Source of the DNA: Pseudomonadota bacterium
Lineage (GTDB): Bacteria; Bdellovibrionota_G; JALEGL01; DATDPG01
Reading direction: 5' to 3'
DNA length: 64,000 nucleotides
Assembly (NCBI GenBank): GCA_043809315.1
Contig: JAZDDX010000024.1
Coordinates: 68,167-132,166 of the forward strand
This document shows, piece after piece, positions 1 through 64,000 of the stretch. The translations under genes were made by a program, and so were the position numbers. How positions within the stretch are numbered: position 1 is the first letter of the stretch; each line of letters begins with the position of its first letter. Below the pieces are notes generated by a model that worked only from the letters and a program-made list of their open reading frames with translations, ran no database searches and was not told the DNA's origin.

Positions 1-663
1 ACTCATCAGATAGTTCGCCGGGAAGGAGATCGTCCCGGCGCTGCTCGCGCCGAAGTCTGGAAGAGCCAGGCTCGCGGGGGCACCATTCCACGGCTGAACC
101 GTGTTGATGGGCGTTCCATTCAAATAGGTGATGATCCACGAGTGGGTCGCATTTTGAGAAATCGGTGAGCCGTCAACGATCCTCTGGTTCAAATTCCCGT
201 TCTCGACCCAAAGCTCGACGGTTTGGTCGACTCCGTAGTTGACATCGATCACCACCGTTTTTGTCCCCCCGCCGATCGGTGTCGGGGTGGGGGTCGCTCC
301 GCCGGTTCCCGAGATCGTGTAGACCGCCTGGGCGATGTTGCTCGGCACGAGATCGCTCCGGAAGGCACGGCAACGGAGTGTCAGCGAGCTGGGGATCGAG
401 ATCGAGCCGGTGTAGAGGGGGGAGTTTTCGTTCGGTTCGATTCCGTTCCGGGTGCAGTAGATGATAGCGTTGGCGGTCGCTGTCTTGACCGTCACCGTGA
501 CCGGGGAGGAGAAAGTCCCCCCCGCCGGGTCGAACGTCAGAGCGCCGACCTGGGAGGTCGAGCTTCCGCTCCCCGTACGGGTTCCGTCGGTGGTCCGTTC
601 CACGCTGGTCCCGCAGGAAAACAGGGATATGACAAGGATCGCTGGGGTCAGATAACGGTACAT
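1..663 (-). CDS. Lipoprotein with chitobiase/beta-hexosaminidase C-terminal-like (Fn3-associated) domain; runs off window edge
   Basis: Not in ORF track; translated by hand from ATG 663: MYRYLTPAILVISLFSC (lipobox), then TFDPAGGTFSSPVTVTV...IYCTRNGIEPNENSPLYTGSISI...LRCRAF, TPTPTP linker; open to position 1; GGAG upstream. Confidence 0.75.
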   Translation of the reverse strand, partial: MYRYLTPAILVISLFSCGTSVERTTDGTRTGSGSSTSQVGALTFDPAGGTFSSPVTVTVKTATANAIIYCTRNGIEPNENSPLYTGSISIPSSLTLRCRAFRSDLVPSNIAQAVYTISGTGGATPTPTPIGGGTKTVVIDVNYGVDQTVELWVENGNLNQRIVDGSPISQNATHSWIITYLNGTPINTVQPWNGAPASLALPDFGASSAGTISFPANYLMS

Positions 664-688
664 GGGCGCTCCATTTCTTTGCGCGCGT

Positions 689-754
689 ATAAAACCACCT
701 TTGCCGCGTTACGTCAAGTAGACACTTGACGCATTAGCCCATCAATGGTACTGG
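689..754. promoter_or_regulatory. Divergent promoter with back-to-back -35 boxes
   Basis: Perfect inverted repeat CGTCAAGT-AGAC-ACTTGACG at 712-731 gives TTGACG on both strands; weak -10-like hexamers 17 nt away on each side. Confidence 0.45.
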
Positions 755-763
755 CGGCACGCT

Positions 764-1900
764 ATGAGTAGATTTGTGCTTCGATTCTCGTCTCTTGGCT
801 TTGTGGCAGCCCTTCTGCTGGTCCCAGTTTCAGGGGGGGTGGAGGCGGGGGAAAAAGGGAACCCCAAGACCGACCCGTTCGTCCAACGCCTCATCCTCTG
901 GGGCGGCCTGGAAGGGGGGTATACGCGGATTTCGAGCAACGACCCGGCGGAACTCACCAAGCAGGGCCTTCAAGGGGATGTCAAAGCGGGGCTCTCTTAC
1001 TCCTGGTCCGATTGGACCCTCGATGGCGGCGGTGGGTGGCTCTACAACGTCGTGACCGCGAACATCACCGGGAACAGCGTTTCTCACGACAAAGTTACGA
1101 CGAGAGCCGCGCTGGCGTATCTCGGCGGCCGGTATCGTCTTACCCCGACGTGGGAGCTCGGCCTTCAGAACCACATTTTGTTCGATGCCGACACACGGTT
1201 CCAGACGGCGCACACGAAGGAAAAGAACGTCAACTGGCTCGCGGGTCCGGAGCTGGTCTATCGTCTACCGTACGAATTTCCCCTTCAGTTGATGGGGACG
1301 TTCCTGACCGATCTCACGATCTCGGGTCGTCAGGTCTACCAGATCCTGGTCGGCGTCCAGATCGGCTTCCCGGTCTGGGAGAACTTCTCGACTGCGACTC
1401 CCACCCCGACTCCAGCGTCGACGGCGACGCCGGAACCGGCGGCCACCCCGACCCCCGGACCCACGCCGACGCCGCATATCATTCTGGTGCCGACCCGAAC
1501 CTACCGGTTCGATCTCAAACGGATCGAGTTCGATTTCAACAAGGCGACGCTCCGTCCCGGCTCGAAGGAGATGCTCGACGATCTCGGGACGTTCCTCGCG
1601 AAACATCCCGGTGCGTGGGATCGCCTGATTGTGGAGGGACATACCGACAACCGCGGGACACAGGCTTACAATCAGCGCCTCTCCGAGCGGAGAGCGGAGT
1701 CGGTGAAGAACGTTCTCGTCAGTCATGGGGTGCCCGCCTCCTCGATCCAGACGATCGGGTACGGCTACTCGCGTCCCCGCATCGATCAGAGCACGAAGGG
1801 CGCCTGGCAGAAGAACCGGCGGGTCGAGTTCCGGTTCGAGCGGATCCACCAGCCGGATCTGCTCGACGATTACTTCCGGAAGGTAAACCAGGAATATTGA
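764..1900 (+). CDS. OmpA family outer membrane protein
   Basis: Signal peptide, beta-barrel-like N-half, Pro/Thr linker, OmpA_C motifs FDFNKATL, EGHTD, NQRLSERRAESV, NRRVEF. Confidence 0.9.
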   Translation: MSRFVLRFSSLGFVAALLLVPVSGGVEAGEKGNPKTDPFVQRLILWGGLEGGYTRISSNDPAELTKQGLQGDVKAGLSYSWSDWTLDGGGGWLYNVVTANITGNSVSHDKVTTRAALAYLGGRYRLTPTWELGLQNHILFDADTRFQTAHTKEKNVNWLAGPELVYRLPYEFPLQLMGTFLTDLTISGRQVYQILVGVQIGFPVWENFSTATPTPTPASTATPEPAATPTPGPTPTPHIILVPTRTYRFDLKRIEFDFNKATLRPGSKEMLDDLGTFLAKHPGAWDRLIVEGHTDNRGTQAYNQRLSERRAESVKNVLVSHGVPASSIQTIGYGYSRPRIDQSTKGAWQKNRRVEFRFERIHQPDLLDDYFRKVNQEY

Positions 1901-1933
1901 TTCGCGCTCCGGTCGTCGTACCATCCCAGGAAG

Positions 1934-2767
1934 GTGCTGAATCTCCTCACGCCGAACATGAGGGTTCGGGAACTCTTGCGGGCGAAAGAATTGCGAAGCC
2001 CGACGGTCGTTTCCACGATCGTGGCGAACCTGTTCCCGTTGCTCGGTGTCGCGTTTCTCCAGTGGGACATCTTCATCGTCCTGCTTCTCTACTTGTTTGA
2101 GAGCGTCGTGATCGCCCTTTTCAGCATCGTGAAGCTGGTGATGGTGACGAAGTGGCGGGCGCTCTACCGGATCCCCGGATTTCTGCTTGTGTTCGCGCTC
2201 GCGATGCTGGTCCCGGTCGCGGCGGTGGGGGGACTCTGGGACAGCGAACGCCGCGTCCGGATGTCGTCCGGGGAACTCCTGACCGAGCTTTCCGGAGGGG
2301 CGATCCTGTTCGCGATCAGCCACGGTCTCTCGTTCGTTCTGAACTACATCGGAAAACGGGAGTACCGGAATCTCTCGGACGAGGAGCAGTTCTTCGCGCC
2401 GTTCAAACGGGGGATCTCGATCCTGATCGCTGCGATCACCGGCGTCTTCCTGATCTTGATCCGGGAGGACCCGCTCGGCTGGTTCGTGGCACTCGGCTTT
2501 CTTTCGTCGCCGTTTCTGGTCGGGAAGCTCGTGGCCATGATTGCGGAGGCGCATCGCACGAAGATCCCGATCCGCACACGACTTGAGGAACCGGTTTCAA
2601 AGGTCTGGCGTCGCGTCGAGTACCAGCATCTCCGGTACCTTTTCCTCGTCCCGGCATTCCTCGCTGTCTGGTTCATTTCGCCGGTCGCAGCGATCGTCGT
2701 TGTCATCGTGATCCCGAAGACGATCCTCGACGTCCGCGCCCATCTCCTCGAACGGCAAATCGTTTAG
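1934..2767 (+). CDS. Integral membrane protein, DUF6498-like
   Basis: Multiple TM segments; ANLFPLLGVAFLQWD...LLYLFESVVI and KTILDVRAH resemble DUF6498; start could be 1958. Confidence 0.6.
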   Translation: MLNLLTPNMRVRELLRAKELRSPTVVSTIVANLFPLLGVAFLQWDIFIVLLLYLFESVVIALFSIVKLVMVTKWRALYRIPGFLLVFALAMLVPVAAVGGLWDSERRVRMSSGELLTELSGGAILFAISHGLSFVLNYIGKREYRNLSDEEQFFAPFKRGISILIAAITGVFLILIREDPLGWFVALGFLSSPFLVGKLVAMIAEAHRTKIPIRTRLEEPVSKVWRRVEYQHLRYLFLVPAFLAVWFISPVAAIVVVIVIPKTILDVRAHLLERQIV

Positions 2768-2827
2768 GTGCTCCGCTCGTTTTTTCTGGGGGGGGCGGTC
2801 GCGGAATGTTAGAAAGACGGCACCGAT

Positions 2828-2923
2828 ATGCATCTCCAGCTGGTCGACTGGATCATCGTCATCGCGTCCCTCATTCTCTGCTTTTTCCCGGCGCTCTACT
2901 TTGGAAAACGGGCGGGGAAATAA
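2828..2923 (+). pseudogene. 31-aa ORF resembling the first TM helix of a sodium:solute symporter (remnant or small membrane protein)
   Basis: MHLQLVDWIIVIASLILCFFPALYFGKRAGK*; below ORF-track cutoff. Confidence 0.4.
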
Positions 2924-2937
2924 CGAAAGAGGTTCGC

Positions 2938-3342
2938 ATGTCTGTGAAAATGCATGGGACGTACATCGGGAAAACACGTGTGAAGCTCACGCACGAGTCG
3001 GGGGCGGAGATCACGACCTGCGCGCCGAAAGACAACGGCGGGGACGGGAGCTTATTCTCTCCGACCGATCTGGTCGCCGCGTCGGCGGGAGCCTGCATTC
3101 TGACCGTCATGGGGCTGGTCGCGGAGCGGCACGGGATCCCGTTCGAAGGGGCGAGCTTCCGGGCGGAGAAGACGATGTCGGCCAACCCCAGGCGGATCGG
3201 GAAGTTGGAGGTCGAAGTGACGATTTCGGCGAAGTTGACCGACGAACAGAAAAAGAAGCTCGAAGCCGCTGCTTACACCTGTCCGGTCAAGAAGAGCCTC
3301 GATCCCGCGGTCGAGGTGAACCTCCGGTTCATCTATAGCTGA
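2938..3342 (+). CDS. OsmC family protein
   Basis: [25 protein letters not shown]...CPV; AGAGG RBS before ATG 2938. Confidence 0.85.
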
Positions 3343-4753
3343 TCACGATCGTCGCGAGTGCCTGCGGAATCGTCTCGAAGCAGACCTGATTCCCGGCCGC
3401 AACGTAACTGAGTTGCCCGGCGTCGACCGGCTGGCCGTTGATCGTCGCGGAAATCGAAGTCAGATCGGTCGGCGTCTGGGATAGCGTGAAGCACTTGTCC
3501 AATCCGCTCGCCTGCAGACCAAGGGCGTCCATCGCGGTGGTCCAGTTTCCACAGATATCGGACGTCGTTCCTCCCAGGAGCGAAGCAACCGCTTCGTATC
3601 GGTTTCCCACCTCTTCGGAATCCATCCTTGTGTGACAGTCGTCTGATTTCAGGAGGTTCGTCGTAACGACGGCATGGGCACGGACCTTCCCGTTCTTCCC
3701 GGCTTTCAGCCCCTGGAAGAACGCTGCATGGTTGGCGATGAGTGGCATGTAGGCGTATTTCCCGTCAAAGGAGTGGTCGATGTCGCCGGTACTAACCGGA
3801 GCAAGATGAGGATACGTGCCGTCGGTTGCCGGATCCCCGCTCAATTCTAATTTCAATTGGGCGATGTCGGCTGCACTGACAGGGGTCCCACGGACTGTTT
3901 TACCGATCCAGCTATCCGCATCGGGTTGGTCCTCCTCGTCGCTGACGAAGACGATCTGAAGGTCGGCGTCGTCACGAAGGAAGGTTCCGTTCATCTGGCC
4001 GTCGATGAAAGTCGAATCCAGCGCTCTGCGCGCGGCTTCCAGCCCTTCCTCCGCGTTCCGGCTGGCCGGCCCGCTGGTTCCAATGACGGCGCATGTTGAA
4101 AAGAGTCCGGGATTCGCCCCCGTCAGATAGGGGGTGTTTACATCTGTTTTACAGAGGCTTCGGAGACGGGAGTTGTCCGCCGGATCGGTTGCGATCGCGA
4201 TCAGTCGGAAGTCGACCCTGGCAAGCGCCAGTTGATTCATAAACACCCCGGCGTTTCGGCCAATCTCCGTCTGGTTGTCTCCCATGCTTCCCGAGTTGTC
4301 GATCACCCACATAATATCGGTCATTGCGGCCTTGTTCTGGTGGAACGTGTCGGACTGCATCCCCGGGGTCGCGGTCGGAGTTTCGGTCGGGGTGGCCGTC
4401 GGAGTTTCGGTCGGGGTGGCCGTCGGAGTCTCCGTCGGGGTGGCCGTCGGGGTCTCCGTCGAGGTGGCCGTCGGGGTGGCGGTCGGACCTTCGGTCGGGG
4501 TCTCCGTCGGGGTGGCCGTCGGGCCTTCCGTCGGGACCTCGGTCGGAGTAGCGGTCGGGACCTCGGTCGGGATTTCAGTCGGGGTTGCGGTCGGTCCTTC
4601 GATCAAGATCTCGGTTGGAGTGGCCGTCGGTTCGGCAGGCACGACTCCGGAGTTGACGCTACCCTCCAGCATTCCAAACCCCTGGGAGCCGCAGCTGAGC
4701 GTGCCGAAGCCGCAAAGGAAGAGAAGAAGGCTAACCCGGAATCCGTATTTCAT
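3329..4753 (-). CDS. Lipoprotein with Thr/Pro/Glu repeat stalk and VWA domain
   Basis: Lipobox TLSC; MIDAS-like [37 protein letters not shown]. Confidence 0.8.
4365..4632 (-). repeat. Coding tandem repeat: nine PTATP units (12-aa then 8-aa period)
   Basis: Repeated ggtggccgtcggagt(t/c)tc-type units on + strand. Confidence 0.9.
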
Positions 4754-4915
4754 CTGGACCATTCCCCCACAGGAGCAGGGTAATGCAAAAAGCAAACCTC
4801 CGGGTTGCGCTTTAAGATATTTAAATTATTATACAAAAATTGATAGATTGCGATCTGTGGCTGGATCGGTTGCCTAATTTCGGCCCTATCTACGAACTAA
4901 TTTCAGGGGGATACG

Positions 4916-5542
4916 TTAGAATTGGGCCAGCTCGGTCTCCAGCATCGCGACGTGCTCTTCTTCCTCGGCCGCCAGCTCTCGATAGATCTCTTTCTCCGGA
5001 CCGTTTGAAAGCGACTTGGCCCGTTTCTGAAAATGATCCCGAGTCTCCTTCTCCATCTCGATCGCTCTCGCGTAGAGCTTTTTCACCTGTCCGGTCACAT
5101 CGTTAAAGTCGATCCCTTTAAAAAGATCGGCCACGAGAACCGCGTCGACATTCGGCGGGAGTTTCAAAACCTCTTTCTCCAAGTGAACGTGATACTTCTT
5201 TTCGAGCTCTTCCAGGTGATCCTGCTCGGAGAGGAACATCTGCTCGAAGATCGCCTTGACCTTCGGGTGGGTCGCGCGGCTCCAACCGAGGCGGTAGAAG
5301 TGGTAGGCGTTGATCTCGAACTGTACCGCTTCCTGGATCGCCTTCATCGAGAGAAGATCTTTTGTTTCATACCCCTTCACAACCTCGATCGCTCCGCCGC
5401 ATAAGTAGCAGCGGCCGTACGGGACGGCGAAGCCGGTGGTAAGTTTCGCGCAGCTCTTGCATTTCCAGGTGGAGCGGATGGCCGCGCAACAGATCGAGTC
5501 GTCGTCCAGTCCCTGGTGACATTTCGGGCATTGAGAAGCCAT
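4916..5542 (-). CDS. Rubrerythrin/ferritin-like diiron protein with Cys-rich N-terminal metal-binding domain
   Basis: CPKC, CC, CKSC, CYLC then ferritin-like ligands FEINAY, EQDH, MEKET, EEEH; GGAGG RBS 10 nt after upstream gene. Confidence 0.8.
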   Translation of the reverse strand: MASQCPKCHQGLDDDSICCAAIRSTWKCKSCAKLTTGFAVPYGRCYLCGGAIEVVKGYETKDLLSMKAIQEAVQFEINAYHFYRLGWSRATHPKVKAIFEQMFLSEQDHLEELEKKYHVHLEKEVLKLPPNVDAVLVADLFKGIDFNDVTGQVKKLYARAIEMEKETRDHFQKRAKSLSNGPEKEIYRELAAEEEEHVAMLETELAQF

Positions 5543-5552
5543 CGGTCCCTCC

Positions 5553-7913
5553 TTACTGAATCCCCATGAACCCGAGCATTGCGCGGGCCGCTTTTCTCCC
5601 GGCCCCCATCGCGAGGATGACGGTCGCCGATCCGGTCACGATGTCACCGCCGGCGTAGACGCCGGGAATGTTCGTGGCGCCGGTCGCCTCGTCGATCACG
5701 AGGTACCCCCATTTGTTCGTTGCGATCCCGGGCGTCGTCTGTGCGATGACCGGGTTGGCGGAAGTCCCCAGGGCGCAGATGATGGTGTCGACGTCGATGT
5801 CGTACTCGGAGCCTGTGATCGGCACCGGGCGTCGCCGCCCCGAATCGTCCGGCTCGCCGAGCTCCATCTTCTGAACGGTCATGTTCTTCACCCATCCGTT
5901 CCCGTTGTCGTTCACCTTAACCGGGGCGGTGAGCCACCGGAAGATGATCCCTTCCTCCATCGCGTGATGGAGTTCCTCCACGCGGGCGGGGGATTCCGCC
6001 TCCGTCCGGCGGTAGACGACTTCCACGGCCTCGGCCCCCATCCGTTTCGAAACGCGCGCGGCATCCATCGCCGTGTTTCCCGCCCCGACGACGGCGATCC
6101 GTTTCCCCATCCCGACCGGCGTGTCGTAAAGAGGCTGTCGAAACCCCTGCATCAGGTTGACTCGGGTTAAGAATTCGTTCGCGGAGAAGACGCCGTTGAG
6201 TGACTCGCCGGGGACTCCGATGAACTTCGGCGATCCGGCACCGGTCGCGACGAAGACGGACGAGTACCCCATCTGCCGCATCAACTGCGGGATCGTGAAG
6301 AGCTTTCCGATGATCGTGTCGAGCTCGATCTTCACCCCGAGTTTTTTCAGGTTGTCGATCTCAACGTCGATGATGTCGTTCGGGAGACGGAACTCCGGGA
6401 TTCCGTATTTCAAAACGCCGCCGGCGACGTGGAGCGCTTCGTAGATCGTGACGTCGATCCCTTTCTTCGCGAGATCTCCCGCACAGGCCAGGCCGGCCGG
6501 TCCGCTTCCGATGATCGCCGCTTTCTTCCCTGCCGGTTTCGTCGGGGTGATTTCGTCCCATCCCCGCCCGACCGCGAAGTCGGCCACGAAACGTTCGAGG
6601 CGTCCGATCGCAACCGATTCCAGCTTGACCCCGACGACACAGGTCGCTTCGCACTGGGTCTCCTGCGGGCAGACGCGTCCGCATACCGCCGGGAGCGCGT
6701 TGGCGTTCTTCAAGATCCGGTACGATTCGCGGAGATCTTTCCGCGCGAGCGCCATGACGAACCCGGGGATGTCGATTTCAACCGGGCAACCGGGGACGCA
6801 TCGTGGTTTCTTGCAGTTGAGACAACGTTGCGCTTCCCCGATCGCCATCTCGAGCGTGTATCCGAGGTTCACCTCTTCGAAATTTCGGGCGCGGACTTCC
6901 GGTTTCTGTTCCGGGACCGGGGTTTTTTTCGGGGCGACCGTCCGGATCGTCTTGACCGGGATCGGTTCACCTGGGGTAGGAGGCGGGTCGGCTTGCGGAA
7001 CGGGACAGAGGGACTGCGGGCTGGCTCGCAACCGATTCGATACGATCGCTGGATCGGATCCGCCGGCGCCGATCGCAGCGAGATTCTCCTTTTCCCGCTT
7101 ATACCGGGCCATCGCCTCCTTCTCCTCGAACTCGAACCGCTTCTGCCGGAGCATCAGCTCGTCGAAATCGACCGCGTGGCCGTCGAAGTCGGGGCCGTCG
7201 ACGCAGGCGAACTTCATCTTCCCGCCGATCGTGACCCTGCACGATCCGCACATGCCGGTTCCGTCGACCATGATCGAGTTAAGCGAGACCATCGTTTTGA
7301 TCCCCAAGGGCCGAGTGACATGCGTGCAGGCCTTCATCATGACGAGCGGGCCGATCGCGATCACTTCCTTCACGTCGGGGTTTTTCGCGAGAACTTCCTT
7401 GAGGGCATCGGTGACGAACCCTTTCATCCCGAACGAACCGTCGTCGGTCGTGACGACCAGCTCGTCGGAATATTTTTTGAACTTGTCCTGCCAGAACATG
7501 AGGTCGTGGTTCCTAAAGCCGATAATCGAGATGGTGTGATTCCCGGCTTCTTTGTGGGCGCGGAGCTGCGGGAAGACCGGCGCGACGCCCAAGCCTCCGC
7601 CGATGAGGACAACTTTTCCGACCGGATGAGCTTCGCTGGCGACCCCCAAGGGTCCGATGAAGTCGAGGATCTCCCCCCCTTCGGGGAGGTCCATCATCTG
7701 GAACGTCGTTTTTCCGACCGCCCGGATGACGACGGTCACGGTTCCCCGTTTCCGGTCGTAGTCGGCGACGGTGAGCGGGATCCGCTCGCCCGTCTCGTCG
7801 AGGCGGACCATCAGGAAATGCCCCGCCTCTGCCGCCGCCGCGACGTAAGGGGCTTCGACTTCCCAGAGATAGGTGACAGGTCCGAACTGCTCCCGCTTGC
7901 GGATCCGGTACAT
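5553..7913 (-). CDS. Fused NfnA-NfnB (SudB-SudA/GltD-like) NADH-dependent ferredoxin:NADP+ oxidoreductase
   Basis: N-half ERIPLT, GPLG, DGTGMCGSCRV...CVDGPDF; C-half CLNCKKPRCVPGCP, CGRVCPQETQC, GSGPAG, YGIPEFRLP, GAGNTAMD. Confidence 0.88.
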   Translation of the reverse strand: MYRIRKREQFGPVTYLWEVEAPYVAAAAEAGHFLMVRLDETGERIPLTVADYDRKRGTVTVVIRAVGKTTFQMMDLPEGGEILDFIGPLGVASEAHPVGKVVLIGGGLGVAPVFPQLRAHKEAGNHTISIIGFRNHDLMFWQDKFKKYSDELVVTTDDGSFGMKGFVTDALKEVLAKNPDVKEVIAIGPLVMMKACTHVTRPLGIKTMVSLNSIMVDGTGMCGSCRVTIGGKMKFACVDGPDFDGHAVDFDELMLRQKRFEFEEKEAMARYKREKENLAAIGAGGSDPAIVSNRLRASPQSLCPVPQADPPPTPGEPIPVKTIRTVAPKKTPVPEQKPEVRARNFEEVNLGYTLEMAIGEAQRCLNCKKPRCVPGCPVEIDIPGFVMALARKDLRESYRILKNANALPAVCGRVCPQETQCEATCVVGVKLESVAIGRLERFVADFAVGRGWDEITPTKPAGKKAAIIGSGPAGLACAGDLAKKGIDVTIYEALHVAGGVLKYGIPEFRLPNDIIDVEIDNLKKLGVKIELDTIIGKLFTIPQLMRQMGYSSVFVATGAGSPKFIGVPGESLNGVFSANEFLTRVNLMQGFRQPLYDTPVGMGKRIAVVGAGNTAMDAARVSKRMGAEAVEVVYRRTEAESPARVEELHHAMEEGIIFRWLTAPVKVNDNGNGWVKNMTVQKMELGEPDDSGRRRPVPITGSEYDIDVDTIICALGTSANPVIAQTTPGIATNKWGYLVIDEATGATNIPGVYAGGDIVTGSATVILAMGAGRKAARAMLGFMGIQ

Positions 7914-7962
7914 AAACGGCGGATACGTAACAAGATTGTTTGAAAAAGGGAACTTCCCCCGT

Positions 7963-8919
7963 TTAGGCGAGGCGGCCCTTGTCCTCGAAACGACAGCGCC
8001 CAGAGCCGGCGTACTTGAGGCCGAGCGATCGGTACTTGGAATACCCGTCGGCGAAGATGGTGACGACCGTCGGGAACCGTCTCCGGAGGCTTTGGGCCGC
8101 CACAAAGTTCGCTCCGGACGACATCCCGATACAGAAACCGAACCTCTCCTCGATGTAGACCGCCGTTTTCTTCGAATCTTCGCTCGAAACCGGGATCACC
8201 TCGTCGATCATCTCATGAAGCCCGTTTTTCTCCCCTTGGGCGATCTTCGGCACGAAGCCATCCCCGATCCCGAAGATCGTGTGAAGCCCCGGGGCCTTCC
8301 CCGCCATGACCTGGGATTCGGCCGGCTCGACGGCGGCCAGATGAATGTTGGGAAACCGTTCACGGAGGGCCTTCCCGACACCGATCAACGTGCCACCGGT
8401 CCCGATTCCGGCAACGAAGGCGTCGATCGGCTTGCCGATCTCGTTCATCTGGTCGAGGATCTCGCGTCCGGTCGTCCGGTAGTGACATTCAACGTTCAAC
8501 GGGTTCGAAAACTGATCCGGGTTGAAGTAGGTCGGATCGTTCGCCATCTCATCCCGGACGCGGGCCGCCTCGGCGAAATCCCCGGCACGGACCAGGATCA
8601 GCTCCGCCCCCAGCTCGCGGATCAACTGTTTCCGTTCGGCCGACATGTTCTCCGGCATCACGATCGTGATCGGATACCCCAACCGCTTCGCGTAAAATGA
8701 GAACGAGATCCCGGTGTTCCCGCTCGTCGCCTCGACGATCTTCATCCCGGGGCGGAGGAGCCCCCGTTTTTCGCTTTTTTCGAGGATGAATTTTGCGATC
8801 CGATCTTTGATGCTGCCGCAGGGGTTCGTGCACTCCAGCTTGGCGTGGATCCCGTCAACTTCGATGAGAGGGGTGTTCCCCGGCTCCTGATTGAGCGCAC
8901 ATCCCGGGTCGTTCGCCAT
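7963..8919 (-). CDS. PLP-dependent cysteine synthase family protein
   Basis: GNTPL, KLECTNPCGSIKDR, EATSGNTG, GIGTGGT; start refined to ATG 8919. Confidence 0.9.
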   Translation of the reverse strand: MANDPGCALNQEPGNTPLIEVDGIHAKLECTNPCGSIKDRIAKFILEKSEKRGLLRPGMKIVEATSGNTGISFSFYAKRLGYPITIVMPENMSAERKQLIRELGAELILVRAGDFAEAARVRDEMANDPTYFNPDQFSNPLNVECHYRTTGREILDQMNEIGKPIDAFVAGIGTGGTLIGVGKALRERFPNIHLAAVEPAESQVMAGKAPGLHTIFGIGDGFVPKIAQGEKNGLHEMIDEVIPVSSEDSKKTAVYIEERFGFCIGMSSGANFVAAQSLRRRFPTVVTIFADGYSKYRSLGLKYAGSGRCRFEDKGRLA

Positions 8920-8929
8920 GGCGCGGACT

Positions 8930-10363
8930 TTACCAGAGGTTGTTCGGGTATCCAGGAAGATATCGGTAGTTCCCGGCGTGGCACTCTTGGCACTTTCCGT
9001 GATCCCAGAAGCTGACCGGGCCGGGGTCGGTCGGGAGGATGTAACTCCGCAGGAGATGGGAGTCATCGTTCCCGTGCGGGTCGTGGCATGAGAGGCACGA
9101 CGCCCCCGTGATCGCGAGGTGGTACCAGTGGAGGTTCTCGACCGTCGTCGTCCCCGTCTTCACGAACTGCGTCGGAAGGGAAGAGGAGGGGCGGGCGATC
9201 GTCGCCGGTCGTTTGAACGACGGGGCGGTGACGTACGTTGCGTAATCGTGGCAGCGGAAACAGGAGTAGTTTTGGGTGTTCCCGGAGAGCCAGAACATCG
9301 CATCTTCCGTCTCGAGGAGATGGGTGTGCTCCGAGCCGTGCGGCGCGTGGCACGCGGTGCAATTCCCTTTTTGGAACGGGTCATGGAGGTTCCGGCTGTT
9401 GTTCAAAATCGCCTGCATGTTCCGTGTCGTTCCGTACTGCGTGGAGGTGAGTTCGGCATTGTGGCAGTTGAAGCAGAGTTGCGGCTCTGAGGCGGTCAGA
9501 AGATGCGGCAGCGTTCCGTTGTGTGGCCGGTGGCAGCGGAGGCACGAATCACCGGTCTGGGCGACGGAATGTTTGTACGTCGTGACCTTGCCGAGATCGA
9601 TGTGGCACTTCGTGCAGAGAACCGGCGGAGCGGCGGCAAGAAGGTGAGGGCCGGCCGCCTTGTTGACGTCCGTCACGTGACACGCCGTGCAGGGGCCGTT
9701 CTTGGCTGGCTCATGCTGGACGGCGATCGAAGGGTCGGGAAGATCGTCGTGGCAGGTGACGCAATTGGGTGTGAGGCCAGGACTTGCCCGAAAGATTCCG
9801 TGGCAGTTCGAGCATTCCGGAAGACCGGTCGCGAATTGGCCGAGCGCTCGTGCCCCATGGGCGCCGGCGTTCTTCCAGCCCGGGTCGTGGGGGTACTGCG
9901 AGTGACATCTCCGGCAACTGACGGAGGAGAGCCCCCCCTGTAGGCCGGCGCCGTGGCAGGAGGTGGCGCAGTTCGTCCGAATCGCACCCGACATCGCATT
10001 CGAAGTGGAGGCGATCGTCGTGATATGGACGTTGGTCGCACCCCAACCGTCCGGATGAGGGAAGTTCGTATGGCAACTCTTGCATCCGGGAGGACCGTCG
10101 GTTCCGTTGCCGGTTCCGTTCAGGTCGTGGCATTCGTTGCATCGGTCGACGGCCAGCTTGCCGCTTGGATCGATGGCAGCAACACCGTGCGCATTCGGTT
10201 CGGCCCAACCCATGAGATGCGGAAATACGACGTAGTTTCCGTTCCCGTAGGCGGTGGCGGCGTTTCCATTTCCCCGTTTGTGGGTAGCGTTTTCCGCGCA
10301 CCCACCCGCGAAGATCAGGAGCGTGGCAGCCGCTACGGTCCGAATTGACAGCAAATGACGCAT
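8930..10363 (-). CDS. Multiheme c-type cytochrome lipoprotein (13 CxxCH + 1 CxxxCH)
   Basis: Lipoprotein-like signal ending FAGGC; heme motifs counted in translation; paired CxxCH..PH...LL...LCxxCH units in C-half. Confidence 0.88.
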   Translation of the reverse strand: MRHLLSIRTVAAATLLIFAGGCAENATHKRGNGNAATAYGNGNYVVFPHLMGWAEPNAHGVAAIDPSGKLAVDRCNECHDLNGTGNGTDGPPGCKSCHTNFPHPDGWGATNVHITTIASTSNAMSGAIRTNCATSCHGAGLQGGLSSVSCRRCHSQYPHDPGWKNAGAHGARALGQFATGLPECSNCHGIFRASPGLTPNCVTCHDDLPDPSIAVQHEPAKNGPCTACHVTDVNKAAGPHLLAAAPPVLCTKCHIDLGKVTTYKHSVAQTGDSCLRCHRPHNGTLPHLLTASEPQLCFNCHNAELTSTQYGTTRNMQAILNNSRNLHDPFQKGNCTACHAPHGSEHTHLLETEDAMFWLSGNTQNYSCFRCHDYATYVTAPSFKRPATIARPSSSLPTQFVKTGTTTVENLHWYHLAITGASCLSCHDPHGNDDSHLLRSYILPTDPGPVSFWDHGKCQECHAGNYRYLPGYPNNLW

Positions 10364-10412
10364 CGTGTAGAAACGCCTATTATCCGAACTCGCTTCGGAG
10401 TGCAACGCAAAG
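10364..10412. promoter_or_regulatory. 49-bp divergent intergenic region with palindrome TCCGAA-N5-TTCGGA
   Basis: Inverted repeat at 10383-10399 between the two cytochrome starts. Confidence 0.35.
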
Positions 10413-11297
10413 ATGAAACCGGCCCTTCGATGGATCTGTTGGTTGACCGTGACCACCCTGCCCGTGGGGGATGCCCTCTTTGCACAGCAAGCAGGCGAGT
10501 CTCCGTATCAGGGGAGCGCGGCCTGTTTGGTCTGTCACGACGCGAAGTTGCAACTCTTCCCCCACAACAACATGACCGAGACCGCCGCTTCGGCGGCAAA
10601 GATCCGAAAAAACCCGGCCTGCGAGAGCTGCCATGGACCGGGGACGGAGCACGTCAACGCAGACGACGCCGACAAACCGGCGAAGATCTACGGTCCCAAG
10701 AACATCAAGGAGATCGAAAAGTTCGAGGAGCAGTGCCTTGGTTGCCACAAGGATAGCCCGGAAAAGGTCGGGGAGTTTCCGTTTAGTGCGCACAAGAGCC
10801 ACGACATCACCTGCTCGAACTGTCATCAGGTTCACGTCCCAGGAACTTTCAAGCCTTCACAGCCGGAGATCTGCTTTACCTGTCACCGCGACGTTCGTGC
10901 TCAATTCAACAAAATCTACGTTCACCCATCCGTAGCACGCGATCCAAATGGACCGTATGAGGACGGGAAACTGTACTGGTGCCAAGCTTGCCACAATCCC
11001 CACGAGCGTTCCTTGCGGTCCGAATTGAAGAAAGAACGCTGCCTTGAGTGTCATCAGGACAAAGGGGGCGGGGGGACCTTCGAGCATGCCGGGAACAACG
11101 AAGACGGCTGTCTGACCTGCCACGATCCACATGGCGCTGGCCGTCGATTCCTACTCAAAGCGGAAGTACGGATGGTCTGCCTCGATTGTCATTCCGACAA
11201 GTACAGGAAGCATCACGAAGCTTCTGGCAAGACCTGTCTCGCCTGCCACGCGAACGCGTTCCACGGCGACGGCCTTGCTCCCCGGAGTGTTAAATGA
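10413..11297 (+). CDS. MtrA/DmsE-like periplasmic decaheme cytochrome c
   Basis: Signal peptide, exactly 10 CxxCH, YQGSAACLVCH and CESCHGPG..H motifs. Confidence 0.85.
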   Translation: MKPALRWICWLTVTTLPVGDALFAQQAGESPYQGSAACLVCHDAKLQLFPHNNMTETAASAAKIRKNPACESCHGPGTEHVNADDADKPAKIYGPKNIKEIEKFEEQCLGCHKDSPEKVGEFPFSAHKSHDITCSNCHQVHVPGTFKPSQPEICFTCHRDVRAQFNKIYVHPSVARDPNGPYEDGKLYWCQACHNPHERSLRSELKKERCLECHQDKGGGGTFEHAGNNEDGCLTCHDPHGAGRRFLLKAEVRMVCLDCHSDKYRKHHEASGKTCLACHANAFHGDGLAPRSVK

Positions 11298-13216
11298 ACC
11301 GGCATGGGTTCCATCTGGGGCTGTTGCTTCTTCTCGTGACGATGCCCGTGGAGGCTCAATCCGATAGCACCGCGGTCGCTTCCGACACGTCCCACGTTGC
11401 CGTGGCTCAGGAGCCTCAAAAACCATTCGATCCTTCTGCACCGGTGACAACCGTGAAGGTGGAGTTCCGCCCGATCCAGACGCTTTCTGGGGAGAACGAC
11501 ATGTACCGGTCGCAGCACAATCCCAACATGCGTCTGCTTGATCTGACGCTCCGAATGCAGCGGCCGACCGGCGTCTACGACGAGATGCGCTTCGAGCTCT
11601 CGGGGCTCCGGAACCCCAACACGTTCGACGATATCGACGTGACGCTCCGGAAGATCCGCAAATACCAGCTGAACCTCTATCACCGACGGCAAAAGACGTT
11701 CTTCTCCGACGAGGGGGGGGACCTTCAGGGGAGCGGGTTCGACATCGAAACGCGCGAAACCGGAGGAAAGCTCGCGCTTTCGCCACTGCGCAACTTCGCG
11801 GTGAACTTCGGGTATGCCCGGCGCGAGTCGGACGGCCAGCTTGGATCCTCATATCATTCCCCGTGGGACGAGTTTCCTCTCACATCCATCCGGAACTGGT
11901 TGTCCGATCGTTACTCGGGCGGGATGACACTGAACACCGGGAACTTCATGATCGGTGTCGATCAGAGCTATCGCCAACTTCACGTGAACGAGAACATCGT
12001 TCTGCGGGACGGGGGGAGCGAAGGGGCCGACGGATCGGACCAGGCACAACTCCTCTCGTACGGCATCAACAAACCGAGGGACGGGGAGTTCTACAAAACG
12101 AACGCCAAGCTCCAGTGGCACAAGGGGCCCATTCAGATCCTGGCTCGCTACGTGGCGATCCGCGACGAGATCTCTTTGAACGCCCTCGGATCCCTTTCAC
12201 AGACGAACCCGGTCGGGACGCTCGCGACCGAAAGCGATACCTGGAAGAGCTCTGTAAAGAGGTTCACCGATCGCGGCGAGGTGGTCGCGCGCTGGAAGGT
12301 CGCTCGTCCAGCTGTTTTAGCCCTGCGGATCGAGACCGAGCAGTATGCGATGGACGGGACCACACGACAGAAAGTCTCGGGCCTTAACTTCGGAATCCCG
12401 GTGGAACTCGATCAGGTTTACAAGCGATCCACGGCGATCGGCACGAACTCCGTGAACGCCTCAGCCGAATTCGGCCCGTTCGGGCCGCTGACGATCGATC
12501 TCGGTACCTCCGCCTTCGGGCGCAAGGTCGAGACGAAGAACACCGACGCCGACGTCGTGACCTCGAGCACCGTCGAGCAGGGAGGGATCTCGTTCAACGC
12601 GGGGGCTCGTCTCTCCTGGCCCTGGTGTAAGATCGAAGGAAAATATCAGGGTGGGAAGATCGATAATGCTCTTACCGCATTGACTCCGTTGACCGGCTCG
12701 AAGTCGGAAGGAAGCATTCACCTCATTCCCAAGGAGGGGTTCGACCTTTACGGGAAGGTCGTCTCCCGCAAGCGGACGAACGACCATACGCTGGTTGGAA
12801 TCGGCCCGGTCTTTGATTCCAATTGGCTCACGATGACAATGGGGGCGTCTATCGACGTAAAGCCGTTTCACCTCGATTTCACCCACGCGCTCTTCAACAC
12901 GACGACCGGAGCAGTTGTATTGGATCAGGCCGATGGCGCGATGGTCGGCCGGATCTTGACCGACGATCTGAACGACGCCTCCAACAGTGTCAATGCATCG
13001 GTCGACCTCGGTTTCTGCCGGGCGGAGTTCAAGGCGTTTCAAAGCGACGTATCGGGGAGCTATCCGTACACCACCTCAAGGATCGAGCCGAAGCTCTTCT
13101 TCCAGCTTCCCTACGGTTTCGGCGTCGGTGTCGGCGGGTTCCGGTACAGATTCGATAATCCGACGACGAACTACGACGTCAGCGGCGCGGTCGTTTCGAT
13201 TCAGATCAACCAGTAA
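11294..13216 (+). CDS. Outer membrane beta-barrel, putative MtrB/PioB-like porin
   Basis: ATGA overlap with decaheme gene; signal peptide; 640 aa of alternating amphipathic strands. Confidence 0.7.
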   Translation: MNRHGFHLGLLLLLVTMPVEAQSDSTAVASDTSHVAVAQEPQKPFDPSAPVTTVKVEFRPIQTLSGENDMYRSQHNPNMRLLDLTLRMQRPTGVYDEMRFELSGLRNPNTFDDIDVTLRKIRKYQLNLYHRRQKTFFSDEGGDLQGSGFDIETRETGGKLALSPLRNFAVNFGYARRESDGQLGSSYHSPWDEFPLTSIRNWLSDRYSGGMTLNTGNFMIGVDQSYRQLHVNENIVLRDGGSEGADGSDQAQLLSYGINKPRDGEFYKTNAKLQWHKGPIQILARYVAIRDEISLNALGSLSQTNPVGTLATESDTWKSSVKRFTDRGEVVARWKVARPAVLALRIETEQYAMDGTTRQKVSGLNFGIPVELDQVYKRSTAIGTNSVNASAEFGPFGPLTIDLGTSAFGRKVETKNTDADVVTSSTVEQGGISFNAGARLSWPWCKIEGKYQGGKIDNALTALTPLTGSKSEGSIHLIPKEGFDLYGKVVSRKRTNDHTLVGIGPVFDSNWLTMTMGASIDVKPFHLDFTHALFNTTTGAVVLDQADGAMVGRILTDDLNDASNSVNASVDLGFCRAEFKAFQSDVSGSYPYTTSRIEPKLFFQLPYGFGVGVGGFRYRFDNPTTNYDVSGAVVSIQINQ

Positions 13217-13220
13217 AAAA

Positions 13221-13673
13221 CTACGGAAGGGTCGTGTGGCAGGTGGAGCAGGCAGGGGATTTTCCCGGACTCGTTCCGCCGGTCGCATGGCACGACGTAC
13301 ACCCCGAGTATCCGCTGTTGGCCGTCTCTTTCGCTTCCGTCCCGTGTCGATAAGCCGCAACCCATTGATCCCGGTGCGGGTAGCCGGCGTGACAGCTGCG
13401 GCATCCAGGAGGGCCGTCCGTTCTTCTCCCATCGATGTCGTGACATCCGTTGCATCGTTCGACGGCTAGCTTCCCGTCCGTACCCAGCGCTAGTGGTCCA
13501 TGAGCGGCCATCGCGGCGAATCCGGAAGGATGTGGGAAGGTGATGGCGATCCCCTGGCCGTCGGAGGTGAAGATTTCAGCCGTCGTGCCGGTCCGGACCG
13601 AGGTTCCACCGCAAGCACCAACCAGAAAACCGATCAAGACGAGGAGAGCGGGGGGGGGAAATCGGCGGCGCAT
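13221..13673 (-). CDS. Tetraheme c-type cytochrome lipoprotein
   Basis: Lipobox VGAC; CNGCH, CRSCH, CTSCH, CSTCH; similar to N-terminus of 8930-10363. Confidence 0.85.
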   Translation of the reverse strand: MRRRFPPPALLVLIGFLVGACGGTSVRTGTTAEIFTSDGQGIAITFPHPSGFAAMAAHGPLALGTDGKLAVERCNGCHDIDGRRTDGPPGCRSCHAGYPHRDQWVAAYRHGTEAKETANSGYSGCTSCHATGGTSPGKSPACSTCHTTLP

Positions 13674-13697
13674 TTGAGTGATGCCCCGCGTCATATC

Positions 13698-14891
13698 TCA
13701 GTTCGACGAACTTTTCAAGGGGGAATTGGAAGGGGAAAGAAAGGGGATCAGCAGCAGAGCAAGGACGGCGACCGCGCTTCCGAAATAGAACGGTGCGGCC
13801 GGCGAAATCTTGTCCCACAGGAGTCCGGCGACGACGCTCGAAACAACCGTGGTGAGTCCCGTCGACATCTGAAAAAGTCCCATCGCCGTTCCCCGGCGGT
13901 CGGCCGGAGCGTTCTCGGCGATCAGCGCCTTCCCGACCCCATGGACGAGGCCGATGTAACAACCGTATAGGGCGAAGAGGGGGAATACGGTGATCATCGT
14001 CGCCTTGGCAAAACCGAAATAGACGGCCGCGTAAATCCCCCAGCCGAGAGCGATCACCCGCCAGCGTCCGAGACGGTCGCTTACGATTCCAGCCGGGTAG
14101 GAGATGGCGGCGTACGTGAGGTTGTAAATGGCATAAGCGAGGATCACCGTCGAATCTGCGAGGCCGACGCTTTTCGCCCGGAGAAGGAGGAGCGTGTCGC
14201 TGCTGTTGGCAAGAGCGAAGAGAAGAAACAGAGCGAGAGTGCGCCAGTACGACGCCGGGAAATCAAACCATTCCCGGAGCGAGGGTCGGGGGAGGGTTGC
14301 AGCAGGTCGGGGAGCGGCTTCCCGGAGCCGAAACGCGAGCCAGACGGCGGCTATGCCGGGGAGAACGGCCAAGACGAAGATCATCCGATAGCTCTGGGGC
14401 AGGAAGCGGAGGAGAAGGGCCGAGAGGAGTACGCCGGTCAACGCCCCGGCGGTGTCCATGGCGCGGTGAAACCCGAACCCGCGGCCGAGGTTTTCTTTCG
14501 TGCTTCCATCCGCGATCAGCGCGTCCCGGGCGGAACTCCGGAGCCCTTTTCCGACCCGGTCCAACGAGCGGGCGAACAGAACAACCGGCCAGTGGAACGC
14601 AAGCGCCAGGAGGGGCTTCGAAGCGGCCGCCAGGCCGTATCCCCAGCGAATGAGCGGGAGCCTTCGTCCTGAACGATCGCTCTGCCAGCCGGAGAGGCCG
14701 TTCATGACGTTGACGATCCCCTCGGCGACTCCCTCGATCGAGCCAAGGACGACGACGGGCAGTCCCAGAACGCCGACGACGAAGAGGGGGATGACGGGGT
14801 AGACCATCTCCGATGCGACGTCGGTCAGAAAGCTGATCCAGCCGAGCTTACGTACGGTCGGCGACAGCCTGGGCGGTTTCGTTGGATTCAT
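13698..14891 (-). CDS. MFS transporter
   Basis: About 12 TM; SFLTDVASEMVYP, SDRSGRR, DRVGKGLRSSARDALI. Confidence 0.9.
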   Translation of the reverse strand: MNPTKPPRLSPTVRKLGWISFLTDVASEMVYPVIPLFVVGVLGLPVVVLGSIEGVAEGIVNVMNGLSGWQSDRSGRRLPLIRWGYGLAAASKPLLALAFHWPVVLFARSLDRVGKGLRSSARDALIADGSTKENLGRGFGFHRAMDTAGALTGVLLSALLLRFLPQSYRMIFVLAVLPGIAAVWLAFRLREAAPRPAATLPRPSLREWFDFPASYWRTLALFLLFALANSSDTLLLLRAKSVGLADSTVILAYAIYNLTYAAISYPAGIVSDRLGRWRVIALGWGIYAAVYFGFAKATMITVFPLFALYGCYIGLVHGVGKALIAENAPADRRGTAMGLFQMSTGLTTVVSSVVAGLLWDKISPAAPFYFGSAVAVLALLLIPFLSPSNSPLKSSSN

Positions 14892-16137
14892 GGCTCAGAA
14901 GTTTGGAGTTGAAGAAAGCGATGCCAAGCCAGAGGCCGGCTGCGGCAAGCGCGATCCACGAATAGAACGTCGACATCGCGAGCCCGGCCCGTTGCAGAAG
15001 AACCACGACGACCGAGGTCCCCCCTTTTGCGAATCGGTATCCGAACGTGTCGATCATCTCCTTGGCGCGGTAGCGGGCGTCGAAAGAGAGCGGGATGTAG
15101 AGCGTCTCCTTGGCGGCTCCGAAGAGGGAGTAATCGAACGCCTTGAAGGCGAAGAAGCAGAGTCCAGCCGTCCAAAGGGACGGGGAGGCGGAGAGAATCC
15201 CGGCGGTGATCACGTTGACCGCGGCGACCCCCCCCAGGATCCAGAAGGCCGGGATCCTCCTCATCAGGAGGGGGGCGATCAGGAACTGAAGAAAGAGACC
15301 GACCGCATTGAGTCCGGTGAAGAACCTCCCGGAAAACGCGGTCTGCCGGTTGACGTCGGGGATCGCGTCCTGCAGTAACCCCTCGTATCGAAAATTCGCC
15401 GTAGCGGAAACGATCTGACTTAAAAGGACGAGCCCGAGGACCACGGCTAAAACCGGAACGGATCGAAAGAGGTGCAGACCGAGCTGGCCCCGTTTCCCTT
15501 TCTCCTCGCCAGTGGTCGGCACCGGCTCGCCGCAGAGGCGATAGGCGATGTCGGAGCAAAGAGCCGCCGGGACGAACGATATCGTCCCCAGAAGAAGGAG
15601 CGTGTGGGCTCCGAGTCGCACCGCAAGAGTGGAGGTCAGGAGTCCGCCGGCGATCGCCCCGAGGGAGGAGATCCCGATGACCGGCCCGTTCCAGCTCCGG
15701 GCGTTCCCGATCCGGAGCGTCGAGTTCAGGAACGACCAGTACTGGGCGATGATCAGGATCACGTACGCTTCCTTGAGGATCCACATCGCGCCGGTGGCGG
15801 CTCGCGAGCCGCTCTCGATCCCCGCGATGCAGGCGAGAGCGAGGAGCCCGGAAAAGAGCGTCGTGACGAGGAGGGCCCGGCGGGGTCCCAGCCAAGAGAG
15901 GAATCGAGCGTAGAAGTAGATCATGGCGAGGAGGCCGAACGGCATCAGCGCGGTCACCGCGGGGAGCGCGTCGGCGCCGTACGCCGCTTTGAAGAGGGAG
16001 TTCGAGGAACTTCGGAACAGCTCGTAGCCGCAGAGAAGGAATGCGGCCGCCATTCCCATCGGGATCACCGCCCGAAGATGTTGCCGGGGGGGTCGATTCA
16101 CGGCGTAACAATATGCGGTGATTCCGTTTCGTGGCAA
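14848..16137 (-). CDS. NTT/TLC (Npt1/Npt2-like) nucleotide transporter family protein
   Basis: Polytopic; KAFDYSLFGAAKETLYIPL...RYRAKEMIDTFGYRFAKG; start uncertain. Confidence 0.7.
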   Translation of the reverse strand: MPRNGITAYCYAVNRPPRQHLRAVIPMGMAAAFLLCGYELFRSSSNSLFKAAYGADALPAVTALMPFGLLAMIYFYARFLSWLGPRRALLVTTLFSGLLALACIAGIESGSRAATGAMWILKEAYVILIIAQYWSFLNSTLRIGNARSWNGPVIGISSLGAIAGGLLTSTLAVRLGAHTLLLLGTISFVPAALCSDIAYRLCGEPVPTTGEEKGKRGQLGLHLFRSVPVLAVVLGLVLLSQIVSATANFRYEGLLQDAIPDVNRQTAFSGRFFTGLNAVGLFLQFLIAPLLMRRIPAFWILGGVAAVNVITAGILSASPSLWTAGLCFFAFKAFDYSLFGAAKETLYIPLSFDARYRAKEMIDTFGYRFAKGGTSVVVVLLQRAGLAMSTFYSWIALAAAGLWLGIAFFNSKLLSHESNETAQAVADRT

Positions 16138-16160
16138 GGTTCGTTATAAGAGTTCGCTTC

Positions 16161-17879
16161 ATGAAACGGTCTACGTGGCTCACCCTGGCTCTTCTCGCGA
16201 CGGCGTTCGCCGTCTACGGGATCTCGCTCCGGAACCCCCTCTATTTTGACGATCTGACGATTCTCCTGGGGAACACGTGGCTCTACAAAGGATCGTTCTT
16301 GAACTGGTTCGTCTCCCCGTTCCTCGACTTCTCCCAGAACTTCCCGGGGTATCGACCGCTTTTAATGATGAGTTTCGCGGCGAATGTACGTCTTCTCGGG
16401 GATTCGGCCGCCGCGATCCGGATCGTCAACCTCCTGCTTCACGCGTTCAACGCACTCCTCCTGGCCCGGATCCTGTCGCGCTTGATCCGCGATGAGTCGA
16501 TGAAGTGGATGGCATGGGGAGCCGCGTTCCTCTTTCTTCTGCATCCGATTCAAACCCTGGGCGTCAATTTTCTCTGGAAGAGGAGCACGCTCCTCTCGGT
16601 CTTTTTCATCCTGGCCGGAGTGTTCTGGCACGTTCGAGAGCGGCAGCGGTTCGCGGCCTACCGGTGGAGATCGGTCCTCGCCCAGGGTCTGATTCTGGTC
16701 GTTGCCTTCTTCTGCAAGGAGGATGCGCTTGTTCTCGGTCCGCTCCTTCTTCTGGTCGACCTCTGTTTTTTCCGGGAGCGGAAGACATGGTTGGGACTCT
16801 CTTCTCTGGCGCTCTATCTCCTGTTGGCGGCTCTGAGTCTGCTGCTCTTGTGGTTCCGGCTTTCCGTTGTGAATTCGTGGATCGTGGTCCTGAAACAATC
16901 GAAGGCGGTCGACCGCCGTGGCACGGACCGGTTTACGTATCTGCTTTTCTCCGCCGATGTCGTCCGAAGGTACCTCTTGCTTTGGCTCGTTCCGAAACCT
17001 CTTCTTCTGGATGATCCGTCTCCCCTCAAGAGCTTTCCTTGGGCCGGTCTGGTGGCCTACGTCTTGTCGGTCGTAGGAACGGTTCTTCTCGTGATCCGTT
17101 TCCGTGCGAAACCGATCGTGTGGTTCGCGTTGGGGATGTTCTGGATCGGCCTCGCCCCCACGACCGGGCCGCTTCCGATCTATCTCGTGATGGACCAGAT
17201 CCGAATGTACCTCCCTCTCGCGGGACTCTGTTTTCTGCTGGTGTTCGGGTTGGACGCGGCGGCCAGAAAGGTTCGCGCAGCGCCGCTCCTGCTGGTTTGC
17301 GCGGTGGGGGTCGCCTACGGAGCGGAAAGTTTCCTTCAGAACCTCCGGTACCGTCATCCGATCGCGATCTGGGGGGATGTGCTCGAGGAGTATCCGGAGA
17401 GCGGGATGGCGTGGGAGTACATGGCCGCCTCTATGGATATGGCCGGCCTGGAGGAAGAGAAGGCGTTCGCCTGGGATATGGCCGGACGGGTCGAATCCGG
17501 CGCCCCGATCTATCGTGTGTTTCAGAAGTTGATGAAGCTCGAGAAGGTGTCGTCGAAGGAACGGAAAAAAGGGCTCGACGCGATCAACTTCAGCGATTTC
17601 AATCCGCGACAGCTGGTGAACATCGCGACCTGGGAGGCGAAGCACGGGGAGGAGAAACGTGCGGAAGCCCATTTTCTCGAGGCGATCGGGCGCAACCCTT
17701 GGAGCTTCACGGCCCACTTCAATCTGGGAATCTTGTCGGAGAAACTCGGGAAGCTCGATCAGGCACGGCGAGCTTTTTCCAACGCGCTTTTCCTGGCGCC
17801 GCAGGATCCCCGTGCGCAGGCGGCCGTCAAGCGTCTCGGCCGTCCGGCCGGACCTCCCGAAATCGTCCTACCGCACTGA
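16161..17879 (+). CDS. TMTC-like GT-C membrane protein with C-terminal TPR (putative protein O-glycosyltransferase)
   Basis: FDD after TM1, YRPL, HAFN, FLLHPIQ, KE, RMYLP, TPR (AHFNLG). Confidence 0.75.
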   Translation: MKRSTWLTLALLATAFAVYGISLRNPLYFDDLTILLGNTWLYKGSFLNWFVSPFLDFSQNFPGYRPLLMMSFAANVRLLGDSAAAIRIVNLLLHAFNALLLARILSRLIRDESMKWMAWGAAFLFLLHPIQTLGVNFLWKRSTLLSVFFILAGVFWHVRERQRFAAYRWRSVLAQGLILVVAFFCKEDALVLGPLLLLVDLCFFRERKTWLGLSSLALYLLLAALSLLLLWFRLSVVNSWIVVLKQSKAVDRRGTDRFTYLLFSADVVRRYLLLWLVPKPLLLDDPSPLKSFPWAGLVAYVLSVVGTVLLVIRFRAKPIVWFALGMFWIGLAPTTGPLPIYLVMDQIRMYLPLAGLCFLLVFGLDAAARKVRAAPLLLVCAVGVAYGAESFLQNLRYRHPIAIWGDVLEEYPESGMAWEYMAASMDMAGLEEEKAFAWDMAGRVESGAPIYRVFQKLMKLEKVSSKERKKGLDAINFSDFNPRQLVNIATWEAKHGEEKRAEAHFLEAIGRNPWSFTAHFNLGILSEKLGKLDQARRAFSNALFLAPQDPRAQAAVKRLGRPAGPPEIVLPH

Positions 17880-17886
17880 ATTCGGA

Positions 17887-18471
17887 TCAACCGCCGTGGG
17901 AATAGTACGGGTTTTGCCCTCCCGCGTGGTCCGTTACATCGACCACTTCCTCGATCCCCGGGACTTCCTCTTTGATCCGGGTCTCGATGCCGTGGCGTAA
18001 GGTGACCTTCGCCATCCCGCATCCCTGGCAACCGCCGCTCAATGTTACGAGAACCTTATTTCCTTGGATGTCGATCAACTCGACACGTCCGCCGTGCGAG
18101 GCGAGGTTCGGATTGATCTCGCTGTCGAGCAACGCCTGAATCTTCTGTGCCCGCGGATCGCTCAGGTTGTTCTGCGGCTTGTTCGGGTTTTCGACCTTAA
18201 ACCCGGAACCGTACGAACTGTCGGCCCAGTCGACGCGGGCCCCTTTCAGATTCTTCGCGCTCTCCGCATCGATGTGGGTCACGAAACCGCCGATCTCGAC
18301 GACCGAGTCGTCCTCTTTCTTGTTCTTCTCGTCGTCCAAGAAGAACTGATAGTTGAATGTCGAAGCGGTCCGCCCCGAGATCGAGATCCGCAACACCTGT
18401 CCCTTTCGGGCGGCGTTCGTCTTGAGGAACGATAGAACTTTTTCTTTTGCAGTATCCGTGAATGTAATCAT
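17887..18471 (-). CDS. nfuA: Fe-S cluster carrier NfuA
   Basis: A-type-like N-domain (GFKVENPN) plus NifU-C INPNLASHGG...GGCQGC. Confidence 0.9.
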   Translation of the reverse strand: MITFTDTAKEKVLSFLKTNAARKGQVLRISISGRTASTFNYQFFLDDEKNKKEDDSVVEIGGFVTHIDAESAKNLKGARVDWADSSYGSGFKVENPNKPQNNLSDPRAQKIQALLDSEINPNLASHGGRVELIDIQGNKVLVTLSGGCQGCGMAKVTLRHGIETRIKEEVPGIEEVVDVTDHAGGQNPYYSHGG

Positions 18472-18515
18472 TTTGTTGTACTCCGGCCCGGATGGTAGAC
18501 TATTTCAGTCGATCA

Positions 18516-19772
18516 TTACAAATCCGAAAAATTCATTGCCTGTTGAATATCTTGGAGCAGATCCTCCCAGGCCTCGACTCCGATCGAGAACCGGATCAGA
18601 CCGTCCGTAATCCCTGCAGCCACGAGTCCTTCCGGGGTCATTTCGGAGTGTGTGGTCGTGCCGGGATGACAAACGAGCGATTCAACTCCGCCTAAGCTTA
18701 CGGCGTTCTTGAAGATTTCAAGCGCGCGCAGGGTTTCGAACGCAGCCCGTTTTCCCCCCTTCAAGTCGATCGAAATGAGCGCCCCGGGGAAATCGCACTG
18801 AGCGTCGCGGATCCGGATCTGTTCGGGGTCGGTGAAAAGAGAAGGGTAGTGAATCGTTCCGATCTTCGGGTGTCCTTGAAGCGACTCGGCGATCCGCTGT
18901 GCGTTCTTGCTCTGCCGGTTCATCCGATGGTTTACCATTGGGAGGCGACTCGAGAGCATCCAGCACTCGTCCGGTTGGAGGATGTTCCCCAACACCGCGC
19001 GCGTCCCCTGGAGTTGCGCGATCAATTCCGGGTTCTTGGCGAGGATCACGCCGCCGGTCATGTCGCTGTACCCCGAGAGATACTTGGTCGCCGAGTAGAT
19101 CGAAAGATCGGCGCCGAGCTTGATCGGGTGCTGGAACGCCGGTCCCATGAACGTGTTGTCGACGGCGACGAGGGGATGCTCCGCGTGTTTCCGCGCCTCC
19201 TCAACCGCCGCATCGATGTCCGACATTGTGAGCGTCGGGTTCGCCGGCGTCTCGACGAAGACCATTCTAAGGTTCTTCGTCTTCCGGATCGCGGTGCGAA
19301 GCCCCTGGGTGTCGCCGGCCGCCACCGGCAGCGCATGGATCCCCAGCGGTATCAGAATCTGGTGGATGAGGTGATGCGTGCCGCCGTAGACCGGGTTCGT
19401 GTAGACGAACGACGATCCGGGGGGGCAGTAGGTGAGAAATGCCGTCGAAATCGCGGCCATTCCGGTGTTGAAGACTGCCGCCTTCTGCGCCTCCGGTTCG
19501 AGCGGGACAACCTGGTCCTCGAAGATCTCGCTGTTCGGGTGCGAGAGGCGGGAGTAGATGAGATCGACGTCCTCCCCCGCTTCCGGCTTCACTTTTCCCA
19601 ACGCGATCTGGAAAGCGCGCTCTGCGCTCTCGGGGGTACGAAAGACGTAGGTCGAGGAGCGGAAGACGGCGGGTCGGACCGATCCGACGGAGAGCCGTGG
19701 GTCAAAGCCACGGGTTAAGACGGCGGTGTCGGGTCGGACGACGTAGGAAGGCTTCTTGGTAGGAGTGGGCAC
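18516..19772 (-). CDS. Cys/Met metabolism PLP enzyme (methionine gamma-lyase/cystathionine gamma-synthase family)
   Basis: YSRLSHP, ETPANP, VDNTF, SATKYLSG, AVSLGGVESL; GTG start 19772 inferred. Confidence 0.88.
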   Translation of the reverse strand: MPTPTKKPSYVVRPDTAVLTRGFDPRLSVGSVRPAVFRSSTYVFRTPESAERAFQIALGKVKPEAGEDVDLIYSRLSHPNSEIFEDQVVPLEPEAQKAAVFNTGMAAISTAFLTYCPPGSSFVYTNPVYGGTHHLIHQILIPLGIHALPVAAGDTQGLRTAIRKTKNLRMVFVETPANPTLTMSDIDAAVEEARKHAEHPLVAVDNTFMGPAFQHPIKLGADLSIYSATKYLSGYSDMTGGVILAKNPELIAQLQGTRAVLGNILQPDECWMLSSRLPMVNHRMNRQSKNAQRIAESLQGHPKIGTIHYPSLFTDPEQIRIRDAQCDFPGALISIDLKGGKRAAFETLRALEIFKNAVSLGGVESLVCHPGTTTHSEMTPEGLVAAGITDGLIRFSIGVEAWEDLLQDIQQAMNFSDL

Positions 19773-19778
19773 GTCGGC

Positions 19779-19787
19779 TGTTATAAT
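19779..19787. promoter_or_regulatory. Overlapping bidirectional -10 elements
   Basis: TGtTATAAT on + (19779-19787) and TATAAC on - (19785-19780), 7 nt before the GTG of the lyase. Confidence 0.5.
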
Positions 19788-19812
19788 GGAGAGGCCCGGC
19801 GAGCACAAAGAT

Positions 19813-20139
19813 ATGCGAATCCCCAATACCGACGTGGCAATCGAGTTCCTGCGTCGATCCGGCCCCGGCGGCCAGCACCGGAACAAACGGTCGACCGGCG
19901 TACGGATCGTTCATCTGCCGACCGGGATCATCGTGATGGCGACGGAGCGGAGATCGCAGGCGCAGAATCTCGAGGTTGCGGTCGAGCGGCTCGCGGCGAT
20001 TCTTGAAAAGCGGGCGCGCAAACCGAAACCGCGCGTGAAGACGAAGGCGACGAGAGGGTCGAAGGAAGAGCGATTGCGGTCGAAAAAGGCGCGTGCCCGT
20101 ACGAAGCAGGCCCGCAGAAAAGCAGTCGAGTTCGAATAG
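19813..20139 (+). CDS. ArfB-like peptidyl-tRNA hydrolase (release factor domain)
   Basis: SGPGGQHRNK, HLPTG, RSQAQN, basic C-terminal tail. Confidence 0.85.
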   Translation: MRIPNTDVAIEFLRRSGPGGQHRNKRSTGVRIVHLPTGIIVMATERRSQAQNLEVAVERLAAILEKRARKPKPRVKTKATRGSKEERLRSKKARARTKQARRKAVEFE

Positions 20140-20267
20140 GGGTGTCCGAATCCCGGACGAGGGACGGGAAACCGGACCTTCCTGCCTGACGCTCTCGAAC
20201 CTATTGCATTAGAGGCTGGCTCGTTTTGTGCCAGCGCAATGGAGTTGTGGCCCTTCAGCGGACCCCC

Positions 20268-20296
20268 TTGCAAAGGCAACCTATAGGTTGCATAAT
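20268..20296 (+). promoter_or_regulatory. hicAB promoter with palindromic operator
   Basis: TTGCAA-17nt-CATAAT enclosing perfect 16-bp palindrome GCAACCTATAGGTTGC (20276-20291). Confidence 0.75.
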
Positions 20297-20311
20297 ATGA
20301 AGGTCCCCTCG

Positions 20312-20506
20312 ATGAAACCCCGCGACCTGAGGAGGGTGGCGGAAAAACATGGCTGGTTTCATGCAAGAACATCGGGAGGACATTGGATAATGACCAAAGC
20401 AGGATATCGATCGGTGCCGATCTCCTCCCATGTGACGGAGTTTCCTCCCTCGTTTGTGAAGGTGATCTTGAAACAGCTGGGAATCTCTCCGAAGGGGGTC
20501 CGGTAA
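20312..20506 (+). CDS. hicA: HicA family toxin
   Basis: 64 aa; GWFHARTSGGH, VPISSH, ILKQLGI; alternative start 20297. Confidence 0.85.
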   Translation: MKPRDLRRVAEKHGWFHARTSGGHWIMTKAGYRSVPISSHVTEFPPSFVKVILKQLGISPKGVR

Positions 20507-20940
20507 TGTATTTCGAAGCGAAGATTCGGAAAGAGGGGAACGGTTATCGGGTCACCTTCCCAGGCTTGGAGAACGTGTTGACCTACGCCGAGACGAGGGA
20601 GAAGGCGGTGAGCTCGGCGAGTGAAGCGTTGGTGGGGTGTTTGTTGGAGGATCTGGATCGGGGGCTCGATCTTCCAACGCCGGTGATGATGGGACCGAAG
20701 AAGGGGACCGTTTTGATTCCGATTCCGGCTTCTATCGGGGTTGCACTCCTTCTTCGAAAGTTTCGCCGAGAACAGGGCCGAACGACGCTTCAGGTGGCGA
20801 AACGACTCGGAATTACGCGGCAGGCGTACGAAAAGTTGGAACGAGGCAGGGGAAATCCGTCCCTTCAGACGCTGGATAAAACGTTCGCCGCGTTCGGGGT
20901 GACCTTCGATCTGATCACTCGTCGGAAGGAAGCCGCGTAG
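20506..20940 (+). CDS. hicB: HicB family antitoxin with Xre HTH
   Basis: TAATG coupling; YRVTFPGL..VLTYAETREKA; C-terminal HTH (LGITRQAYEKLERGRGNPSL). Confidence 0.88.
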   Translation: MYFEAKIRKEGNGYRVTFPGLENVLTYAETREKAVSSASEALVGCLLEDLDRGLDLPTPVMMGPKKGTVLIPIPASIGVALLLRKFRREQGRTTLQVAKRLGITRQAYEKLERGRGNPSLQTLDKTFAAFGVTFDLITRRKEAA

Positions 20941-20943
20941 ACG

Positions 20944-23115
20944 TCACAACCACGCGTGAACGACGACCTTGAAGATCAGGCCGCGGAGATGCGTCGAGAA
21001 GTTTGAAGCGGTCCTCTCTTCGCTGTAGACCGCGAAGAATTCACTCAACGGCGCGAACCGCCACCGGAAACGGTACTGCAGCTCCAGGATGTCATCGGTC
21101 CGGTTCCACCCGGAGTTCGTCTCCAGGGCCAGCCCAGGGCGGAACGAATACGATCCGGAAAAGTTCAGAGTGTTCGAGACGTAGTCGGCGGAGAGGTCGG
21201 GGAGGCGGATCCAGTTGATCTGTGCCCCCGTTTTGAAGATCAGGCCGGGGAACGGTTTCCCGTAGATCGTGGGGCTCCACTGGTGAATCGTCCCGCCAAA
21301 GAAGCCGGCGTATTTGTACGTGAGATCCAGCGTGATCGGATTCTGGTACGGCGTCGTGACCTGAGTGAATAACTGCGGGTGGGTATATCGGCCGACGGGG
21401 ATCGTTACTCCCGGCTTGAGGTCGAACGACGTCAGCACATCCTGGGACATGAGATATCCGGCAGCGAGAAATGTGTAGCCGGAGACCGTTTCGACCAGGC
21501 CGTCTACGATCGCCGTCCAATCACGAAGGGCGTTAAACTCATCCGACGAGAAAACGTTCCCGGCGGTTTCGAGCGTGAGCCGTTTGATCCCGCGTTCCGG
21601 CAGGAGAATGGCGCGGTCCACACTCAAGGTCCCTCGGAAGATCCCTGTGCGTTCGAAATACCCGACGGCCGGATTGAATCGGTCGGAGACGTAGATGTTC
21701 GACTGGCGGATCTCCCACAGTCCCGGTGTCCAGACGGTTCGAAGGTAGGCCGCGCCGCCGTTCCCTTCCATCTCGCCGGCCGAGTTGGGATTGGAATGCG
21801 TCCCGGACGCGAAGCTCGTGACCGTTACCCGCCCGTCTTCGGAGCGAAACGTCCCGTCGACCCCTCCCGCGGTATTTCCGCCGTCCGGGCCGGAGGTATC
21901 CTGCCGGTGGACGATCATCGTGCCGATGTCCGACCGGGAACCGATATCCTGTCGGACGCGCAGAACCGAGAAATTCCGGTCCGGAACGGCAGAGGTGTTC
22001 TCGGTCTGGATATTGAGGACTCCGTAGTCGGCTCCGCCGATTTTCCCGTAGGACCGGACCCCGGCAACGACCGGCACCTCGTTTCCCCCCTCCAGGCCGA
22101 TCCGCCGGGAATAGAACAGTTGAGCGAACTCGGAGATCCCGAATTCGAAGGAGTGAAGTCCTTCCAGGAAGAACGGGCGTTTTTCCGGAAAGAACAATTC
22201 AAAGCGGTTTAAGTTCACCTGCTGATCGTCGATGTCGACCTGGGAGAAGTCGGTTTTGACGGTGATTTGCGCGATCGCGTTCCTCCGGAGCGGGTACTTG
22301 AAATCGATCCCCGGTTTGAAGACGAACTCTCGGTTGCCGGCGATCCGATCCTCGCGGAAGCCGGTCGAGAGGTACGGGAGGAGGCTTAAGTTCCGCCAGC
22401 CGCGCGTCGGGATCTCAATCCCCTCCAGGCAGCCGTATTGGGTCGCATGAAACGATTGAAACGGCGGAACGAGCGGTGCCCAGTCGGAAAGCTCGGAGCA
22501 GCGTGGAAGGCCGCGGACGACGTCGAGTCCCATCGTCGAGTTGCGGGCCGGGTCGTATTCGAGCGACGCGAACGGGATCCGGATCTCCGCGACCCAGCCG
22601 TCCGAATTGACCCGCGTCTTTGCCTCCCAGACGGTGTCCCAGGTGGTGATGAACTGCTCGCCGTTGTTCACCCCTTTCCCGTCGAGCATCGCGCCGAGGG
22701 GGGTAACGGTGAAACCGTACACCGACCGGTAATCGTGCTGAGGATCGAGATTGACCGAGACGAGATCATCCTTCCAGATCTGGCTCGAGTCGGGGGCCTT
22801 GGCTCGGGCAAGGATCTTCCCCGGTTCCCGATCGTACAATGTGATGCCGAAGTAGAGGTTCTCGTCGTCGTAGAGGACGCGGAACTCCGTTCTTTCCGAT
22901 TCCGGTTGTCCGACGAACGGTTCCCGTTGAATGAAATTGCTCCCGATCGGGGCGGTTCCCCAGGCCGCTTCGTCCAGAACCCCGTCGATCCGGATCGGCT
23001 CGGCCGTTCGGATCGTACGGATCGAAGGGCGGTCGGTCGGGATCAGGTTCGGCTCCTGCGCCAGAGTAAAGAGGGGCCAGAGACAGATCGGCGGCAATGC
23101 CAAGATCTTTCGCAC
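20944..23115 (-). CDS. DUF5916 family protein with CBM9-like N-domain and beta-barrel-like C-half
   Basis: IRIDGVLDEAAW, WVAEIRIPF, DFSQVDIDDQQVNLNRFELFFPEKRPFFLEG, FYSRRIG; GTG start inferred. Confidence 0.8.
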   Translation of the reverse strand: MRKILALPPICLWPLFTLAQEPNLIPTDRPSIRTIRTAEPIRIDGVLDEAAWGTAPIGSNFIQREPFVGQPESERTEFRVLYDDENLYFGITLYDREPGKILARAKAPDSSQIWKDDLVSVNLDPQHDYRSVYGFTVTPLGAMLDGKGVNNGEQFITTWDTVWEAKTRVNSDGWVAEIRIPFASLEYDPARNSTMGLDVVRGLPRCSELSDWAPLVPPFQSFHATQYGCLEGIEIPTRGWRNLSLLPYLSTGFREDRIAGNREFVFKPGIDFKYPLRRNAIAQITVKTDFSQVDIDDQQVNLNRFELFFPEKRPFFLEGLHSFEFGISEFAQLFYSRRIGLEGGNEVPVVAGVRSYGKIGGADYGVLNIQTENTSAVPDRNFSVLRVRQDIGSRSDIGTMIVHRQDTSGPDGGNTAGGVDGTFRSEDGRVTVTSFASGTHSNPNSAGEMEGNGGAAYLRTVWTPGLWEIRQSNIYVSDRFNPAVGYFERTGIFRGTLSVDRAILLPERGIKRLTLETAGNVFSSDEFNALRDWTAIVDGLVETVSGYTFLAAGYLMSQDVLTSFDLKPGVTIPVGRYTHPQLFTQVTTPYQNPITLDLTYKYAGFFGGTIHQWSPTIYGKPFPGLIFKTGAQINWIRLPDLSADYVSNTLNFSGSYSFRPGLALETNSGWNRTDDILELQYRFRWRFAPLSEFFAVYSEERTASNFSTHLRGLIFKVVVHAWL

Positions 23116-23180
23116 TTCCCCCAGATTAGATGTGGGTCCGCTTTTCGGGAACGTTATTCGTTTTTTCGAATGCTGTTGAG

Positions 23181-23336
23181 TCAGGCTGTCTTCGCAGGTC
23201 GTTTGACCTTCCGAAACAACTGAATCATCTGAAAAAGCCATTCCAGGCGTTCTGCAGGCGTGAGACTTAGGCCCAGAACGGCCTGTCGCTGCCGCACCCC
23301 TTCGAACCCTTTGTCCCACCCGATCTGTTTCTTCAT
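23181..23336 (-). CDS. 51-aa partner of the nucleotidyltransferase
   Basis: Hand-translated MKKQIGWDKGFEGVRQRQAVLGLSLTPAERLEWLFQMIQLFRKVKRPAKTA*; ATGA overlap with upstream stop. Confidence 0.65.
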   Translation of the reverse strand: MKKQIGWDKGFEGVRQRQAVLGLSLTPAERLEWLFQMIQLFRKVKRPAKTA

Positions 23337-23839
23337 ACTTCTTTCTTCTCGGCCTTGATCAATTCTAGCACGCGTATGTCCGCCAAATCGATCGGTCGGC
23401 CCACCTTCTTTTTCATCTCGATCAGGTCATCGAGAGAGACAACGGTTACGACGGTCTTGTCCACTTCGACCCGCTCAGCTCTGGAATAAACAGCCGTGAA
23501 ATCAAAAGGTTCGGAAACAAACAGGTCGACCTCAATTCCGGGAAAACGGGAACTGTAAGTCGAGAAAACGGTTAATCCTTTCTCGCGGATCCATTCCAAA
23601 CGCTTCTCATCGTCGGCAAACTCTTCGAACGGAACCGGAGGCCTCGGTCGGTAGCCAAGGGCCTTGAACGCCCGTACAGCAGCCAGGACATTGTCACGGT
23701 CCAAAGCAACGACGAGGTCGATGTCCGCCGTTGTACGCAAGTGCCCGTGCAAGACGACGGCCAGGCCGCCCACGACCACATATTTCACCTTCTGCTGGTT
23801 TAGGCCTTGAAAGATCTCTTCAAACGGGGTGGGCGGCAT
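23333..23839 (-). CDS. Pol-beta-like nucleotidyltransferase (DUF6036-like)
   Basis: VVGGLAVVLHG..RTTADIDL, LIEMKKKVGRPIDLAD. Confidence 0.8.
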   Translation of the reverse strand: MPPTPFEEIFQGLNQQKVKYVVVGGLAVVLHGHLRTTADIDLVVALDRDNVLAAVRAFKALGYRPRPPVPFEEFADDEKRLEWIREKGLTVFSTYSSRFPGIEVDLFVSEPFDFTAVYSRAERVEVDKTVVTVVSLDDLIEMKKKVGRPIDLADIRVLELIKAEKKEV

Positions 23840-23845
23840 TTCCGT

Positions 23846-24421
23846 TTAGCTATCCTTCGCTTGCGGTGGGACCGTGTGGCACCGGCGGCAGCGGGCTTCG
23901 TAGCTGTCTGATGCCCCGACGACGATCCGCTCGGTTTGAGCGCTGATCCGCTGCGTCCGGTTGGCCGGGTTCCCGCAGACGACGCAGATCGCGAGGTCTT
24001 TGGTGATGTACTCCGCAATGGCGAGCAACGCCGGCATCGGGTCGAACGGCGCTCCGCGATAGTCCTGATCCAGCCCCGCGACGATCACCCGCTTCCCGCG
24101 GTTCGCGAGCTTGTTGCAGACCTCGGCCAGGTTGTTCTTGAAGAACTGCGCCTCGTCGATCCCGATGACGTGGTACTCCTCGGCCTTCTCGAGGATTTCG
24201 CTCGCGTCGGCCACCTGGATCGCCTCCGCCTTTTGCTGGTCGTGGCTCACGACATGCTCGGCCGAGTAGCGGATGTCGATCTGCGGCTTGAAGATGATCG
24301 TTTTCTGCTTCGCGATCCGCGCGCGCTTGATCCGGCGGATCAGCTCTTCCGTCTTGCCGGAGAACATGCTCCCGCAGATCACTTCAATCCAGCCGGTATC
24401 TCGGGGGGTGTTTTGAATCAT
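23846..24421 (-). CDS. tdk: Thymidine kinase
   Basis: [30 protein letters not shown]. Confidence 0.95.
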
Positions 24422-24452
24422 CGTTTGGCCTTTTAATCATTTTTGAAGGAGG

Positions 24453-25214
24453 ATGTCAGCCATCACGCGAAGTTCAGAAATAAATTATTGGCTCTGTTTC
24501 CTGCTTCTCTGGATCGTTGGGGGGATCGCCGGCCCGGCGTATGCTGGCGGACGGACCCCCATGGACGAACAGGCGTTTCAAAACCGGCGGCTCGAGATGG
24601 TCGCGACACAGATCGCGAACCGGGATGTTTCCGATCCGACGGTTTTGACCGCCATGCGGAAGGTTCCGAGACATCGTTTCATGGCGGAAAAATACTGGTC
24701 GGAGGCGTACGACGATCATCCACTACCGATCGGGGAGGGGCAGACGATCTCGCAGCCGTACATCGTCGCGAAAATGACGGAGCTGGCGGGGGTAAAGAAG
24801 AATTCCAAGGTCCTCGAGATCGGGACCGGCTCCGGGTATCAGGCCGCCGTTCTCGCGGAGCTGGGAGCCGAGGTTTATTCAATTGAGATTATCGAGAGCC
24901 TTTCGAAGCAGGCGGGGAAGAGCCTGGAGTCGGCCGGATACAAGAGGGTCCACTTGCGCGTTGGCGACGGCTTTGGCGGCTGGCCGGAGATGGCCCCCTT
25001 CGACGCCATCGTGGCGACGGCAGCGCCGGAGGAGGTCCCGCAGCCGCTCGTCGATCAGCTGAAGGTCGGGGGGAAGCTTGTGATCCCGGTCGGGAAATCG
25101 GGCGGTTTTTGGTACGGGCGCCAGGATCTCGTGGTGGTCGAGAGGAATGAGAAGGGAACGACCCGGAAAAACATCTTCCCGGTCGTGTTTGTTCCGATGA
25201 CCCGGGGAAAGTGA
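24453..25214 (+). CDS. pcm: Protein-L-isoaspartate O-methyltransferase
   Basis: VPRHRF, GQTISQP, VLEIGTGSGYQAA; alternative start 24561. Confidence 0.93.
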   Translation: MSAITRSSEINYWLCFLLLWIVGGIAGPAYAGGRTPMDEQAFQNRRLEMVATQIANRDVSDPTVLTAMRKVPRHRFMAEKYWSEAYDDHPLPIGEGQTISQPYIVAKMTELAGVKKNSKVLEIGTGSGYQAAVLAELGAEVYSIEIIESLSKQAGKSLESAGYKRVHLRVGDGFGGWPEMAPFDAIVATAAPEEVPQPLVDQLKVGGKLVIPVGKSGGFWYGRQDLVVVERNEKGTTRKNIFPVVFVPMTRGK

Positions 25215-25218
25215 GGGA

Positions 25219-26079
25219 TTATGCGGCGACGCGGCCGTGCGCCAACGCTTCAAGGCGCGCGATGCGGTCTTCCGTCGCAGGGTGCGTCCGAAAGAGATTG
25301 ACGAACCCTCCTCCGGTTAATGGATTAACGATGAACATGTGCGCCGTCGCCGGTTTAACCTCCATCGGCATGTATCGAGCCCCCGCTTCCAGCTTCTGAA
25401 GAGCACTTGCGAGTGAAAGTGGGTTTCCGCAGAGCTTCGCCCCACCGGCGTCCGCCGCATACTCACGTGAGCGTGAAACCGCCATCTGGATCAACATCGC
25501 GGCGAGCGGTGCCAGGATCAGCATGAGAAGCATCCCGATCGGATTTCCCCTCCGGTCGTCGTTCGAGCCCCGGCCGCCGCCGAAGATCATCGCCCACTGC
25601 GCCATGTGTGCCAGCATGCTGATCGCGCCCGCGAATGTCGCGGCGATCGTTGAGATCAAGATATCGCGATGGAGGACGTGGCACAGCTCGTGGCCGAGGA
25701 CCCCGGTCAGCTCGTCGCGGTTCATGATCTTGAGAAGCCCCTGGGTCACAGCGACCGCCGCGTGACTCGGATTCCGCCCGGTCGCAAAGGCGTTCGGGGT
25801 TTCGACCGGGAGGATGTAGACCTTCGGCATCGGAATCCCGGCGCGGGTGGCGAGGTTCCGGACGATCGAGTGAAGCTCCGGAGCCTCTCCTTCGGTCACC
25901 GGCTGGGCGTGATACATCGCCAGGACGATCTTGTCGGAAAACCAGTAGCTGAAGAAGTTCATCACGATCGCGAGGCCGAACGCCATCACCATCCCTTGCT
26001 GCCCGCCGAGCGCTTGCCCGGCGAAGACGAACAGAACGGTCAACAACGCCATCAGAAACGTGGTTTTGAGCATGTTCAT
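25219..26079 (-). CDS. htpX: Zinc metalloprotease HtpX
   Basis: [26 protein letters not shown]. Confidence 0.95.
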
Positions 26080-26128
26080 GGATACGCTTCTCCTGTCGGA
26101 ACCAACGTAGGCACGATTTGGGGCGTGT

Positions 26129-26878
26129 CTAGGCTTTGTCCTTCATGAAGAACTTAAGGAAGTCGATCGGCACGGGGAAGATGGTTGTCGAGTTGTTCTC
26201 GGTGGCGATCTCGGCCAGCGTCTGCAGATAACGGAGCTGCAGCGTGATCGGCTGTTGCGCCATGATGTCGGCCGCCTCACGGAGCTTCGCGACCGCCTGC
26301 GCTTCCCCTTCCGCCGCGATGATCTTCGCGCGCCGTTCCCGCTCCGCTTCCGCCTGCCGCGCCATCGCCCGGCGCATCTCCTCGGGGAGGTCGATGTGCT
26401 TCACCTCCACCAGGGTCACCTTGATCCCCCACGGGTCGGTGTGGTTGTCGAGGATCGTCTGAAGCTCCTGATTGATCTTATCGCGCGCCGAGAGGAGTTG
26501 GTCGAGTTCGTGTTGACCGAGAATCGACCGCAGCGTGGTCTGGGCCAGCTGGCTCGTGGCGTACATGTAATCCTCGACCTGGACCAACGCCTTGTCCGGG
26601 TTCATCACTTTGAAATAGACGACGGCGTTCACTTTCAAGGAAACGTTGTCTTTCGTAATGACGTCCTGCGGAGGGACGTCGAAGGCGATCGTCCGGAGCG
26701 AGATCTTCACCATCCGGTCGACCATCGGGATGATCCAGTTGATCCCGGCGGTCTTCATCGTCCGGATCCGGCCGAGGCGGAAGATAACCCCCCGCTCGTA
26801 CTCCATGACGACCCGGAAGCCGCTGAAGACGAAGATGCCGAGGATGATGACTATCGTTGTGATGTTGAAACCGATCAT
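26129..26878 (-). CDS. Slipin (SPFH/stomatin-like) protein
   Basis: [30 protein letters not shown]. Confidence 0.93.
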
Positions 26879-26888
26879 TCGAACCTCC

Positions 26889-28175
26889 CTAGATTTTTTT
26901 CACTTGGGCCGTGAGACCGTCCAGCGCCACGATCTCGACCTTGGCACCGGTTTCGATCGTTTCGGCCGATGTGGCGCGCCAATATTCTCCATTTACATAG
27001 ATCCGTCCACCTGAATTGACGTTGATCGTTTTATCTACGACCGCTTTCGTCCCGATCAACGCTTCCATTCCGGCGGTCTGCTTGGCTTTGAGCGTCCGAC
27101 CGATTGCGACGCCGATGATCACCGCGATCGCCCCGATCGCAGCGGCGGCCCCCCAAATCATCCCGCGCGGCACGCGAAGGTCGCTCTTTTCCGGATCAAA
27201 CAAGAGATACGCCCCGATCACGAACGCCGTCACTCCCCCCAAAGCCATCAAGCCGAACGAGGAGACGTAGACCTCGCCGATCAGGAGCCCGAACGCGAGA
27301 AGGATCAGTCCGATCCCGACGATCGAGAGCGGGATCACGCTGTTCGCGATCAGAAGTAACAGGACCGCGATCCCCGCCGCGACCGCCGGGAAGATCAACC
27401 CGGGGTGCGACATCTCCATGTAAACCCCCATCCCCGCGATCAGAAGAAGGACGAACATTACCGCCGGGTTCGCCAGCCCGTTCTTCACCTTTGTGCCGAA
27501 CGCGACTTTGAGCGGCACGAGCGTCGCGCCCGCCGTCTTGAGAACTCTCTCGCCGGAGGAAGTCTGGATCTTCCGTCCGTTCGCCTTCACCAGGAACTCC
27601 GTCGTATCTTTCGCGATGAAATCGACGACGTGAAGCTCGACCGCTTTCATCTCGTCGATCACGGCGCTCTCGAGAACCGCTTTCTTCGCCCACTCGGGAT
27701 TCCGCTTCCGGCGGGTCGCGACCCCCTCGATCCAGGCGATCGTGTCGTTCTCGATCTTCTTCGCGAGATGCTTTCCCCCATCCTTCTCCGGATCGCTCCC
27801 GGTCGCCGAGATCGGGTGAGCCGCCCCGATGTTCGTCGTGGGAGCCATCCCGGCGACATGAGCCGCCATCGTGATGAAAGTTCCCGCGGACCCGGCGTGC
27901 GCGCCGGACGGGGTGACATAGACGAAGATCGGGACGTCGGTGTTGAGGAATCCCTGAACGATCTCCCGCGTGGCCTCCAGCATCCCGCCGGGGGTGTCGA
28001 GTTCGATCAGAAGACCCTCCGCCTTCGTCTCCCGCACACGGGCCATCCCATCTTCGATCATCGCCTTGGTGCCGGAATGGATCGTTCCGTCGATCTTCAT
28101 CCCGATGACAGTGGCGGCACTCAACCGAAAGGGGAGGAGGAAGAGGAGCAGGAGGAGGATGCGACCGGGTTTCAT
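26889..28175 (-). CDS. nfeD: NfeD family membrane serine protease
   Basis: LDTPGG, AGSAG, NIGAAHP, TM domain, C-terminal GEYW OB fold. Confidence 0.9.
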
Positions 28176-28371
28176 GAGTTGCGTCGTAAACCGGAACCCG
28201 TTCCTTGTAAAGAAGGCTGGGATTTCAGGGGGTTAACCCGGGGTTGGGAGTCCTGGGTAGCATGTGATGATACTCCAGTTACTTTGAATGATATAAAAGT
28301 TGTAAGTATTGAGAAAATCTGGTTGAATTGATGTCGTAATTGATTGCAGTACCTCTTCCGCCGGGGGTTGC

Positions 28372-29406
28372 ATGACCGAAATCGAGAACCTGAAACGTCG
28401 GTTTGAAAACATCAAGTTTCTGTACGTCGACGACGAGCCGGACAATCTGGCGTCGTTCCGGATTTACTTCGATGAGACCTTCGAAGTCTTGACTGAGTCC
28501 GATCCTTTGAACGCCCTCCAGATCGTTCGACAGGAGAAGGATCTCGCCGTGCTCGTCGTCGACCAAGTGATGCCGAAAATGACCGGATTGGCTCTCGCGA
28601 CGTCGGCGAAGAAGCTCCGCCCCGCGCTTTCCTGTCTCATGATCACCGGGAATGCGACGAAGCAACTGGCAATCGACTCGATCCGGTCGCGTGTCTTCTA
28701 CGAGTTTCTCGAAAAGCCGGTCGACTTCTCGGCGAAAGAAATCCGTCAGCTATTGATCAGCGCCGTTCAGGAACATCTGCTCGAACGAGTGAAAGTTGAA
28801 TATCGCCTCGGGACGATCGAGCTGATCGGACGGTTGATCGACGAGAAGGACGGGCATACGCAGCGCCATTCCGAACGGGTGACGGAATGGGCGGTCAAGA
28901 TCGCGCGGAAGCTCGAATTGAGCGAGCGGGACGTGGTCCGGTTGCACGAAGGGGCGTTGCTTCATGACATCGGAAAGATCGGGATCCCGGACGATATCCT
29001 CAAGAAACCGGGAAAGCTGACCGATCTCGAGCGAAAGGTCATCCAGACCCACACGACCCGGGGAGGGGACCTGTTGTGGAGGGTGGAGCCGCTCAAGGAG
29101 CTGGCGTCGATCGCGCGGTACCATCACGAGCGCCCGGACGGGAAGGGGTATCCCGAAGGGCTTGCCGCGGACAAGATTCCGATCCATGCTTCGATCGTCG
29201 CGCTGGCCGATTTCTTCGAGGCGCTCAGCGCCAAGCGTCCATACAAAGAGCCGTGGTCGGTTCCCGACATCGTCGCGGAAGTCGGCCGCCAGAGGGGAAC
29301 GCAGTTCCCCGAGAAGGTGGTCGACGCCTTCTTCTCGGTGCTGGAGGAAGAGGGAATCCTACGGCACGAGGAGCTCGAGAAGGCAAAGGCATCCCACGCG
29401 GCATGA
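28372..29406 (+). CDS. Response regulator with HD-GYP phosphodiesterase domain
   Basis: REC (VDDE, DQVMP, KP); LHDIGK, HHERPDGKGYP, RPYK. Confidence 0.92.
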   Translation: MTEIENLKRRFENIKFLYVDDEPDNLASFRIYFDETFEVLTESDPLNALQIVRQEKDLAVLVVDQVMPKMTGLALATSAKKLRPALSCLMITGNATKQLAIDSIRSRVFYEFLEKPVDFSAKEIRQLLISAVQEHLLERVKVEYRLGTIELIGRLIDEKDGHTQRHSERVTEWAVKIARKLELSERDVVRLHEGALLHDIGKIGIPDDILKKPGKLTDLERKVIQTHTTRGGDLLWRVEPLKELASIARYHHERPDGKGYPEGLAADKIPIHASIVALADFFEALSAKRPYKEPWSVPDIVAEVGRQRGTQFPEKVVDAFFSVLEEEGILRHEELEKAKASHAA

Positions 29407-30509
29407 ACGCCGCCCGTACAAAACTCAAAATCGTTTTTCTGCTCGGGCTCTTTCTTCCTTCGCCCCTGTTCGCCGAGGGGATCGAACAGCTCTGGCCGGT
29501 GGCTCTGAGCTCCCTGCAGAAACGTCTTCGTGACGATCACATCTCCGAGTCGCAACTGAAGCTGCTCGATCCTGCGAAGCTCAAGTTCGGTGCGGCGGCC
29601 GTCCGGCTCAAGCTTCTCGACAAAATCGCGAACGCACCCGACCCGGAACAGTTCATCACGACGAAGTCGCTCCAGAGGGCGAGGAAGTTCCTTTCGGACC
29701 ATCGGAAGGTCTTGGCGGAGACGTTCAACGAGACGTGCGTCCCCCCCTCGATCACCGTGGCGGTCTTGAGCGTCGAAACGTCGCTCGGGCGTTTCAAGCC
29801 GCAGTTTCCGGTTCTCGCGACGCTTGCGAGCCACGCGACCCTCGGGAACGAAGGATTGAGAGAAGCGCTGATTCCGTCTCTTCTCGAACATGCGCGAAGA
29901 AACCCGCGGCAGTACCAGGGGATGGGGCTGATCGATTGGCGCGCGCGGGCAAAGGAGATCGGGGAAAAGTGGTATCTCCAGCTCCGTTCCTATTTCCTGC
30001 TGGCCGATCAGCTGAAGTGGAGCGAGAGAACGATCCTGGCGATGCGGGGCTCGTTTACGGGGGCGATCGGATACAGCCAATGGCAGCCGGAACGGGCCGA
30101 GGCCCGGATGAAAGATCAAAGGTTCGATCTCTGGAGTTGGAACGATTCGATCTGGCATACGTCCGCGGAATTGGCGGGAAACGACTTCGAATCCGATCCC
30201 GAGAAGGCTCTTAAGAAATACAACGATGTCCGATGGTACCGGGAAGCGGTCTTCAGGATCGCCGGCGAGCTGGGAAGTACCGGAACCGGTCATGCCCGTC
30301 CTGCATCCAACCAAACGATGGTGACTGAAGCTCACCCAACGGAACGACCCGCTCGATGCGGAGTCCCGACTGCAGTTCCTTCTCCAGCGCAGAGCCGAGA
30401 AGTGTCCGCGGGATCGCAGCCGAACTCAAACGATCGATCCAGGGGGATAGAATTGAAACCATCTCTTCAGACCGGTCCGCGGAAATCACCTGGACGAGAC
30501 CGGGAGTAG
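29403..30509 (+). CDS. Lytic murein transglycosylase (MltB/SLT_2-like)
   Basis: ATGA coupling; signal peptide; VETSLG, GSFTGAIGYSQW, YN; low-complexity tail overlaps convergent gene. Confidence 0.7.
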   Translation: MNAARTKLKIVFLLGLFLPSPLFAEGIEQLWPVALSSLQKRLRDDHISESQLKLLDPAKLKFGAAAVRLKLLDKIANAPDPEQFITTKSLQRARKFLSDHRKVLAETFNETCVPPSITVAVLSVETSLGRFKPQFPVLATLASHATLGNEGLREALIPSLLEHARRNPRQYQGMGLIDWRARAKEIGEKWYLQLRSYFLLADQLKWSERTILAMRGSFTGAIGYSQWQPERAEARMKDQRFDLWSWNDSIWHTSAELAGNDFESDPEKALKKYNDVRWYREAVFRIAGELGSTGTGHARPASNQTMVTEAHPTERPARCGVPTAVPSPAQSREVSAGSQPNSNDRSRGIELKPSLQTGPRKSPGRDRE

Positions 30510-32478
30510 AGAACCAAGTCGGCTCAATTCGTTTCGTGCTCACCACGGATAGGCACGGGTGAAACCGGACGTTATCTGGGTTGCCTGTTGTTTGAAGCGA
30601 CCTTGAGCTCCAGATGATCCTGCCCTGGCTACGTTTCGAAGGTCTGCGGTTCCAACGGGAAGATAACGCTTCTGCTTCGCGGATCAGACGATCCGGCGAT
30701 CGGGCGAAGACGACCTGCGGTGACAGACAACCCTGCTGCTCCCAGATGTAGATGTCTTCGATCAGGTTCGTGATCTCCACGTCGTCCGTATCGTCCGTGA
30801 CGACGGCGAACGAGAAGCGCGAACGGTACGGATAGAAACGGGCCTCGGCCGGTACGAAAGAAAAGAGGCGATCGACCGTCTCGTCATCCCCCTGGACGAA
30901 GATATCGGTGGCACCGCGGAACAGTTCGCGCGTAACCGCATCGTCGGAGGAAGAGGTCTCGACGATCGCCGCTTGAGCGGCAAGTTCCGGATCGATCCGG
31001 ACGAGTGTTTCGTGAAGAGCCGTGAGAAGGTTTCCCCCGCGGGACGACGGACGATGAATCGTCGGAACGCCGGTCAGCAGGCCGGCATAGAATCCGAAAA
31101 CACCGGTGACCGGAAGATTACCTGCGGCCACCGAAACGACGAGACGGGGAAATTCATCACGAGCCACAGCTCGCTCCAATTCGGGGCGCGTGAGAGCGCG
31201 AAAGGTCCGGTTCAGTCCTTCGGTTACCGATCCAGGGGAAAAGAACCCCGTGGTATGGACTGTGCCTTCGAACTCACGACGAACAGGAAAATTCTCCACG
31301 AGCCAGAGGTCGGATAATTTCGCAAGAGAATCGATTCCTCGAGCAAGTAGAAGGGACCCGGTACTACGAACGGCCTCTTTAGCTTGCGCGATGGTCGGAG
31401 TGATCGCAGAGCTGCGAAACGGTTCGGGAGAGGAGGTGACGGTCAACGAACATCCTCGGAGCTCGGAATCGCTCACACGTCCCAAGACTTCAAACCCGTC
31501 CTTCGTGCGGCGTCCCCAGTCGCCGGTCAAGAGAGCGGAGATCGAGCCGCGGTTGGCGAGATCGAAGAGGCTCACCATTCCCTCGTTACCCAACGCAACC
31601 TCCTCGTCCTGGGTCGGATCGAGAATCCGGACGGGAGCCCACGCTGGGGAACGATAGACCAAGCGCCCGTCGCGCAATCTTCCCCAGGAAGGAGAGCTCG
31701 TCTCCGTCATTCCGTATTCGCCGAGATACGAAGAGGGTTCGATCCCGAGATGTTCGAACGCCAGCTCCGAGAGAGTCGAACTTTCCGGGACTGTCCGTCT
31801 CCCTTTCCGCCCTCCGGTTTCGAAGAGAGAACTCCTCGGCGGGAGATGGATCTTCGTTCCGGCTCGACGAAGGGCGTCCAGCCAGTCGGAGAGAGCGACA
31901 GAGGTCGCCGCGATGAAGAGAGGGGTTCCCCCGGAGACGGCATGTCGCGCGACCGAGGTCGCTTTTTCGAGGTCCACCGATCCCTCCGAGAACGCATACG
32001 TCGCCCCCCCGGGGAAGAAGGCTCGCACGAGCGTATCGACCATGTGGGCCAACGACGAGCGCGGATTTTCGAAGCGATTCGGTGTGAGCGAAAGGAGGGT
32101 GTCCGTTCCCGGTTGGAAGCCAGTCAGGTCGCGGAAGGAAACGATCGACGCCCGGTCGTACAAATCCAGAGAATCGAGCTCGTGCGTGCCTCGGTCACCG
32201 TTGGTCGTGCCGGAAGTGACGAACGTTGCGACCGTCCGCTCCGTCGGAAATGTCGCGATCCGATGGTGTTTGAAACCGCTCGTCGGGAACGGCGGGATCT
32301 TTTCAAACGAACGGACCGTTTCCGGCGTGATGTCCTGGTTTCGGCAGTAATCCCGGTAGACCGGGATCCTCTCGAACTGGTGACGGAAGAGATCGAGAGC
32401 CAAGCGACGGAAGTCGTCGTCCCGGGGGGCGGCTCCCCCGCGATCGATCAAGGCGAGAATCTCACGATCCAAGTTCAT
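30253..32478 (-). CDS. LuxE-like acyl-protein synthetase fused to LuxC-like acyl-CoA reductase
   Basis: N-half FVTSGTT, ETGGRKG, EYGMTE, LGR...LRGCS; C-half AGNLP, RPSS, QQGCLSPQ, PLGELQSP...DG. Confidence 0.8.
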   Translation of the reverse strand: MNLDREILALIDRGGAAPRDDDFRRLALDLFRHQFERIPVYRDYCRNQDITPETVRSFEKIPPFPTSGFKHHRIATFPTERTVATFVTSGTTNGDRGTHELDSLDLYDRASIVSFRDLTGFQPGTDTLLSLTPNRFENPRSSLAHMVDTLVRAFFPGGATYAFSEGSVDLEKATSVARHAVSGGTPLFIAATSVALSDWLDALRRAGTKIHLPPRSSLFETGGRKGRRTVPESSTLSELAFEHLGIEPSSYLGEYGMTETSSPSWGRLRDGRLVYRSPAWAPVRILDPTQDEEVALGNEGMVSLFDLANRGSISALLTGDWGRRTKDGFEVLGRVSDSELRGCSLTVTSSPEPFRSSAITPTIAQAKEAVRSTGSLLLARGIDSLAKLSDLWLVENFPVRREFEGTVHTTGFFSPGSVTEGLNRTFRALTRPELERAVARDEFPRLVVSVAAGNLPVTGVFGFYAGLLTGVPTIHRPSSRGGNLLTALHETLVRIDPELAAQAAIVETSSSDDAVTRELFRGATDIFVQGDDETVDRLFSFVPAEARFYPYRSRFSFAVVTDDTDDVEITNLIEDIYIWEQQGCLSPQVVFARSPDRLIREAEALSSRWNRRPSKRSQGRIIWSSRSLQTTGNPDNVRFHPCLSVVSTKRIEPTWFSTPGLVQVISADRSEEMVSILSPWIDRLSSAAIPRTLLGSALEKELQSGLRIERVVPLGELQSPSFGWMQDGHDRFRYFPARRRS

Positions 32479-33416
32479 CCTGTCTGTTCCCGTTGTTTCA
32501 CCTTGGCGCGAAGGTCCCAGACAAACCGATCATGGTTCATCATGATTGGATCGATCGTCACCGTCTTATTCGATCCCGAGGAGTCGATGTAACGGACGAA
32601 CGTGAGGGAGGCCCCCCAACCCCACATCTTTCGTCGCGTAGATGTCCCGACGTCTCTTACCCGATTCCAGGGAACCTCAACGCAAGAAAAGAGTCCGTGG
32701 AACACAAAACCTTCGCGATCGACTCGGATCTTCAGGGTGGCGAGGTAGAGAAAGCAAAGAGGAAGAAAGACAACAACCCCCGTCCCCAGACTCTCGACCC
32801 GAGTATTGAAGATTGCGAATCTTGAGAGACCGGTCAGTCCATGGATCAGTCCGACAATGCCTATGTAAGCCATGAACAGGGAGAAGGGACCGAGGAGCGC
32901 CAGGTAACGCGTGCTGAACCGAACCGTGTAGTTATCGGTGCCGCGCTCCGGTTTATGGACCGCTTCGGCGGAAAAGACAAAGGTCCAAGGTACGCTGCTG
33001 AAGATGCCGAAAAAGATCCCTCCGGCAATCTCACCGAGGACGTTTTCTCGAGGGGGCGTTCTGAGAAAGCGATTGGATAGATGCATCAATACGCCGAATA
33101 AGACGCCGCTCATGAGAGTATTCAAAACGAATTGGCGGACGAGTCGGCTTCTTTGTTCGCGGGCCAGCGGGGCAGGGTCTCCCAAACTATCGACGGCGGC
33201 CTGAGAAGCACGATCCGGAGACAACCCGCTTGCTAGGTATTTCTGTTTTGCCTCCTGAAGATGATCGATAACTTCCGCTAACGTTACGAGACGCACTTTT
33301 GCGGAACCCAAGAGGTTCTTGTCGAGTACCTCGATCTGGCGATCAAGGATGGCATCCCCGGTAAGTGCCTCCTTGGGACATTTGGTTTCAAAATTCCTTA
33401 ACAATGAGTTCAACAT
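32475..33416 (-). CDS. Membrane protein with permease-prefix/HAAS-like N-domain
   Basis: EVIDHL...GLSPDRASQAAVDSLGDP, four TMs, PH-like tail; follows PadR gene. Confidence 0.65.
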   Translation of the reverse strand: MLNSLLRNFETKCPKEALTGDAILDRQIEVLDKNLLGSAKVRLVTLAEVIDHLQEAKQKYLASGLSPDRASQAAVDSLGDPAPLAREQRSRLVRQFVLNTLMSGVLFGVLMHLSNRFLRTPPRENVLGEIAGGIFFGIFSSVPWTFVFSAEAVHKPERGTDNYTVRFSTRYLALLGPFSLFMAYIGIVGLIHGLTGLSRFAIFNTRVESLGTGVVVFLPLCFLYLATLKIRVDREGFVFHGLFSCVEVPWNRVRDVGTSTRRKMWGWGASLTFVRYIDSSGSNKTVTIDPIMMNHDRFVWDLRAKVKQREQTG

Positions 33417-33418
33417 GG

Positions 33419-33769
33419 TTACAGATCCTCCCTGGGCAAAACGACTTTCTGAAGAATCGAGGTGACATGTCGCCATTCGGCGATCCGATCCTGGAGCATT
33501 TTTTTACCGGACGGTGTGATCCGGTAGTACTTCCTCGCGGTTCCCCGGTCGCCGGGTTGGTAGTGAGAGGCCACGAAGCCTCGTGATTCCAGGCGATGCA
33601 ACAAGGGATAGAGCGTGGCGTCCCGAAGAAGAGAATCGTTCCCGTCGAGGAGTTTCTGAACGTCTTCGAGGATGCCGAACCCGTAATTTTCTCCGCGCTT
33701 CAACACCGTGAGCACAAGGGCGTCCAGAAGTCCCTTGAGTACCTGCGCATCCGTTCGGGTGGTATGCAT
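33419..33769 (-). CDS. PadR family transcriptional regulator
   Basis: YGFGI, TLYPLLHRLE, RKYYRITPSG. Confidence 0.92.
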   Translation of the reverse strand: MHTTRTDAQVLKGLLDALVLTVLKRGENYGFGILEDVQKLLDGNDSLLRDATLYPLLHRLESRGFVASHYQPGDRGTARKYYRITPSGKKMLQDRIAEWRHVTSILQKVVLPREDL

Positions 33770-33806
33770 GCCATGTAAGGCTTACTATGTATGTCTTAAA
33801 TGTCAA
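33770..33806 (-). promoter_or_regulatory. padR promoter with candidate operator
   Basis: TTGACA at 33806-33801; inverted repeat GTAAG-C-CTTAC over the -10 region. Confidence 0.45.
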
Positions 33807-35085
33807 GCGCTCGAAGTGTCTCGAGTCCCCACCTAAGCTGCCGCTCGGAGATCGTGAGCGGCGGTGTGAGGGAGACGACGTTCCCCGAGGGGCCGCTCGG
33901 GAGAACGATGAGCCCTCGTTGAAGCGCTTTTTTGGCGCATTCAAACGCGAGGCCGGGGCGGCACAGCTCGATCCCGATCATCAGGCCGCGTCCGCGCACC
34001 GATGTCACGATGGAGGTGGGCGTAATCCATCGCTCGATCTCGCGCAGAGCGATCGTTCCCAACTCTTCCGCACGGGCGGAGAGATTCCGTCGTTCGATCT
34101 CGTCGATCGATGCGAGAGCCGCCGCGCAGCCCAAGGGGTGGCCCAGGAAGGTGCTGGTGTGAAGCGCCTCACCGTCGGAGAGGGGCCAGGCAGCCATCGC
34201 TTTCTTCGTTCCGATGCAGGCGGAAAACGGGAGAGTTCCGGTCAGCGCCTTTCCGACGCAGAGAAGATCGGGGACGATCCCCTCCCGGTCGATCGCGAAG
34301 CGCGTGCCGGTCCTGCCGAACCCGGTCATCATCTCGTCCGCGATGAGCAGGACGTCGGCATCCGCCGTGAGCCGACGGAGGGCGCGGAGCCATCCGTCGG
34401 GGGGGACGACGACCCCGGCCCGGCCGAAAATCGGCTCCACGAGCACGGCTCCGATCTCGGCCGATCGCAATACGCTGCCGATCTGCCGGATCGACTCCTC
34501 GGTCGAACGAGGAAGGGGAACCGTGTGCGAGATCTTCGCCAGTTGCTGCGCGAACGGTTCGCGAAAGCGCGGAAGTCCGGAAACGGCCAAAGTTCCGTAC
34601 GTGAGGCCGTGGTAGGCCCCTTCGAATACGACGAGGTCGGGGCGTTTCGTCGCTAGATACGCCGTCTTGATCGCCGCCTCGACCGCCTCCGCCCCCGAAC
34701 TGCAGAGGATGGCCTGGGCCCCCGGTTCCGGAAAGAGGGAGGCGAGTTTTTCGAGAAGCTCCACTTTGATGGACGGAGGGTGGACATCCCCCATCCCGTG
34801 CGGAAGCTTCTCGAGTTGGGCCGCGATCGCGTTGGTCACGGCCGGGGGAGTGTGACCCAGGGAGGCGACGCCGAAGGCGGAGGTGAAGTCGACGAAGAGA
34901 TTTCCGTCCGCATCTACGACGTTCGCTCCGGCAGCCCGTTCCCAGAAGACCGGGAAATCATCGGCGAGATAGGTGATGTTCCGGCACTCGACACGGCGAA
35001 GTCGCTCCGCGAGATCTCGGGAGCGGGGGCCGGGGACCGTCGTTCGAAGGTTCGCGATCCGCTCCCCGAACGGAAGATCGGCCAT
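33796..35085 (-). CDS. Class III PLP aminotransferase (GabT/omega-transaminase-like)
   Basis: SGAEAVE, FEGAYHG, ADEMMTGFGRTG, VGKAL; TGATG coupling with upstream AKR. Confidence 0.9.
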   Translation of the reverse strand: MADLPFGERIANLRTTVPGPRSRDLAERLRRVECRNITYLADDFPVFWERAAGANVVDADGNLFVDFTSAFGVASLGHTPPAVTNAIAAQLEKLPHGMGDVHPPSIKVELLEKLASLFPEPGAQAILCSSGAEAVEAAIKTAYLATKRPDLVVFEGAYHGLTYGTLAVSGLPRFREPFAQQLAKISHTVPLPRSTEESIRQIGSVLRSAEIGAVLVEPIFGRAGVVVPPDGWLRALRRLTADADVLLIADEMMTGFGRTGTRFAIDREGIVPDLLCVGKALTGTLPFSACIGTKKAMAAWPLSDGEALHTSTFLGHPLGCAAALASIDEIERRNLSARAEELGTIALREIERWITPTSIVTSVRGRGLMIGIELCRPGLAFECAKKALQRGLIVLPSGPSGNVVSLTPPLTISERQLRWGLETLRALDI

Positions 35086-36206
35086 CAGGCGACCGCGTCG
35101 ACCACTTTCCGCCACGAGACCGGATCGAGGCGGCGGCGGCGGAGGTATTCGGTGTTCTGATCGACGTGCGCGGTCCGGCTCATCCCGACAAGGGCGGTCG
35201 AGACCCCCGGCGCGCCGGCGGAAAACGCGATCGCGCGCTGAGGATCGTTCGTGGCGTCGGCAAAGAGCGGGGCGAGGGCGGGGGGTAGACGACCCAAGAG
35301 CTTCCCCTGCAGGAGGGGAACGCTCGTCATGACCATGAACCCCAGCTCGTGTGCCAGACGAAGGAAGGTCACGAGATCCCCGCGCCACTCCTGCGTCGGC
35401 CGGGTGGCCGCTTCCCGCAGCATGAAGTTGAACGGGAGCTGGACCGCCTTGAAATGATGTTTCTCTCCGGCGACCGAGTGGGCGAGTTCGAGAAAATGAG
35501 AGAGGGAATGATGGCGGGGTTCCCCGGGGGCCATTCGGAAGCCGTCCCAGGTAGCCACGCCGTATCGGGCGATCCGCCCTTCGTCCACTTCGTCTTCGAG
35601 TGCTTCGAACGCGCCACGGATCCTGTCGTCCAACTCGCTTTCAGAGATCTCCGAAAGCTGGATCTCGACGTTATGCAGATAATAGATGTCGATCGTCTCG
35701 AGCCCCAGGTTCTTGAGGCTCTGGCCGATTTGATGACGCAAGTAGGTGGGCTCGATGCAGTGGCATTCCGCGACGATGTCGCTGGGAGCGATGATTCCCG
35801 GCTCGAAGAGGTTCGCGTCCATCCAATCGAGCGGGTTCTGCGGCGGCTCGTTCTCGAACGGAAGGAATCCCCCTTTGGTGGCGACGACGATCTCCTCCCG
35901 GCCGATTTTCCCTGAGGTGATCAGTTCCGCCAGCGCTTCCCCGATCGCCCGCTCGCTCCGTTGAAACCGATAATTGATCGCGGTGTCGATGACGTTCACC
36001 CCGCGCTCGACGGCCCGAACGACGGAGTTGGTGTAGCGTTGATCGGTTTCGTCGTCCCAGCGGCCGATGTAGCTTCCGATCCCGAGGTCGGAGAGGCTCA
36101 ACCCCCCCGCCATCCGGTAATGTTCGGAGAGGTTCTCGGTATGGCGCGCGGCGAAGCGCGAGGTCCCTTCCTGGGTGGCTCGGCCGCGGATCGAATCGGT
36201 CGTCAT
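35085..36206 (-). CDS. Aldo/keto reductase
   Basis: IDTAINY, VATKGG, IDIYYLHN, VQLPFN. Confidence 0.9.
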   Translation of the reverse strand: MTTDSIRGRATQEGTSRFAARHTENLSEHYRMAGGLSLSDLGIGSYIGRWDDETDQRYTNSVVRAVERGVNVIDTAINYRFQRSERAIGEALAELITSGKIGREEIVVATKGGFLPFENEPPQNPLDWMDANLFEPGIIAPSDIVAECHCIEPTYLRHQIGQSLKNLGLETIDIYYLHNVEIQLSEISESELDDRIRGAFEALEDEVDEGRIARYGVATWDGFRMAPGEPRHHSLSHFLELAHSVAGEKHHFKAVQLPFNFMLREAATRPTQEWRGDLVTFLRLAHELGFMVMTSVPLLQGKLLGRLPPALAPLFADATNDPQRAIAFSAGAPGVSTALVGMSRTAHVDQNTEYLRRRRLDPVSWRKVVDAVA

Positions 36207-36239
36207 CTTCCGGCAGAGAACCATTGCGCAATATGGGTG

Positions 36240-36806
36240 TCAAGGCGCGGGGAGCACGATTCCAAATGAGCGGGTCCGGATCTTGGCCGCGCCGTTGGTC
36301 GGATCGCCGTCGAGATCGATGGCGGTCACGCCGCCGTCCGGGAGAGCCCCCGGTGTTTCGGTCGGGTCGCAGACCGATAGGTCGATCCGCAGGCGCGTGG
36401 TTTTCGCGAGCTCTCCGGGGTTCGGGGAGTCCGGAAGGAAATGTCCGTCGGCGTCGTAGGCGGTGAAGCGGATCGAGAAGACGTGGGAGAGGAGCGTCTT
36501 CCCTCCTTCCGGTGCGGTCCGGACGATCCGGAAGTCGGGACTTGTTCCTTCGATTCGGTAGGAAAAGGCTCCGCGGTTGCCATCCCCCGATAGAAACGTG
36601 GGGACGAGCCCCTTGAGACGCGCTCCCGGGACCTCGAGATCGGCGCGAAGCTGCTTTTCGACCGGCTCGACGATCGCGTCGGTTCCTTCACTTTTCAGAA
36701 CGCGGCGGATCGTTTTCGTCAGCGTTGCTGCGAGAATTGAGACGATCAGCAGCGTTACGAGGAGTTCGATGACGCCGAATCCGGATCGGCCTATACTTCG
36801 GATCAT
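36240..36806 (-). CDS. Prepilin-type N-terminal cleavage/methylation domain protein
   Basis: RSG|FGVIELLVTLLIVSILAA class III signal with Glu at +5; alternative start 36857. Confidence 0.7.
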   Translation of the reverse strand: MIRSIGRSGFGVIELLVTLLIVSILAATLTKTIRRVLKSEGTDAIVEPVEKQLRADLEVPGARLKGLVPTFLSGDGNRGAFSYRIEGTSPDFRIVRTAPEGGKTLLSHVFSIRFTAYDADGHFLPDSPNPGELAKTTRLRIDLSVCDPTETPGALPDGGVTAIDLDGDPTNGAAKIRTRSFGIVLPAP

Positions 36807-37281
36807 GCGCGGAAAACCGGACAAGGGTGGGATCGGTCTTTGGCTTGTTCTTATCATTCTGGTGGCCGGCGGATGGGCCGGGTTCCGGTTCGGGACTCTC
36901 TATTTCGACAACAGCACGATCGCGAACCAAGTGGCTACCCTGGCCGATCAAAGTTTGATCGATCGTTCGGTCGATGCCAAGAAGGAAATCGCCAGGATTC
37001 TCGATGCCTACGAAGTGAAGATCGATCCGGAAAAAGTCCGGGTCGACTTCAACGAGAAGCATGACCGCATTACAATCGCGTTTGAGTACTCGAGGAGTGT
37101 CGACCTGGGCTTGGCGGCACCCCAGGTTCCGTTCCACGTGTTCGAGCAGCGGGAGTCGGCGCGTGCGGTCGGGGTTGTGCAGGGAATTGGCCGGACGATC
37201 GACAACTCGATGAACAACGTCCCTGCGCAGAAGTACCAGCAGGCGGTCAAGCAGGCGTTTGAAACGCCGGCAGCGCGATAA
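36805..37281 (+). CDS. Single-TM pilin-like protein (DUF4845-like)
   Basis: MRGKPDKGGIGLWLVLIILVAGGWAGFRFGTLYF; TATACT 7 nt upstream. Confidence 0.6.
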   Translation: MRGKPDKGGIGLWLVLIILVAGGWAGFRFGTLYFDNSTIANQVATLADQSLIDRSVDAKKEIARILDAYEVKIDPEKVRVDFNEKHDRITIAFEYSRSVDLGLAAPQVPFHVFEQRESARAVGVVQGIGRTIDNSMNNVPAQKYQQAVKQAFETPAAR

Positions 37282-37282
37282 C

Positions 37283-38308
37283 TCAGAGCTGAAAGAACGA
37301 ACCGAACGTCTTCCGAGCTTGTGTGATCAGTTCCATGCCAACCGGTGTCGGGGTAGGGGACTGAATCGCGGTCTCGGGGGTCGTGTGGGAGCTGATTGTC
37401 GATAAAACCCCGGACGCCACGACATCGGGATTGTATCCACCCTCTATTGTGTAGACGACCGGCGCGGATAGTTTGCGCGCCAGATGCTCGATCCGGAGAG
37501 AGAGTTGAGTGAACCCCTCGTCCGTGATCCGTAAGTTCCCCAGTGGATCGGCGGCATGGCTGTCGTATCCGGCGGAGACGAGAAACAATTCCGGCTTAAA
37601 CTGCTCGAAGGCCGGTTGGAGAATCGAGTCCCACAGTCCCAACAGTTCGGAATCCCCGGCTTCCTTCGGAAGGGGGCAGTTGACGGTCGCTCCGACCCCA
37701 TCCCCACGTCCGGTTTCTTTCCAATCCCCCGTGCCTGGATAGAACGGAGCCTGATGGTGCGAGACGTAGAGGACGTCGGGTCGCTCGTAGAAGATCTCCT
37801 GCGTTCCGTTTCCGTGGTGGAGATCGAAATCGTAGATCGCGACGCGCTTCACGCCGTGTTTCCGGACGGCGTATTCGGCGGCGAGTGCGATGTTGTTGAA
37901 CAGGCAGAATCCCATCGCGCGATCCCGTTCCGCGTGGTGTCCGGGCGGGCGGACGAGCGTGAATACGCGAAGATCCGGTTTTCCGGCTGCGAGATCGACG
38001 GCATGGAGGAGGGTTCCGGCGGCGGTTCGGGCGATGAAGGCGGAATCGGCCGTTGCGTACGTATCGGCGTCGAGCATCGTGTACGGCTGGAGAGAGGTGG
38101 CCGCAACCTGTTCCATCAAGCGGTCGGTGTGAACCAGCAGGAGTTCATCCGCCGTGGCCGCACGTCCGCAGAACTTCATCTCCACCCCGGCCGGCGGATC
38201 CTCCTGGAGTACCTGCTCGAGCTTCTCGAGCCGCGCGGGGGATTCGGGATGGGGAGGTTCCGGTTTGTGCTTCCGGAAGATCGGGTCGGAGAATACGACG
38301 AAGCTCAC
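37283..38308 (-). CDS. Histone deacetylase family amidohydrolase
   Basis: HPESPARL, RPPGHHA, DLHHGNGTQ, SAGYD, EGGY; GTGA overlap with upstream gene. Confidence 0.92.
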   Translation of the reverse strand: MSFVVFSDPIFRKHKPEPPHPESPARLEKLEQVLQEDPPAGVEMKFCGRAATADELLLVHTDRLMEQVAATSLQPYTMLDADTYATADSAFIARTAAGTLLHAVDLAAGKPDLRVFTLVRPPGHHAERDRAMGFCLFNNIALAAEYAVRKHGVKRVAIYDFDLHHGNGTQEIFYERPDVLYVSHHQAPFYPGTGDWKETGRGDGVGATVNCPLPKEAGDSELLGLWDSILQPAFEQFKPELFLVSAGYDSHAADPLGNLRITDEGFTQLSLRIEHLARKLSAPVVYTIEGGYNPDVVASGVLSTISSHTTPETAIQSPTPTPVGMELITQARKTFGSFFQL

Positions 38309-40803
38309 GACACGGCCTCCCGTTTCTCCTCGAACTTGTCCGGCACGCCTTGAAGGCGTCGGTCGAACGAGTGCAGGATCGCGGGCATGATCACGATCGC
38401 CGCGAAGATGCAGGTGACCTCCCCGAGGAGTCCGAGCCATCCGAACGATGCCAGAGCCTGATTCATCGCGGTCAGGAGGGTTGCATACCCGATGATCGTC
38501 GTGAGGGAGCAAAGAACGATCGCACCGCCGACCGCTCCGAGAACGCGGCGCACGGATCCGCGCCCCTCATATTTGTACCGTTGGAGAAGGTTCACCCCGT
38601 AGTCGACGCCGATCCCGAACGTCACCGGAAGGGCGATGAAGTTGAAGAAGTTGAGGCGGATCTGAAGGATCGCCTGGAGGCCGAACATCATCGCGATCCC
38701 GACGATCAGGCCGCCGAGCACATACGTGATCGGCCGCGGGCGCCGGAAGGTAACGATCACACAGAGGGCCACGGCGATGAACGAGAGGAGCGTCGCGATC
38801 GGGCCGTCGGTCTTAATGGCCCGCAAGAGGTCGGCGAAGATCGCGGACTCTCCCGACATCCGAACCACCGTACCGTCCGGGAGACGGATGTCGCTCAACA
38901 TGTCGGCAAACTGAATCAGCTTTCGTCCATCCGCGAGGTCCACGTCGGGACGGGGATAGACATAAACGACGCGGCCGAGAGTCCCATCCACCTCCTGATA
39001 ATTCCTCCGGATTTGATCCGGCAGGTCCCTAAGCGTGAGCGAACGAACGTCGACCGATTTACGGAAGTCGTCGATTTCTTTCCGGTACTTCTTGTCGACG
39101 AAGTTGAGGGAATGATCGGCGAGAAGGTGACGGATCTTCCGGAGTTCCTCCTGTTTCTCGGGCTGGTTCGCCGGGAGATACGATTGGAGTGTTTTGCAAT
39201 AGTCGATCGTCTTCAGATGATCGGAGAGATGGGCTTCCCGTTTCATGACGGCATCGCAGATGAAGTTAGCCTGCTTTTCGTCGTCCAGGAGGATCATGAC
39301 GGGAGCCAGGTTCTGGCCGAAGATGTCCTGGATCCGCTGCCCCAGGGCGTAGTAGGGGCTATCGGTCACCTTATTCTTGAGTTTCGAAAAGTCGTACTCG
39401 AGCGAATTCGGGAGGAACCGAAGAGCCAACCCGATCGAAGCGACCGTCAAGAAGACGCCGAATCCGGCGATCAGACGGGGGGAGTGAGCGACGAGGCTGC
39501 CGACGGGGTAGAAGATGAACTCCCATTGTTTCGGCGTCAGACGGTTGTCCCGCACGATGGGAATGGCTCTTTCGGAGAGGACCAGAAGGGGGGGGAGAAC
39601 CAGGTAGGTCGCCACCCAGCAGAGCAACATCCCGACACCGCCGATGAACCCGAACTGCGTGAATCCCCGGATCTCGGAGAAGGCGAGCGTGGCGAATGCC
39701 GCGCTTGTGGTGATCGCGGCGACGAAGGTCCCGAGCATGGTCCGGGAGTAGGCGACGGCAAGCGCCTCTTCGATATTCTTCCCCTGCCGGCGCTCCTCGA
39801 TGTAGCGGGCGAGCAGGATGATCCCGGAGTTGACGCCGTTCCCGACGATGATGCTTCCCAGGAAAGCAGTCTGGGAGTTGAGGTAGCCGATTTGGATCTT
39901 CGTGAGAGCGAACGCCCAGAGTGTCCCGATGGCGAGCGGAGCCGTGAGAAGCCAGATCGCCCGGAGGCGGAGAAAATAGAGGAACAGAACCGCGGCGACC
40001 AGAAGGAGACAGAGCGCGAGAGTGCTTAAGACATCCTTGATCAACTGGTCGTACTCTTCGAGGACCCGCCGGTACTTCCCGGCCAGGGTCACCCTCATCG
40101 ATGCGTGATACGACGACGGGTTGAGTTCCGAGACGATCGAGCTGACGCGAGCCACGAGGTCCTTAGCGAACTGGACGCCGGTCGCACTCCCATACGGCTG
40201 CAGGATGACGGCGGCAATCTTCCCCCCCTCGCCGAAGTAGTAGCCGTCGATATAGGCGTCGTACTTGCTCGTCTGCCCCTTGTATTTGTTCTCGATGTCG
40301 CTGACGTCGAAAGCGACCTTCTCGTCTTCGAGGCTGATGAAGAGAGGGTTGTTCTTGAGTTTCTCGTATCGAATCTTCCGCGAAAGGCGGTTCCGGATCT
40401 CCCGAAGGTCGTCGAGATCGACGTAGAGATTCCGGTTGTCGGTATAAAACTGTCGGACCCCCTTGCTGTTGTATTCGACGTACTTCACGTACGGCTTCGG
40501 GAGCTTCCGGAGCCGTGCCACGAGGTCTTCGATGAACTGTTCCGTGACTTTGATGTCGTTCGACTCGATCGCGATCGCGAGGTTCCCGACCCCGCCGACC
40601 CGCTCGACGATCCGGTCGAGCGCCACGACACTCGGTTTATTGGCCGGAAGGAGAGTCTTGAAATCGCTTTTGATCCGGAGATGGCTGGTCTGAACCGCAG
40701 CGGGGATGACGGTCAAGAGGAGCCCCAACAGCCAGAGCCATGGATGGTGCGCGAAACTCCGCGCCAATTTCTCCCGTTTGGACAAGATCGAGCACTTTAA
40801 CAT
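38305..40803 (-). CDS. MMPL/RND transporter, HpnN-like
   Basis: Two-repeat TM plus periplasmic architecture; GNGVN, GIGVDY, LTTIIGY. Confidence 0.8.
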   Translation of the reverse strand: MLKCSILSKREKLARSFAHHPWLWLLGLLLTVIPAAVQTSHLRIKSDFKTLLPANKPSVVALDRIVERVGGVGNLAIAIESNDIKVTEQFIEDLVARLRKLPKPYVKYVEYNSKGVRQFYTDNRNLYVDLDDLREIRNRLSRKIRYEKLKNNPLFISLEDEKVAFDVSDIENKYKGQTSKYDAYIDGYYFGEGGKIAAVILQPYGSATGVQFAKDLVARVSSIVSELNPSSYHASMRVTLAGKYRRVLEEYDQLIKDVLSTLALCLLLVAAVLFLYFLRLRAIWLLTAPLAIGTLWAFALTKIQIGYLNSQTAFLGSIIVGNGVNSGIILLARYIEERRQGKNIEEALAVAYSRTMLGTFVAAITTSAAFATLAFSEIRGFTQFGFIGGVGMLLCWVATYLVLPPLLVLSERAIPIVRDNRLTPKQWEFIFYPVGSLVAHSPRLIAGFGVFLTVASIGLALRFLPNSLEYDFSKLKNKVTDSPYYALGQRIQDIFGQNLAPVMILLDDEKQANFICDAVMKREAHLSDHLKTIDYCKTLQSYLPANQPEKQEELRKIRHLLADHSLNFVDKKYRKEIDDFRKSVDVRSLTLRDLPDQIRRNYQEVDGTLGRVVYVYPRPDVDLADGRKLIQFADMLSDIRLPDGTVVRMSGESAIFADLLRAIKTDGPIATLLSFIAVALCVIVTFRRPRPITYVLGGLIVGIAMMFGLQAILQIRLNFFNFIALPVTFGIGVDYGVNLLQRYKYEGRGSVRRVLGAVGGAIVLCSLTTIIGYATLLTAMNQALASFGWLGLLGEVTCIFAAIVIMPAILHSFDRRLQGVPDKFEEKREAVS

Positions 40804-40871
40804 CAAACGTCGTGGGTCCCCAATTCACGGCACTTTCGCTTTGGGGTGGAATTTGATAGCTCCCCTGCATC

Positions 40872-42287
40872 ATGCCGTTCGATCTGAAGGCCCTGTTGGA
40901 GAAGCGTCGGGGCGACAACTATTCCCTGCACGATCGCTACATCAACCCGACCTTCGCCAAGGTGCTGAAAATCATCGGTTTTGACCGGTGTTACACGACG
41001 GGGAAGGGGGCCTACCTCTACGACGGAGAGGGGAACGAGTACCTCGATTTCATCTGCGGCTACGGCGTCTTCAACCTCGGCCGGAATCATCCGGCCATCG
41101 CGGCGACCTTAAAGCAATTCCTCGATCTCGAGTATCCGAACCTAGTCAAGATGGATGCCCCTCTGATCGCCGGGCTCTTAGCGGAGGCGCTGGTGAAGAA
41201 GATGCCGGCGGGCCTCGACACGGTCTTCTTTGCGAACTCCGGAACCGAAGCGGTCGAAACCGCGCTCAAGTTCAGCCGGGCCGCTTCGGGGAAGTTCAAG
41301 ACGATTTATGCCGACCACGCGTTCCACGGCCTTACGTACGGCTCGCTCTCCGTGAACGGGGACGACCACTTCCGCGAGGGGTTCGGGCCGCTTCTCCCCG
41401 GCTGCGTGAAGATCCCGTTTAACGACCTGGATACCCTCGAGAGGGAACTGAAACACGGGGATGTCGGCGCCTTCATCGTCGAGCCGATCCAAGGGAAAGG
41501 GGTCTTCGTCGGCGAGCCGAACTATCTCCCGGAGGCACAAAGACTCTGTCGGAAATACGGGGCGTACTTCATCGTCGATGAGATCCAGACCGGGATGGGA
41601 CGGACCGGCCGGTTTTTAGCGCTCGAGCATTGGGGTCTGGAGCCGGATCTGGTCACGGTTTCCAAATCGCTCTCCGGCGGGCAGGTCCCGGTGGCGGCGT
41701 GCGTGGGACGTCGGGAGATCTTTTTGAAGGTGTTCAACCGTCTCGATCGTTGCGTGGTTCACTCCACGACGTTCAGCCAGAACGCGATGGCGATGGCGGC
41801 GGGGCTGGCGGCGCTCCATGTGCTCGAAGAGGACAAGCTCGTCGAGAACGCCGACCGGATGGGGACGCTTCTCCGGACGGAGCTCGAAAAACGGAAGGAG
41901 CGGTTCGAGCTTCTGAAAGAGATCCGCGGGAAAGGGCTCCTGCTCGGCGTCGAATTCGGCTCCCCGAAATCCCTGAAGCTCAAACTCGCGTGGGAACTGC
42001 TCCACAAAGCGGACGCCGGCCTTTTCAGCCAGGCGATCATCATGCCGTTGCTGGAGAAACATCACATCCTCACGCAGGTCGGCGGGCACAACATGGACGT
42101 CATCAAACTCTCCCCGGCACTCTGTGTGACGGAAAAGGACATCACCCGCTTCCTCACGGCGTTCGATGATGTGGTGGGCGCCTGTCACCGTTTCCCGGGA
42201 CCGGTCTGGGACGTCGGCACGAGGCTTGTGAAGCATGCGCTTCGCGGGACTCGGAAAGGGGAGGCGGTCGTCGAACCGCCCGCGTGA
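40872..42287 (+). CDS. Class III aminotransferase, HpnO-like
   Basis: YLDFICGYGVFNLGRNHP, EPIQGKG, DEIQTGMGRTG, VVHSTTF, FSQAIIMPLLEKHHILTQV. Confidence 0.8.
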   Translation: MPFDLKALLEKRRGDNYSLHDRYINPTFAKVLKIIGFDRCYTTGKGAYLYDGEGNEYLDFICGYGVFNLGRNHPAIAATLKQFLDLEYPNLVKMDAPLIAGLLAEALVKKMPAGLDTVFFANSGTEAVETALKFSRAASGKFKTIYADHAFHGLTYGSLSVNGDDHFREGFGPLLPGCVKIPFNDLDTLERELKHGDVGAFIVEPIQGKGVFVGEPNYLPEAQRLCRKYGAYFIVDEIQTGMGRTGRFLALEHWGLEPDLVTVSKSLSGGQVPVAACVGRREIFLKVFNRLDRCVVHSTTFSQNAMAMAAGLAALHVLEEDKLVENADRMGTLLRTELEKRKERFELLKEIRGKGLLLGVEFGSPKSLKLKLAWELLHKADAGLFSQAIIMPLLEKHHILTQVGGHNMDVIKLSPALCVTEKDITRFLTAFDDVVGACHRFPGPVWDVGTRLVKHALRGTRKGEAVVEPPA

Positions 42288-42288
42288 G

Positions 42289-43005
42289 ATGGCTAAGCCG
42301 GTCCCACTCCTTCACGATTTCGCGCGCCACGAGCCGGCAGCCGTGCGATTGACCTCGTCGGTCGGGAACCGCTTCCTGTCGTATGAATTGACCAGTCGGT
42401 ATGTGCGCTTGGGCGGGATGATTCTGGAGATTTTCCCGGCTCTGACGGAGATGACCCTTCTCCACCTCGGCGAGCAACTCGATCTTCGGGTCAGGCTCCC
42501 CCACCGCGAAGACGTTCTTTTCGTGACGGCGGCGGTTCACCGAATCGTTCCACTAGCCGTGGACGTGAACGGAAAGAGACTGACGGTGGCCGGTATGAAG
42601 TTCGCGGAATTGAGCGCGGAATCTCGATTGATTCTGGAGGCTCACGAACTGACGTCCCAGGTGGGGCAGAGGATCGAGCGTTCCGCTCGAATTCCGGTCC
42701 GGTTCCCGATCGAACTATCCGGGATGGATGTCCTGACCCCTCTCATCGCCCGGGACCTTTCGATGACCGGGATGTTCGTCGGGGGGAGGGTGAAGTTCGA
42801 ACCGGGGAAGATCTTACGTCTCAACTTCAAACTTCCGTTCCAGCAACGGCCGGTCGCCGTCCGCGGCAGGGTGGTCTGGCACGGCCAGAAACCTGTGCCG
42901 GGGGTCACCGATCTCTGTCCCGGGTTCGGGGTCCAGTTCGTCGAAGTCCCTCCGGCAAGCCAAACGGCAATCGCGACGTACTACGCAAAAAACACAATAG
43001 TTTAA
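42289..43005 (+). CDS. PilZ domain protein
   Basis: ERSARIP (RxxxR), DLSMTGMF, GFGVQF. Confidence 0.75.
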   Translation: MAKPVPLLHDFARHEPAAVRLTSSVGNRFLSYELTSRYVRLGGMILEIFPALTEMTLLHLGEQLDLRVRLPHREDVLFVTAAVHRIVPLAVDVNGKRLTVAGMKFAELSAESRLILEAHELTSQVGQRIERSARIPVRFPIELSGMDVLTPLIARDLSMTGMFVGGRVKFEPGKILRLNFKLPFQQRPVAVRGRVVWHGQKPVPGVTDLCPGFGVQFVEVPPASQTAIATYYAKNTIV

Positions 43006-43010
43006 ATAAG

Positions 43011-43682
43011 TTAAAGTTTGTTTTGCGAGATTAACTTTAAAGGATCTTTTTCGGCGATTGCGAGATGCGCCGCTCGTCGGTGGCGGCGGATCCGGACGAC
43101 CAGAATCGAGATCCCGATCGCGAGAATTCCGGCGATCGTGAAAAGTAGCCATCCCGCCTCTCGGGCGACCTTGGCGGCCGAGTCGATCTCACTGCCGAAG
43201 TGGTAGGCGATGTAGATGATGAGCGGTGCGCTGATCAGGGCGGCCAGACCGTCGAACAAGATGAAACGGCGATACGGCATCTTGAGGATCCCGGCGGTCA
43301 CGAAGACGGTTCCACGGACGCCGGCCATGAACCGGGCGACGAAAACGACCCGGTTTCCGTACCGGTGAAACCGGTCGCTGACCTTTTTCACGCGATCCGG
43401 CGTCAACAACTTGCGGAACAGCGGGATTTTGAAGATCCGGGGGCCGAGGCGGAAGCCGATCACGAAGAGAAGGGAATCCCCTACGAGAAGGGCTACGAAT
43501 GTGCCGATCAGGCAGGTCTGGAGGGAAACCTCACCGGTGTAGACGAGGTATCCCGCGAGAATGAGGGGGATCTCCTCGGGGAATGGGGCTCCCAGGCCGC
43601 AGATCAACAGGACGACGATCACCCCGGCGAATGCGATCCCCGGGGGTGCCTCTTCCACGAGCCTGATGAGATAGTCGATCAT
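43011..43682 (-). CDS. DedA family membrane protein
   Basis: PFPEEIPL, VFVARFMAGVR, AGILKM. Confidence 0.9.
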   Translation of the reverse strand: MIDYLIRLVEEAPPGIAFAGVIVVLLICGLGAPFPEEIPLILAGYLVYTGEVSLQTCLIGTFVALLVGDSLLFVIGFRLGPRIFKIPLFRKLLTPDRVKKVSDRFHRYGNRVVFVARFMAGVRGTVFVTAGILKMPYRRFILFDGLAALISAPLIIYIAYHFGSEIDSAAKVAREAGWLLFTIAGILAIGISILVVRIRRHRRAAHLAIAEKDPLKLISQNKL

Positions 43683-43806
43683 CGGATTCCGAACGGACGA
43701 CGGTGGGGGAACCTATCAAGGGGGGGGAGGTCCCGTCAATGACGGAACAAATCTTCCGTCCCGTTTTGTTTGTCCGAACGAACCTCTTGCGCTAGCATCC
43801 GTAGGC

Positions 43807-45474
43807 ATGGGAATTCCTTCTTCCGAATCCACTCGCGACGTCATGGAAACTGAAGCTCCACCACCCCCCGAAAACAGCGGAACACTGGAAACGGTCGACT
43901 GGAAACGGGTGACAAAACTGCGCGTCACGCGAAAGATCGTCGACGCCCTCTCGAATCTGGAGCTCAAGGCTCTCTACCTGGTCCCATCCAACCGCCGGAA
44001 AGACGCCCGCAAACGACATCTCGGATACGGTTCGCGGAAAATGCTGGTAGACGCGGAGCAGTCGTTTGTCCTGGAGGAGACGGCGAGCCTGACGCAGCTT
44101 CTGGCGCGGAATCCGGAGGCGCTGGCTCGATACAAAGAAGATTGCCTGAAGTTGATCGAGCAAGCGCTCGAGCGAACGGACGTCGTGGTCGGGGAGGACC
44201 ATATCGGGCGGATTCAAATGACGGTTGCCATCCGGATGGGAGGACAGATCGTCGCGGTTCTTCGTTGCGGGGACTTCTCGCCAGGAAAACCGGACGACTT
44301 GACCATCGCCAAGATCGCCGAACGGGTTTCGTATCTCGGACATCCGAGGAATCGTGTGGAGGAGGAGATCCGGAAATCGCCGTTCTTCTCGAGCGAGAAG
44401 ATCGCCGTCGTCAACAACCTGATCGGCATGCTGGCCCAAGAGATCGGCAGCTACCTCGAGGAATCGACGAAAGATGTCGATGCGGCGGTCGAGACCGGGA
44501 AATTCAACTTCGACGGGTTGATCACGAAGAACCCCGTGATCCTCGACATCATCCGCCAGATCAAGCTGATCGGGGCCTCCGAGAGCTCGATCATCATCTA
44601 CGGCGAGTCGGGAACGGGGAAAGAGCTGGTGGCTCAGCTGATCCACAAGAACTCGACTCGCATTGACAAACCGTTCATCACGATCAACTGCGCCGCGCTG
44701 ACCGAGACGATCCTGGAGGCGGAACTGTTCGGGTACAAAAAAGGAGCTTTCACCGGCGCCGGCGCCGACAAGAAAGGGTTGTTCGAGGTCGCCGACACCG
44801 GAACGGTTTTCCTGGACGAAGTCGGCGAGATGTCGCTCGCACTCCAGGTCAAGATTCTGCGCTTGATCCAGGAAGGAACGTTCATGCGGGTCGGAGACAC
44901 CGAGACGCGCAAAGTCGATGTCCGCATCATCTCCGCCACCCACAGGGATCTTCGCCAGTTGATCGAGCACGGGAAGTTTCGCGAGGACCTCTATTACCGT
45001 CTCGCGGTCGTGGAGCTGATGCTCCCGCCGCTCCGGGACCGGCCGGAGGACATCCCGATCCTCATCCACCACTTTCTCGAGGAGTTTCAGGGGAAGACCG
45101 GCAAGGGGGGAATGACCCTCTCGGGCGAGGTGATGAAGATCTTCCAGGAGTATTACTGGCCCGGGAACGTCCGGGAGATCCGGAACGAAATCGAACGGGT
45201 CGTTGCGCTCCGGGGAAGCAATTCGTTGGTCAAGGGGAAAGATCTTTCCAAGAAGTTTTTCTATGAAACCTACCCCGAGGGGGTGGCGGCCGGGGACGAA
45301 GACGAGGAAGGGTTCATCAAACGGTTGGTCGATGACTTCGAGCGGAACCTGCTGGCGAAATACCTTCGCAAACACCGTTGGAACAAGACGAAGGTGGCTC
45401 GGCTCTGCGGGATTACCCGGCAGGGGTTGAACAAGAAGATCATCAAATACCGCCTCGACCGACGGCGGATCTGA
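43807..45474 (+). CDS. Sigma-54-dependent transcriptional activator with PocR-like sensor
   Basis: GESGTGKE, GAFTGA, FLDEVGE, WPGNVRE, Fis HTH; N-domain resembles degenerate PocR. Confidence 0.9.
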   Translation: MGIPSSESTRDVMETEAPPPPENSGTLETVDWKRVTKLRVTRKIVDALSNLELKALYLVPSNRRKDARKRHLGYGSRKMLVDAEQSFVLEETASLTQLLARNPEALARYKEDCLKLIEQALERTDVVVGEDHIGRIQMTVAIRMGGQIVAVLRCGDFSPGKPDDLTIAKIAERVSYLGHPRNRVEEEIRKSPFFSSEKIAVVNNLIGMLAQEIGSYLEESTKDVDAAVETGKFNFDGLITKNPVILDIIRQIKLIGASESSIIIYGESGTGKELVAQLIHKNSTRIDKPFITINCAALTETILEAELFGYKKGAFTGAGADKKGLFEVADTGTVFLDEVGEMSLALQVKILRLIQEGTFMRVGDTETRKVDVRIISATHRDLRQLIEHGKFREDLYYRLAVVELMLPPLRDRPEDIPILIHHFLEEFQGKTGKGGMTLSGEVMKIFQEYYWPGNVREIRNEIERVVALRGSNSLVKGKDLSKKFFYETYPEGVAAGDEDEEGFIKRLVDDFERNLLAKYLRKHRWNKTKVARLCGITRQGLNKKIIKYRLDRRRI

Positions 45475-45505
45475 GAGTTACAATCTGGCGCCCACACAGG
45501 CGGCC

Positions 45506-48500
45506 ATGCTGAGCACGAACTGGTCCGAAATTCTCAAGTCCGATCTCGACAAACTGTCGCCGCCCGCTTCCTCGATTCCGGGGCGCGCACCGGCCGTGTT
45601 GCTCAAAGAGGGGGAGCGCCGGAACATCACGATCCTCTTCCTCGACATCCAGGGGTTCACGGCGATGAGCGAGAAGCTCGATCCCGAAGATGTCCAGCTG
45701 ATCATCGACAACTGTTTCAAGATCCTGACCCACGAGGTGGAGAAGTACCAGGGGTACATCGACAAGTATGAGGGGGACCGGATGATGGCCCTCTTCGGCA
45801 GCCGGGAAGCTTCCGAACAGGACTGCGAATGCGCGTTGCGGGCGGCACTCGGGATGAAGGAGAAGTTCGTGGAGATGAACAAGATCCTCGCCGAACGCGA
45901 GATCCGGATCGGGGTCCGGATCGGCGTGAACACCGGGCTGGTCGTGACGGGGCGGATCGGGAAGGGGCGGGACCAGGATTTCACCGTCATGGGGGATGCG
46001 GTGAACCTGGCGAGCCGCCTGGAAAGTCATGCCCCGCCGGGGGAGATCCTGATCGGTGAGGATGCACGAAAAGCGGCGGGGGACGGCTTTCTCTACGAGA
46101 GTCTCGGGAAGATCGAGGTCAAAGGGAAAAGCGAACCGATTCCCGTTTATGTCGTGAAGGGACTCAACCCGGCCCGCTCGGAGCGATGGGAGCGTTCCCC
46201 GTTCACGAAGCGGGTCGAGTACGTGCCGCGGAAGAAAGAGGACACCCGTCTTCTTCAAGCGGCGCGCGAACTCGCCGGTTCCCACGGCATCGTATCGTTC
46301 TCCTTTGCCGCTCCGGCGGGGGCGGGGAAGTCCCGGCTTGTCTACGAATTTCTCCGTTCCTATCGGACCCCTTCCGGGGAGGAGCCGTGGATCTTCCGCA
46401 GCACGGCATCGACCTCCCACCAGATGCCGTACGATCTCTTTGCGGAGCCGCTGACACGCCTGCTGGGAAACACCGACGTCGTCTCAGAGCTTTTCGACGC
46501 CGCCGATCCCAAGGAAAAGAGCGAGGGGGCTCGCCTGCGGCCGGTCGTCGAATTCCTGGCCGGGCGGCGGGAACCGGACGAGAGGATGAGGGCGCTCGAC
46601 CCGGCGACGTTGCGTTTGGAAATCCATCTGGCGATCCGGTTTGTTTTGGCTCGCCTGGCTTCCATGGCGGCCGTCCGGAAGCGAATTCCGCTGATCGTCT
46701 GTTTCGAGTCGATCCAATGGGCCGACCACGCTTCGATCGAGGCGCTCGACTTTCTTTCCGAGACCCTCTCCGATCCTTCGAGCGCGATTCTCCTTCTCTG
46801 GACCTATCGGCCGGAGTTCTCTCCCAAACCGGAATGGGTGTCCCGCTTTCGGATCGAGGAGATCGTTTTGCCGCCGCTCGATTCCGAGGCCTGCGGGAAG
46901 ATTGTTCGTTCGGTCCTCCCCGGCATCGCATTTTCCTCCCGGGAGGAGAAGGTCCTGATCGAGCGGAGCGCGGGGAACCCGTTTTTCCTGGAGGAACTGA
47001 TCCAAGCCCTGATCGACGACGGAGTTCTCTCGCGCGACCGGGATCGTTGGGTTCTGGCTCGTCCGATCGAGGAAGCCTCCCTCCCCGACAGCGTGCAGAG
47101 GGTTTTGATCGGCCGGATCGACAAGCTGGCCCGCGAGCCGAAAGAGATGCTGATGGCTCTTTCCGTCATCGGGGAGGTGATCCCGGCGGTGGTAGCGGAA
47201 AAGGTGGCCGGCCGGATGGGATTCAATGCGGAAACGACCCGACAGCGTCTCCAGGCCCTCGAGGATCTCGGGTTCATTCTTCGAGTCCGCGAGGCGGGGG
47301 TTTTGGGGCCGCAGCACCAGTTCCGCCAGTCCCTGACCCGGGACGTGGTCTATTCGATCATCCTGAACCACAACAAGAAGATCCTCCACGGCCTCGTAGC
47401 GGAATCGCTCGAGGGGATTCACGGGGAACGGGCCATGGAACACGCTCCGATTCTCTTCCATCATTTCGCGAACGCCGGGCGGCAGGAGAAAACGATTGAG
47501 TACGGCTTTGCGGCGCTCGACCAGTTCGTCCGGCAGAACGCCACGCGGGAAGGGCTCGATGCGGTCCGTTCCCTCCGGGAGCTCGTGCGAGGGTGGCGCG
47601 AAGCGAAGGAGCCGCGCCGGTTCGAAGAGCGCCTTCGCGACGCTGAAATCCAATTGTACGATTTTCTGGGACAGCGGAAGGAACAGCTTGTTGCGATCGA
47701 GGAGTTGGAACAGATGGCGGTGGAGGAGCCGAGGCCCGAACTCCTGGCCAAGATCTGCTGGAGTCGTGCCTCCTATTTCTTCGCGACCGGTGACTTCCGC
47801 CAGATGAAGGAACAGGGAGTCCGGGGGTTGTCGGAGCTGGGCCCCGGGACCGCCTTTCCGCGTCTCCGGATGGATCTCCTCCGGATGGTCGGCATCGGAT
47901 GTTACAGCATGGGGGAGCACCAGGAAGCGCTCGACAACTACCGGCTCGGGCTGGAGATCGCCGAGAGACTCGACGACCGGAGCGCGGAGGGGGCGTTCCA
48001 TAACACGGTCGGGCTGGTTCATTTCAACATCGGCCGCGCCCAGGAGGCGATCGATTATTACGAGAAGGCGAACATCATCATGCGGCAGATCGGCGACCGG
48101 CGAGGCGTGGCGAACACGCTCGGGAACCGCGGCCTCGTCCACTGGACGCTCGGCGAATACAGCAAGGCCCTGGAACAGCTCCAGGAGAGCCACGCGATTT
48201 TCAAGGAGGTCGGGTTCCGGAAAGGGCAGGCGGTCACTCTGGGGAACATCGGGATCATTCATCACAAGCTCGGCCAGTATCAAGAGGCGCTTCGGTGTTA
48301 CGAACGGGCACTCTCGCTCCGGCGGGAGATCCGCGATCGGTCGGGTGAGGGGCACGATCTCGAGAACATCGGGGAGGTTTACATGCGCCTCGGGGATTTC
48401 AAAAAAGCGCTCGATCATCTTGATGCGGGGCGATGGCTCGCTCAAGAGGTCGGGAGCAGTTATCTTCTCGCCGAGTGTCTGAACAATCTGGCGATCGTGT

Positions 48501-48931
48501 ACCGGAAGATGGGAGAGATAGAACCGAGCCACCTCGCGAAGGCGTCGGAATACTCGGAAGAGGCGCTGCGCGTGGCTTCCACCCATCGGCTGATGGCGGG
48601 AGAGATCAAGGCCTCCACCAACCTGGCACGGATCCGTGCTCTGGAGGGACGGCGGCAGGAGGCGATGGAGTTGAGCTTTCGTGCCATGCGTTTGATCGAG
48701 GCGCACGCGGCGGGGGTCGAAGGGGCCGAAGAGGATGCTTTCGTGAACCACTACACCCTGCTCCATGAAGCGGGGCGCCTGGAAGAGGCGCGGGAATGCC
48801 TGCGCAAACTGGTGGAGCTGATCCGCTCCCGCGCGGATCGGATCCAGGAGGAGGAGTATCGCCGCAGTTTTCTCGAGGAGGTGCGGCAGAACCGCTTCGC
48901 TCTCGAGGAGTGGAGGAAGCTGAACGGATAA
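45506..48931 (+). CDS. Class III adenylate/guanylate cyclase - AAA(STAND-like) ATPase - TPR protein
   Basis: FLDIQGFT, DKYEGD, GDAVNLASRL; AGAGKSRL, GNPFFLEE; TPR array. Confidence 0.9.
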   Translation: MLSTNWSEILKSDLDKLSPPASSIPGRAPAVLLKEGERRNITILFLDIQGFTAMSEKLDPEDVQLIIDNCFKILTHEVEKYQGYIDKYEGDRMMALFGSREASEQDCECALRAALGMKEKFVEMNKILAEREIRIGVRIGVNTGLVVTGRIGKGRDQDFTVMGDAVNLASRLESHAPPGEILIGEDARKAAGDGFLYESLGKIEVKGKSEPIPVYVVKGLNPARSERWERSPFTKRVEYVPRKKEDTRLLQAARELAGSHGIVSFSFAAPAGAGKSRLVYEFLRSYRTPSGEEPWIFRSTASTSHQMPYDLFAEPLTRLLGNTDVVSELFDAADPKEKSEGARLRPVVEFLAGRREPDERMRALDPATLRLEIHLAIRFVLARLASMAAVRKRIPLIVCFESIQWADHASIEALDFLSETLSDPSSAILLLWTYRPEFSPKPEWVSRFRIEEIVLPPLDSEACGKIVRSVLPGIAFSSREEKVLIERSAGNPFFLEELIQALIDDGVLSRDRDRWVLARPIEEASLPDSVQRVLIGRIDKLAREPKEMLMALSVIGEVIPAVVAEKVAGRMGFNAETTRQRLQALEDLGFILRVREAGVLGPQHQFRQSLTRDVVYSIILNHNKKILHGLVAESLEGIHGERAMEHAPILFHHFANAGRQEKTIEYGFAALDQFVRQNATREGLDAVRSLRELVRGWREAKEPRRFEERLRDAEIQLYDFLGQRKEQLVAIEELEQMAVEEPRPELLAKICWSRASYFFATGDFRQMKEQGVRGLSELGPGTAFPRLRMDLLRMVGIGCYSMGEHQEALDNYRLGLEIAERLDDRSAEGAFHNTVGLVHFNIGRAQEAIDYYEKANIIMRQIGDRRGVANTLGNRGLVHWTLGEYSKALEQLQESHAIFKEVGFRKGQAVTLGNIGIIHHKLGQYQEALRCYERALSLRREIRDRSGEGHDLENIGEVYMRLGDFKKALDHLDAGRWLAQEVGSSYLLAECLNNLAIVYRKMGEIEPSHLAKASEYSEEALRVASTHRLMAGEIKASTNLARIRALEGRRQEAMELSFRAMRLIEAHAAGVEGAEEDAFVNHYTLLHEAGRLEEARECLRKLVELIRSRADRIQEEEYRRSFLEEVRQNRFALEEWRKLNG

Positions 48932-51006
48932 TGGACCCGACCCGCTTCGGAAAATTCCTCTTACTGGACGAGATCGCCACGGGCGGGATGGCCGAAATCT
49001 ACAAAGCGGTCGGGATCGCCGTCGGAGGGCAGTCGCAGACGCTCGCAATCAAGAGGATTCTCCCGCAGTTCTCCAGCGACGACGAGTTCGTCTCGCTCTT
49101 GATCGACGAGGCGAAGCTGATGGTCCTCTTGAACCATCCGAACATCGTCCCGATCATCGAGTTCGGGAAGGCCGAGGACTCGTACTACATCGCGATGGAT
49201 TACGTGCAGGGGACGACGCTCAAGGATCTCTTCCGGCGCGTGCGGGAACAGAACCTGCAGTTCCCGATCGACCTGGCCTGTCATATCGTGCGCGAGATCG
49301 GGAGCGGTCTCGCCTACGCCCACCGTCGGACCGACAAGAGCGGGCAATCGCTCCAGATCGTGCACCGGGATATCAGCCCGGCGAACATCCTGATCTCGTT
49401 CGAAGGGGATGTGAAGATCGCCGACTTCGGGATCTCGAAGGCAGCGACGCAGAGGCACCGGACCCAGATCGGCGTGATCCGCGGGAAGACCGGGTACATG
49501 TCCCCCGAGCAGACGCGCTCGGGCGAGACGATCGATGGCCGGAGCGATCTCTATTCCCTCGGGATCATCTTCTGGGAACTTCTGACCGGGGAACGTCTCT
49601 ACGTCGCCGGATCCGTCCCGGAAGCGCTTGCGATGATCCGCAAGAGCGTGGTCCGTCCCCCCTCGGCCCTTCGCAACGCGGTCCCGGCGAAACTCGACGA
49701 CGTTGCGTTGCGCGCTCTTACGTCCGAAGCCAGGGAACGGTACCAAAAAGGGGAGGATTTCGTCGATGCCGTCAACGAGTTCCTGGGACGGTTCGCCCCC
49801 GGGGGGAGGCCGGTCCGGGTCACGCACAACGATCTCGCGGGATATCTCCGGAGATTTTTCGGCGAGGAAATCCAGGCCGCCCTGGCGGCTCAGCCGGTGG
49901 CGCTGAACCAGGTGATCACCCGGGTCGAGTCGACCTCCGACGGAACCGAGGTGCGAACTGAGGGGAAAAGGGAGCCGACGAAGCCGGAGACGATCGTGCA
50001 GAACCCGCTCTTCGAGATGTCGGTTCCGGAGGCGGCGATTCCCCGGGAGTTCCCGGTGACGGTGCCATCGGCTTCGGCGACCGAGCCAACGATGCCGAAT
50101 TCCTGGAAATCGGTGACCGAAGCGCCGGTGGAGGTGGTTTTCAAGGGGAGCGGTGGGGCGGCGCTGGCCTGGACACTGGCGATCGCCACGTTCCTGGTCG
50201 TCTCGCTGGTCCTGGCCGTTTTCCGGTATCAGAAGATCAGGGAGACGGAACCGCATCCGACCGGGGTGGTGGCGGTGACGGTGACGAGCGATCCGGGCGG
50301 AGCGGAGATCCTGATCGACGGGCAGACGACGGGGAAGAAGACGCCCGGGAAGGTGGAGGTTCCGATCGGCCGAACGGTCAAGGTCACGGTTTCCAAGCCG
50401 GGGTATGTGAGCGATGCATGGGACGTGAGCCCGCAGGGGGCGGGCCTTAGACACACGTTCCAGATGGTGGCGGAGAAGGGGGTGAAACCGACCGTAGGGA
50501 AGCTCGTTCTGACGGTCGAACCGCCCCAGGCGTCGGTCTTCGTGGACGACCAGAAGGCTACCGGAGGTTCGCCGTACGGGTTGGATCTCCCGCTCAAAAA
50601 GCCGGTTGCAATCCGGATTGAGGCGGCCGGATTCAAGGTATGGCAGGACAAGATCCAGGCGGACGACGTAAAGCCGGTCGAGCGGACGGTGGTTCTCGCC
50701 CGTCTGCCTCCCCCTGGAATTCGCACTCGAACGACGCAGCCGGTACCGGCGGGTCCGATTTCGAAAAATGCGAAACTTTCCATGGGGTTCGTCGGAGCGG
50801 GGTGGGGGATCACGACGATCGACGGGAAGGAAGCGGCTCAGGACCGAATGGTCGGTGTTGTGATCGAGCCGGGCCGGCACAAGGTTGTCGTGTCGAACAA
50901 CACCGTTCCGGGGAAGCCGTGCGATTTCGTTCTCACGATCGCCGCGGGCCAGCACGTCAAGTGCTTCTGCGACTTGGAGCGCGGCACGGCGAACTGCACG
51001 AAGTGA
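48931..51006 (+). CDS. Membrane Ser/Thr protein kinase with PEGA domains
   Basis: GGMAEIY, AIKR, HRDISPAN, DFG, YMSPEQ; TM; VTSDPGGAEILIDG. Confidence 0.92.
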   Translation: MDPTRFGKFLLLDEIATGGMAEIYKAVGIAVGGQSQTLAIKRILPQFSSDDEFVSLLIDEAKLMVLLNHPNIVPIIEFGKAEDSYYIAMDYVQGTTLKDLFRRVREQNLQFPIDLACHIVREIGSGLAYAHRRTDKSGQSLQIVHRDISPANILISFEGDVKIADFGISKAATQRHRTQIGVIRGKTGYMSPEQTRSGETIDGRSDLYSLGIIFWELLTGERLYVAGSVPEALAMIRKSVVRPPSALRNAVPAKLDDVALRALTSEARERYQKGEDFVDAVNEFLGRFAPGGRPVRVTHNDLAGYLRRFFGEEIQAALAAQPVALNQVITRVESTSDGTEVRTEGKREPTKPETIVQNPLFEMSVPEAAIPREFPVTVPSASATEPTMPNSWKSVTEAPVEVVFKGSGGAALAWTLAIATFLVVSLVLAVFRYQKIRETEPHPTGVVAVTVTSDPGGAEILIDGQTTGKKTPGKVEVPIGRTVKVTVSKPGYVSDAWDVSPQGAGLRHTFQMVAEKGVKPTVGKLVLTVEPPQASVFVDDQKATGGSPYGLDLPLKKPVAIRIEAAGFKVWQDKIQADDVKPVERTVVLARLPPPGIRTRTTQPVPAGPISKNAKLSMGFVGAGWGITTIDGKEAAQDRMVGVVIEPGRHKVVVSNNTVPGKPCDFVLTIAAGQHVKCFCDLERGTANCTK

Positions 51007-51018
51007 CGATTCCGACGG

Positions 51019-51264
51019 TTATTCGAGGATTTCGAGAATGACGCGCTTTTTATGCTTGCCGGCGGCCGCTTCGAGGATCGAACGGAGAGCCATGGCGGTA
51101 CGCCCGCCCCGGCCGATCACCTTTCCCACATCCTCTTTTGCGACTTGGAGTTCGAAGATGAACGCCTGCTCGGAGTGAAGCTCGTTGACGCTGACTTTAT
51201 CCGGTTGATCTACCAAAGATTTCGCAATCGCTACCAACAGATCCCGTATCGCAGCTGCGCTCAT
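51019..51264 (-). CDS. khpA: KH domain RNA-binding protein KhpA
   Basis: 81 aa; LVDQPDKV, DVGKVIGRGGRTA. Confidence 0.9.
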   Translation of the reverse strand: MSAAAIRDLLVAIAKSLVDQPDKVSVNELHSEQAFIFELQVAKEDVGKVIGRGGRTAMALRSILEAAAGKHKKRVILEILE

Positions 51265-51344
51265 CCGCAGCCACCATCCATCAGGAAATGGCTTGGGATG
51301 CAAGTTTCCCGTGGGGGGAGGGGGGGCGTTCCGACCCAACGCGT

Positions 51345-51905
51345 CTATTCGAGATCGACGGTTCGGATCTCCCCGCCGATCTCGACCGGCTTCCCTGAAA
51401 TTGTGACGATGAGATGAAACTGCCGGTCGGTGCAGTCGTCGACCGCCCGTTCGAGGATGTAGGGGCGGTAGGAATCCGGCAGAAAATTGAGCAGATCGGC
51501 CCGAATGCATTTCTTCGTGGGGAAGGGCAGGTTTCCCTCGGCACCCGGGATCTGGATCCTTCCGTCGACTCGGAACTCCGGCAACGAATCGTGCGAGACG
51601 TAATGGAATTCGACGGCGATCAGTTTCGTCCAGGCGTCCTTCGGAGTGCGCATCGGTTTCCCGAGGAATCCGTAAAGGCCAACGGCCTTCGCTACGCAGC
51701 CCTCCAAATCGTAGGAACGTTGATCGGAAGTCAGTTCGTTTTCGAAACTCATCCCGGAGCCCCAGAATCCCCTTTCGAGGAAGTTCAAGTCGGTACGAGT
51801 GGCGAGAAACGATCGCCTGCAGAGGGAACGCTCATCTTGAGCCTCCGCGGCAGAAGAGATCAGGGGGAGAAGCAGGAGGATCGTTATAAAGGCTCGCCGA
51901 ATCAT
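51345..51905 (-). CDS. Hypothetical secreted protein
   Basis: Signal peptide ending AEA; four Cys; fits the gene gap. Confidence 0.55.
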   Translation of the reverse strand: MIRRAFITILLLLPLISSAAEAQDERSLCRRSFLATRTDLNFLERGFWGSGMSFENELTSDQRSYDLEGCVAKAVGLYGFLGKPMRTPKDAWTKLIAVEFHYVSHDSLPEFRVDGRIQIPGAEGNLPFPTKKCIRADLLNFLPDSYRPYILERAVDDCTDRQFHLIVTISGKPVEIGGEIRTVDLE

Positions 51906-51912
51906 CTGCGTC

Positions 51913-53373
51913 CTAGGATTTCACCCGGACCCGGTAATTCAGGATCGATTGTTTGTCCTTTCCGACCGGGACCTTGAAACGGGCGGCGAAAGCGGCCGTC
52001 TTCTCCGCCGGGAAGGTCGAGGAGAGGATCTCCCAATCCCCGCCGATCGGCTCGTTCACGATCACGGTCACCCCTTCCTCCTTGTGGTTCCGGATCTTGA
52101 TCTCGTACGCCTGCTCAAAGACGTGTCCCGGGACCACCACCTTATAGTCGGTCTGCTTTCGTTCGGCCGTGACGTCGAATGCCTCCCCGAGCTTGATCCG
52201 GACCGCCTCGTCCTTCGGCGTGTGGTCGATCCGATCCTCCCCGATGAACTGCTGCGCGTTCGAGAGGTCGGCTTTGTAAACTCGGACGACTCCCGCGGGG
52301 AGTGGTAGCCCCAGATGATTCTCCTTGGAGTTCTTAAACTCCACGTAAACAGCAGGATTCTGTTTCACTGCCTCCCCCGGGGGCTGGTGATTTCGAAAAT
52401 AATAAGCCTGCCCGTTCAAGATCAGCTCCTTGGTGACGTTCAAGCCCGCTGCTGTAAGCAGGCTGATCTGCTTCTTCTCGGCGTTCTTGAGCGTTGCGGG
52501 GCGTTCCAGGGTGTAGAGGTGATATTCGAAGAACTTCTCTTCGGCGAACTGCGGTGCCGCTTTCATATCAGACATGGCCAGCGTACGGCGCATCCCGCCG
52601 AATTGAGGTTCCTCCGGCTGCACTCGATTCACCTTCCCGGCCACCAGTTTCAAGGAGGCGTTCCGGTAGGTGGCGCCGCTTTCATTGTCGATCGTAACCC
52701 AGCCGTTCAAATCGGCTTTTGTGTCGTTCGCCGATACGACGGCTACATAATCGGCGTGCCAGTCGATCCGGTCGGTCAAGTACGACGCCTCGACCGTCTG
52801 TTTCTCCCCCCCTTTGTTCTCGAACATCCAGACCAGTGTGGGGCGCGCGATCAGGTCGTCGGGAAGGGTATCGAAACGGATGTCGGTGATCGCCGTGGGA
52901 TGGATCACCACCTCGTTCCCGATCTTCCAGACCTGGCCGTTGTTGTTGGCGAGAAGGGTGGCGCGGGTCGGGATCAGGCGCTCCGTATTGTTCTCCAGCT
53001 TCCGGAGGGTCAAGGTCGCCTCCCGGCCGACATATTTGTCGAGGAGTTTCTCCGGATTGAGGAGGTCGTATTCGTAGTTTTGCTCGAGGACGGTCAGGAG
53101 AGCGGGGGAGGTGAGCGACTTCACATGGACGGTGGCCGGGTTGATCTGTTGTGCGACATCCATGAAGCGGAGGAGCGATACCCCTCGCGGCAGCTTGAGG
53201 GCCCGAGTCTCTTTGACCAGCCCGAGATTCGAATTGTAGACGGTTACCGCCACGCTTTCCTGGTCGTCGATCGTGCTGGTTGCTGTCGGCACGGGATCGT
53301 TTTTCGGCCAAGCCGTGGCAGGGATCAGGAGGGGGAGGAGGAGGAAAGGGACGATCGTTCGGGTGTGGAACAT
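51913..53373 (-). CDS. DUF4139 family secreted protein
   Basis: [38 protein letters not shown]. Confidence 0.85.
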
Positions 53374-53411
53374 GCCCGCAGTATTAGATCCGTTCCGGCG
53401 GTTTCACAACT

Positions 53412-54008
53412 TCAGGGGGTTGCGGGTTTCTGTCGCGCGGCGATCTCGGATTTCTTCTGGAATGCGATATCCCTCCCGTACGTTCCGAAACGGGCGTTCC
53501 ATCCGAAACGGCAGACATCGTCGAAACGGACCGGGAGAAAACTTCCGATCTTCTCGTCCGCTTGAGGAGCGAAAATCTCGACCAACCCACCGTTGCACGC
53601 ATAGGGAATCTGGACAAAGCCGCTCAACGTGTCGCCGTCCCCATTCTGGGGGGGGTGAATCTCCCCCTCGTACCGGACGAAAAGATGCGGCACGTCCGGA
53701 TCGGGGAGCTGGAGTTGGAACCGGAACTTCTTCCCGAACGGGGTCAGAGTCAGTTGTGTTCCGCGGAAGGTCTTCCCTTCGTGGTCGAGATCGATCGCTA
53801 AATAGGGATCATCGACGCTTTGCAGAAGAGCATCGCGACGGTTGAGATTCGTCTTTTGAACCTGGGCCGAAGGGATCGGTCCCATGATGTAGCTGACGCG
53901 GTTCATCGCCGTTCCCGTCGCGTAACCGTTGTAGATATTCCGGTCCTGCCCACAGGTGGCGAGCAGTAAGGTCAAGGGGAGGATCAGAATGGCTTTTCGG
54001 TACCCCAT
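53412..54008 (-). CDS. Hypothetical lipoprotein
   Basis: Lipobox LATC; TTGACT-17-TAACCC upstream. Confidence 0.6.
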   Translation of the reverse strand: MGYRKAILILPLTLLLATCGQDRNIYNGYATGTAMNRVSYIMGPIPSAQVQKTNLNRRDALLQSVDDPYLAIDLDHEGKTFRGTQLTLTPFGKKFRFQLQLPDPDVPHLFVRYEGEIHPPQNGDGDTLSGFVQIPYACNGGLVEIFAPQADEKIGSFLPVRFDDVCRFGWNARFGTYGRDIAFQKKSEIAARQKPATP

Positions 54009-54181
54009 GGAGATGTGGGTTAACACAAGGCGTTAGGCAAGTCAAAGGAGGATGAAGCGTCGCGGCGGAGACAGAAATTCCCCGTCCGGATCGGACCCTC
54101 AGCCGGGACCCGGACGGGGCAGAAAATACAATATTTTATTTTTGATTCCAATGGGTTGGATCTTGTATCCTAGAACTCTAC

Positions 54182-55093
54182 TTGTCCCGTTTCGCACACC
54201 GGATTCTGCTGTTCTTGATCCCTTTGAGCTTCGTCCTTTACGCGAAGTCGGCTTGGGCGTGGGGGCCGGTTGCCCATCTTTATTTCGGCTTGGGAGTGCT
54301 CAGTCGCCTCGAAGAGGTGAGCGATCTCTTTCGGGCACTTCTCGCCTCCCAACCTCTCCCGTTCCTGTACGGATCGATCGGCGCCGACATCTTCCTCATG
54401 AAAAAACTGGGTCGTTCGAAGACCCACTCCCACAACTGGGCGAACGCCCTCCGTCTAGTTCAGGAAGCGCGCTCTCCCCGTGTCCGTTCGTTCGCCCTGG
54501 GATACGTCTCCCACCTGGCGGCCGACACGATCAGCCACAACTGTTTTGTCCCGAGCAAGACGGTCGAATCGTACGCCTCGGGGATCTCCCGCCACATCTC
54601 CTGGGAACTGATGTTCGACCGGAGGCTGGCCGATCGGGAGGTGATCCGGGTCCTCCGGGAGGTGTCGAAGGAAGAGTTCTCCGATTGTGATGCGCACCTG
54701 GCCGAGCGGGTTCCAACACGGATCCTCGACTTTTCATTCAACCGGGAGGTCTTCCGACGGATCCTATCGATCCAAACTCTCGATCGCTGGAACTCCCTCT
54801 GGAACCGGGTCGGTCGTAAGGGGTGGCTCCGGCTCCAAGACCGGGAGGTTGGGGAATACAAGGACCGGTCGATTGCGGCCGTCTTGAGTTGCTTGAACCC
54901 GCAGTCCGATTCCCAGGTCTTAACGCTCGACCCGGTCGGGCGTCAGCGCCTCCGCGCAGCCCGGAAGCTTCGGCGGAACTACCGGAGGCAGCTCCGGAAA
55001 AACGATCCCCCCCGGACGGCGAGGGTTCTCGAAGCGGCGGAGTGCTTTGCCCGAGAGCCGTTCCACGTCATCCGGCCCGACGACCATCGCTAG
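54182..55093 (+). CDS. Zinc-dependent phospholipase C family protein
   Basis: AWA|WGPVAH, ADI, HLAADTISHN, H..WE. Confidence 0.8.
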   Translation: MSRFAHRILLFLIPLSFVLYAKSAWAWGPVAHLYFGLGVLSRLEEVSDLFRALLASQPLPFLYGSIGADIFLMKKLGRSKTHSHNWANALRLVQEARSPRVRSFALGYVSHLAADTISHNCFVPSKTVESYASGISRHISWELMFDRRLADREVIRVLREVSKEEFSDCDAHLAERVPTRILDFSFNREVFRRILSIQTLDRWNSLWNRVGRKGWLRLQDREVGEYKDRSIAAVLSCLNPQSDSQVLTLDPVGRQRLRAARKLRRNYRRQLRKNDPPRTARVLEAAECFAREPFHVIRPDDHR

Positions 55094-55143
55094 ACCCCTT
55101 TCCCTTTTGCCGAGACCTTGCGGATCGCATAGATTGGGACCGC

Positions 55144-55881
55144 ATGCGTTCGGATCCCCGGGAAGAACTTACGGAGCTGATCGAGGCAGCGCGAACCCAC
55201 GTCGCTGACCAGCGCCGTCGCGGTTTCCGTTTCGATATGGCCGGAGCCTCTGTGATTCAGGAGCCGGCGCGAACGATCCATGTCGAGGTCCCGACGAAAC
55301 GAGAATCGCTCGATGAGATCCGGGCGGAACTCGGGGATTGTACGCGATGCAAACTCCACCGCGGACGGACCCGGCTCGTGTTCGGGGTCGGGAACCCGGC
55401 CGCCGATCTTGTCTTTGTCGGTGAAGGACCGGGTCGGGACGAGGATCTCCAAGGGGAGCCGTTTGTCGGGCGTGCCGGAAAACTTCTGACCGAAATCATC
55501 GAGGCGATCGGACTTGCGCGTTCGGAGGTCTACATCTGCAACGTCGTCAAGTGCCGGCCCCCCGAAAACCGAAACCCGGAGCCGGAGGAGATCGCCTCCT
55601 GCCGGTCGTTTCTCGATGCGCAGCTCCGGTCGATTCGGCCGAGGATCGTCTGCGCGCTCGGCAAATTCGCCGCACAAACGTTGCTCGACGTCGAGAAGCC
55701 GATCTCGGCGCTTCGCGGGAAGTTCGCCGAGAGGGAGGGGATCCCGGTCATGGTGACGTACCATCCCGCCTACCTTCTGCGGAACCCGTCCGCAAAGCGC
55801 GAGGTCTGGGAGGACATGAAACAGGTGCACGCGGAGCTTTGCCGGTTGACCGGGCGGGCGATCCCGAGGAAGGGGAAGTGA
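55144..55881 (+). CDS. udg: Uracil-DNA glycosylase family 4
   Basis: CTRC, GEGPG, PFVGRAG, KCRPP, HPAYLLR. Confidence 0.93.
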   Translation: MRSDPREELTELIEAARTHVADQRRRGFRFDMAGASVIQEPARTIHVEVPTKRESLDEIRAELGDCTRCKLHRGRTRLVFGVGNPAADLVFVGEGPGRDEDLQGEPFVGRAGKLLTEIIEAIGLARSEVYICNVVKCRPPENRNPEPEEIASCRSFLDAQLRSIRPRIVCALGKFAAQTLLDVEKPISALRGKFAEREGIPVMVTYHPAYLLRNPSAKREVWEDMKQVHAELCRLTGRAIPRKGK

Positions 55882-56539
55882 TGCGGGGGATCGGGATCGC
55901 TCTCACGGCGGCTGCTGCGCTTTACTACGGTTTTCTGAATTTCTCCCCGCTCGATCGTTATTCGCGGGAAGCCACGAACCCTCTCGATTACCGGAAGCTC
56001 GATCTTGAACGGGCCCTCACGGCGGCAGACCGGGAGATGACGATCCCAGAGGGTGGATTCGAGAAACTCGGCGAGATGCGGAGCGAACGGATGTGGATCT
56101 CTCTCGAGTTGGCCCGTCGCAGGTCGGGGGTCGGCTCCTGGATCTGGGCGGTTGGTCTGGCCGGTGTCACTCTGTTTCTGATTTCATTCGCGCGAGGCCC
56201 AAAGAGACGATCGAAGCGGAAGGGTAAAGATCCGTCGGTTCCCGCGATCGAAGTGCGGGAAGCGCCAGCCCGAGAGGTTTATGTGGATGATTGGGAGTAC
56301 CAGCGGCAGCGGGAGGGGGGGTTCCTCTCGCGCGAGGAGGCGGTGACCTGGCTCGTGAAAGACCCCTTGAAAAAGTGCGATTACTGCGGCGCGGAGATGA
56401 AACCATCCGCGGCAGGGAATCAGGAGGGGATCGAGCTGGTTACGTTCTACAAGAAGGTCCCGACCGGGGCGAAAGATCTCCGCGTGATTCTCGGGAGCTA
56501 CTGGTTCGTTCGGGCGGCGTCGGATCTCACGTGCAGCGG

Positions 56540-56564
<25 letters not shown>
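55881..56564 (+). CDS. Hypothetical membrane protein with C-terminal zinc ribbon
   Basis: Two TMs; CDYC...CSGC; overlaps udg stop. Confidence 0.6.
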
Positions 56565-58763
<2,199 letters not shown>

Positions 58764-58770
58764 ACCGCGC

Positions 58771-59097
58771 ATGATTTCAAGCGCTTACGGTATGGCCCCG
58801 TCACCGGGGGGGAGTGGTCAGCAGTCCGGCGGAGCGTTCGGGATGTTCATCCCGCTGATTGTTATATTCGGAATTTTTTATTTCATGATGATCCGCCCGC
58901 AGAAAAAGAAGGAGCAGCAGCATCAGAAGTTCCTGACCGAACTCAAGAAAGGGGACGAGGTGCTCACCTCCTCCGGCATCTACGGACGGATTGCCGGGAT
59001 TGATGACAAGATCGTCACGCTGGATGTCGGGAATCAGATGAAGATCCGCGTGTTGAAAAACACGGTGGCGGGGATCGCCGCCAATCCGCAAGGCTGA
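58771..59097 (+). CDS. yajC: Preprotein translocase subunit YajC
   Basis: FYFMMIRPQKKK, LKKGDEV. Confidence 0.95.
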   Translation: MISSAYGMAPSPGGSGQQSGGAFGMFIPLIVIFGIFYFMMIRPQKKKEQQHQKFLTELKKGDEVLTSSGIYGRIAGIDDKIVTLDVGNQMKIRVLKNTVAGIAANPQG

Positions 59098-59108
59098 TGT
59101 AGGCCGAT

Positions 59109-60824
59109 ATGCCTCGCGCGTGGCAGTGGAAAACGGGGACCGCCTTCTTCTTCACGATGTTGGCGGTCTGGTTCAGCATTCCGAACTTCGTCGACATGCC
59201 GGAGACGAAGGAGGCGAGGGAACAGGCCCCCTGGTTCATCCGGATCCTTCCGAATTCGAAGATCAAGCTGGGGCTCGATCTCCAAGGGGGGATCCACATG
59301 GTGCTCGGCATCGACCTCGATCGGGCGATGCTCAACGAATCCGACCGGATGGCGCGGGACCTCAAGGAGTTCGGCGCGCGGCAGGAGATCAAGATCGACG
59401 CGATCGACCGCGAATTCGATTCGACCAAACTCAAGGTGAAGCTCGCGAGCGGCGAAGAGTCCGACAAGTTCGAGCGGTTTCTCTCCGATCACTTCAACGT
59501 TCTAATCACCGTGGCGAGCGAACCGACGAAGGGGACCTACACGCTCGATCTCGATCCGCAGCGGCATGCCGAGACCGAAAAACAGACCGTCAGTCAGGCG
59601 CTGGAAACGCTCCGGAACCGTCTCGACGAGTTCGGCGTGGCGGAACCGTCGATTCAGGCACAGGGAAGGGACCGGATCGTGGTCCAGCTTCCCGGCATGG
59701 ATGATCCGGTGCGTGCGCGAAACGTGCTCGGCCGGACGGCGCAATTGGAGTTCCGGATCGTCGATGACGAAAGCCTGAAAGGGGACCGCTTCGCCCTCGA
59801 GAACCTAGTCACCGAAGCGAAGAAGACTCTTCCGAAGAAATACAAGATCGGGGATCTGAATCGCGCGGTTCACGACAAGCTTCCCCCGGGGACCGAGATC
59901 CTGATGAAGGAGGATCGAGATCCGACGACCGACCAGGTGACGGAAGTCCCGCTTCTCGTGAAGCTGAGTTCGGGTTTGACCGGCGACAAACTGGAAGATG
60001 CACGGATCGGGAGCGGGGAGTTCAACACGCCGACCGTCAACCTCCGGTTCAACCCTGCGGGGGCCGAGATTCTGGACGGCATCACGCGCGACAGCATCGG
60101 CAAACGTCTGGCGATTGTTCTGGACGACAAGATCCAGTCCGATCCGGTGATCCGCGCGCGGATCTCCGACGGCCGACCGCAGATCACGTTCGGGAGTCTC
60201 AAGAGTCAGCAGGAGCTTTTGCAGGAAGCGAAAGATCTCTCGCTCGTTCTCAGGGCTGGCGCGCTTCCGGCGCCGGTCGAGATCTTGGAGAGTCGGACCG
60301 TGGGCCCGACTCTGGGGCGCGACTCGATCGAGAGCGGCATGAAGGCGATTCTCGTCGGCGTTCTGGCAATCGTTCTCTTTATGGCAGCCTACTACCGAAT
60401 GTCGGGGGTTGCGGCCGACTTGGCCTTGATCGTGAATATCGTTTTCATCCTGGCGTGTCTCGGGGCTCTTCACGCGACCCTGACACTTCCCGGGATCGCG
60501 GGGATCCTGATCTCGATCGGTATGGCGGTCGATGCGAACGTCCTGATCTACGAGCGGATCCGGGAGGAACTCCGGAACGGGAAGAGCATCAACGACGCGA
60601 TCGAGCTCGGCTACGATCGCGCGCATCTGACGATTCTCGATTCCAACTTGACTACCGTCATCGCGGGTCTGGTGCTTCTCGAGTTCGGGACCGGCCCGAT
60701 CAAGGGGTTCGCGGTCACGCTGATCTTCGGTTTGATCGCCAACTACTTCACCGCGCTCTGGTTCACGCGTCTGGCGTATGAATGGATCATGCTCCGGTTC
60801 AAACTAGAAAGGTTGTCGGTCTGA
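59109..60824 (+). CDS. secD: Protein translocase subunit SecD
   Basis: LGLDLQGG, GVAEP, LRAGALPAP, VDANVLIYERIREE. Confidence 0.96.
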   Translation: MPRAWQWKTGTAFFFTMLAVWFSIPNFVDMPETKEAREQAPWFIRILPNSKIKLGLDLQGGIHMVLGIDLDRAMLNESDRMARDLKEFGARQEIKIDAIDREFDSTKLKVKLASGEESDKFERFLSDHFNVLITVASEPTKGTYTLDLDPQRHAETEKQTVSQALETLRNRLDEFGVAEPSIQAQGRDRIVVQLPGMDDPVRARNVLGRTAQLEFRIVDDESLKGDRFALENLVTEAKKTLPKKYKIGDLNRAVHDKLPPGTEILMKEDRDPTTDQVTEVPLLVKLSSGLTGDKLEDARIGSGEFNTPTVNLRFNPAGAEILDGITRDSIGKRLAIVLDDKIQSDPVIRARISDGRPQITFGSLKSQQELLQEAKDLSLVLRAGALPAPVEILESRTVGPTLGRDSIESGMKAILVGVLAIVLFMAAYYRMSGVAADLALIVNIVFILACLGALHATLTLPGIAGILISIGMAVDANVLIYERIREELRNGKSINDAIELGYDRAHLTILDSNLTTVIAGLVLLEFGTGPIKGFAVTLIFGLIANYFTALWFTRLAYEWIMLRFKLERLSV

Positions 60825-61981
60825 TGTCCCAGAAGTTCTTCGAGATCATCCCTCCGGGGACCAACATCGATTTCATCGGGAAGTGGAGATACGTCTTCAC
60901 CATCAGCATCCTGATGGTCGTCGTATCGACCGTCCTTCTCTTCACGAAAGGGATCAACTACGGCGTCGACTTCAAGGGGGGGACCGACCTCCACATCCGC
61001 TTCTACGACAAGACGAGTGCGGCCGAGGTGCGAACCACCCTGTCCACACTCGGCTATGGGGATGCCATGGTGCAGGGGTACGGGGACCGAAGTTCCAACG
61101 AATTCTTGATCCGGGTGCAGCCGGAGGCGCTGAATTTGATCGGGTACAAAGAACGACTTCAACCGGCGCTCAATGCCGTGGCCCCTGCGGGGGGTGGAGC
61201 GGCCAAGATCCGTTTCCAGGAGGATCGGATCTACGTGAGCTACGACCAACCGTCGGAGCCGAAAAGAATCGAAGAGGCCGTGAACGGGGTCGGAGGGCGC
61301 GATCTTAGGGTCGACAACGTCGCTCAGTTCGGGACGGCGACGGCGAACGAGTACCTGGTTCAATTCGCGGGGATCGCCACGAAGGTGACGAAGGCGTTCC
61401 GCGAACGTCTGGGACCGGCGAAGTTCGAGGTGCTGCAGGTGGAGCAGGTGGGGGCGAAGGTCGGCTCCGAGCTCCGGATGCAGGCGATCGGCGCGGTCCT
61501 GATCTCGATCCTCCTGATCGGGATCTACGTCTGGTTCCGGTTCGACATGATCTTCGCCCCCGGCGCGATGATCTCGCTGATCCACGATCCGCTCGCAGTG
61601 CTGCTGGTCTTCGCGGTGTTCGGAATCCAGTTCGATCTCTCGATCGTCGCGGCGATCCTGACGCTGATCGGGTTCTCGATCAACGACACGATCGTCGTCT
61701 ACGACCGGATCCGGGAGAATTTGAAGAAGACGAAGGACGTCGATCTGCCGAGCCTCATGAACCGCAGCATCAACGAGTGCCTGGGGCGGACGATTTTGAC
61801 GACCGGGACCGTTTTCATGGCCGCGTTAGCTCTTCTTTTCCTGGGAGGACCGATCACATTCAACTTCGCCTTGGCGTTCGCGATCGGGTTGATCGTGGGA
61901 ACCTATTCGACGATTTACGTCTGTTGCCCGATCACGATCATGATCAACAATTACATGGCGCGGAGGGCGGCGCTTCGGTAG
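60824..61981 (+). CDS. secF: Protein translocase subunit SecF
   Basis: GVDFKGG, HD, SINDTIVVYDRIRE, GTYSTIY. Confidence 0.96.
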   Translation: MSQKFFEIIPPGTNIDFIGKWRYVFTISILMVVVSTVLLFTKGINYGVDFKGGTDLHIRFYDKTSAAEVRTTLSTLGYGDAMVQGYGDRSSNEFLIRVQPEALNLIGYKERLQPALNAVAPAGGGAAKIRFQEDRIYVSYDQPSEPKRIEEAVNGVGGRDLRVDNVAQFGTATANEYLVQFAGIATKVTKAFRERLGPAKFEVLQVEQVGAKVGSELRMQAIGAVLISILLIGIYVWFRFDMIFAPGAMISLIHDPLAVLLVFAVFGIQFDLSIVAAILTLIGFSINDTIVVYDRIRENLKKTKDVDLPSLMNRSINECLGRTILTTGTVFMAALALLFLGGPITFNFALAFAIGLIVGTYSTIYVCCPITIMINNYMARRAALR

Positions 61982-61985
61982 TCCC

Positions 61986-63701
61986 ATGGCCGTCCGTTGG
62001 CGGGTCGTCGAGGCGGATGAACGGACGGTCGCGGAGCTGAATCAATCGTTGGCTCTCCCCGAGCCGCTCGCGCGCCTTCTGGTCGCGCGGGGGATCTCGA
62101 CCTCCGACGAGGCCGAACGATATTTCCGAAAATCTCTGACCGATCTTCAGAACCCCCGCGAGCTCCACGGAGTCGAAGAGGCTTCTTCGCGGGTCGCAAG
62201 AGCGGTCACGTCGCAGGAGACGGTTTTCGTTCACGGCGACTTCGATGCCGATGGGATCACCGCGACCGCCGTGCTGACGGTCTTCTTGCGGGATCTCGGG
62301 TGCCGGGTGATTCCATTCGTTCCGAACCGCCTCGTCGAGGGGCACGGGATCGCGGAGCGGGCGATCGCTCTTGCAGCCGTGGAACGGGCTTCTCTCCTGA
62401 TCACATGCGATTGCGGGAGCTCCGACCGCGTGGCGATCGGAACGCTTCACGCATCCGGGATCGATGTCGTGGTCACCGACCACCATCATCTCACCGGTGC
62501 ATCGGAGCTGGGTGCGATTCTCGTCAACCCGAAGGCCGCCGGGGGGAGAGGCGCGTGCGACGATCTCTCGGGGGCCGGTGTGGCGTTCATGTTGATCACC
62601 GCGGTTCGCACGAAGTTACGGGAGAGCGGCTTCTTCTCCGGTCGGCCGGAACCGAACCTAAAGGATTATCTCGATATCGTGGCACTCGGAACCGTGGCGG
62701 ACCTCGCACCGCTCGTTGGGCAGAACCGGATCCTGGTTGCCAAGGGACTGGAAGTCCTCGCGGTTTCGCGTCGACCGGGGATCGTAGCGATGCGGGAGAC
62801 GGCCGGCCTGGGGAACGCTGGTTCGATCGGAGCGGAGGATGTCGGATTCCGTCTCGCTCCTCGGATCAATGCAGCCGCTCGCCTGGGGCACGCGGAGGAG
62901 GCGTTGAACCTTCTTCTAGAAGGGGATCTCCTGAAGGCGGAGCGGATGGCCTGCGACCTCGAGGCATGGAACCTCGAGCGGAAGACCGTTCAGGCACAAA
63001 TGCTTCGTCTGGCTACCATCGAGGCGGAACGCCAAGCCGGGGAGGAGGAACCGGCTCTGATCGTCGGCCACGAGTCGTTCCACCCCGGGATCATCGGGTT
63101 GGTGGCACAGAAGCTGTCGGAATCATACCGACTTCCCTCCGTGGTCTTTGCCCTGGAGGGGGAGACGGTCCGTGGTTCGGGGCGGAGCCGGTTCGGAATC
63201 GATCTCTTCGGTGCGCTCGAAGCATGCGCCGATCTTCTTGTCGGGTTCGGCGGGCACAGGGAGGCGGGAGGGTGCACACTCCTTCGTCAGCACCTCCCGG
63301 AATTCACCCGGCGGTTCCGCGCGGCGGTCCGGCAGCAGAAAAATGCCGCGCCGCGCGAATTATCAATTGACGCTTCGCTCAAATTCGGGCAGATCAATGA
63401 GAGATTCTTATCCGCTCTCGATCGATTCCGTCCGTTCGGTGTCGGGAATCCGGAACCGGTCTTCACGACGAAGGCCCGAGTGGTCGGTCAGGCGAAAGAG
63501 ATGGGTAAGGATCACGTGCGGGTTACGCTCGTGGAGTCAGGAGGACCGCCGGTTGCGGCGGTCGGGTTCGGGATGTGGCGGTCGGTAGGCCCGGTGTTGC
63601 GAGGGGACGTGGAGGTCGCCTTTACCCCGGAGGAGAATGACTGGAACGGCCGTCGCGAGATCCGGATCCGGTTACAAGGAGTGCGACCTGTGCAGTTGTA
63701 A
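61986..63701 (+). CDS. recJ: Single-stranded-DNA exonuclease RecJ
   Basis: GDFDADG, TDHH, LGTVAD, PRINAA.RL, GGH, PFGVGNPEP. Confidence 0.95.
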   Translation: MAVRWRVVEADERTVAELNQSLALPEPLARLLVARGISTSDEAERYFRKSLTDLQNPRELHGVEEASSRVARAVTSQETVFVHGDFDADGITATAVLTVFLRDLGCRVIPFVPNRLVEGHGIAERAIALAAVERASLLITCDCGSSDRVAIGTLHASGIDVVVTDHHHLTGASELGAILVNPKAAGGRGACDDLSGAGVAFMLITAVRTKLRESGFFSGRPEPNLKDYLDIVALGTVADLAPLVGQNRILVAKGLEVLAVSRRPGIVAMRETAGLGNAGSIGAEDVGFRLAPRINAAARLGHAEEALNLLLEGDLLKAERMACDLEAWNLERKTVQAQMLRLATIEAERQAGEEEPALIVGHESFHPGIIGLVAQKLSESYRLPSVVFALEGETVRGSGRSRFGIDLFGALEACADLLVGFGGHREAGGCTLLRQHLPEFTRRFRAAVRQQKNAAPRELSIDASLKFGQINERFLSALDRFRPFGVGNPEPVFTTKARVVGQAKEMGKDHVRVTLVESGGPPVAAVGFGMWRSVGPVLRGDVEVAFTPEENDWNGRREIRIRLQGVRPVQL

Positions 63702-63964
63702 GGCAAATCGAGTGTCTGATAATTTGACAGTTAGAACTAAAATAAATGATTTAAATCAAATAGATAATCTGTATGCGGATAATCTGTCTGATTTTTGTGC
63801 AGTTGACAGGGTAAATCATGCATCCCTTATTTTGTGCTCGTCATGAGGGGGGTTGCTAAATTGCCGTGGGAAACGCAGAGTTAGCGGGTAAAATGCCAAA
63901 CGGCGGCGGTTGGCATGAACTTTGAGTATCCAATAAGCGGGAGGCCGCAGAGGGGAAAGGGCAA
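63702..63964 (+). promoter_or_regulatory. AT-rich regulatory region with direct repeats and possible sigma-54 promoter
   Basis: GATAATCTGT twice 15 bp apart; TGGCATGAACTTTGA at 63911-63925; possible ATG at 63965. Confidence 0.35.
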
Positions 63965-64000
63965 AATGGAGACAGTGACGACCAGAGCGGGAGAGCCGGA

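Follow-up and report, generated by a model that had tools for sequence, protein, structure and literature searches.

An MtrAB-like gene pair beside multihaem lipoproteins with ExtG-type repeats in a Bdellovibrionota_G bacterium

Does a decaheme cytochrome gene that is coupled to a beta-barrel gene and flanked by two multihaem lipoprotein genes encode an outer-membrane electron conduit, and what takes the place of MtrC in it? This question is raised by a locus at positions 8930–13673 of a 64,000-nucleotide stretch of contig JAZDDX010000024.1 (hereafter, the window), for which a sequence-only reading had proposed an extracellular electron transfer system with an unfamiliar pair of lipoprotein cytochromes instead of MtrC. 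The locus is likely a remixed version of known electron export rather than a new machine. In the reading that we prefer, an MtrA-like decaheme (B) and a predicted MtrB-type barrel (C) would form the conduit, a 14-haem lipoprotein (A) would extend it at the cell surface as a replacement for MtrC, and electrons would flow outward; this combination, taken as a whole, has slightly less than an even chance of being correct.

Gene organization of the locus

Gene A (8930..10363, minus strand) encodes a 14-haem lipoprotein cytochrome c of 477 aa, counted from the ATG at 10363, that matches PF09699 with 96.7 bits. It is followed by the genes for an MtrA/DmsE-like decaheme cytochrome c (B: 10413..11297, plus strand; 294 aa, 10 CxxCH), a predicted, distant MtrB-family outer-membrane beta-barrel (C: 11294..13216, plus strand; 640 aa, zero haem motifs), and a 4-haem lipoprotein (D: 13221..13673, minus strand; 150 aa, 4 CxxCH, with an alternative ATG at 13694). 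A and B are divergent with 49 bases between their ATGs, the stop of B and the start of C overlap by 4 bases (ATGA), and C and D converge with 4 bases between their stops. By motif count, the four products carry 27 CxxCH and one CxxxCH, which confirms the four genes, the decaheme-barrel coupling, the flanking lipoproteins, and the 28 haem sites of the sequence-only reading. No other ORF of at least 100 aa in the window has two or more CxxCH motifs.

A, B, and C were found together in two further genera of the same family (genomes G001 and G004, the genome holding the present locus being G000), therefore the set is not a product of chance. The 4-base overlap and the order of B and C are retained in both genera, and A is divergent from the decaheme gene in G001 as well. 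A conserved 32-base element beginning with TTGACA (10345..10376, plus strand) lies 5' of the B gene and overlaps the first codons of A; at the equivalent position in G001, 25 of its 32 bases are identical, compared to best values of 17–20 in 20 base shuffles. Judged from this conservation, the element is likely the promoter of B. A scan for consensus promoters and terminators performed at chance level and did not call the TTGACA site.

Homology of the decaheme-barrel core

B has ten CxxCH motifs, conserved distal histidines, and full-length homology to MtrA (6r2q_A: E = 3.6e-28, residues 22–283), and it scores 159 bits against the DmsE model TIGR03508, below the cut-off of 192. C is more distant. 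It matched no Pfam or NCBIfam model including PF11854, a single-sequence search of the PDB returned nothing relevant, and a word-index homologue search retrieved only C itself. Of the four other genomes of the family, two encode relatives with 24–27% identity; the 56 remaining genomes searched gave none. The three family barrels yielded a profile that matched 480 proteins (E ≤0.001), and a 109-row alignment of full-length barrel homologues had MtrB (6r2q_B) as its sole PDB match (E = 8e-14), spanning positions 82–629 of 630. The predicted model of C (pLDDT 91) has about 26 strands, counted from the strand list of the model, and 26 is also the number published for Shewanella MtrB (PMC7198977). 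Foldseek ranked MtrB at the top (TM 0.68; others ≤0.47), and structural alignment of the model to MtrB gave a Z of 22.6 with an rmsd of 3.4 over 547 residues (runner-up Z 15.9), at a sequence identity of only 11–12%. The porin-cytochrome pair of the sequence-only reading is thus upheld by homology for B and by profile and fold for C, and its check, set beforehand, that the 640-aa protein should model as a large barrel came out in its favor. A TonB-dependent receptor or an ordinary porin was considered for C and rejected (TM ≤0.47 and Z ≤15.9, versus 0.68 and 22.6 for MtrB).

The HMM searches suggested earlier for DmsE/MtrA and MtrB/PioB gave a divided outcome, given that the MtrA and MtrB chains of 6r2q were matched and the cut-offs of TIGR03508 and PF11854 were not reached. 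The PF11854 cut-off was passed by 3 of the 40 barrel homologues scanned (40 of the 150 matches listed). Failing these two models excludes the curated subfamilies, not the MtrAB superfamily. B and C are a member of the MtrAB superfamily that stands outside the MtrCAB and the Geobacter Pcc families, and by analogy with MtrAB they very probably form an outer-membrane electron conduit.

The loop between haems 9 and 10 of B has 14 residues, a length shared by all three family members. This loop has about 30 residues in Shewanella MtrA, where residues 284–306 are the part exposed to MtrC (PMC7198977), 24–25 residues in five MtrC-linked decahemes, and 14–24 residues in 15 decahemes without MtrC.

Distribution of the barrel family

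Another phylum (that of a Geothrix locus), which we take to be Acidobacteriota, has the barrel family in 64 of its 201 sampled genomes. Since these barrels fail PF11854, HMM surveys likely undercount MtrAB conduits. In all of 20 loci of that phylum, picked by score and contig size, a decaheme-type gene immediately precedes the barrel gene (one of these decaheme-type genes has nine strict motifs). OmcA/MtrC scored above the cut-off in 5 of the 20 loci, where it precedes the decaheme gene (15 neighbours scanned), showing that the barrel family works with surface cytochromes. In a quick, midpoint-rooted tree with long branches, whose rows had been selected by the profile from the same three family barrels, these three were separate from the 20 barrels of the other phylum. 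Acidobacterial mtrCAB and divergent Mtr-like conduits (PMC8805035; bioRxiv 10.64898/2026.05.27.727921) as well as Mtr genes of Desulfobacterota (PMC12133095) have been published, according to the available text of these reports.

Lipoprotein A and its two-haem repeat

The lipoboxes of A (FAGG-C22) and D (LVGA-C) were read from the sequence. Residues ~45–210 of A consist of three two-haem repeats of ~55 aa (H-P-x-x-W...H-G...CxxCH-G-x-x-L-x-G-G...CxxCH) of the ExtG/OmcV kind, and residues ~215–477 form an eight-haem 'doubled CXXCH' domain that belongs to a common family. A has 13 CxxCH motifs and one CxxxCH (CATSCH, residues 132–137) that is invariant in four of four orthologues, and the label '14-haem' requires that this non-canonical motif be counted. 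Two extra histidines are retained per repeat, and the 15 invariant non-motif histidines of A, set against 14 haems, would suffice for bis-His ligation of all haems. Orthologues with 42–53% identity were found in G001, G004, and one further record, and the G004 orthologue has five repeats and 18 haems. The fusion of the repeat to the doubled-CXXCH domain was observed in four proteins only, and the predicted model of A, based on a four-sequence alignment, has a pLDDT of 30.8. A metagenome scan with the A alignment retrieved, among the matches listed, only distant doubled-CXXCH proteins (24–33% identity), with a barrel at none of 80 loci.

A scan with the repeat pattern found at least 126 stretches, in records that include Geomonas, Nitrospirae, Myxococcales, KSB1, and Calditrichia. 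The matches listed contain 78 distinct flanked repeat loci (two duplicates dropped), 72 of which hold a repeat protein. A Pcc-type protein of ~400 aa, presumed to be a barrel, lies within 5 kb in 38 of these 72 loci; the repeat profile was seeded from seven of them, and the count without seeds is 31 of 65. Repeat proteins occupy the distal lipoprotein position in barrel-cytochrome clusters elsewhere. The repeat accompanied the present MtrB clade at none of the 80 flanked loci listed, and one weak 19-bit match was found in the 20 loci of the other phylum.

The repeat profile matched 35 of 58 genomes of the family to which genome G062 belongs. In genome G279, its sole match among 57 scored candidates was the protein L282, which lies behind an OmaV-like protein and reads as ExtG/OmcV of G. 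sulfurreducens in its published form (compared by eye to supplement file 5 of PMC11492766). The N-terminal repeats of A are distantly related to L282 (hhalign probability 96.7, E = 4.6e-10; pairwise BLASTP E = 2e-6). Both A and D combine a lipobox with tandem H-P-x-x-W...H...CxxCH...CxxCH units as in ExtG/OmcV, a repeat type without a curated family model in the libraries scanned; in searches against solved structures, the repeat gave generic CxxCH matches only. By sequence, A and D share a building block, a repeat that is widespread and has ExtG/OmcV of Geobacter as a relative.

A hexahaem family of Geomonas and Geobacter was considered as ExtD and rejected, because none of its 121 proteins has the ExtD C-terminus and published ExtD differs. 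Its profile matched A weakly (E = 1.3e-4 for 1000 targets) and D not at all.

Probable association of A with the conduit

The sequence-only reading had asked if the lipoproteins co-occur with the conduit pair. For A this holds: the three genomes, out of 17 of the phylum, that have A-type repeats are also the three with the full-length barrel. This part of the expectation failed for D, which is confined to G000. The co-occurrence of A and the barrel is not independent evidence and its statistics are weak, since there are just three genomes, all of one family. The absence or replacement of MtrC held up, given that neither A nor D matched the OmcA/MtrC model TIGR03507 and none of the 17 genomes has MtrC above the cut-off. 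It is fairly likely that A is a partner of B and C.

Several features point away from A as a surface cap: A lies on the strand opposite to B and C, the haem 9-10 loop of B is short, and relatives of the C-terminal domain of A mostly have no lipobox.

Direction of electron flow

As stated in the sequence-only reading, no quinol oxidoreductase was recognised next to the conduit (10 neighbouring proteins scanned). Candidates are encoded on another contig (C39), which carries a NapC/NirT-domain membrane cytochrome (ImcH-like) and two proteins that combine multihaem and cytochrome b parts (CbcL-like), both labels being based on architecture with all matches below cut-off. These genes adjoin a conduit cluster of their own on C39, an observation that speaks against the preferred reading. 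The genome has Ccm genes and encodes a bd oxidase as well as four secretins, one of them at a GspD-like locus. At 96% completeness, it gave no match to COX2, FixO, or RuBisCO, and MqnA and MqnD of the futalosine pathway were likewise not found. Its sole COX1-family gene encodes a 721-aa protein that is presumably a quinol-type NO reductase. Outward electron flow is probable, since the genome has ImcH- and CbcL-like genes and yielded no cytochrome c oxidase. In Geobacter, both ImcH and CbcL serve outward electron transfer (PMC12307469, available text).

In the preferred reading, quinol would be oxidised by the ImcH-like or CbcL-like inner-membrane cytochromes from C39 (the genes were found, and their link to the locus is presumed), and a periplasmic multihaem carrier would hand the electrons to haem 1 of B. 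B seated in C, a complex modelled on MtrAB to which the homology of B and the fold of C point, would take them across the outer membrane. The lipid-anchored A, exported perhaps via a type II secretion system, would receive electrons from haem 10 of B through its repeat domain and relay them along the eight-haem C-terminal domain.

Alternative explanations

A could instead be a wire tethered by its lipid to the periplasmic side of the outer membrane and feeding haem 1 of B from the inner-membrane quinol oxidases, in which case B and C would act as MtrAB without a cap and reduce soluble acceptors. The eight-haem domain of A is homologous to doubled-CXXCH cytochromes that are mostly free of a lipobox (the lipobox pattern occurs in 11 of 117 matches to the C-terminal half of A), the short haem 9-10 loop of B fits this arrangement, and the 13 ORFs of the genome with at least two CxxCH include no small soluble tri- or tetrahaem shuttle. 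In the available text of the literature, ExtG is predicted to be periplasmic (Otero et al. 2018), and MtrAB alone reduces soluble Fe(III) (PMC7198977, PMC4245776). We nevertheless regard a periplasmic A as unlikely. Repeat lipoproteins sit at the distal position of Pcc-type clusters, and the periplasm could be bridged by a 9-haem and a 27-haem cytochrome whose genes lie outside the locus. In G004, the decaheme has four extra N-terminal haems and lies right behind a cytochrome b gene, yet the 18-haem A is retained, which would fit A not being a periplasmic bridge. We lean modestly toward A being outside rather than inside, a placement also favored by its lipobox, the missing MtrC, and the GspD-like secretin locus.

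Given that cytochrome genes cluster, A and D may also lie beside B and C without being their partners, either as stand-alone proteins or as surface cytochromes of smaller Pcc-type conduits (a ~410-aa barrel and a 7-haem cytochrome). This would agree with the Pcc-type proteins that are the usual neighbours of the repeat family (38 of 72 listed loci) and with the position of D, which ends a minus-strand run of transporter genes, its alternative start lying 3 bases past the stop of an MFS gene. In G004, moreover, A is ~3.5 kb from the barrel, divergent from and directly beside a different barrel-type gene of ~410 aa that belongs to a second, smaller conduit cluster, and G001 has a Pcc-type cluster within ~5 kb. 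However, the Pcc-type clusters of G000 are on other contigs while A remains beside B and C, and G002 has a smaller Pcc-type cluster with neither A nor a C-type barrel; we regard this explanation as improbable. Haem wires are reversible, and an inward conduit as in MtoAB/PioAB, drawing electrons from Fe(II), reduced humics, or a partner cell, is a further option. It appears more improbable still, given the unmatched COX2, FixO, and RuBisCO and the 721-aa COX1-family protein that is presumably an NO reductase. The published record cuts both ways in its available text, with MtrAB without MtrC typical of several Fe(II) oxidisers (PMC4245776, PMC5566968, PMC8805035) and the ImcH and CbcL relatives outward in Geobacter (PMC12307469).

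Comparison to known conduits

The locus resembles Shewanella MtrCAB (6r2q; PMC7198977, available text) in having an MtrA-homologous decaheme encoded just ahead of a barrel that shows the MtrB fold of 26 strands. It differs in that OmcA/MtrC is absent from the locus, C is 11–12% identical to MtrB and below PF11854, the haem 9-10 loop of B is about half that of MtrA, and no CymA adjoins. By analogy, the locus likely works like MtrCAB with the cap exchanged. The barrel family is common in what is presumably also the phylum of the acidobacterial Mtr-like conduits (Group 5, PMC8805035; EET2, bioRxiv 10.64898/2026.05.27.727921), whereas the barrels of the present family group apart and carry A instead; the loci studied here are not equated with the groups in the available text of those reports. 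Like MtoAB and PioAB, the locus has a decaheme and an MtrB-type barrel without MtrC; unlike them, it has a conserved multihaem lipoprotein accompanying B and C, and searches of the genome turned up neither a cytochrome c oxidase nor RuBisCO. No small periplasmic carrier like MtoD or PioC was recognised among the 10 neighbouring proteins.

The N-terminal repeats of A link it to Geobacter ExtEFG (ExtG = OmcV, GSU2724; PMC6148476, PMC8357294, PMC11492766), to whose ExtG-like protein they are homologous, but in A the repeats are fused to a doubled-CXXCH domain. ExtABCD likewise has a pair of lipoprotein cytochromes in a single conduit, and swapping of surface lipoproteins has been described (PMC6148476, PMC8357294). 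A and D are not orthologues of ExtC or ExtD, the latter having one repeat-like unit (by eye only). According to the text available, the Ext conduits themselves are built not on MtrAB but on a barrel of 18–21 segments with a pentahaem partner of the OmaV/W type. Geobacter Pcc conduits (ExtEFG, ExtABCD, OmbB-OmaB-OmcB) pair a smaller, MtrB-unrelated barrel with a pentahaem or octahaem partner, whereas C is MtrB-like and B is MtrA-like.

A search of full-text literature, outside of which lay subscription papers and preprint supplements, found no description of this locus or of MtrAB with an ExtG-type lipoprotein. Divergent MtrAB with a swapped surface cytochrome is already in print for uncultured bacteria, therefore the surprise is limited. 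Separate evolutionary origins are described for Mtr and Pcc conduits, and a locus with an MtrAB core and an ExtG-type lipoprotein would make their interchangeability directly testable. Tentatively, and with clearly less than an even chance, the locus may be a chimera of an MtrAB core that is missed by the standard MtrB model and a modular lipoprotein wire that comes from the Pcc lineage of Geobacter, has its length set by repeat number (D: 2, A: 3, G004 orthologue: 5), and docks on a decaheme that has mostly lost the MtrC-binding loop. If true, Mtr cores and surface modules of the Pcc type would be exchangeable between conduits.

Lipoprotein D

D has two repeat copies and aligns with the N-terminus of A at 39% identity over 142 aa (DNA: 76% over 82 bases). 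By this similarity, D is a paralogue of the A N-terminus, that is, a lineage-specific short duplicate. The description of A and D as an unfamiliar pair is not supported, because D derives from A's family, the repeat is related to Geobacter ExtG/OmcV, and two lipoproteins are already present in ExtABCD. Among the 17 genomes of the phylum, D occurs in G000 alone; its position in G001 is taken by an unrelated lipoprotein cytochrome with CxxxxCH and CxxCH motifs, and G004 has no counterpart. D would be at most an optional alternative cap. Stand-alone tetrahaem forms of 138–150 aa that resemble D occur among repeat-family loci elsewhere, and D itself offers a small natural construct for solving the fold of a repeat that, by sequence, has no solved relative.

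Genomic context of the conduit locus

The divergent starts of the 14-haem lipoprotein gene (A) and the decaheme gene (B) flank a perfect palindrome, TCCGAA-N5-TTCGGA (window positions 10383–10399), which occurs once in the whole source genome (G000) and is a possible operator. Inspection by eye revealed no such palindrome in G001, a genome of the same family. Ten bases separate the stop of A from the start of a gene for a PLP-dependent enzyme (cysteine-synthase-like by our reading), followed on the same minus strand by genes for a fusion flavoprotein resembling NfnAB/SudAB and for a rubrerythrin (4916–8919); this run does not adjoin A in G001 or in a further family member, G004. At the other end, two genes, one for an MFS transporter and one resembling TLC ATP/ADP transporters (13698–16137, minus strand), lead straight into the 4-haem lipoprotein gene (D), and D may therefore be transcribed together with them. 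Within a few kb of the locus, G000 (16131–17879, plus strand) and G001 (L004 13717–15468) each encode a membrane protein of ~580 aa that carries TPRs at its C-terminus; the two are possible orthologues.

Other multihaem clusters and related conduits

Three further multihaem clusters were found in the 2.4-Mb G000 genome: ImcH/CbcL-like genes with a Pcc-type (smaller) conduit (L016, C39:32951–45178), a 7-haem/9-haem Pcc-type cluster (L017, C37:1–3100), and a 27-haem cytochrome (C26:62799–67132). Futalosine MqnA/D had no match in this genome, although several quinol-linked enzymes are present. In G004, a single run (L005 9172–14494) comprises a 9-haem membrane cytochrome and a cytochrome b561-type gene, behind them an extended decaheme with 14 haems, and the barrel, possibly forming a direct wire from inner to outer membrane.

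Among 20 loci of the PF11854-negative MtrB-like barrel family (L298–L317), from the phylum of a Geothrix genome, surroundings differ from locus to locus: MtrC is a neighbour in five, 5-haem proteins or genes resembling CbcL and NapC also occur, and some loci have none of these. Conduit surveys would gain from a profile dedicated to this family.

Follow-up and report, generated by a model that had tools for sequence, protein, structure and literature searches.

We analyzed a 64,000-nucleotide stretch (the window) of a genome that is 96.13% complete (G000). It carries on one strand the genes of a LuxE-LuxC fusion protein, a membrane protein, a PadR-family regulator, a class III aminotransferase and an aldo-keto reductase (AKR), and, about 20 kb from this group on the other strand, queA and tgt (Table 1). 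LuxE and LuxC are normally separate proteins. The stop of the membrane-protein gene and the start of the fusion share four bases (ATGA), and the AKR and aminotransferase genes share one base (TGATG). An initial annotation had placed a translationally coupled AKR and aminotransferase upstream of the fusion; the one-base overlap is as described, but the PadR and membrane-protein genes lie between the aminotransferase gene and the fusion. An Rfam scan of the window returned no preQ1 riboswitch and no other match, and a promoter and terminator scan gave a result at chance level.

Table 1 Features of the locus and of the queA-tgt pair within the window
Feature	Positions	Strand	Basis and remarks
LuxE-LuxC fusion, 741 aa	30253..32478	-	Uninterrupted ORF, Pfam, homologs; proposed single-chain 7-carboxy-7-deazaguanine (CDG) reductase
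LuxE-like adenylation/thioester domain, aa 1-347	31438..32478	-	Alignment to 7xc6_E
Cys343 and poorly conserved linker, aa 343-359	31402..31452	-	Putative swinging arm, far end tied to LuxC
LuxC-like thioester reductase domain, aa 358-741, catalytic C584	30256..31407	-	Structural alignment to 7xc6_A
Membrane protein, permease-prefix domain	ORF 32475..33476, likely start 33416	-	NCBIfam NF038403 over cut-off
PadR-family regulator	33419..33769	-	Pfam PF03551
Class III PLP aminotransferase, 429 aa (K279, D250)	33796..35085	-	Pfam PF00202; proposed 7-formyl-7-deazaguanine aminotransferase
Aldo-keto reductase (AKR)	ORF 35085..36224, second ATG at 36206	-	Pfam PF00248
queA, ORF limits, family match from about aa 92	56291..57628	+	TIGR00113, NF001140; uses preQ1-tRNA
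tgt, bacterial preQ1-inserting type, ORF limits, family match from about aa 77	57445..58746	+	TIGR00430

The initial annotation had recognized a 741-aa ORF with LuxE- and LuxC-type cysteine contexts, and the ORF, a Pfam scan with both domains over the cut-off, and the alignments bear this out. The N-terminal half belongs to the LuxE acyl-protein synthetase family: it matches PF04443 over aa 23-347 (57 bits, cut-off 24.9), and its K225, R334 and C343 align with K238, R355 and C364 of Photobacterium LuxE (7xc6_E) and are invariant in our alignments A1 and A2. The C-terminal half belongs to the LuxC acyl-CoA reductase family, with a PF05893 match over aa 446-601 (79.5 bits, cut-off 21), an ALDH fold and C584 as the counterpart of C296 of Photobacterium LuxC. 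All four catalytic residues, whose roles are taken from the work on Photobacterium LuxCE (PMC9157457), are therefore kept, and both Cys343 (in RGCS) and Cys584 (in QQGCLSP) are invariant in the 12 fused proteins aligned. The AlphaFold2 model of the fusion has a mean pLDDT of 86.1, falling below 50 over aa 338-359, and the sequence that follows RGCS is variable and Pro/Ser-rich among fused homologs. Structural alignment (VIA-align) of residues 358-741 of the model with residues 45-458 of 7xc6_A gave a Z of 32.5 and an rmsd of 3.1 over 371 aligned residues. This alignment stops at chain residue 458, which pairs with the last residue of the model, so that a counterpart of P460-P488, the element forming the long (40-angstrom) hydrophobic fatty-acyl cleft of Photobacterium LuxC (PMC9157457), is absent.

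The fusion is not an assembly artefact, since 31 other distinct fused LuxE-LuxC proteins were found in ENA, NCBI, JGI and Logan assemblies, one of them on a single-contig chromosome (L002, from genome G004). In the one sequencing run consulted (contigs, low depth), no piece spans the junction at about 31400-31450, and one 151-base piece spans the AKR/aminotransferase overlap. In a quick, midpoint-rooted IQ-TREE phylogeny of 117 rows (all 34 fused proteins, all unfused locus rows and every third unfused protein), the fused/unfused state changes label 10 times, with at least three changes forced by well-supported branches.

The aminotransferase is a class III PLP enzyme: it scores 321.6 bits against PF00202, and both the PLP lysine (K279) and the pyridine-binding aspartate (D250) are kept in all 46 linked homologs, which also share the clade-specific invariant positions G99-D100, R222, W300 and H309-T310. 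Its closest solved structures are GABA and putrescine transaminases. It falls outside the GABA/ornithine-type omega-amino-acid transaminases, as it remains under the cut-off of all NCBIfam families listed (best 299 versus 639), and all 46 linked homologs have Leu or Met (Leu161 here) in place of the Arg of the HGRT motif of GABA transaminase 4atp, which presumably binds the substrate carboxylate. The gene is a core member of the module, being found beside luxE-like genes across phyla in 48 of 126 loci, or, counting only the 55 loci that have 3 kb or more of sequence on each side, in 29. A close ortholog is absent from all nine Bacteroidota genomes with a LuxE-like gene and from G102, and G045 and G048 have distant homologs only; in these genomes the amine step therefore needs another enzyme.

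The other three genes do not belong to this core. The AKR gene adjoins the module in four of the five genomes of the host's family, and none was detected in the remaining one, a closed chromosome that does carry the fusion; elsewhere, close orthologs appeared in two of 46 luxE-like genomes searched, both times on a different contig. It is a family-level accessory gene whose product may handle the aldehyde/alcohol pair or be simply a passenger, and the alcohol branch proposed in the initial annotation is thus not upheld. The PadR and membrane-protein genes are a two-gene insertion: in G001, G003 and G004 nothing separates the aminotransferase gene from the fusion, these two genes being missing there, and their GC contents (0.56 and 0.53) are lower than the 0.58-0.65 of the flanking genes.

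Considering the wider neighborhood, queE is the sole pathway gene that recurs beside the module, lying upstream on the same strand in 15 of 126 loci, which by inspection seem to form a single lineage with a similarity of 61-77 percent or more. A queD-like gene is present in two to three loci, luxE-luxC adjoins tgt in G048, and a small QueF-like T-fold gene sits between the aminotransferase gene and luxE in G054. A Gfo/Idh/MocA gene lies beside the module in 10 of 126 loci, and in two proteins (P0127 and P0133) a Zn-ADH is fused to LuxE. No acyl carrier protein (ACP) or fatty-acid gene was detected among the 29 recurring neighbor clusters scanned.

These data bear on the pathway first suggested for the locus, in which fatty acids would be reduced to aldehydes and these converted to fatty amines by the aminotransferase and to fatty alcohols by the AKR, for lipid synthesis. 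The only characterized LuxCE uses myristate (PMC9157457); in the tambjamine pathway, the thioester reductase and omega-transaminase TabE/TabA yield alkylamines (bioRxiv 2025.08.11.669332); and the AKR and aminotransferase genes are coupled at this locus. However, the AKR is dispensable, the genome has no LuxD match, the cleft-forming element is missing from the LuxC half, the recurring neighbors lack ACP and fatty-acid genes, and both the queE linkage and the QueC/QueF exclusion described below would be left unexplained. We consider this reading very unlikely. Bioluminescence was rejected, as searches of the whole 96% complete genome returned no bacterial luciferase (PF00296) or LuxD-family (PF02273) match, which extends to the genome the absence of luxAB and luxD already remarked for the window.

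preQ1 is the precursor of the tRNA base queuosine. G000 has folE, a CX3HGH-type queD, queE, tgt, queA and queG. Of these, queG and tgt (TIGR00430, 490.7 bits) score over their cut-offs, while queD and queA lie just under the equivalog cut-offs (for queA, 262 bits versus 267.45 with TIGR00113 and 309 versus 324 with NF001140). The Tgt translation carries the motifs DEC and GGLSVGE, matched to Cys158 and Val233 of PMC3660597 by motif and not by alignment. QueC, QueF and QueH were not found in this 96.13% complete genome; weak QueF matches in G000, G001, G003 and G004 fall on folE (position checked in the four, family scan on the G000 copy). The genes flanking the gap on both sides (FolE, QueD, QueE; Tgt, QueA, QueG) are thus present, and QueC and QueF are missing. 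No que gene lies beside the module in any locus of the host's family.

The same pattern extends to other genomes, although those within one phylum are related and the following counts overstate independence. In the host's phylum (n = 17), the fusion, QueE and Tgt occur in all five genomes of the host's family, and in none of these does QueC pass the cut-off or a QueF match exceed 29 bits; seven of the other 12 have QueC, QueF and QueE without the module and five lack all of these. Among 121 Myxococcota genomes, the 97 with a LuxE-like gene have QueC in none, a QueF-like match in one and QueE in 94, whereas the remainder have QueC over the cut-off in 22 of 24 and QueF in 19 of 24. The protein behind the sole QueF-like match (G193) lacks the cysteine that two true QueFs have at the corresponding position. 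Across 43 further luxE-like genomes (G101 left out), QueC is over the cut-off in one (G096) and QueF in none, against a baseline of QueF in 36 of 60 unrelated luxE-negative genomes; with a single query, a QueE match was absent from 11 of these 43 drafts. G065, which has QueC and QueF and only a distant luxE/luxC pair (48 bits), is not counted as module-positive, its pair being assigned to a different subfamily; by inspection, this pair adjoins an apparent acyl-CoA ligase gene and an apparent carrier-protein gene. The module is therefore distributed in a mutually exclusive manner with QueC and QueF, with the exceptions of G096 and of QueC-like genes in G001-G003, G048, G054 and G089.

Taken together, these results point towards the fusion and the aminotransferase replacing QueC and QueF by converting CDG to 7-formyl-7-deazaguanine and this to preQ1, a reading to which we give a probability of roughly three in four. 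FolE, QueD and QueE would make CDG; the LuxE-like domain would adenylate its carboxylate with ATP (K225/R334) and capture the thioester on Cys343; the flexible arm would pass the thioester on, within the one chain, to Cys584 of the LuxC-like domain, where NAD(P)H would reduce it to 7-formyl-7-deazaguanine; the PLP enzyme (K279) would transaminate the aldehyde to preQ1, and Tgt, QueA and QueG would build preQ1 into tRNA. Protein folds, conservation of the catalytic residues, gene linkage and the gap in the pathway are observations. The two-cysteine relay is proposed by analogy with Photobacterium LuxCE, the one system for which it is established, and we infer which acid is used, the passage through an aldehyde, what is produced and which cofactor is preferred. 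7-Formyl-7-deazaguanine itself has been described and is accessible chemically; QueF mutants release it (PMC13740343). Several observations speak against this reading: the QueC-like genes of three family genomes and of G054 (see below), the QueC of G096, the genomes without a close ortholog of the aminotransferase, the apparent single lineage of the queE-linked loci, the lack of que genes beside the module in the host's family, the drafts without a QueE match, the relatedness of the genomes counted and the lack of a preQ1 riboswitch match in the window. With its catalytic residues intact and the aminotransferase linked across phyla, the single-chain ATP- and NAD(P)H-dependent carboxylate reductase feeding a transaminase that the initial annotation envisaged is supported, as is its acid-to-aldehyde-to-amine sequence. 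Its lipid substrate is not, because the distribution mirrors QueC/QueF loss, queE recurs as a neighbor and the LuxC half lacks the cleft element, nor is the alcohol branch, given the AKR distribution.

Two other readings have to be weighed. The module might reduce and aminate another small acid (an amino-acid side chain, a polyamine or a cofactor precursor), with the QueC/QueF pattern reflecting lineage history and preQ1 being salvaged. The similarity to GABA and putrescine transaminases and the relatedness of the genomes are compatible with this, and PMC5699537 takes Tgt-positive, QueF-negative genomes as salvagers. Salvagers, however, would not keep QueE, which is retained in 94 of the 97 Myxococcota; the exclusion repeats in separate contrasts, namely within the host's order, within Myxococcota and in individual genomes from further phyla; Leu or Met occupies what we take to be the carboxylate-binding position of the aminotransferase; and the one type of salvage transporter searched for, YhhQ/Vut_1, was not found in G000. 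We regard this alternative as quite improbable.

The second reading keeps the deazaguanine but changes the reaction: the module might use as its substrate the amide (ADG) or something else made by a divergent QueC-like enzyme, or lead to a different 7-substituted base, such as a hydroxymethyl one, via accessory oxidoreductases. Three of the five fusion-bearing family genomes (G001-G003) have, inside the folE-queD cluster, a QueC-like gene that is divergent (75-86 bits versus a cut-off of 150), with intact PP-loop and zinc cysteines; that of G054 lies elsewhere in the genome. Moreover, three unrelated alcohol/aldehyde oxidoreductase families (AKR, Gfo/Idh/MocA and Zn-ADH) lie beside or are fused to the module. 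Against this, the fusion occurs without a detectable QueC-like gene in G000 and in the closed chromosome G004, as does the LuxE-like gene in all 97 Myxococcota (E 1e-12); the motifs of Tgt are of the preQ1 type; and the aminomethyl group is required by QueA (PMC5699537). We regard this possibility, too, as quite improbable. A role of the QueC-like gene as a FolK replacement, suggested by the folK-folB pair that occupies this slot in G004, was ruled out, FolK being encoded elsewhere in all five family genomes.

Altogether, the module probably represents a second way of making preQ1 de novo, one that bypasses the nitrile and predominates in some phyla (97 of the 121 Myxococcota sampled). Here it would consist of two proteins, one of them a carboxylate reductase for a heteroaromatic acid that occurs naturally as a single chain and works without a carrier protein, and the E-C fusion itself probably arose several times independently. 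A literature search over titles and beginnings of abstracts of openly accessible papers listed none that connects LuxE/LuxC with queuosine or reports a natural fusion. The bacterial queuosine pathway is regarded as solved, and PMC5699537 reads Tgt-positive genomes without QueC/QueF as salvagers; if the proposed route exists, many such genomes make their own preQ1, and the view of which organisms supply queuine precursors in soils, sediments and waters changes. The luxE/luxC homologs that are widespread in non-luminous bacteria, with a role that has been called an open question (PMC4772473), would also gain a function, and the light-organ reductase would seem to be a recruit from a broader family of acid reductases. 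As its arm is tied at both ends, the fusion is a model for the 30-angstrom acyl hand-over from LuxE to LuxC, and it is a candidate reductase for aromatic acids that would not need a phosphopantetheinyl transferase.

The proposed module would share its substrate and product with QueC plus QueF (CDG to preQ0 to preQ1), as well as ATP activation of the carboxylate, which QueC also performs, and NAD(P)H reduction via a cysteine-bound intermediate. The proteins are, however, unrelated; the intermediate would be an aldehyde instead of a nitrile, without preQ0, the nitrogen would come from an amino donor via PLP, and the reduction would involve two electrons instead of four. NRPS-like carboxylic acid reductases (CAR, A-T-R) also convert a free acid to an aldehyde with ATP and NADPH in a single chain. 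In contrast to these, the fusion has no phosphopantetheine carrier domain, a cysteine arm being the putative carrier, and its reductase has an ALDH fold and not an SDR one. Tambjamine TabE/TabA and TamH (bioRxiv 2025.08.11.669332) and prodigiosin PigE (NCBIfam NF053554) likewise reduce a thioester to an aldehyde before class III transamination, but they take acyl-ACP or acyl-CoA in secondary-metabolite clusters, whereas here the LuxE-type domain would load the free acid, and the module genes have no linked ACP and behave as single-copy housekeeping genes. The best match in both sequence and structure is Photobacterium phosphoreum LuxC-LuxE (PDB 7XC6; PMC9157457), with both folds and the four catalytic residues in common. 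Compared with it, the fusion is a single chain, LuxE before LuxC, where Photobacterium has two, shows about 16% identity in the structural alignment and is partnered by an aminotransferase. It is set apart from the bioluminescence fatty acid reductase (luxCDE) by lacking the P460-P488 element, by the absence of luciferase and LuxD matches in the genome and by scores far below the NCBIfam cut-offs of LuxE (NF052244, 52.6 versus 550) and LuxC (NF052251, 26.8 versus 750).

The LuxE-like and LuxC-like parts reported in the initial annotation do lie in one reading frame, uninterrupted over 741 aa, with Pfam matches above both cut-offs (LuxE, aa 23-347; LuxC, aa 446-601). A sequence search for solved relatives recovered only both chains of 7XC6, the LuxC-LuxE structure of Photobacterium phosphoreum, and an AlphaFold2 model of the fusion (mean pLDDT 86.1, pTM 0.83) consists of two ordered halves with a low-confidence joint at aa 338-359. 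The second half aligns structurally with LuxC over 371 residues (Z 32.5, rmsd 3.1), and among the best Foldseek matches is PaaK1, a phenylacetate-CoA ligase; this adenylating enzyme served as the LuxE modelling template in PMC9157457. The key residues named there, K238, R355 and C364 of LuxE and C296 of LuxC, correspond to K225, R334, C343 and C584 of the fusion, all four unchanged across 12 aligned fused proteins, which bears out the acylated and catalytic cysteine contexts first recognized by motif.

The single chain is not an assembly artefact, since 31 other distinct fused proteins are known. Of 16 near-length homologs, ten are 40-48% identical to the query over 91-99% of its length, and an eleventh is 31% identical over 98%; a profile search recovered additional fused proteins. 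In a quick tree containing 34 fused rows (the window protein, two duplicates and the 31 others), the fusion falls in a clade of 14 rows, all of them fused, with SH-aLRT 100. The fused label changes 10 times on this tree, at least three of the changes being forced by starred branches, so that E-C fusion probably occurred several times from adjacent genes. Two proteins (P0127 and P0133) join a Zn-alcohol dehydrogenase to LuxE, and at one locus LuxC is fused to a class III aminotransferase more distant than that of the window.

Coordinates of the features discussed (window positions, or locus:positions in comparison and source genomes)
Feature	Location	Strand	Remarks
LuxE-LuxC fusion	30253-32478	-	
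PadR + permease-prefix membrane gene	32475-33769	-	insertion inside operon
Class III aminotransferase	33796-35085	-	429 aa
Aldo-keto reductase (AKR)	35085-36206	-	
Two divergent overlapping ORFs	36240-37281		
MMPL transporter and second class III aminotransferase	38305-42287		divergent
Gfo/Idh/MocA oxidoreductase	L023:7595-8683		example, unpublished genome
LuxC-aminotransferase fusion	L024:8399-11446		
Bacteroidota LuxE-like loci	L025, L027, L028, L032, L037-L040, L045		
PTPS paralogs	L127:200-610, L128:1288-2273		G000 (C36, C27); motifs CX3HGH, EX2HGH, CX5HGH
Unfused luxE-luxC pair	L147:7655-11359		G048
T-fold protein	L148:10393-10719		G054
Divergent QueC-like genes	L151:3644-4315, L152:7652-8344, L153:5520-6212, L155		G001, G003, G002, G054; 75-86 bits to TIGR00364
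QueF-like protein without catalytic cysteine	L183		G193, module-positive myxobacterium

Upstream of the fusion, the AKR and aminotransferase genes overlap by one base, in agreement with the translational coupling originally proposed. The inserted PadR and membrane genes, lower in GC and overlooked in the initial annotation, separate the aminotransferase from the fusion, whose start is overlapped by the last of them. They are missing from the corresponding place in three other family genomes with the fusion (G001, G003 and G004; G002 has a contig break there), and through their insertion the fusion may have come to be controlled by PadR. The proposed linkage of the aminotransferase to luxE/luxC homologs held in a synteny sample of 126 loci from genomes and metagenomes, with a same-strand homolog of at least 200 bits at 48 loci, and at 29 of the 55 with 3 kb on both sides. 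That of the AKR stood in part: it lies upstream of the module (LuxE-like and LuxC-like parts, fused or separate, plus aminotransferase) in four of five family genomes, but a search of the closed chromosome of G004 did not recover it. Outside the family, 2 of 46 other luxE-like genomes and 1 of 16 QueC-positive Myxococcota carry a close ortholog, which in the first two is unlinked to the module. The AKR keeps D80/Y85/K117/H184, which we take to be the AKR tetrad. At 10 of the 126 loci, the module has a same-strand Gfo/Idh/MocA oxidoreductase in its vicinity; together, the AKR, these neighbours and the Zn-alcohol dehydrogenase-LuxE fusions tentatively hint at handling of an aldehyde or alcohol side product. 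The two ORFs that immediately precede the AKR, one of which starts with a prepilin-type N-terminus, have a similar pair in the same place in G001 and within the folE cluster in G003. The second class III aminotransferase, divergent from an HpnN-like transporter (under cut-off), is 30% identical to the first and resembles hpnO; in G003 and G004, too, it is found close to the module.

The source genome (G000, 96.13% complete) has folE, queE, tgt, queA and queG, together with three PTPS paralogs, two of which are convergent and beside folE; the paralog with CX3HGH is presumably the QueD type. QueD and QueA score slightly below their equivalog cut-offs. A profile search of G000 did not find QueC, QueF, QueH or the YhhQ transporter, and tblastn with relatives' copies found neither QueC nor QueF. 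The Tgt translation contains DEC and GGLSVGE, which by motif we read as Cys158 and Val233, preQ1-type residues in PMC3660597. The steps lacking in G000 are exactly those from 7-carboxy-7-deazaguanine (CDG) to preQ1, a carboxylate to aminomethyl conversion that matches the chemistry of an acid reductase plus a transaminase.

The same pattern is found across genomes. In the window's own phylum (n = 17), QueE and Tgt are present in all five fusion-bearing genomes, none of which has QueC over cut-off or a true QueF; among the 12 without it, seven have QueC, QueF and QueE and no module, and the remaining five (58-96% complete) have none of these. A LuxE-like gene is present in 97 of 121 Myxococcota (the phylum of comparison genome G099), of which 94 have QueE, none QueC, and one a cysteine-less QueF-like match. 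The other 24 have QueC over cut-off in 22 cases, QueF in 19 and QueE in 19; G127 and G171, which have no QueC over cut-off, also lack QueE and QueF. Among 43 further luxE-like genomes (the unpublished G101 was left out), one has QueC over cut-off, none QueF, and 32 a QueE match (one query); ten weak QueE matches that we inspected have QueE-like motifs. As a baseline, QueF occurs in 36 of 60 unrelated luxE-negative genomes. The contrast between module and QueC/QueF is seen repeatedly, in two or more phyla and in individual genomes from further ones (G045, G048, G054), in counts that include related genomes and hence are not independent. In G048, where luxE and luxC are separate genes, the pair terminates next to a tgt gene in convergent orientation, and no close aminotransferase ortholog was found in that genome. 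In G054, a gene lying between those for the aminotransferase and the LuxE-like protein encodes a T-fold protein of 109 aa that matches QueF-II weakly (27.6 bits; Cys kept, QPD motif not).

Comparative evidence supports the reaction type first suggested, acid to aldehyde to amine. The lipid substrate suggested with it is disfavored, as the fusion lacks a cleft element of LuxC and the module pattern mirrors the absence of QueC and QueF. According to PMC9157457, each hydrophobic cleft of Photobacterium LuxC, more than 40 angstrom long, is completed by P460-P488 from the adjacent subunit; the last residue of the fusion model aligns to LuxC position 458, and unfused LuxC partners likewise end shortly past the matching H-D-G-type motif. 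The aminotransferase falls below all listed NCBIfam cut-offs, and in it and its linked homologs Leu or Met occupies the position of an Arg of GABA transaminase, presumably the binder of the substrate carboxylate. Its specific residues invariant in 46 linked homologs are G99-D100, R222, W300 and H309-T310; it is tempting to speculate that an invariant Asp could read a guanine-like edge, as in Tgt. Altogether, these comparisons point to a queuosine precursor, not a lipid, as the most likely substrate, with a probability of roughly three in four.

Several observations weigh against this reading. The divergent QueC-like genes of G001-G003 lie inside a folE-queD-pteridine reductase cluster and keep the PP-loop and zinc cysteines, with a GLxWE motif and no YPDCR; the same type is located elsewhere in G054, and other divergent forms occur in G048, G089 and G171. 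With QueF missing from G001-G003, the standard route stays incomplete even with these genes, and G000 and G004 have the fusion without them. In G004, the slot of the relatives' QueC-like gene holds a folB-type gene and a further copy of folK. Besides, the luxE-like genome G096 has a true-scoring QueC, and nine Bacteroidota genomes with a LuxE-like gene yielded no close aminotransferase ortholog; seven of the nine have a QueE-like match, and neither QueC nor QueF was found in them. The commonest other neighbour of known function, a radical SAM protein at 15 of the 126 loci, is QueE by score (TIGR04349, 306.8 vs a cut-off of 300), but this linkage may be confined to a single lineage, and the module of the window has no que gene directly beside it.

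The LuxE and LuxC families were already known, and the predicted pathway role and natural fusion would be the new elements. In the open literature we found no account of either; subscription papers or supplements could hold one. In PMC12041015, LuxE/LuxC is presented solely as a complex of two subunits; PMC4772473 reports that a luxE homolog was deleted in a Bacteroidota species that is not luminous, leaving the biochemical role of the gene open; and PMC5699537 treats QueF-less genomes as salvagers.

We propose that the LuxE-like domain would convert CDG and ATP into CDG-AMP, from which CDG would pass to Cys343 and then to Cys584, and that reduction by NAD(P)H would free 7-formyl-7-deazaguanine, to be converted into preQ1 by the PLP aminotransferase. 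This aldehyde is a known release product of QueF mutants (PMC13740343), and the two-cysteine relay, shown for LuxCE with myristate, would by analogy operate on CDG. Whereas the cysteine arm is a free C-terminal tail in LuxE, in the fusion it is tied to LuxC via about 15 variable residues, so that a 1:1 LuxE-LuxC pairing would be fixed within one chain.
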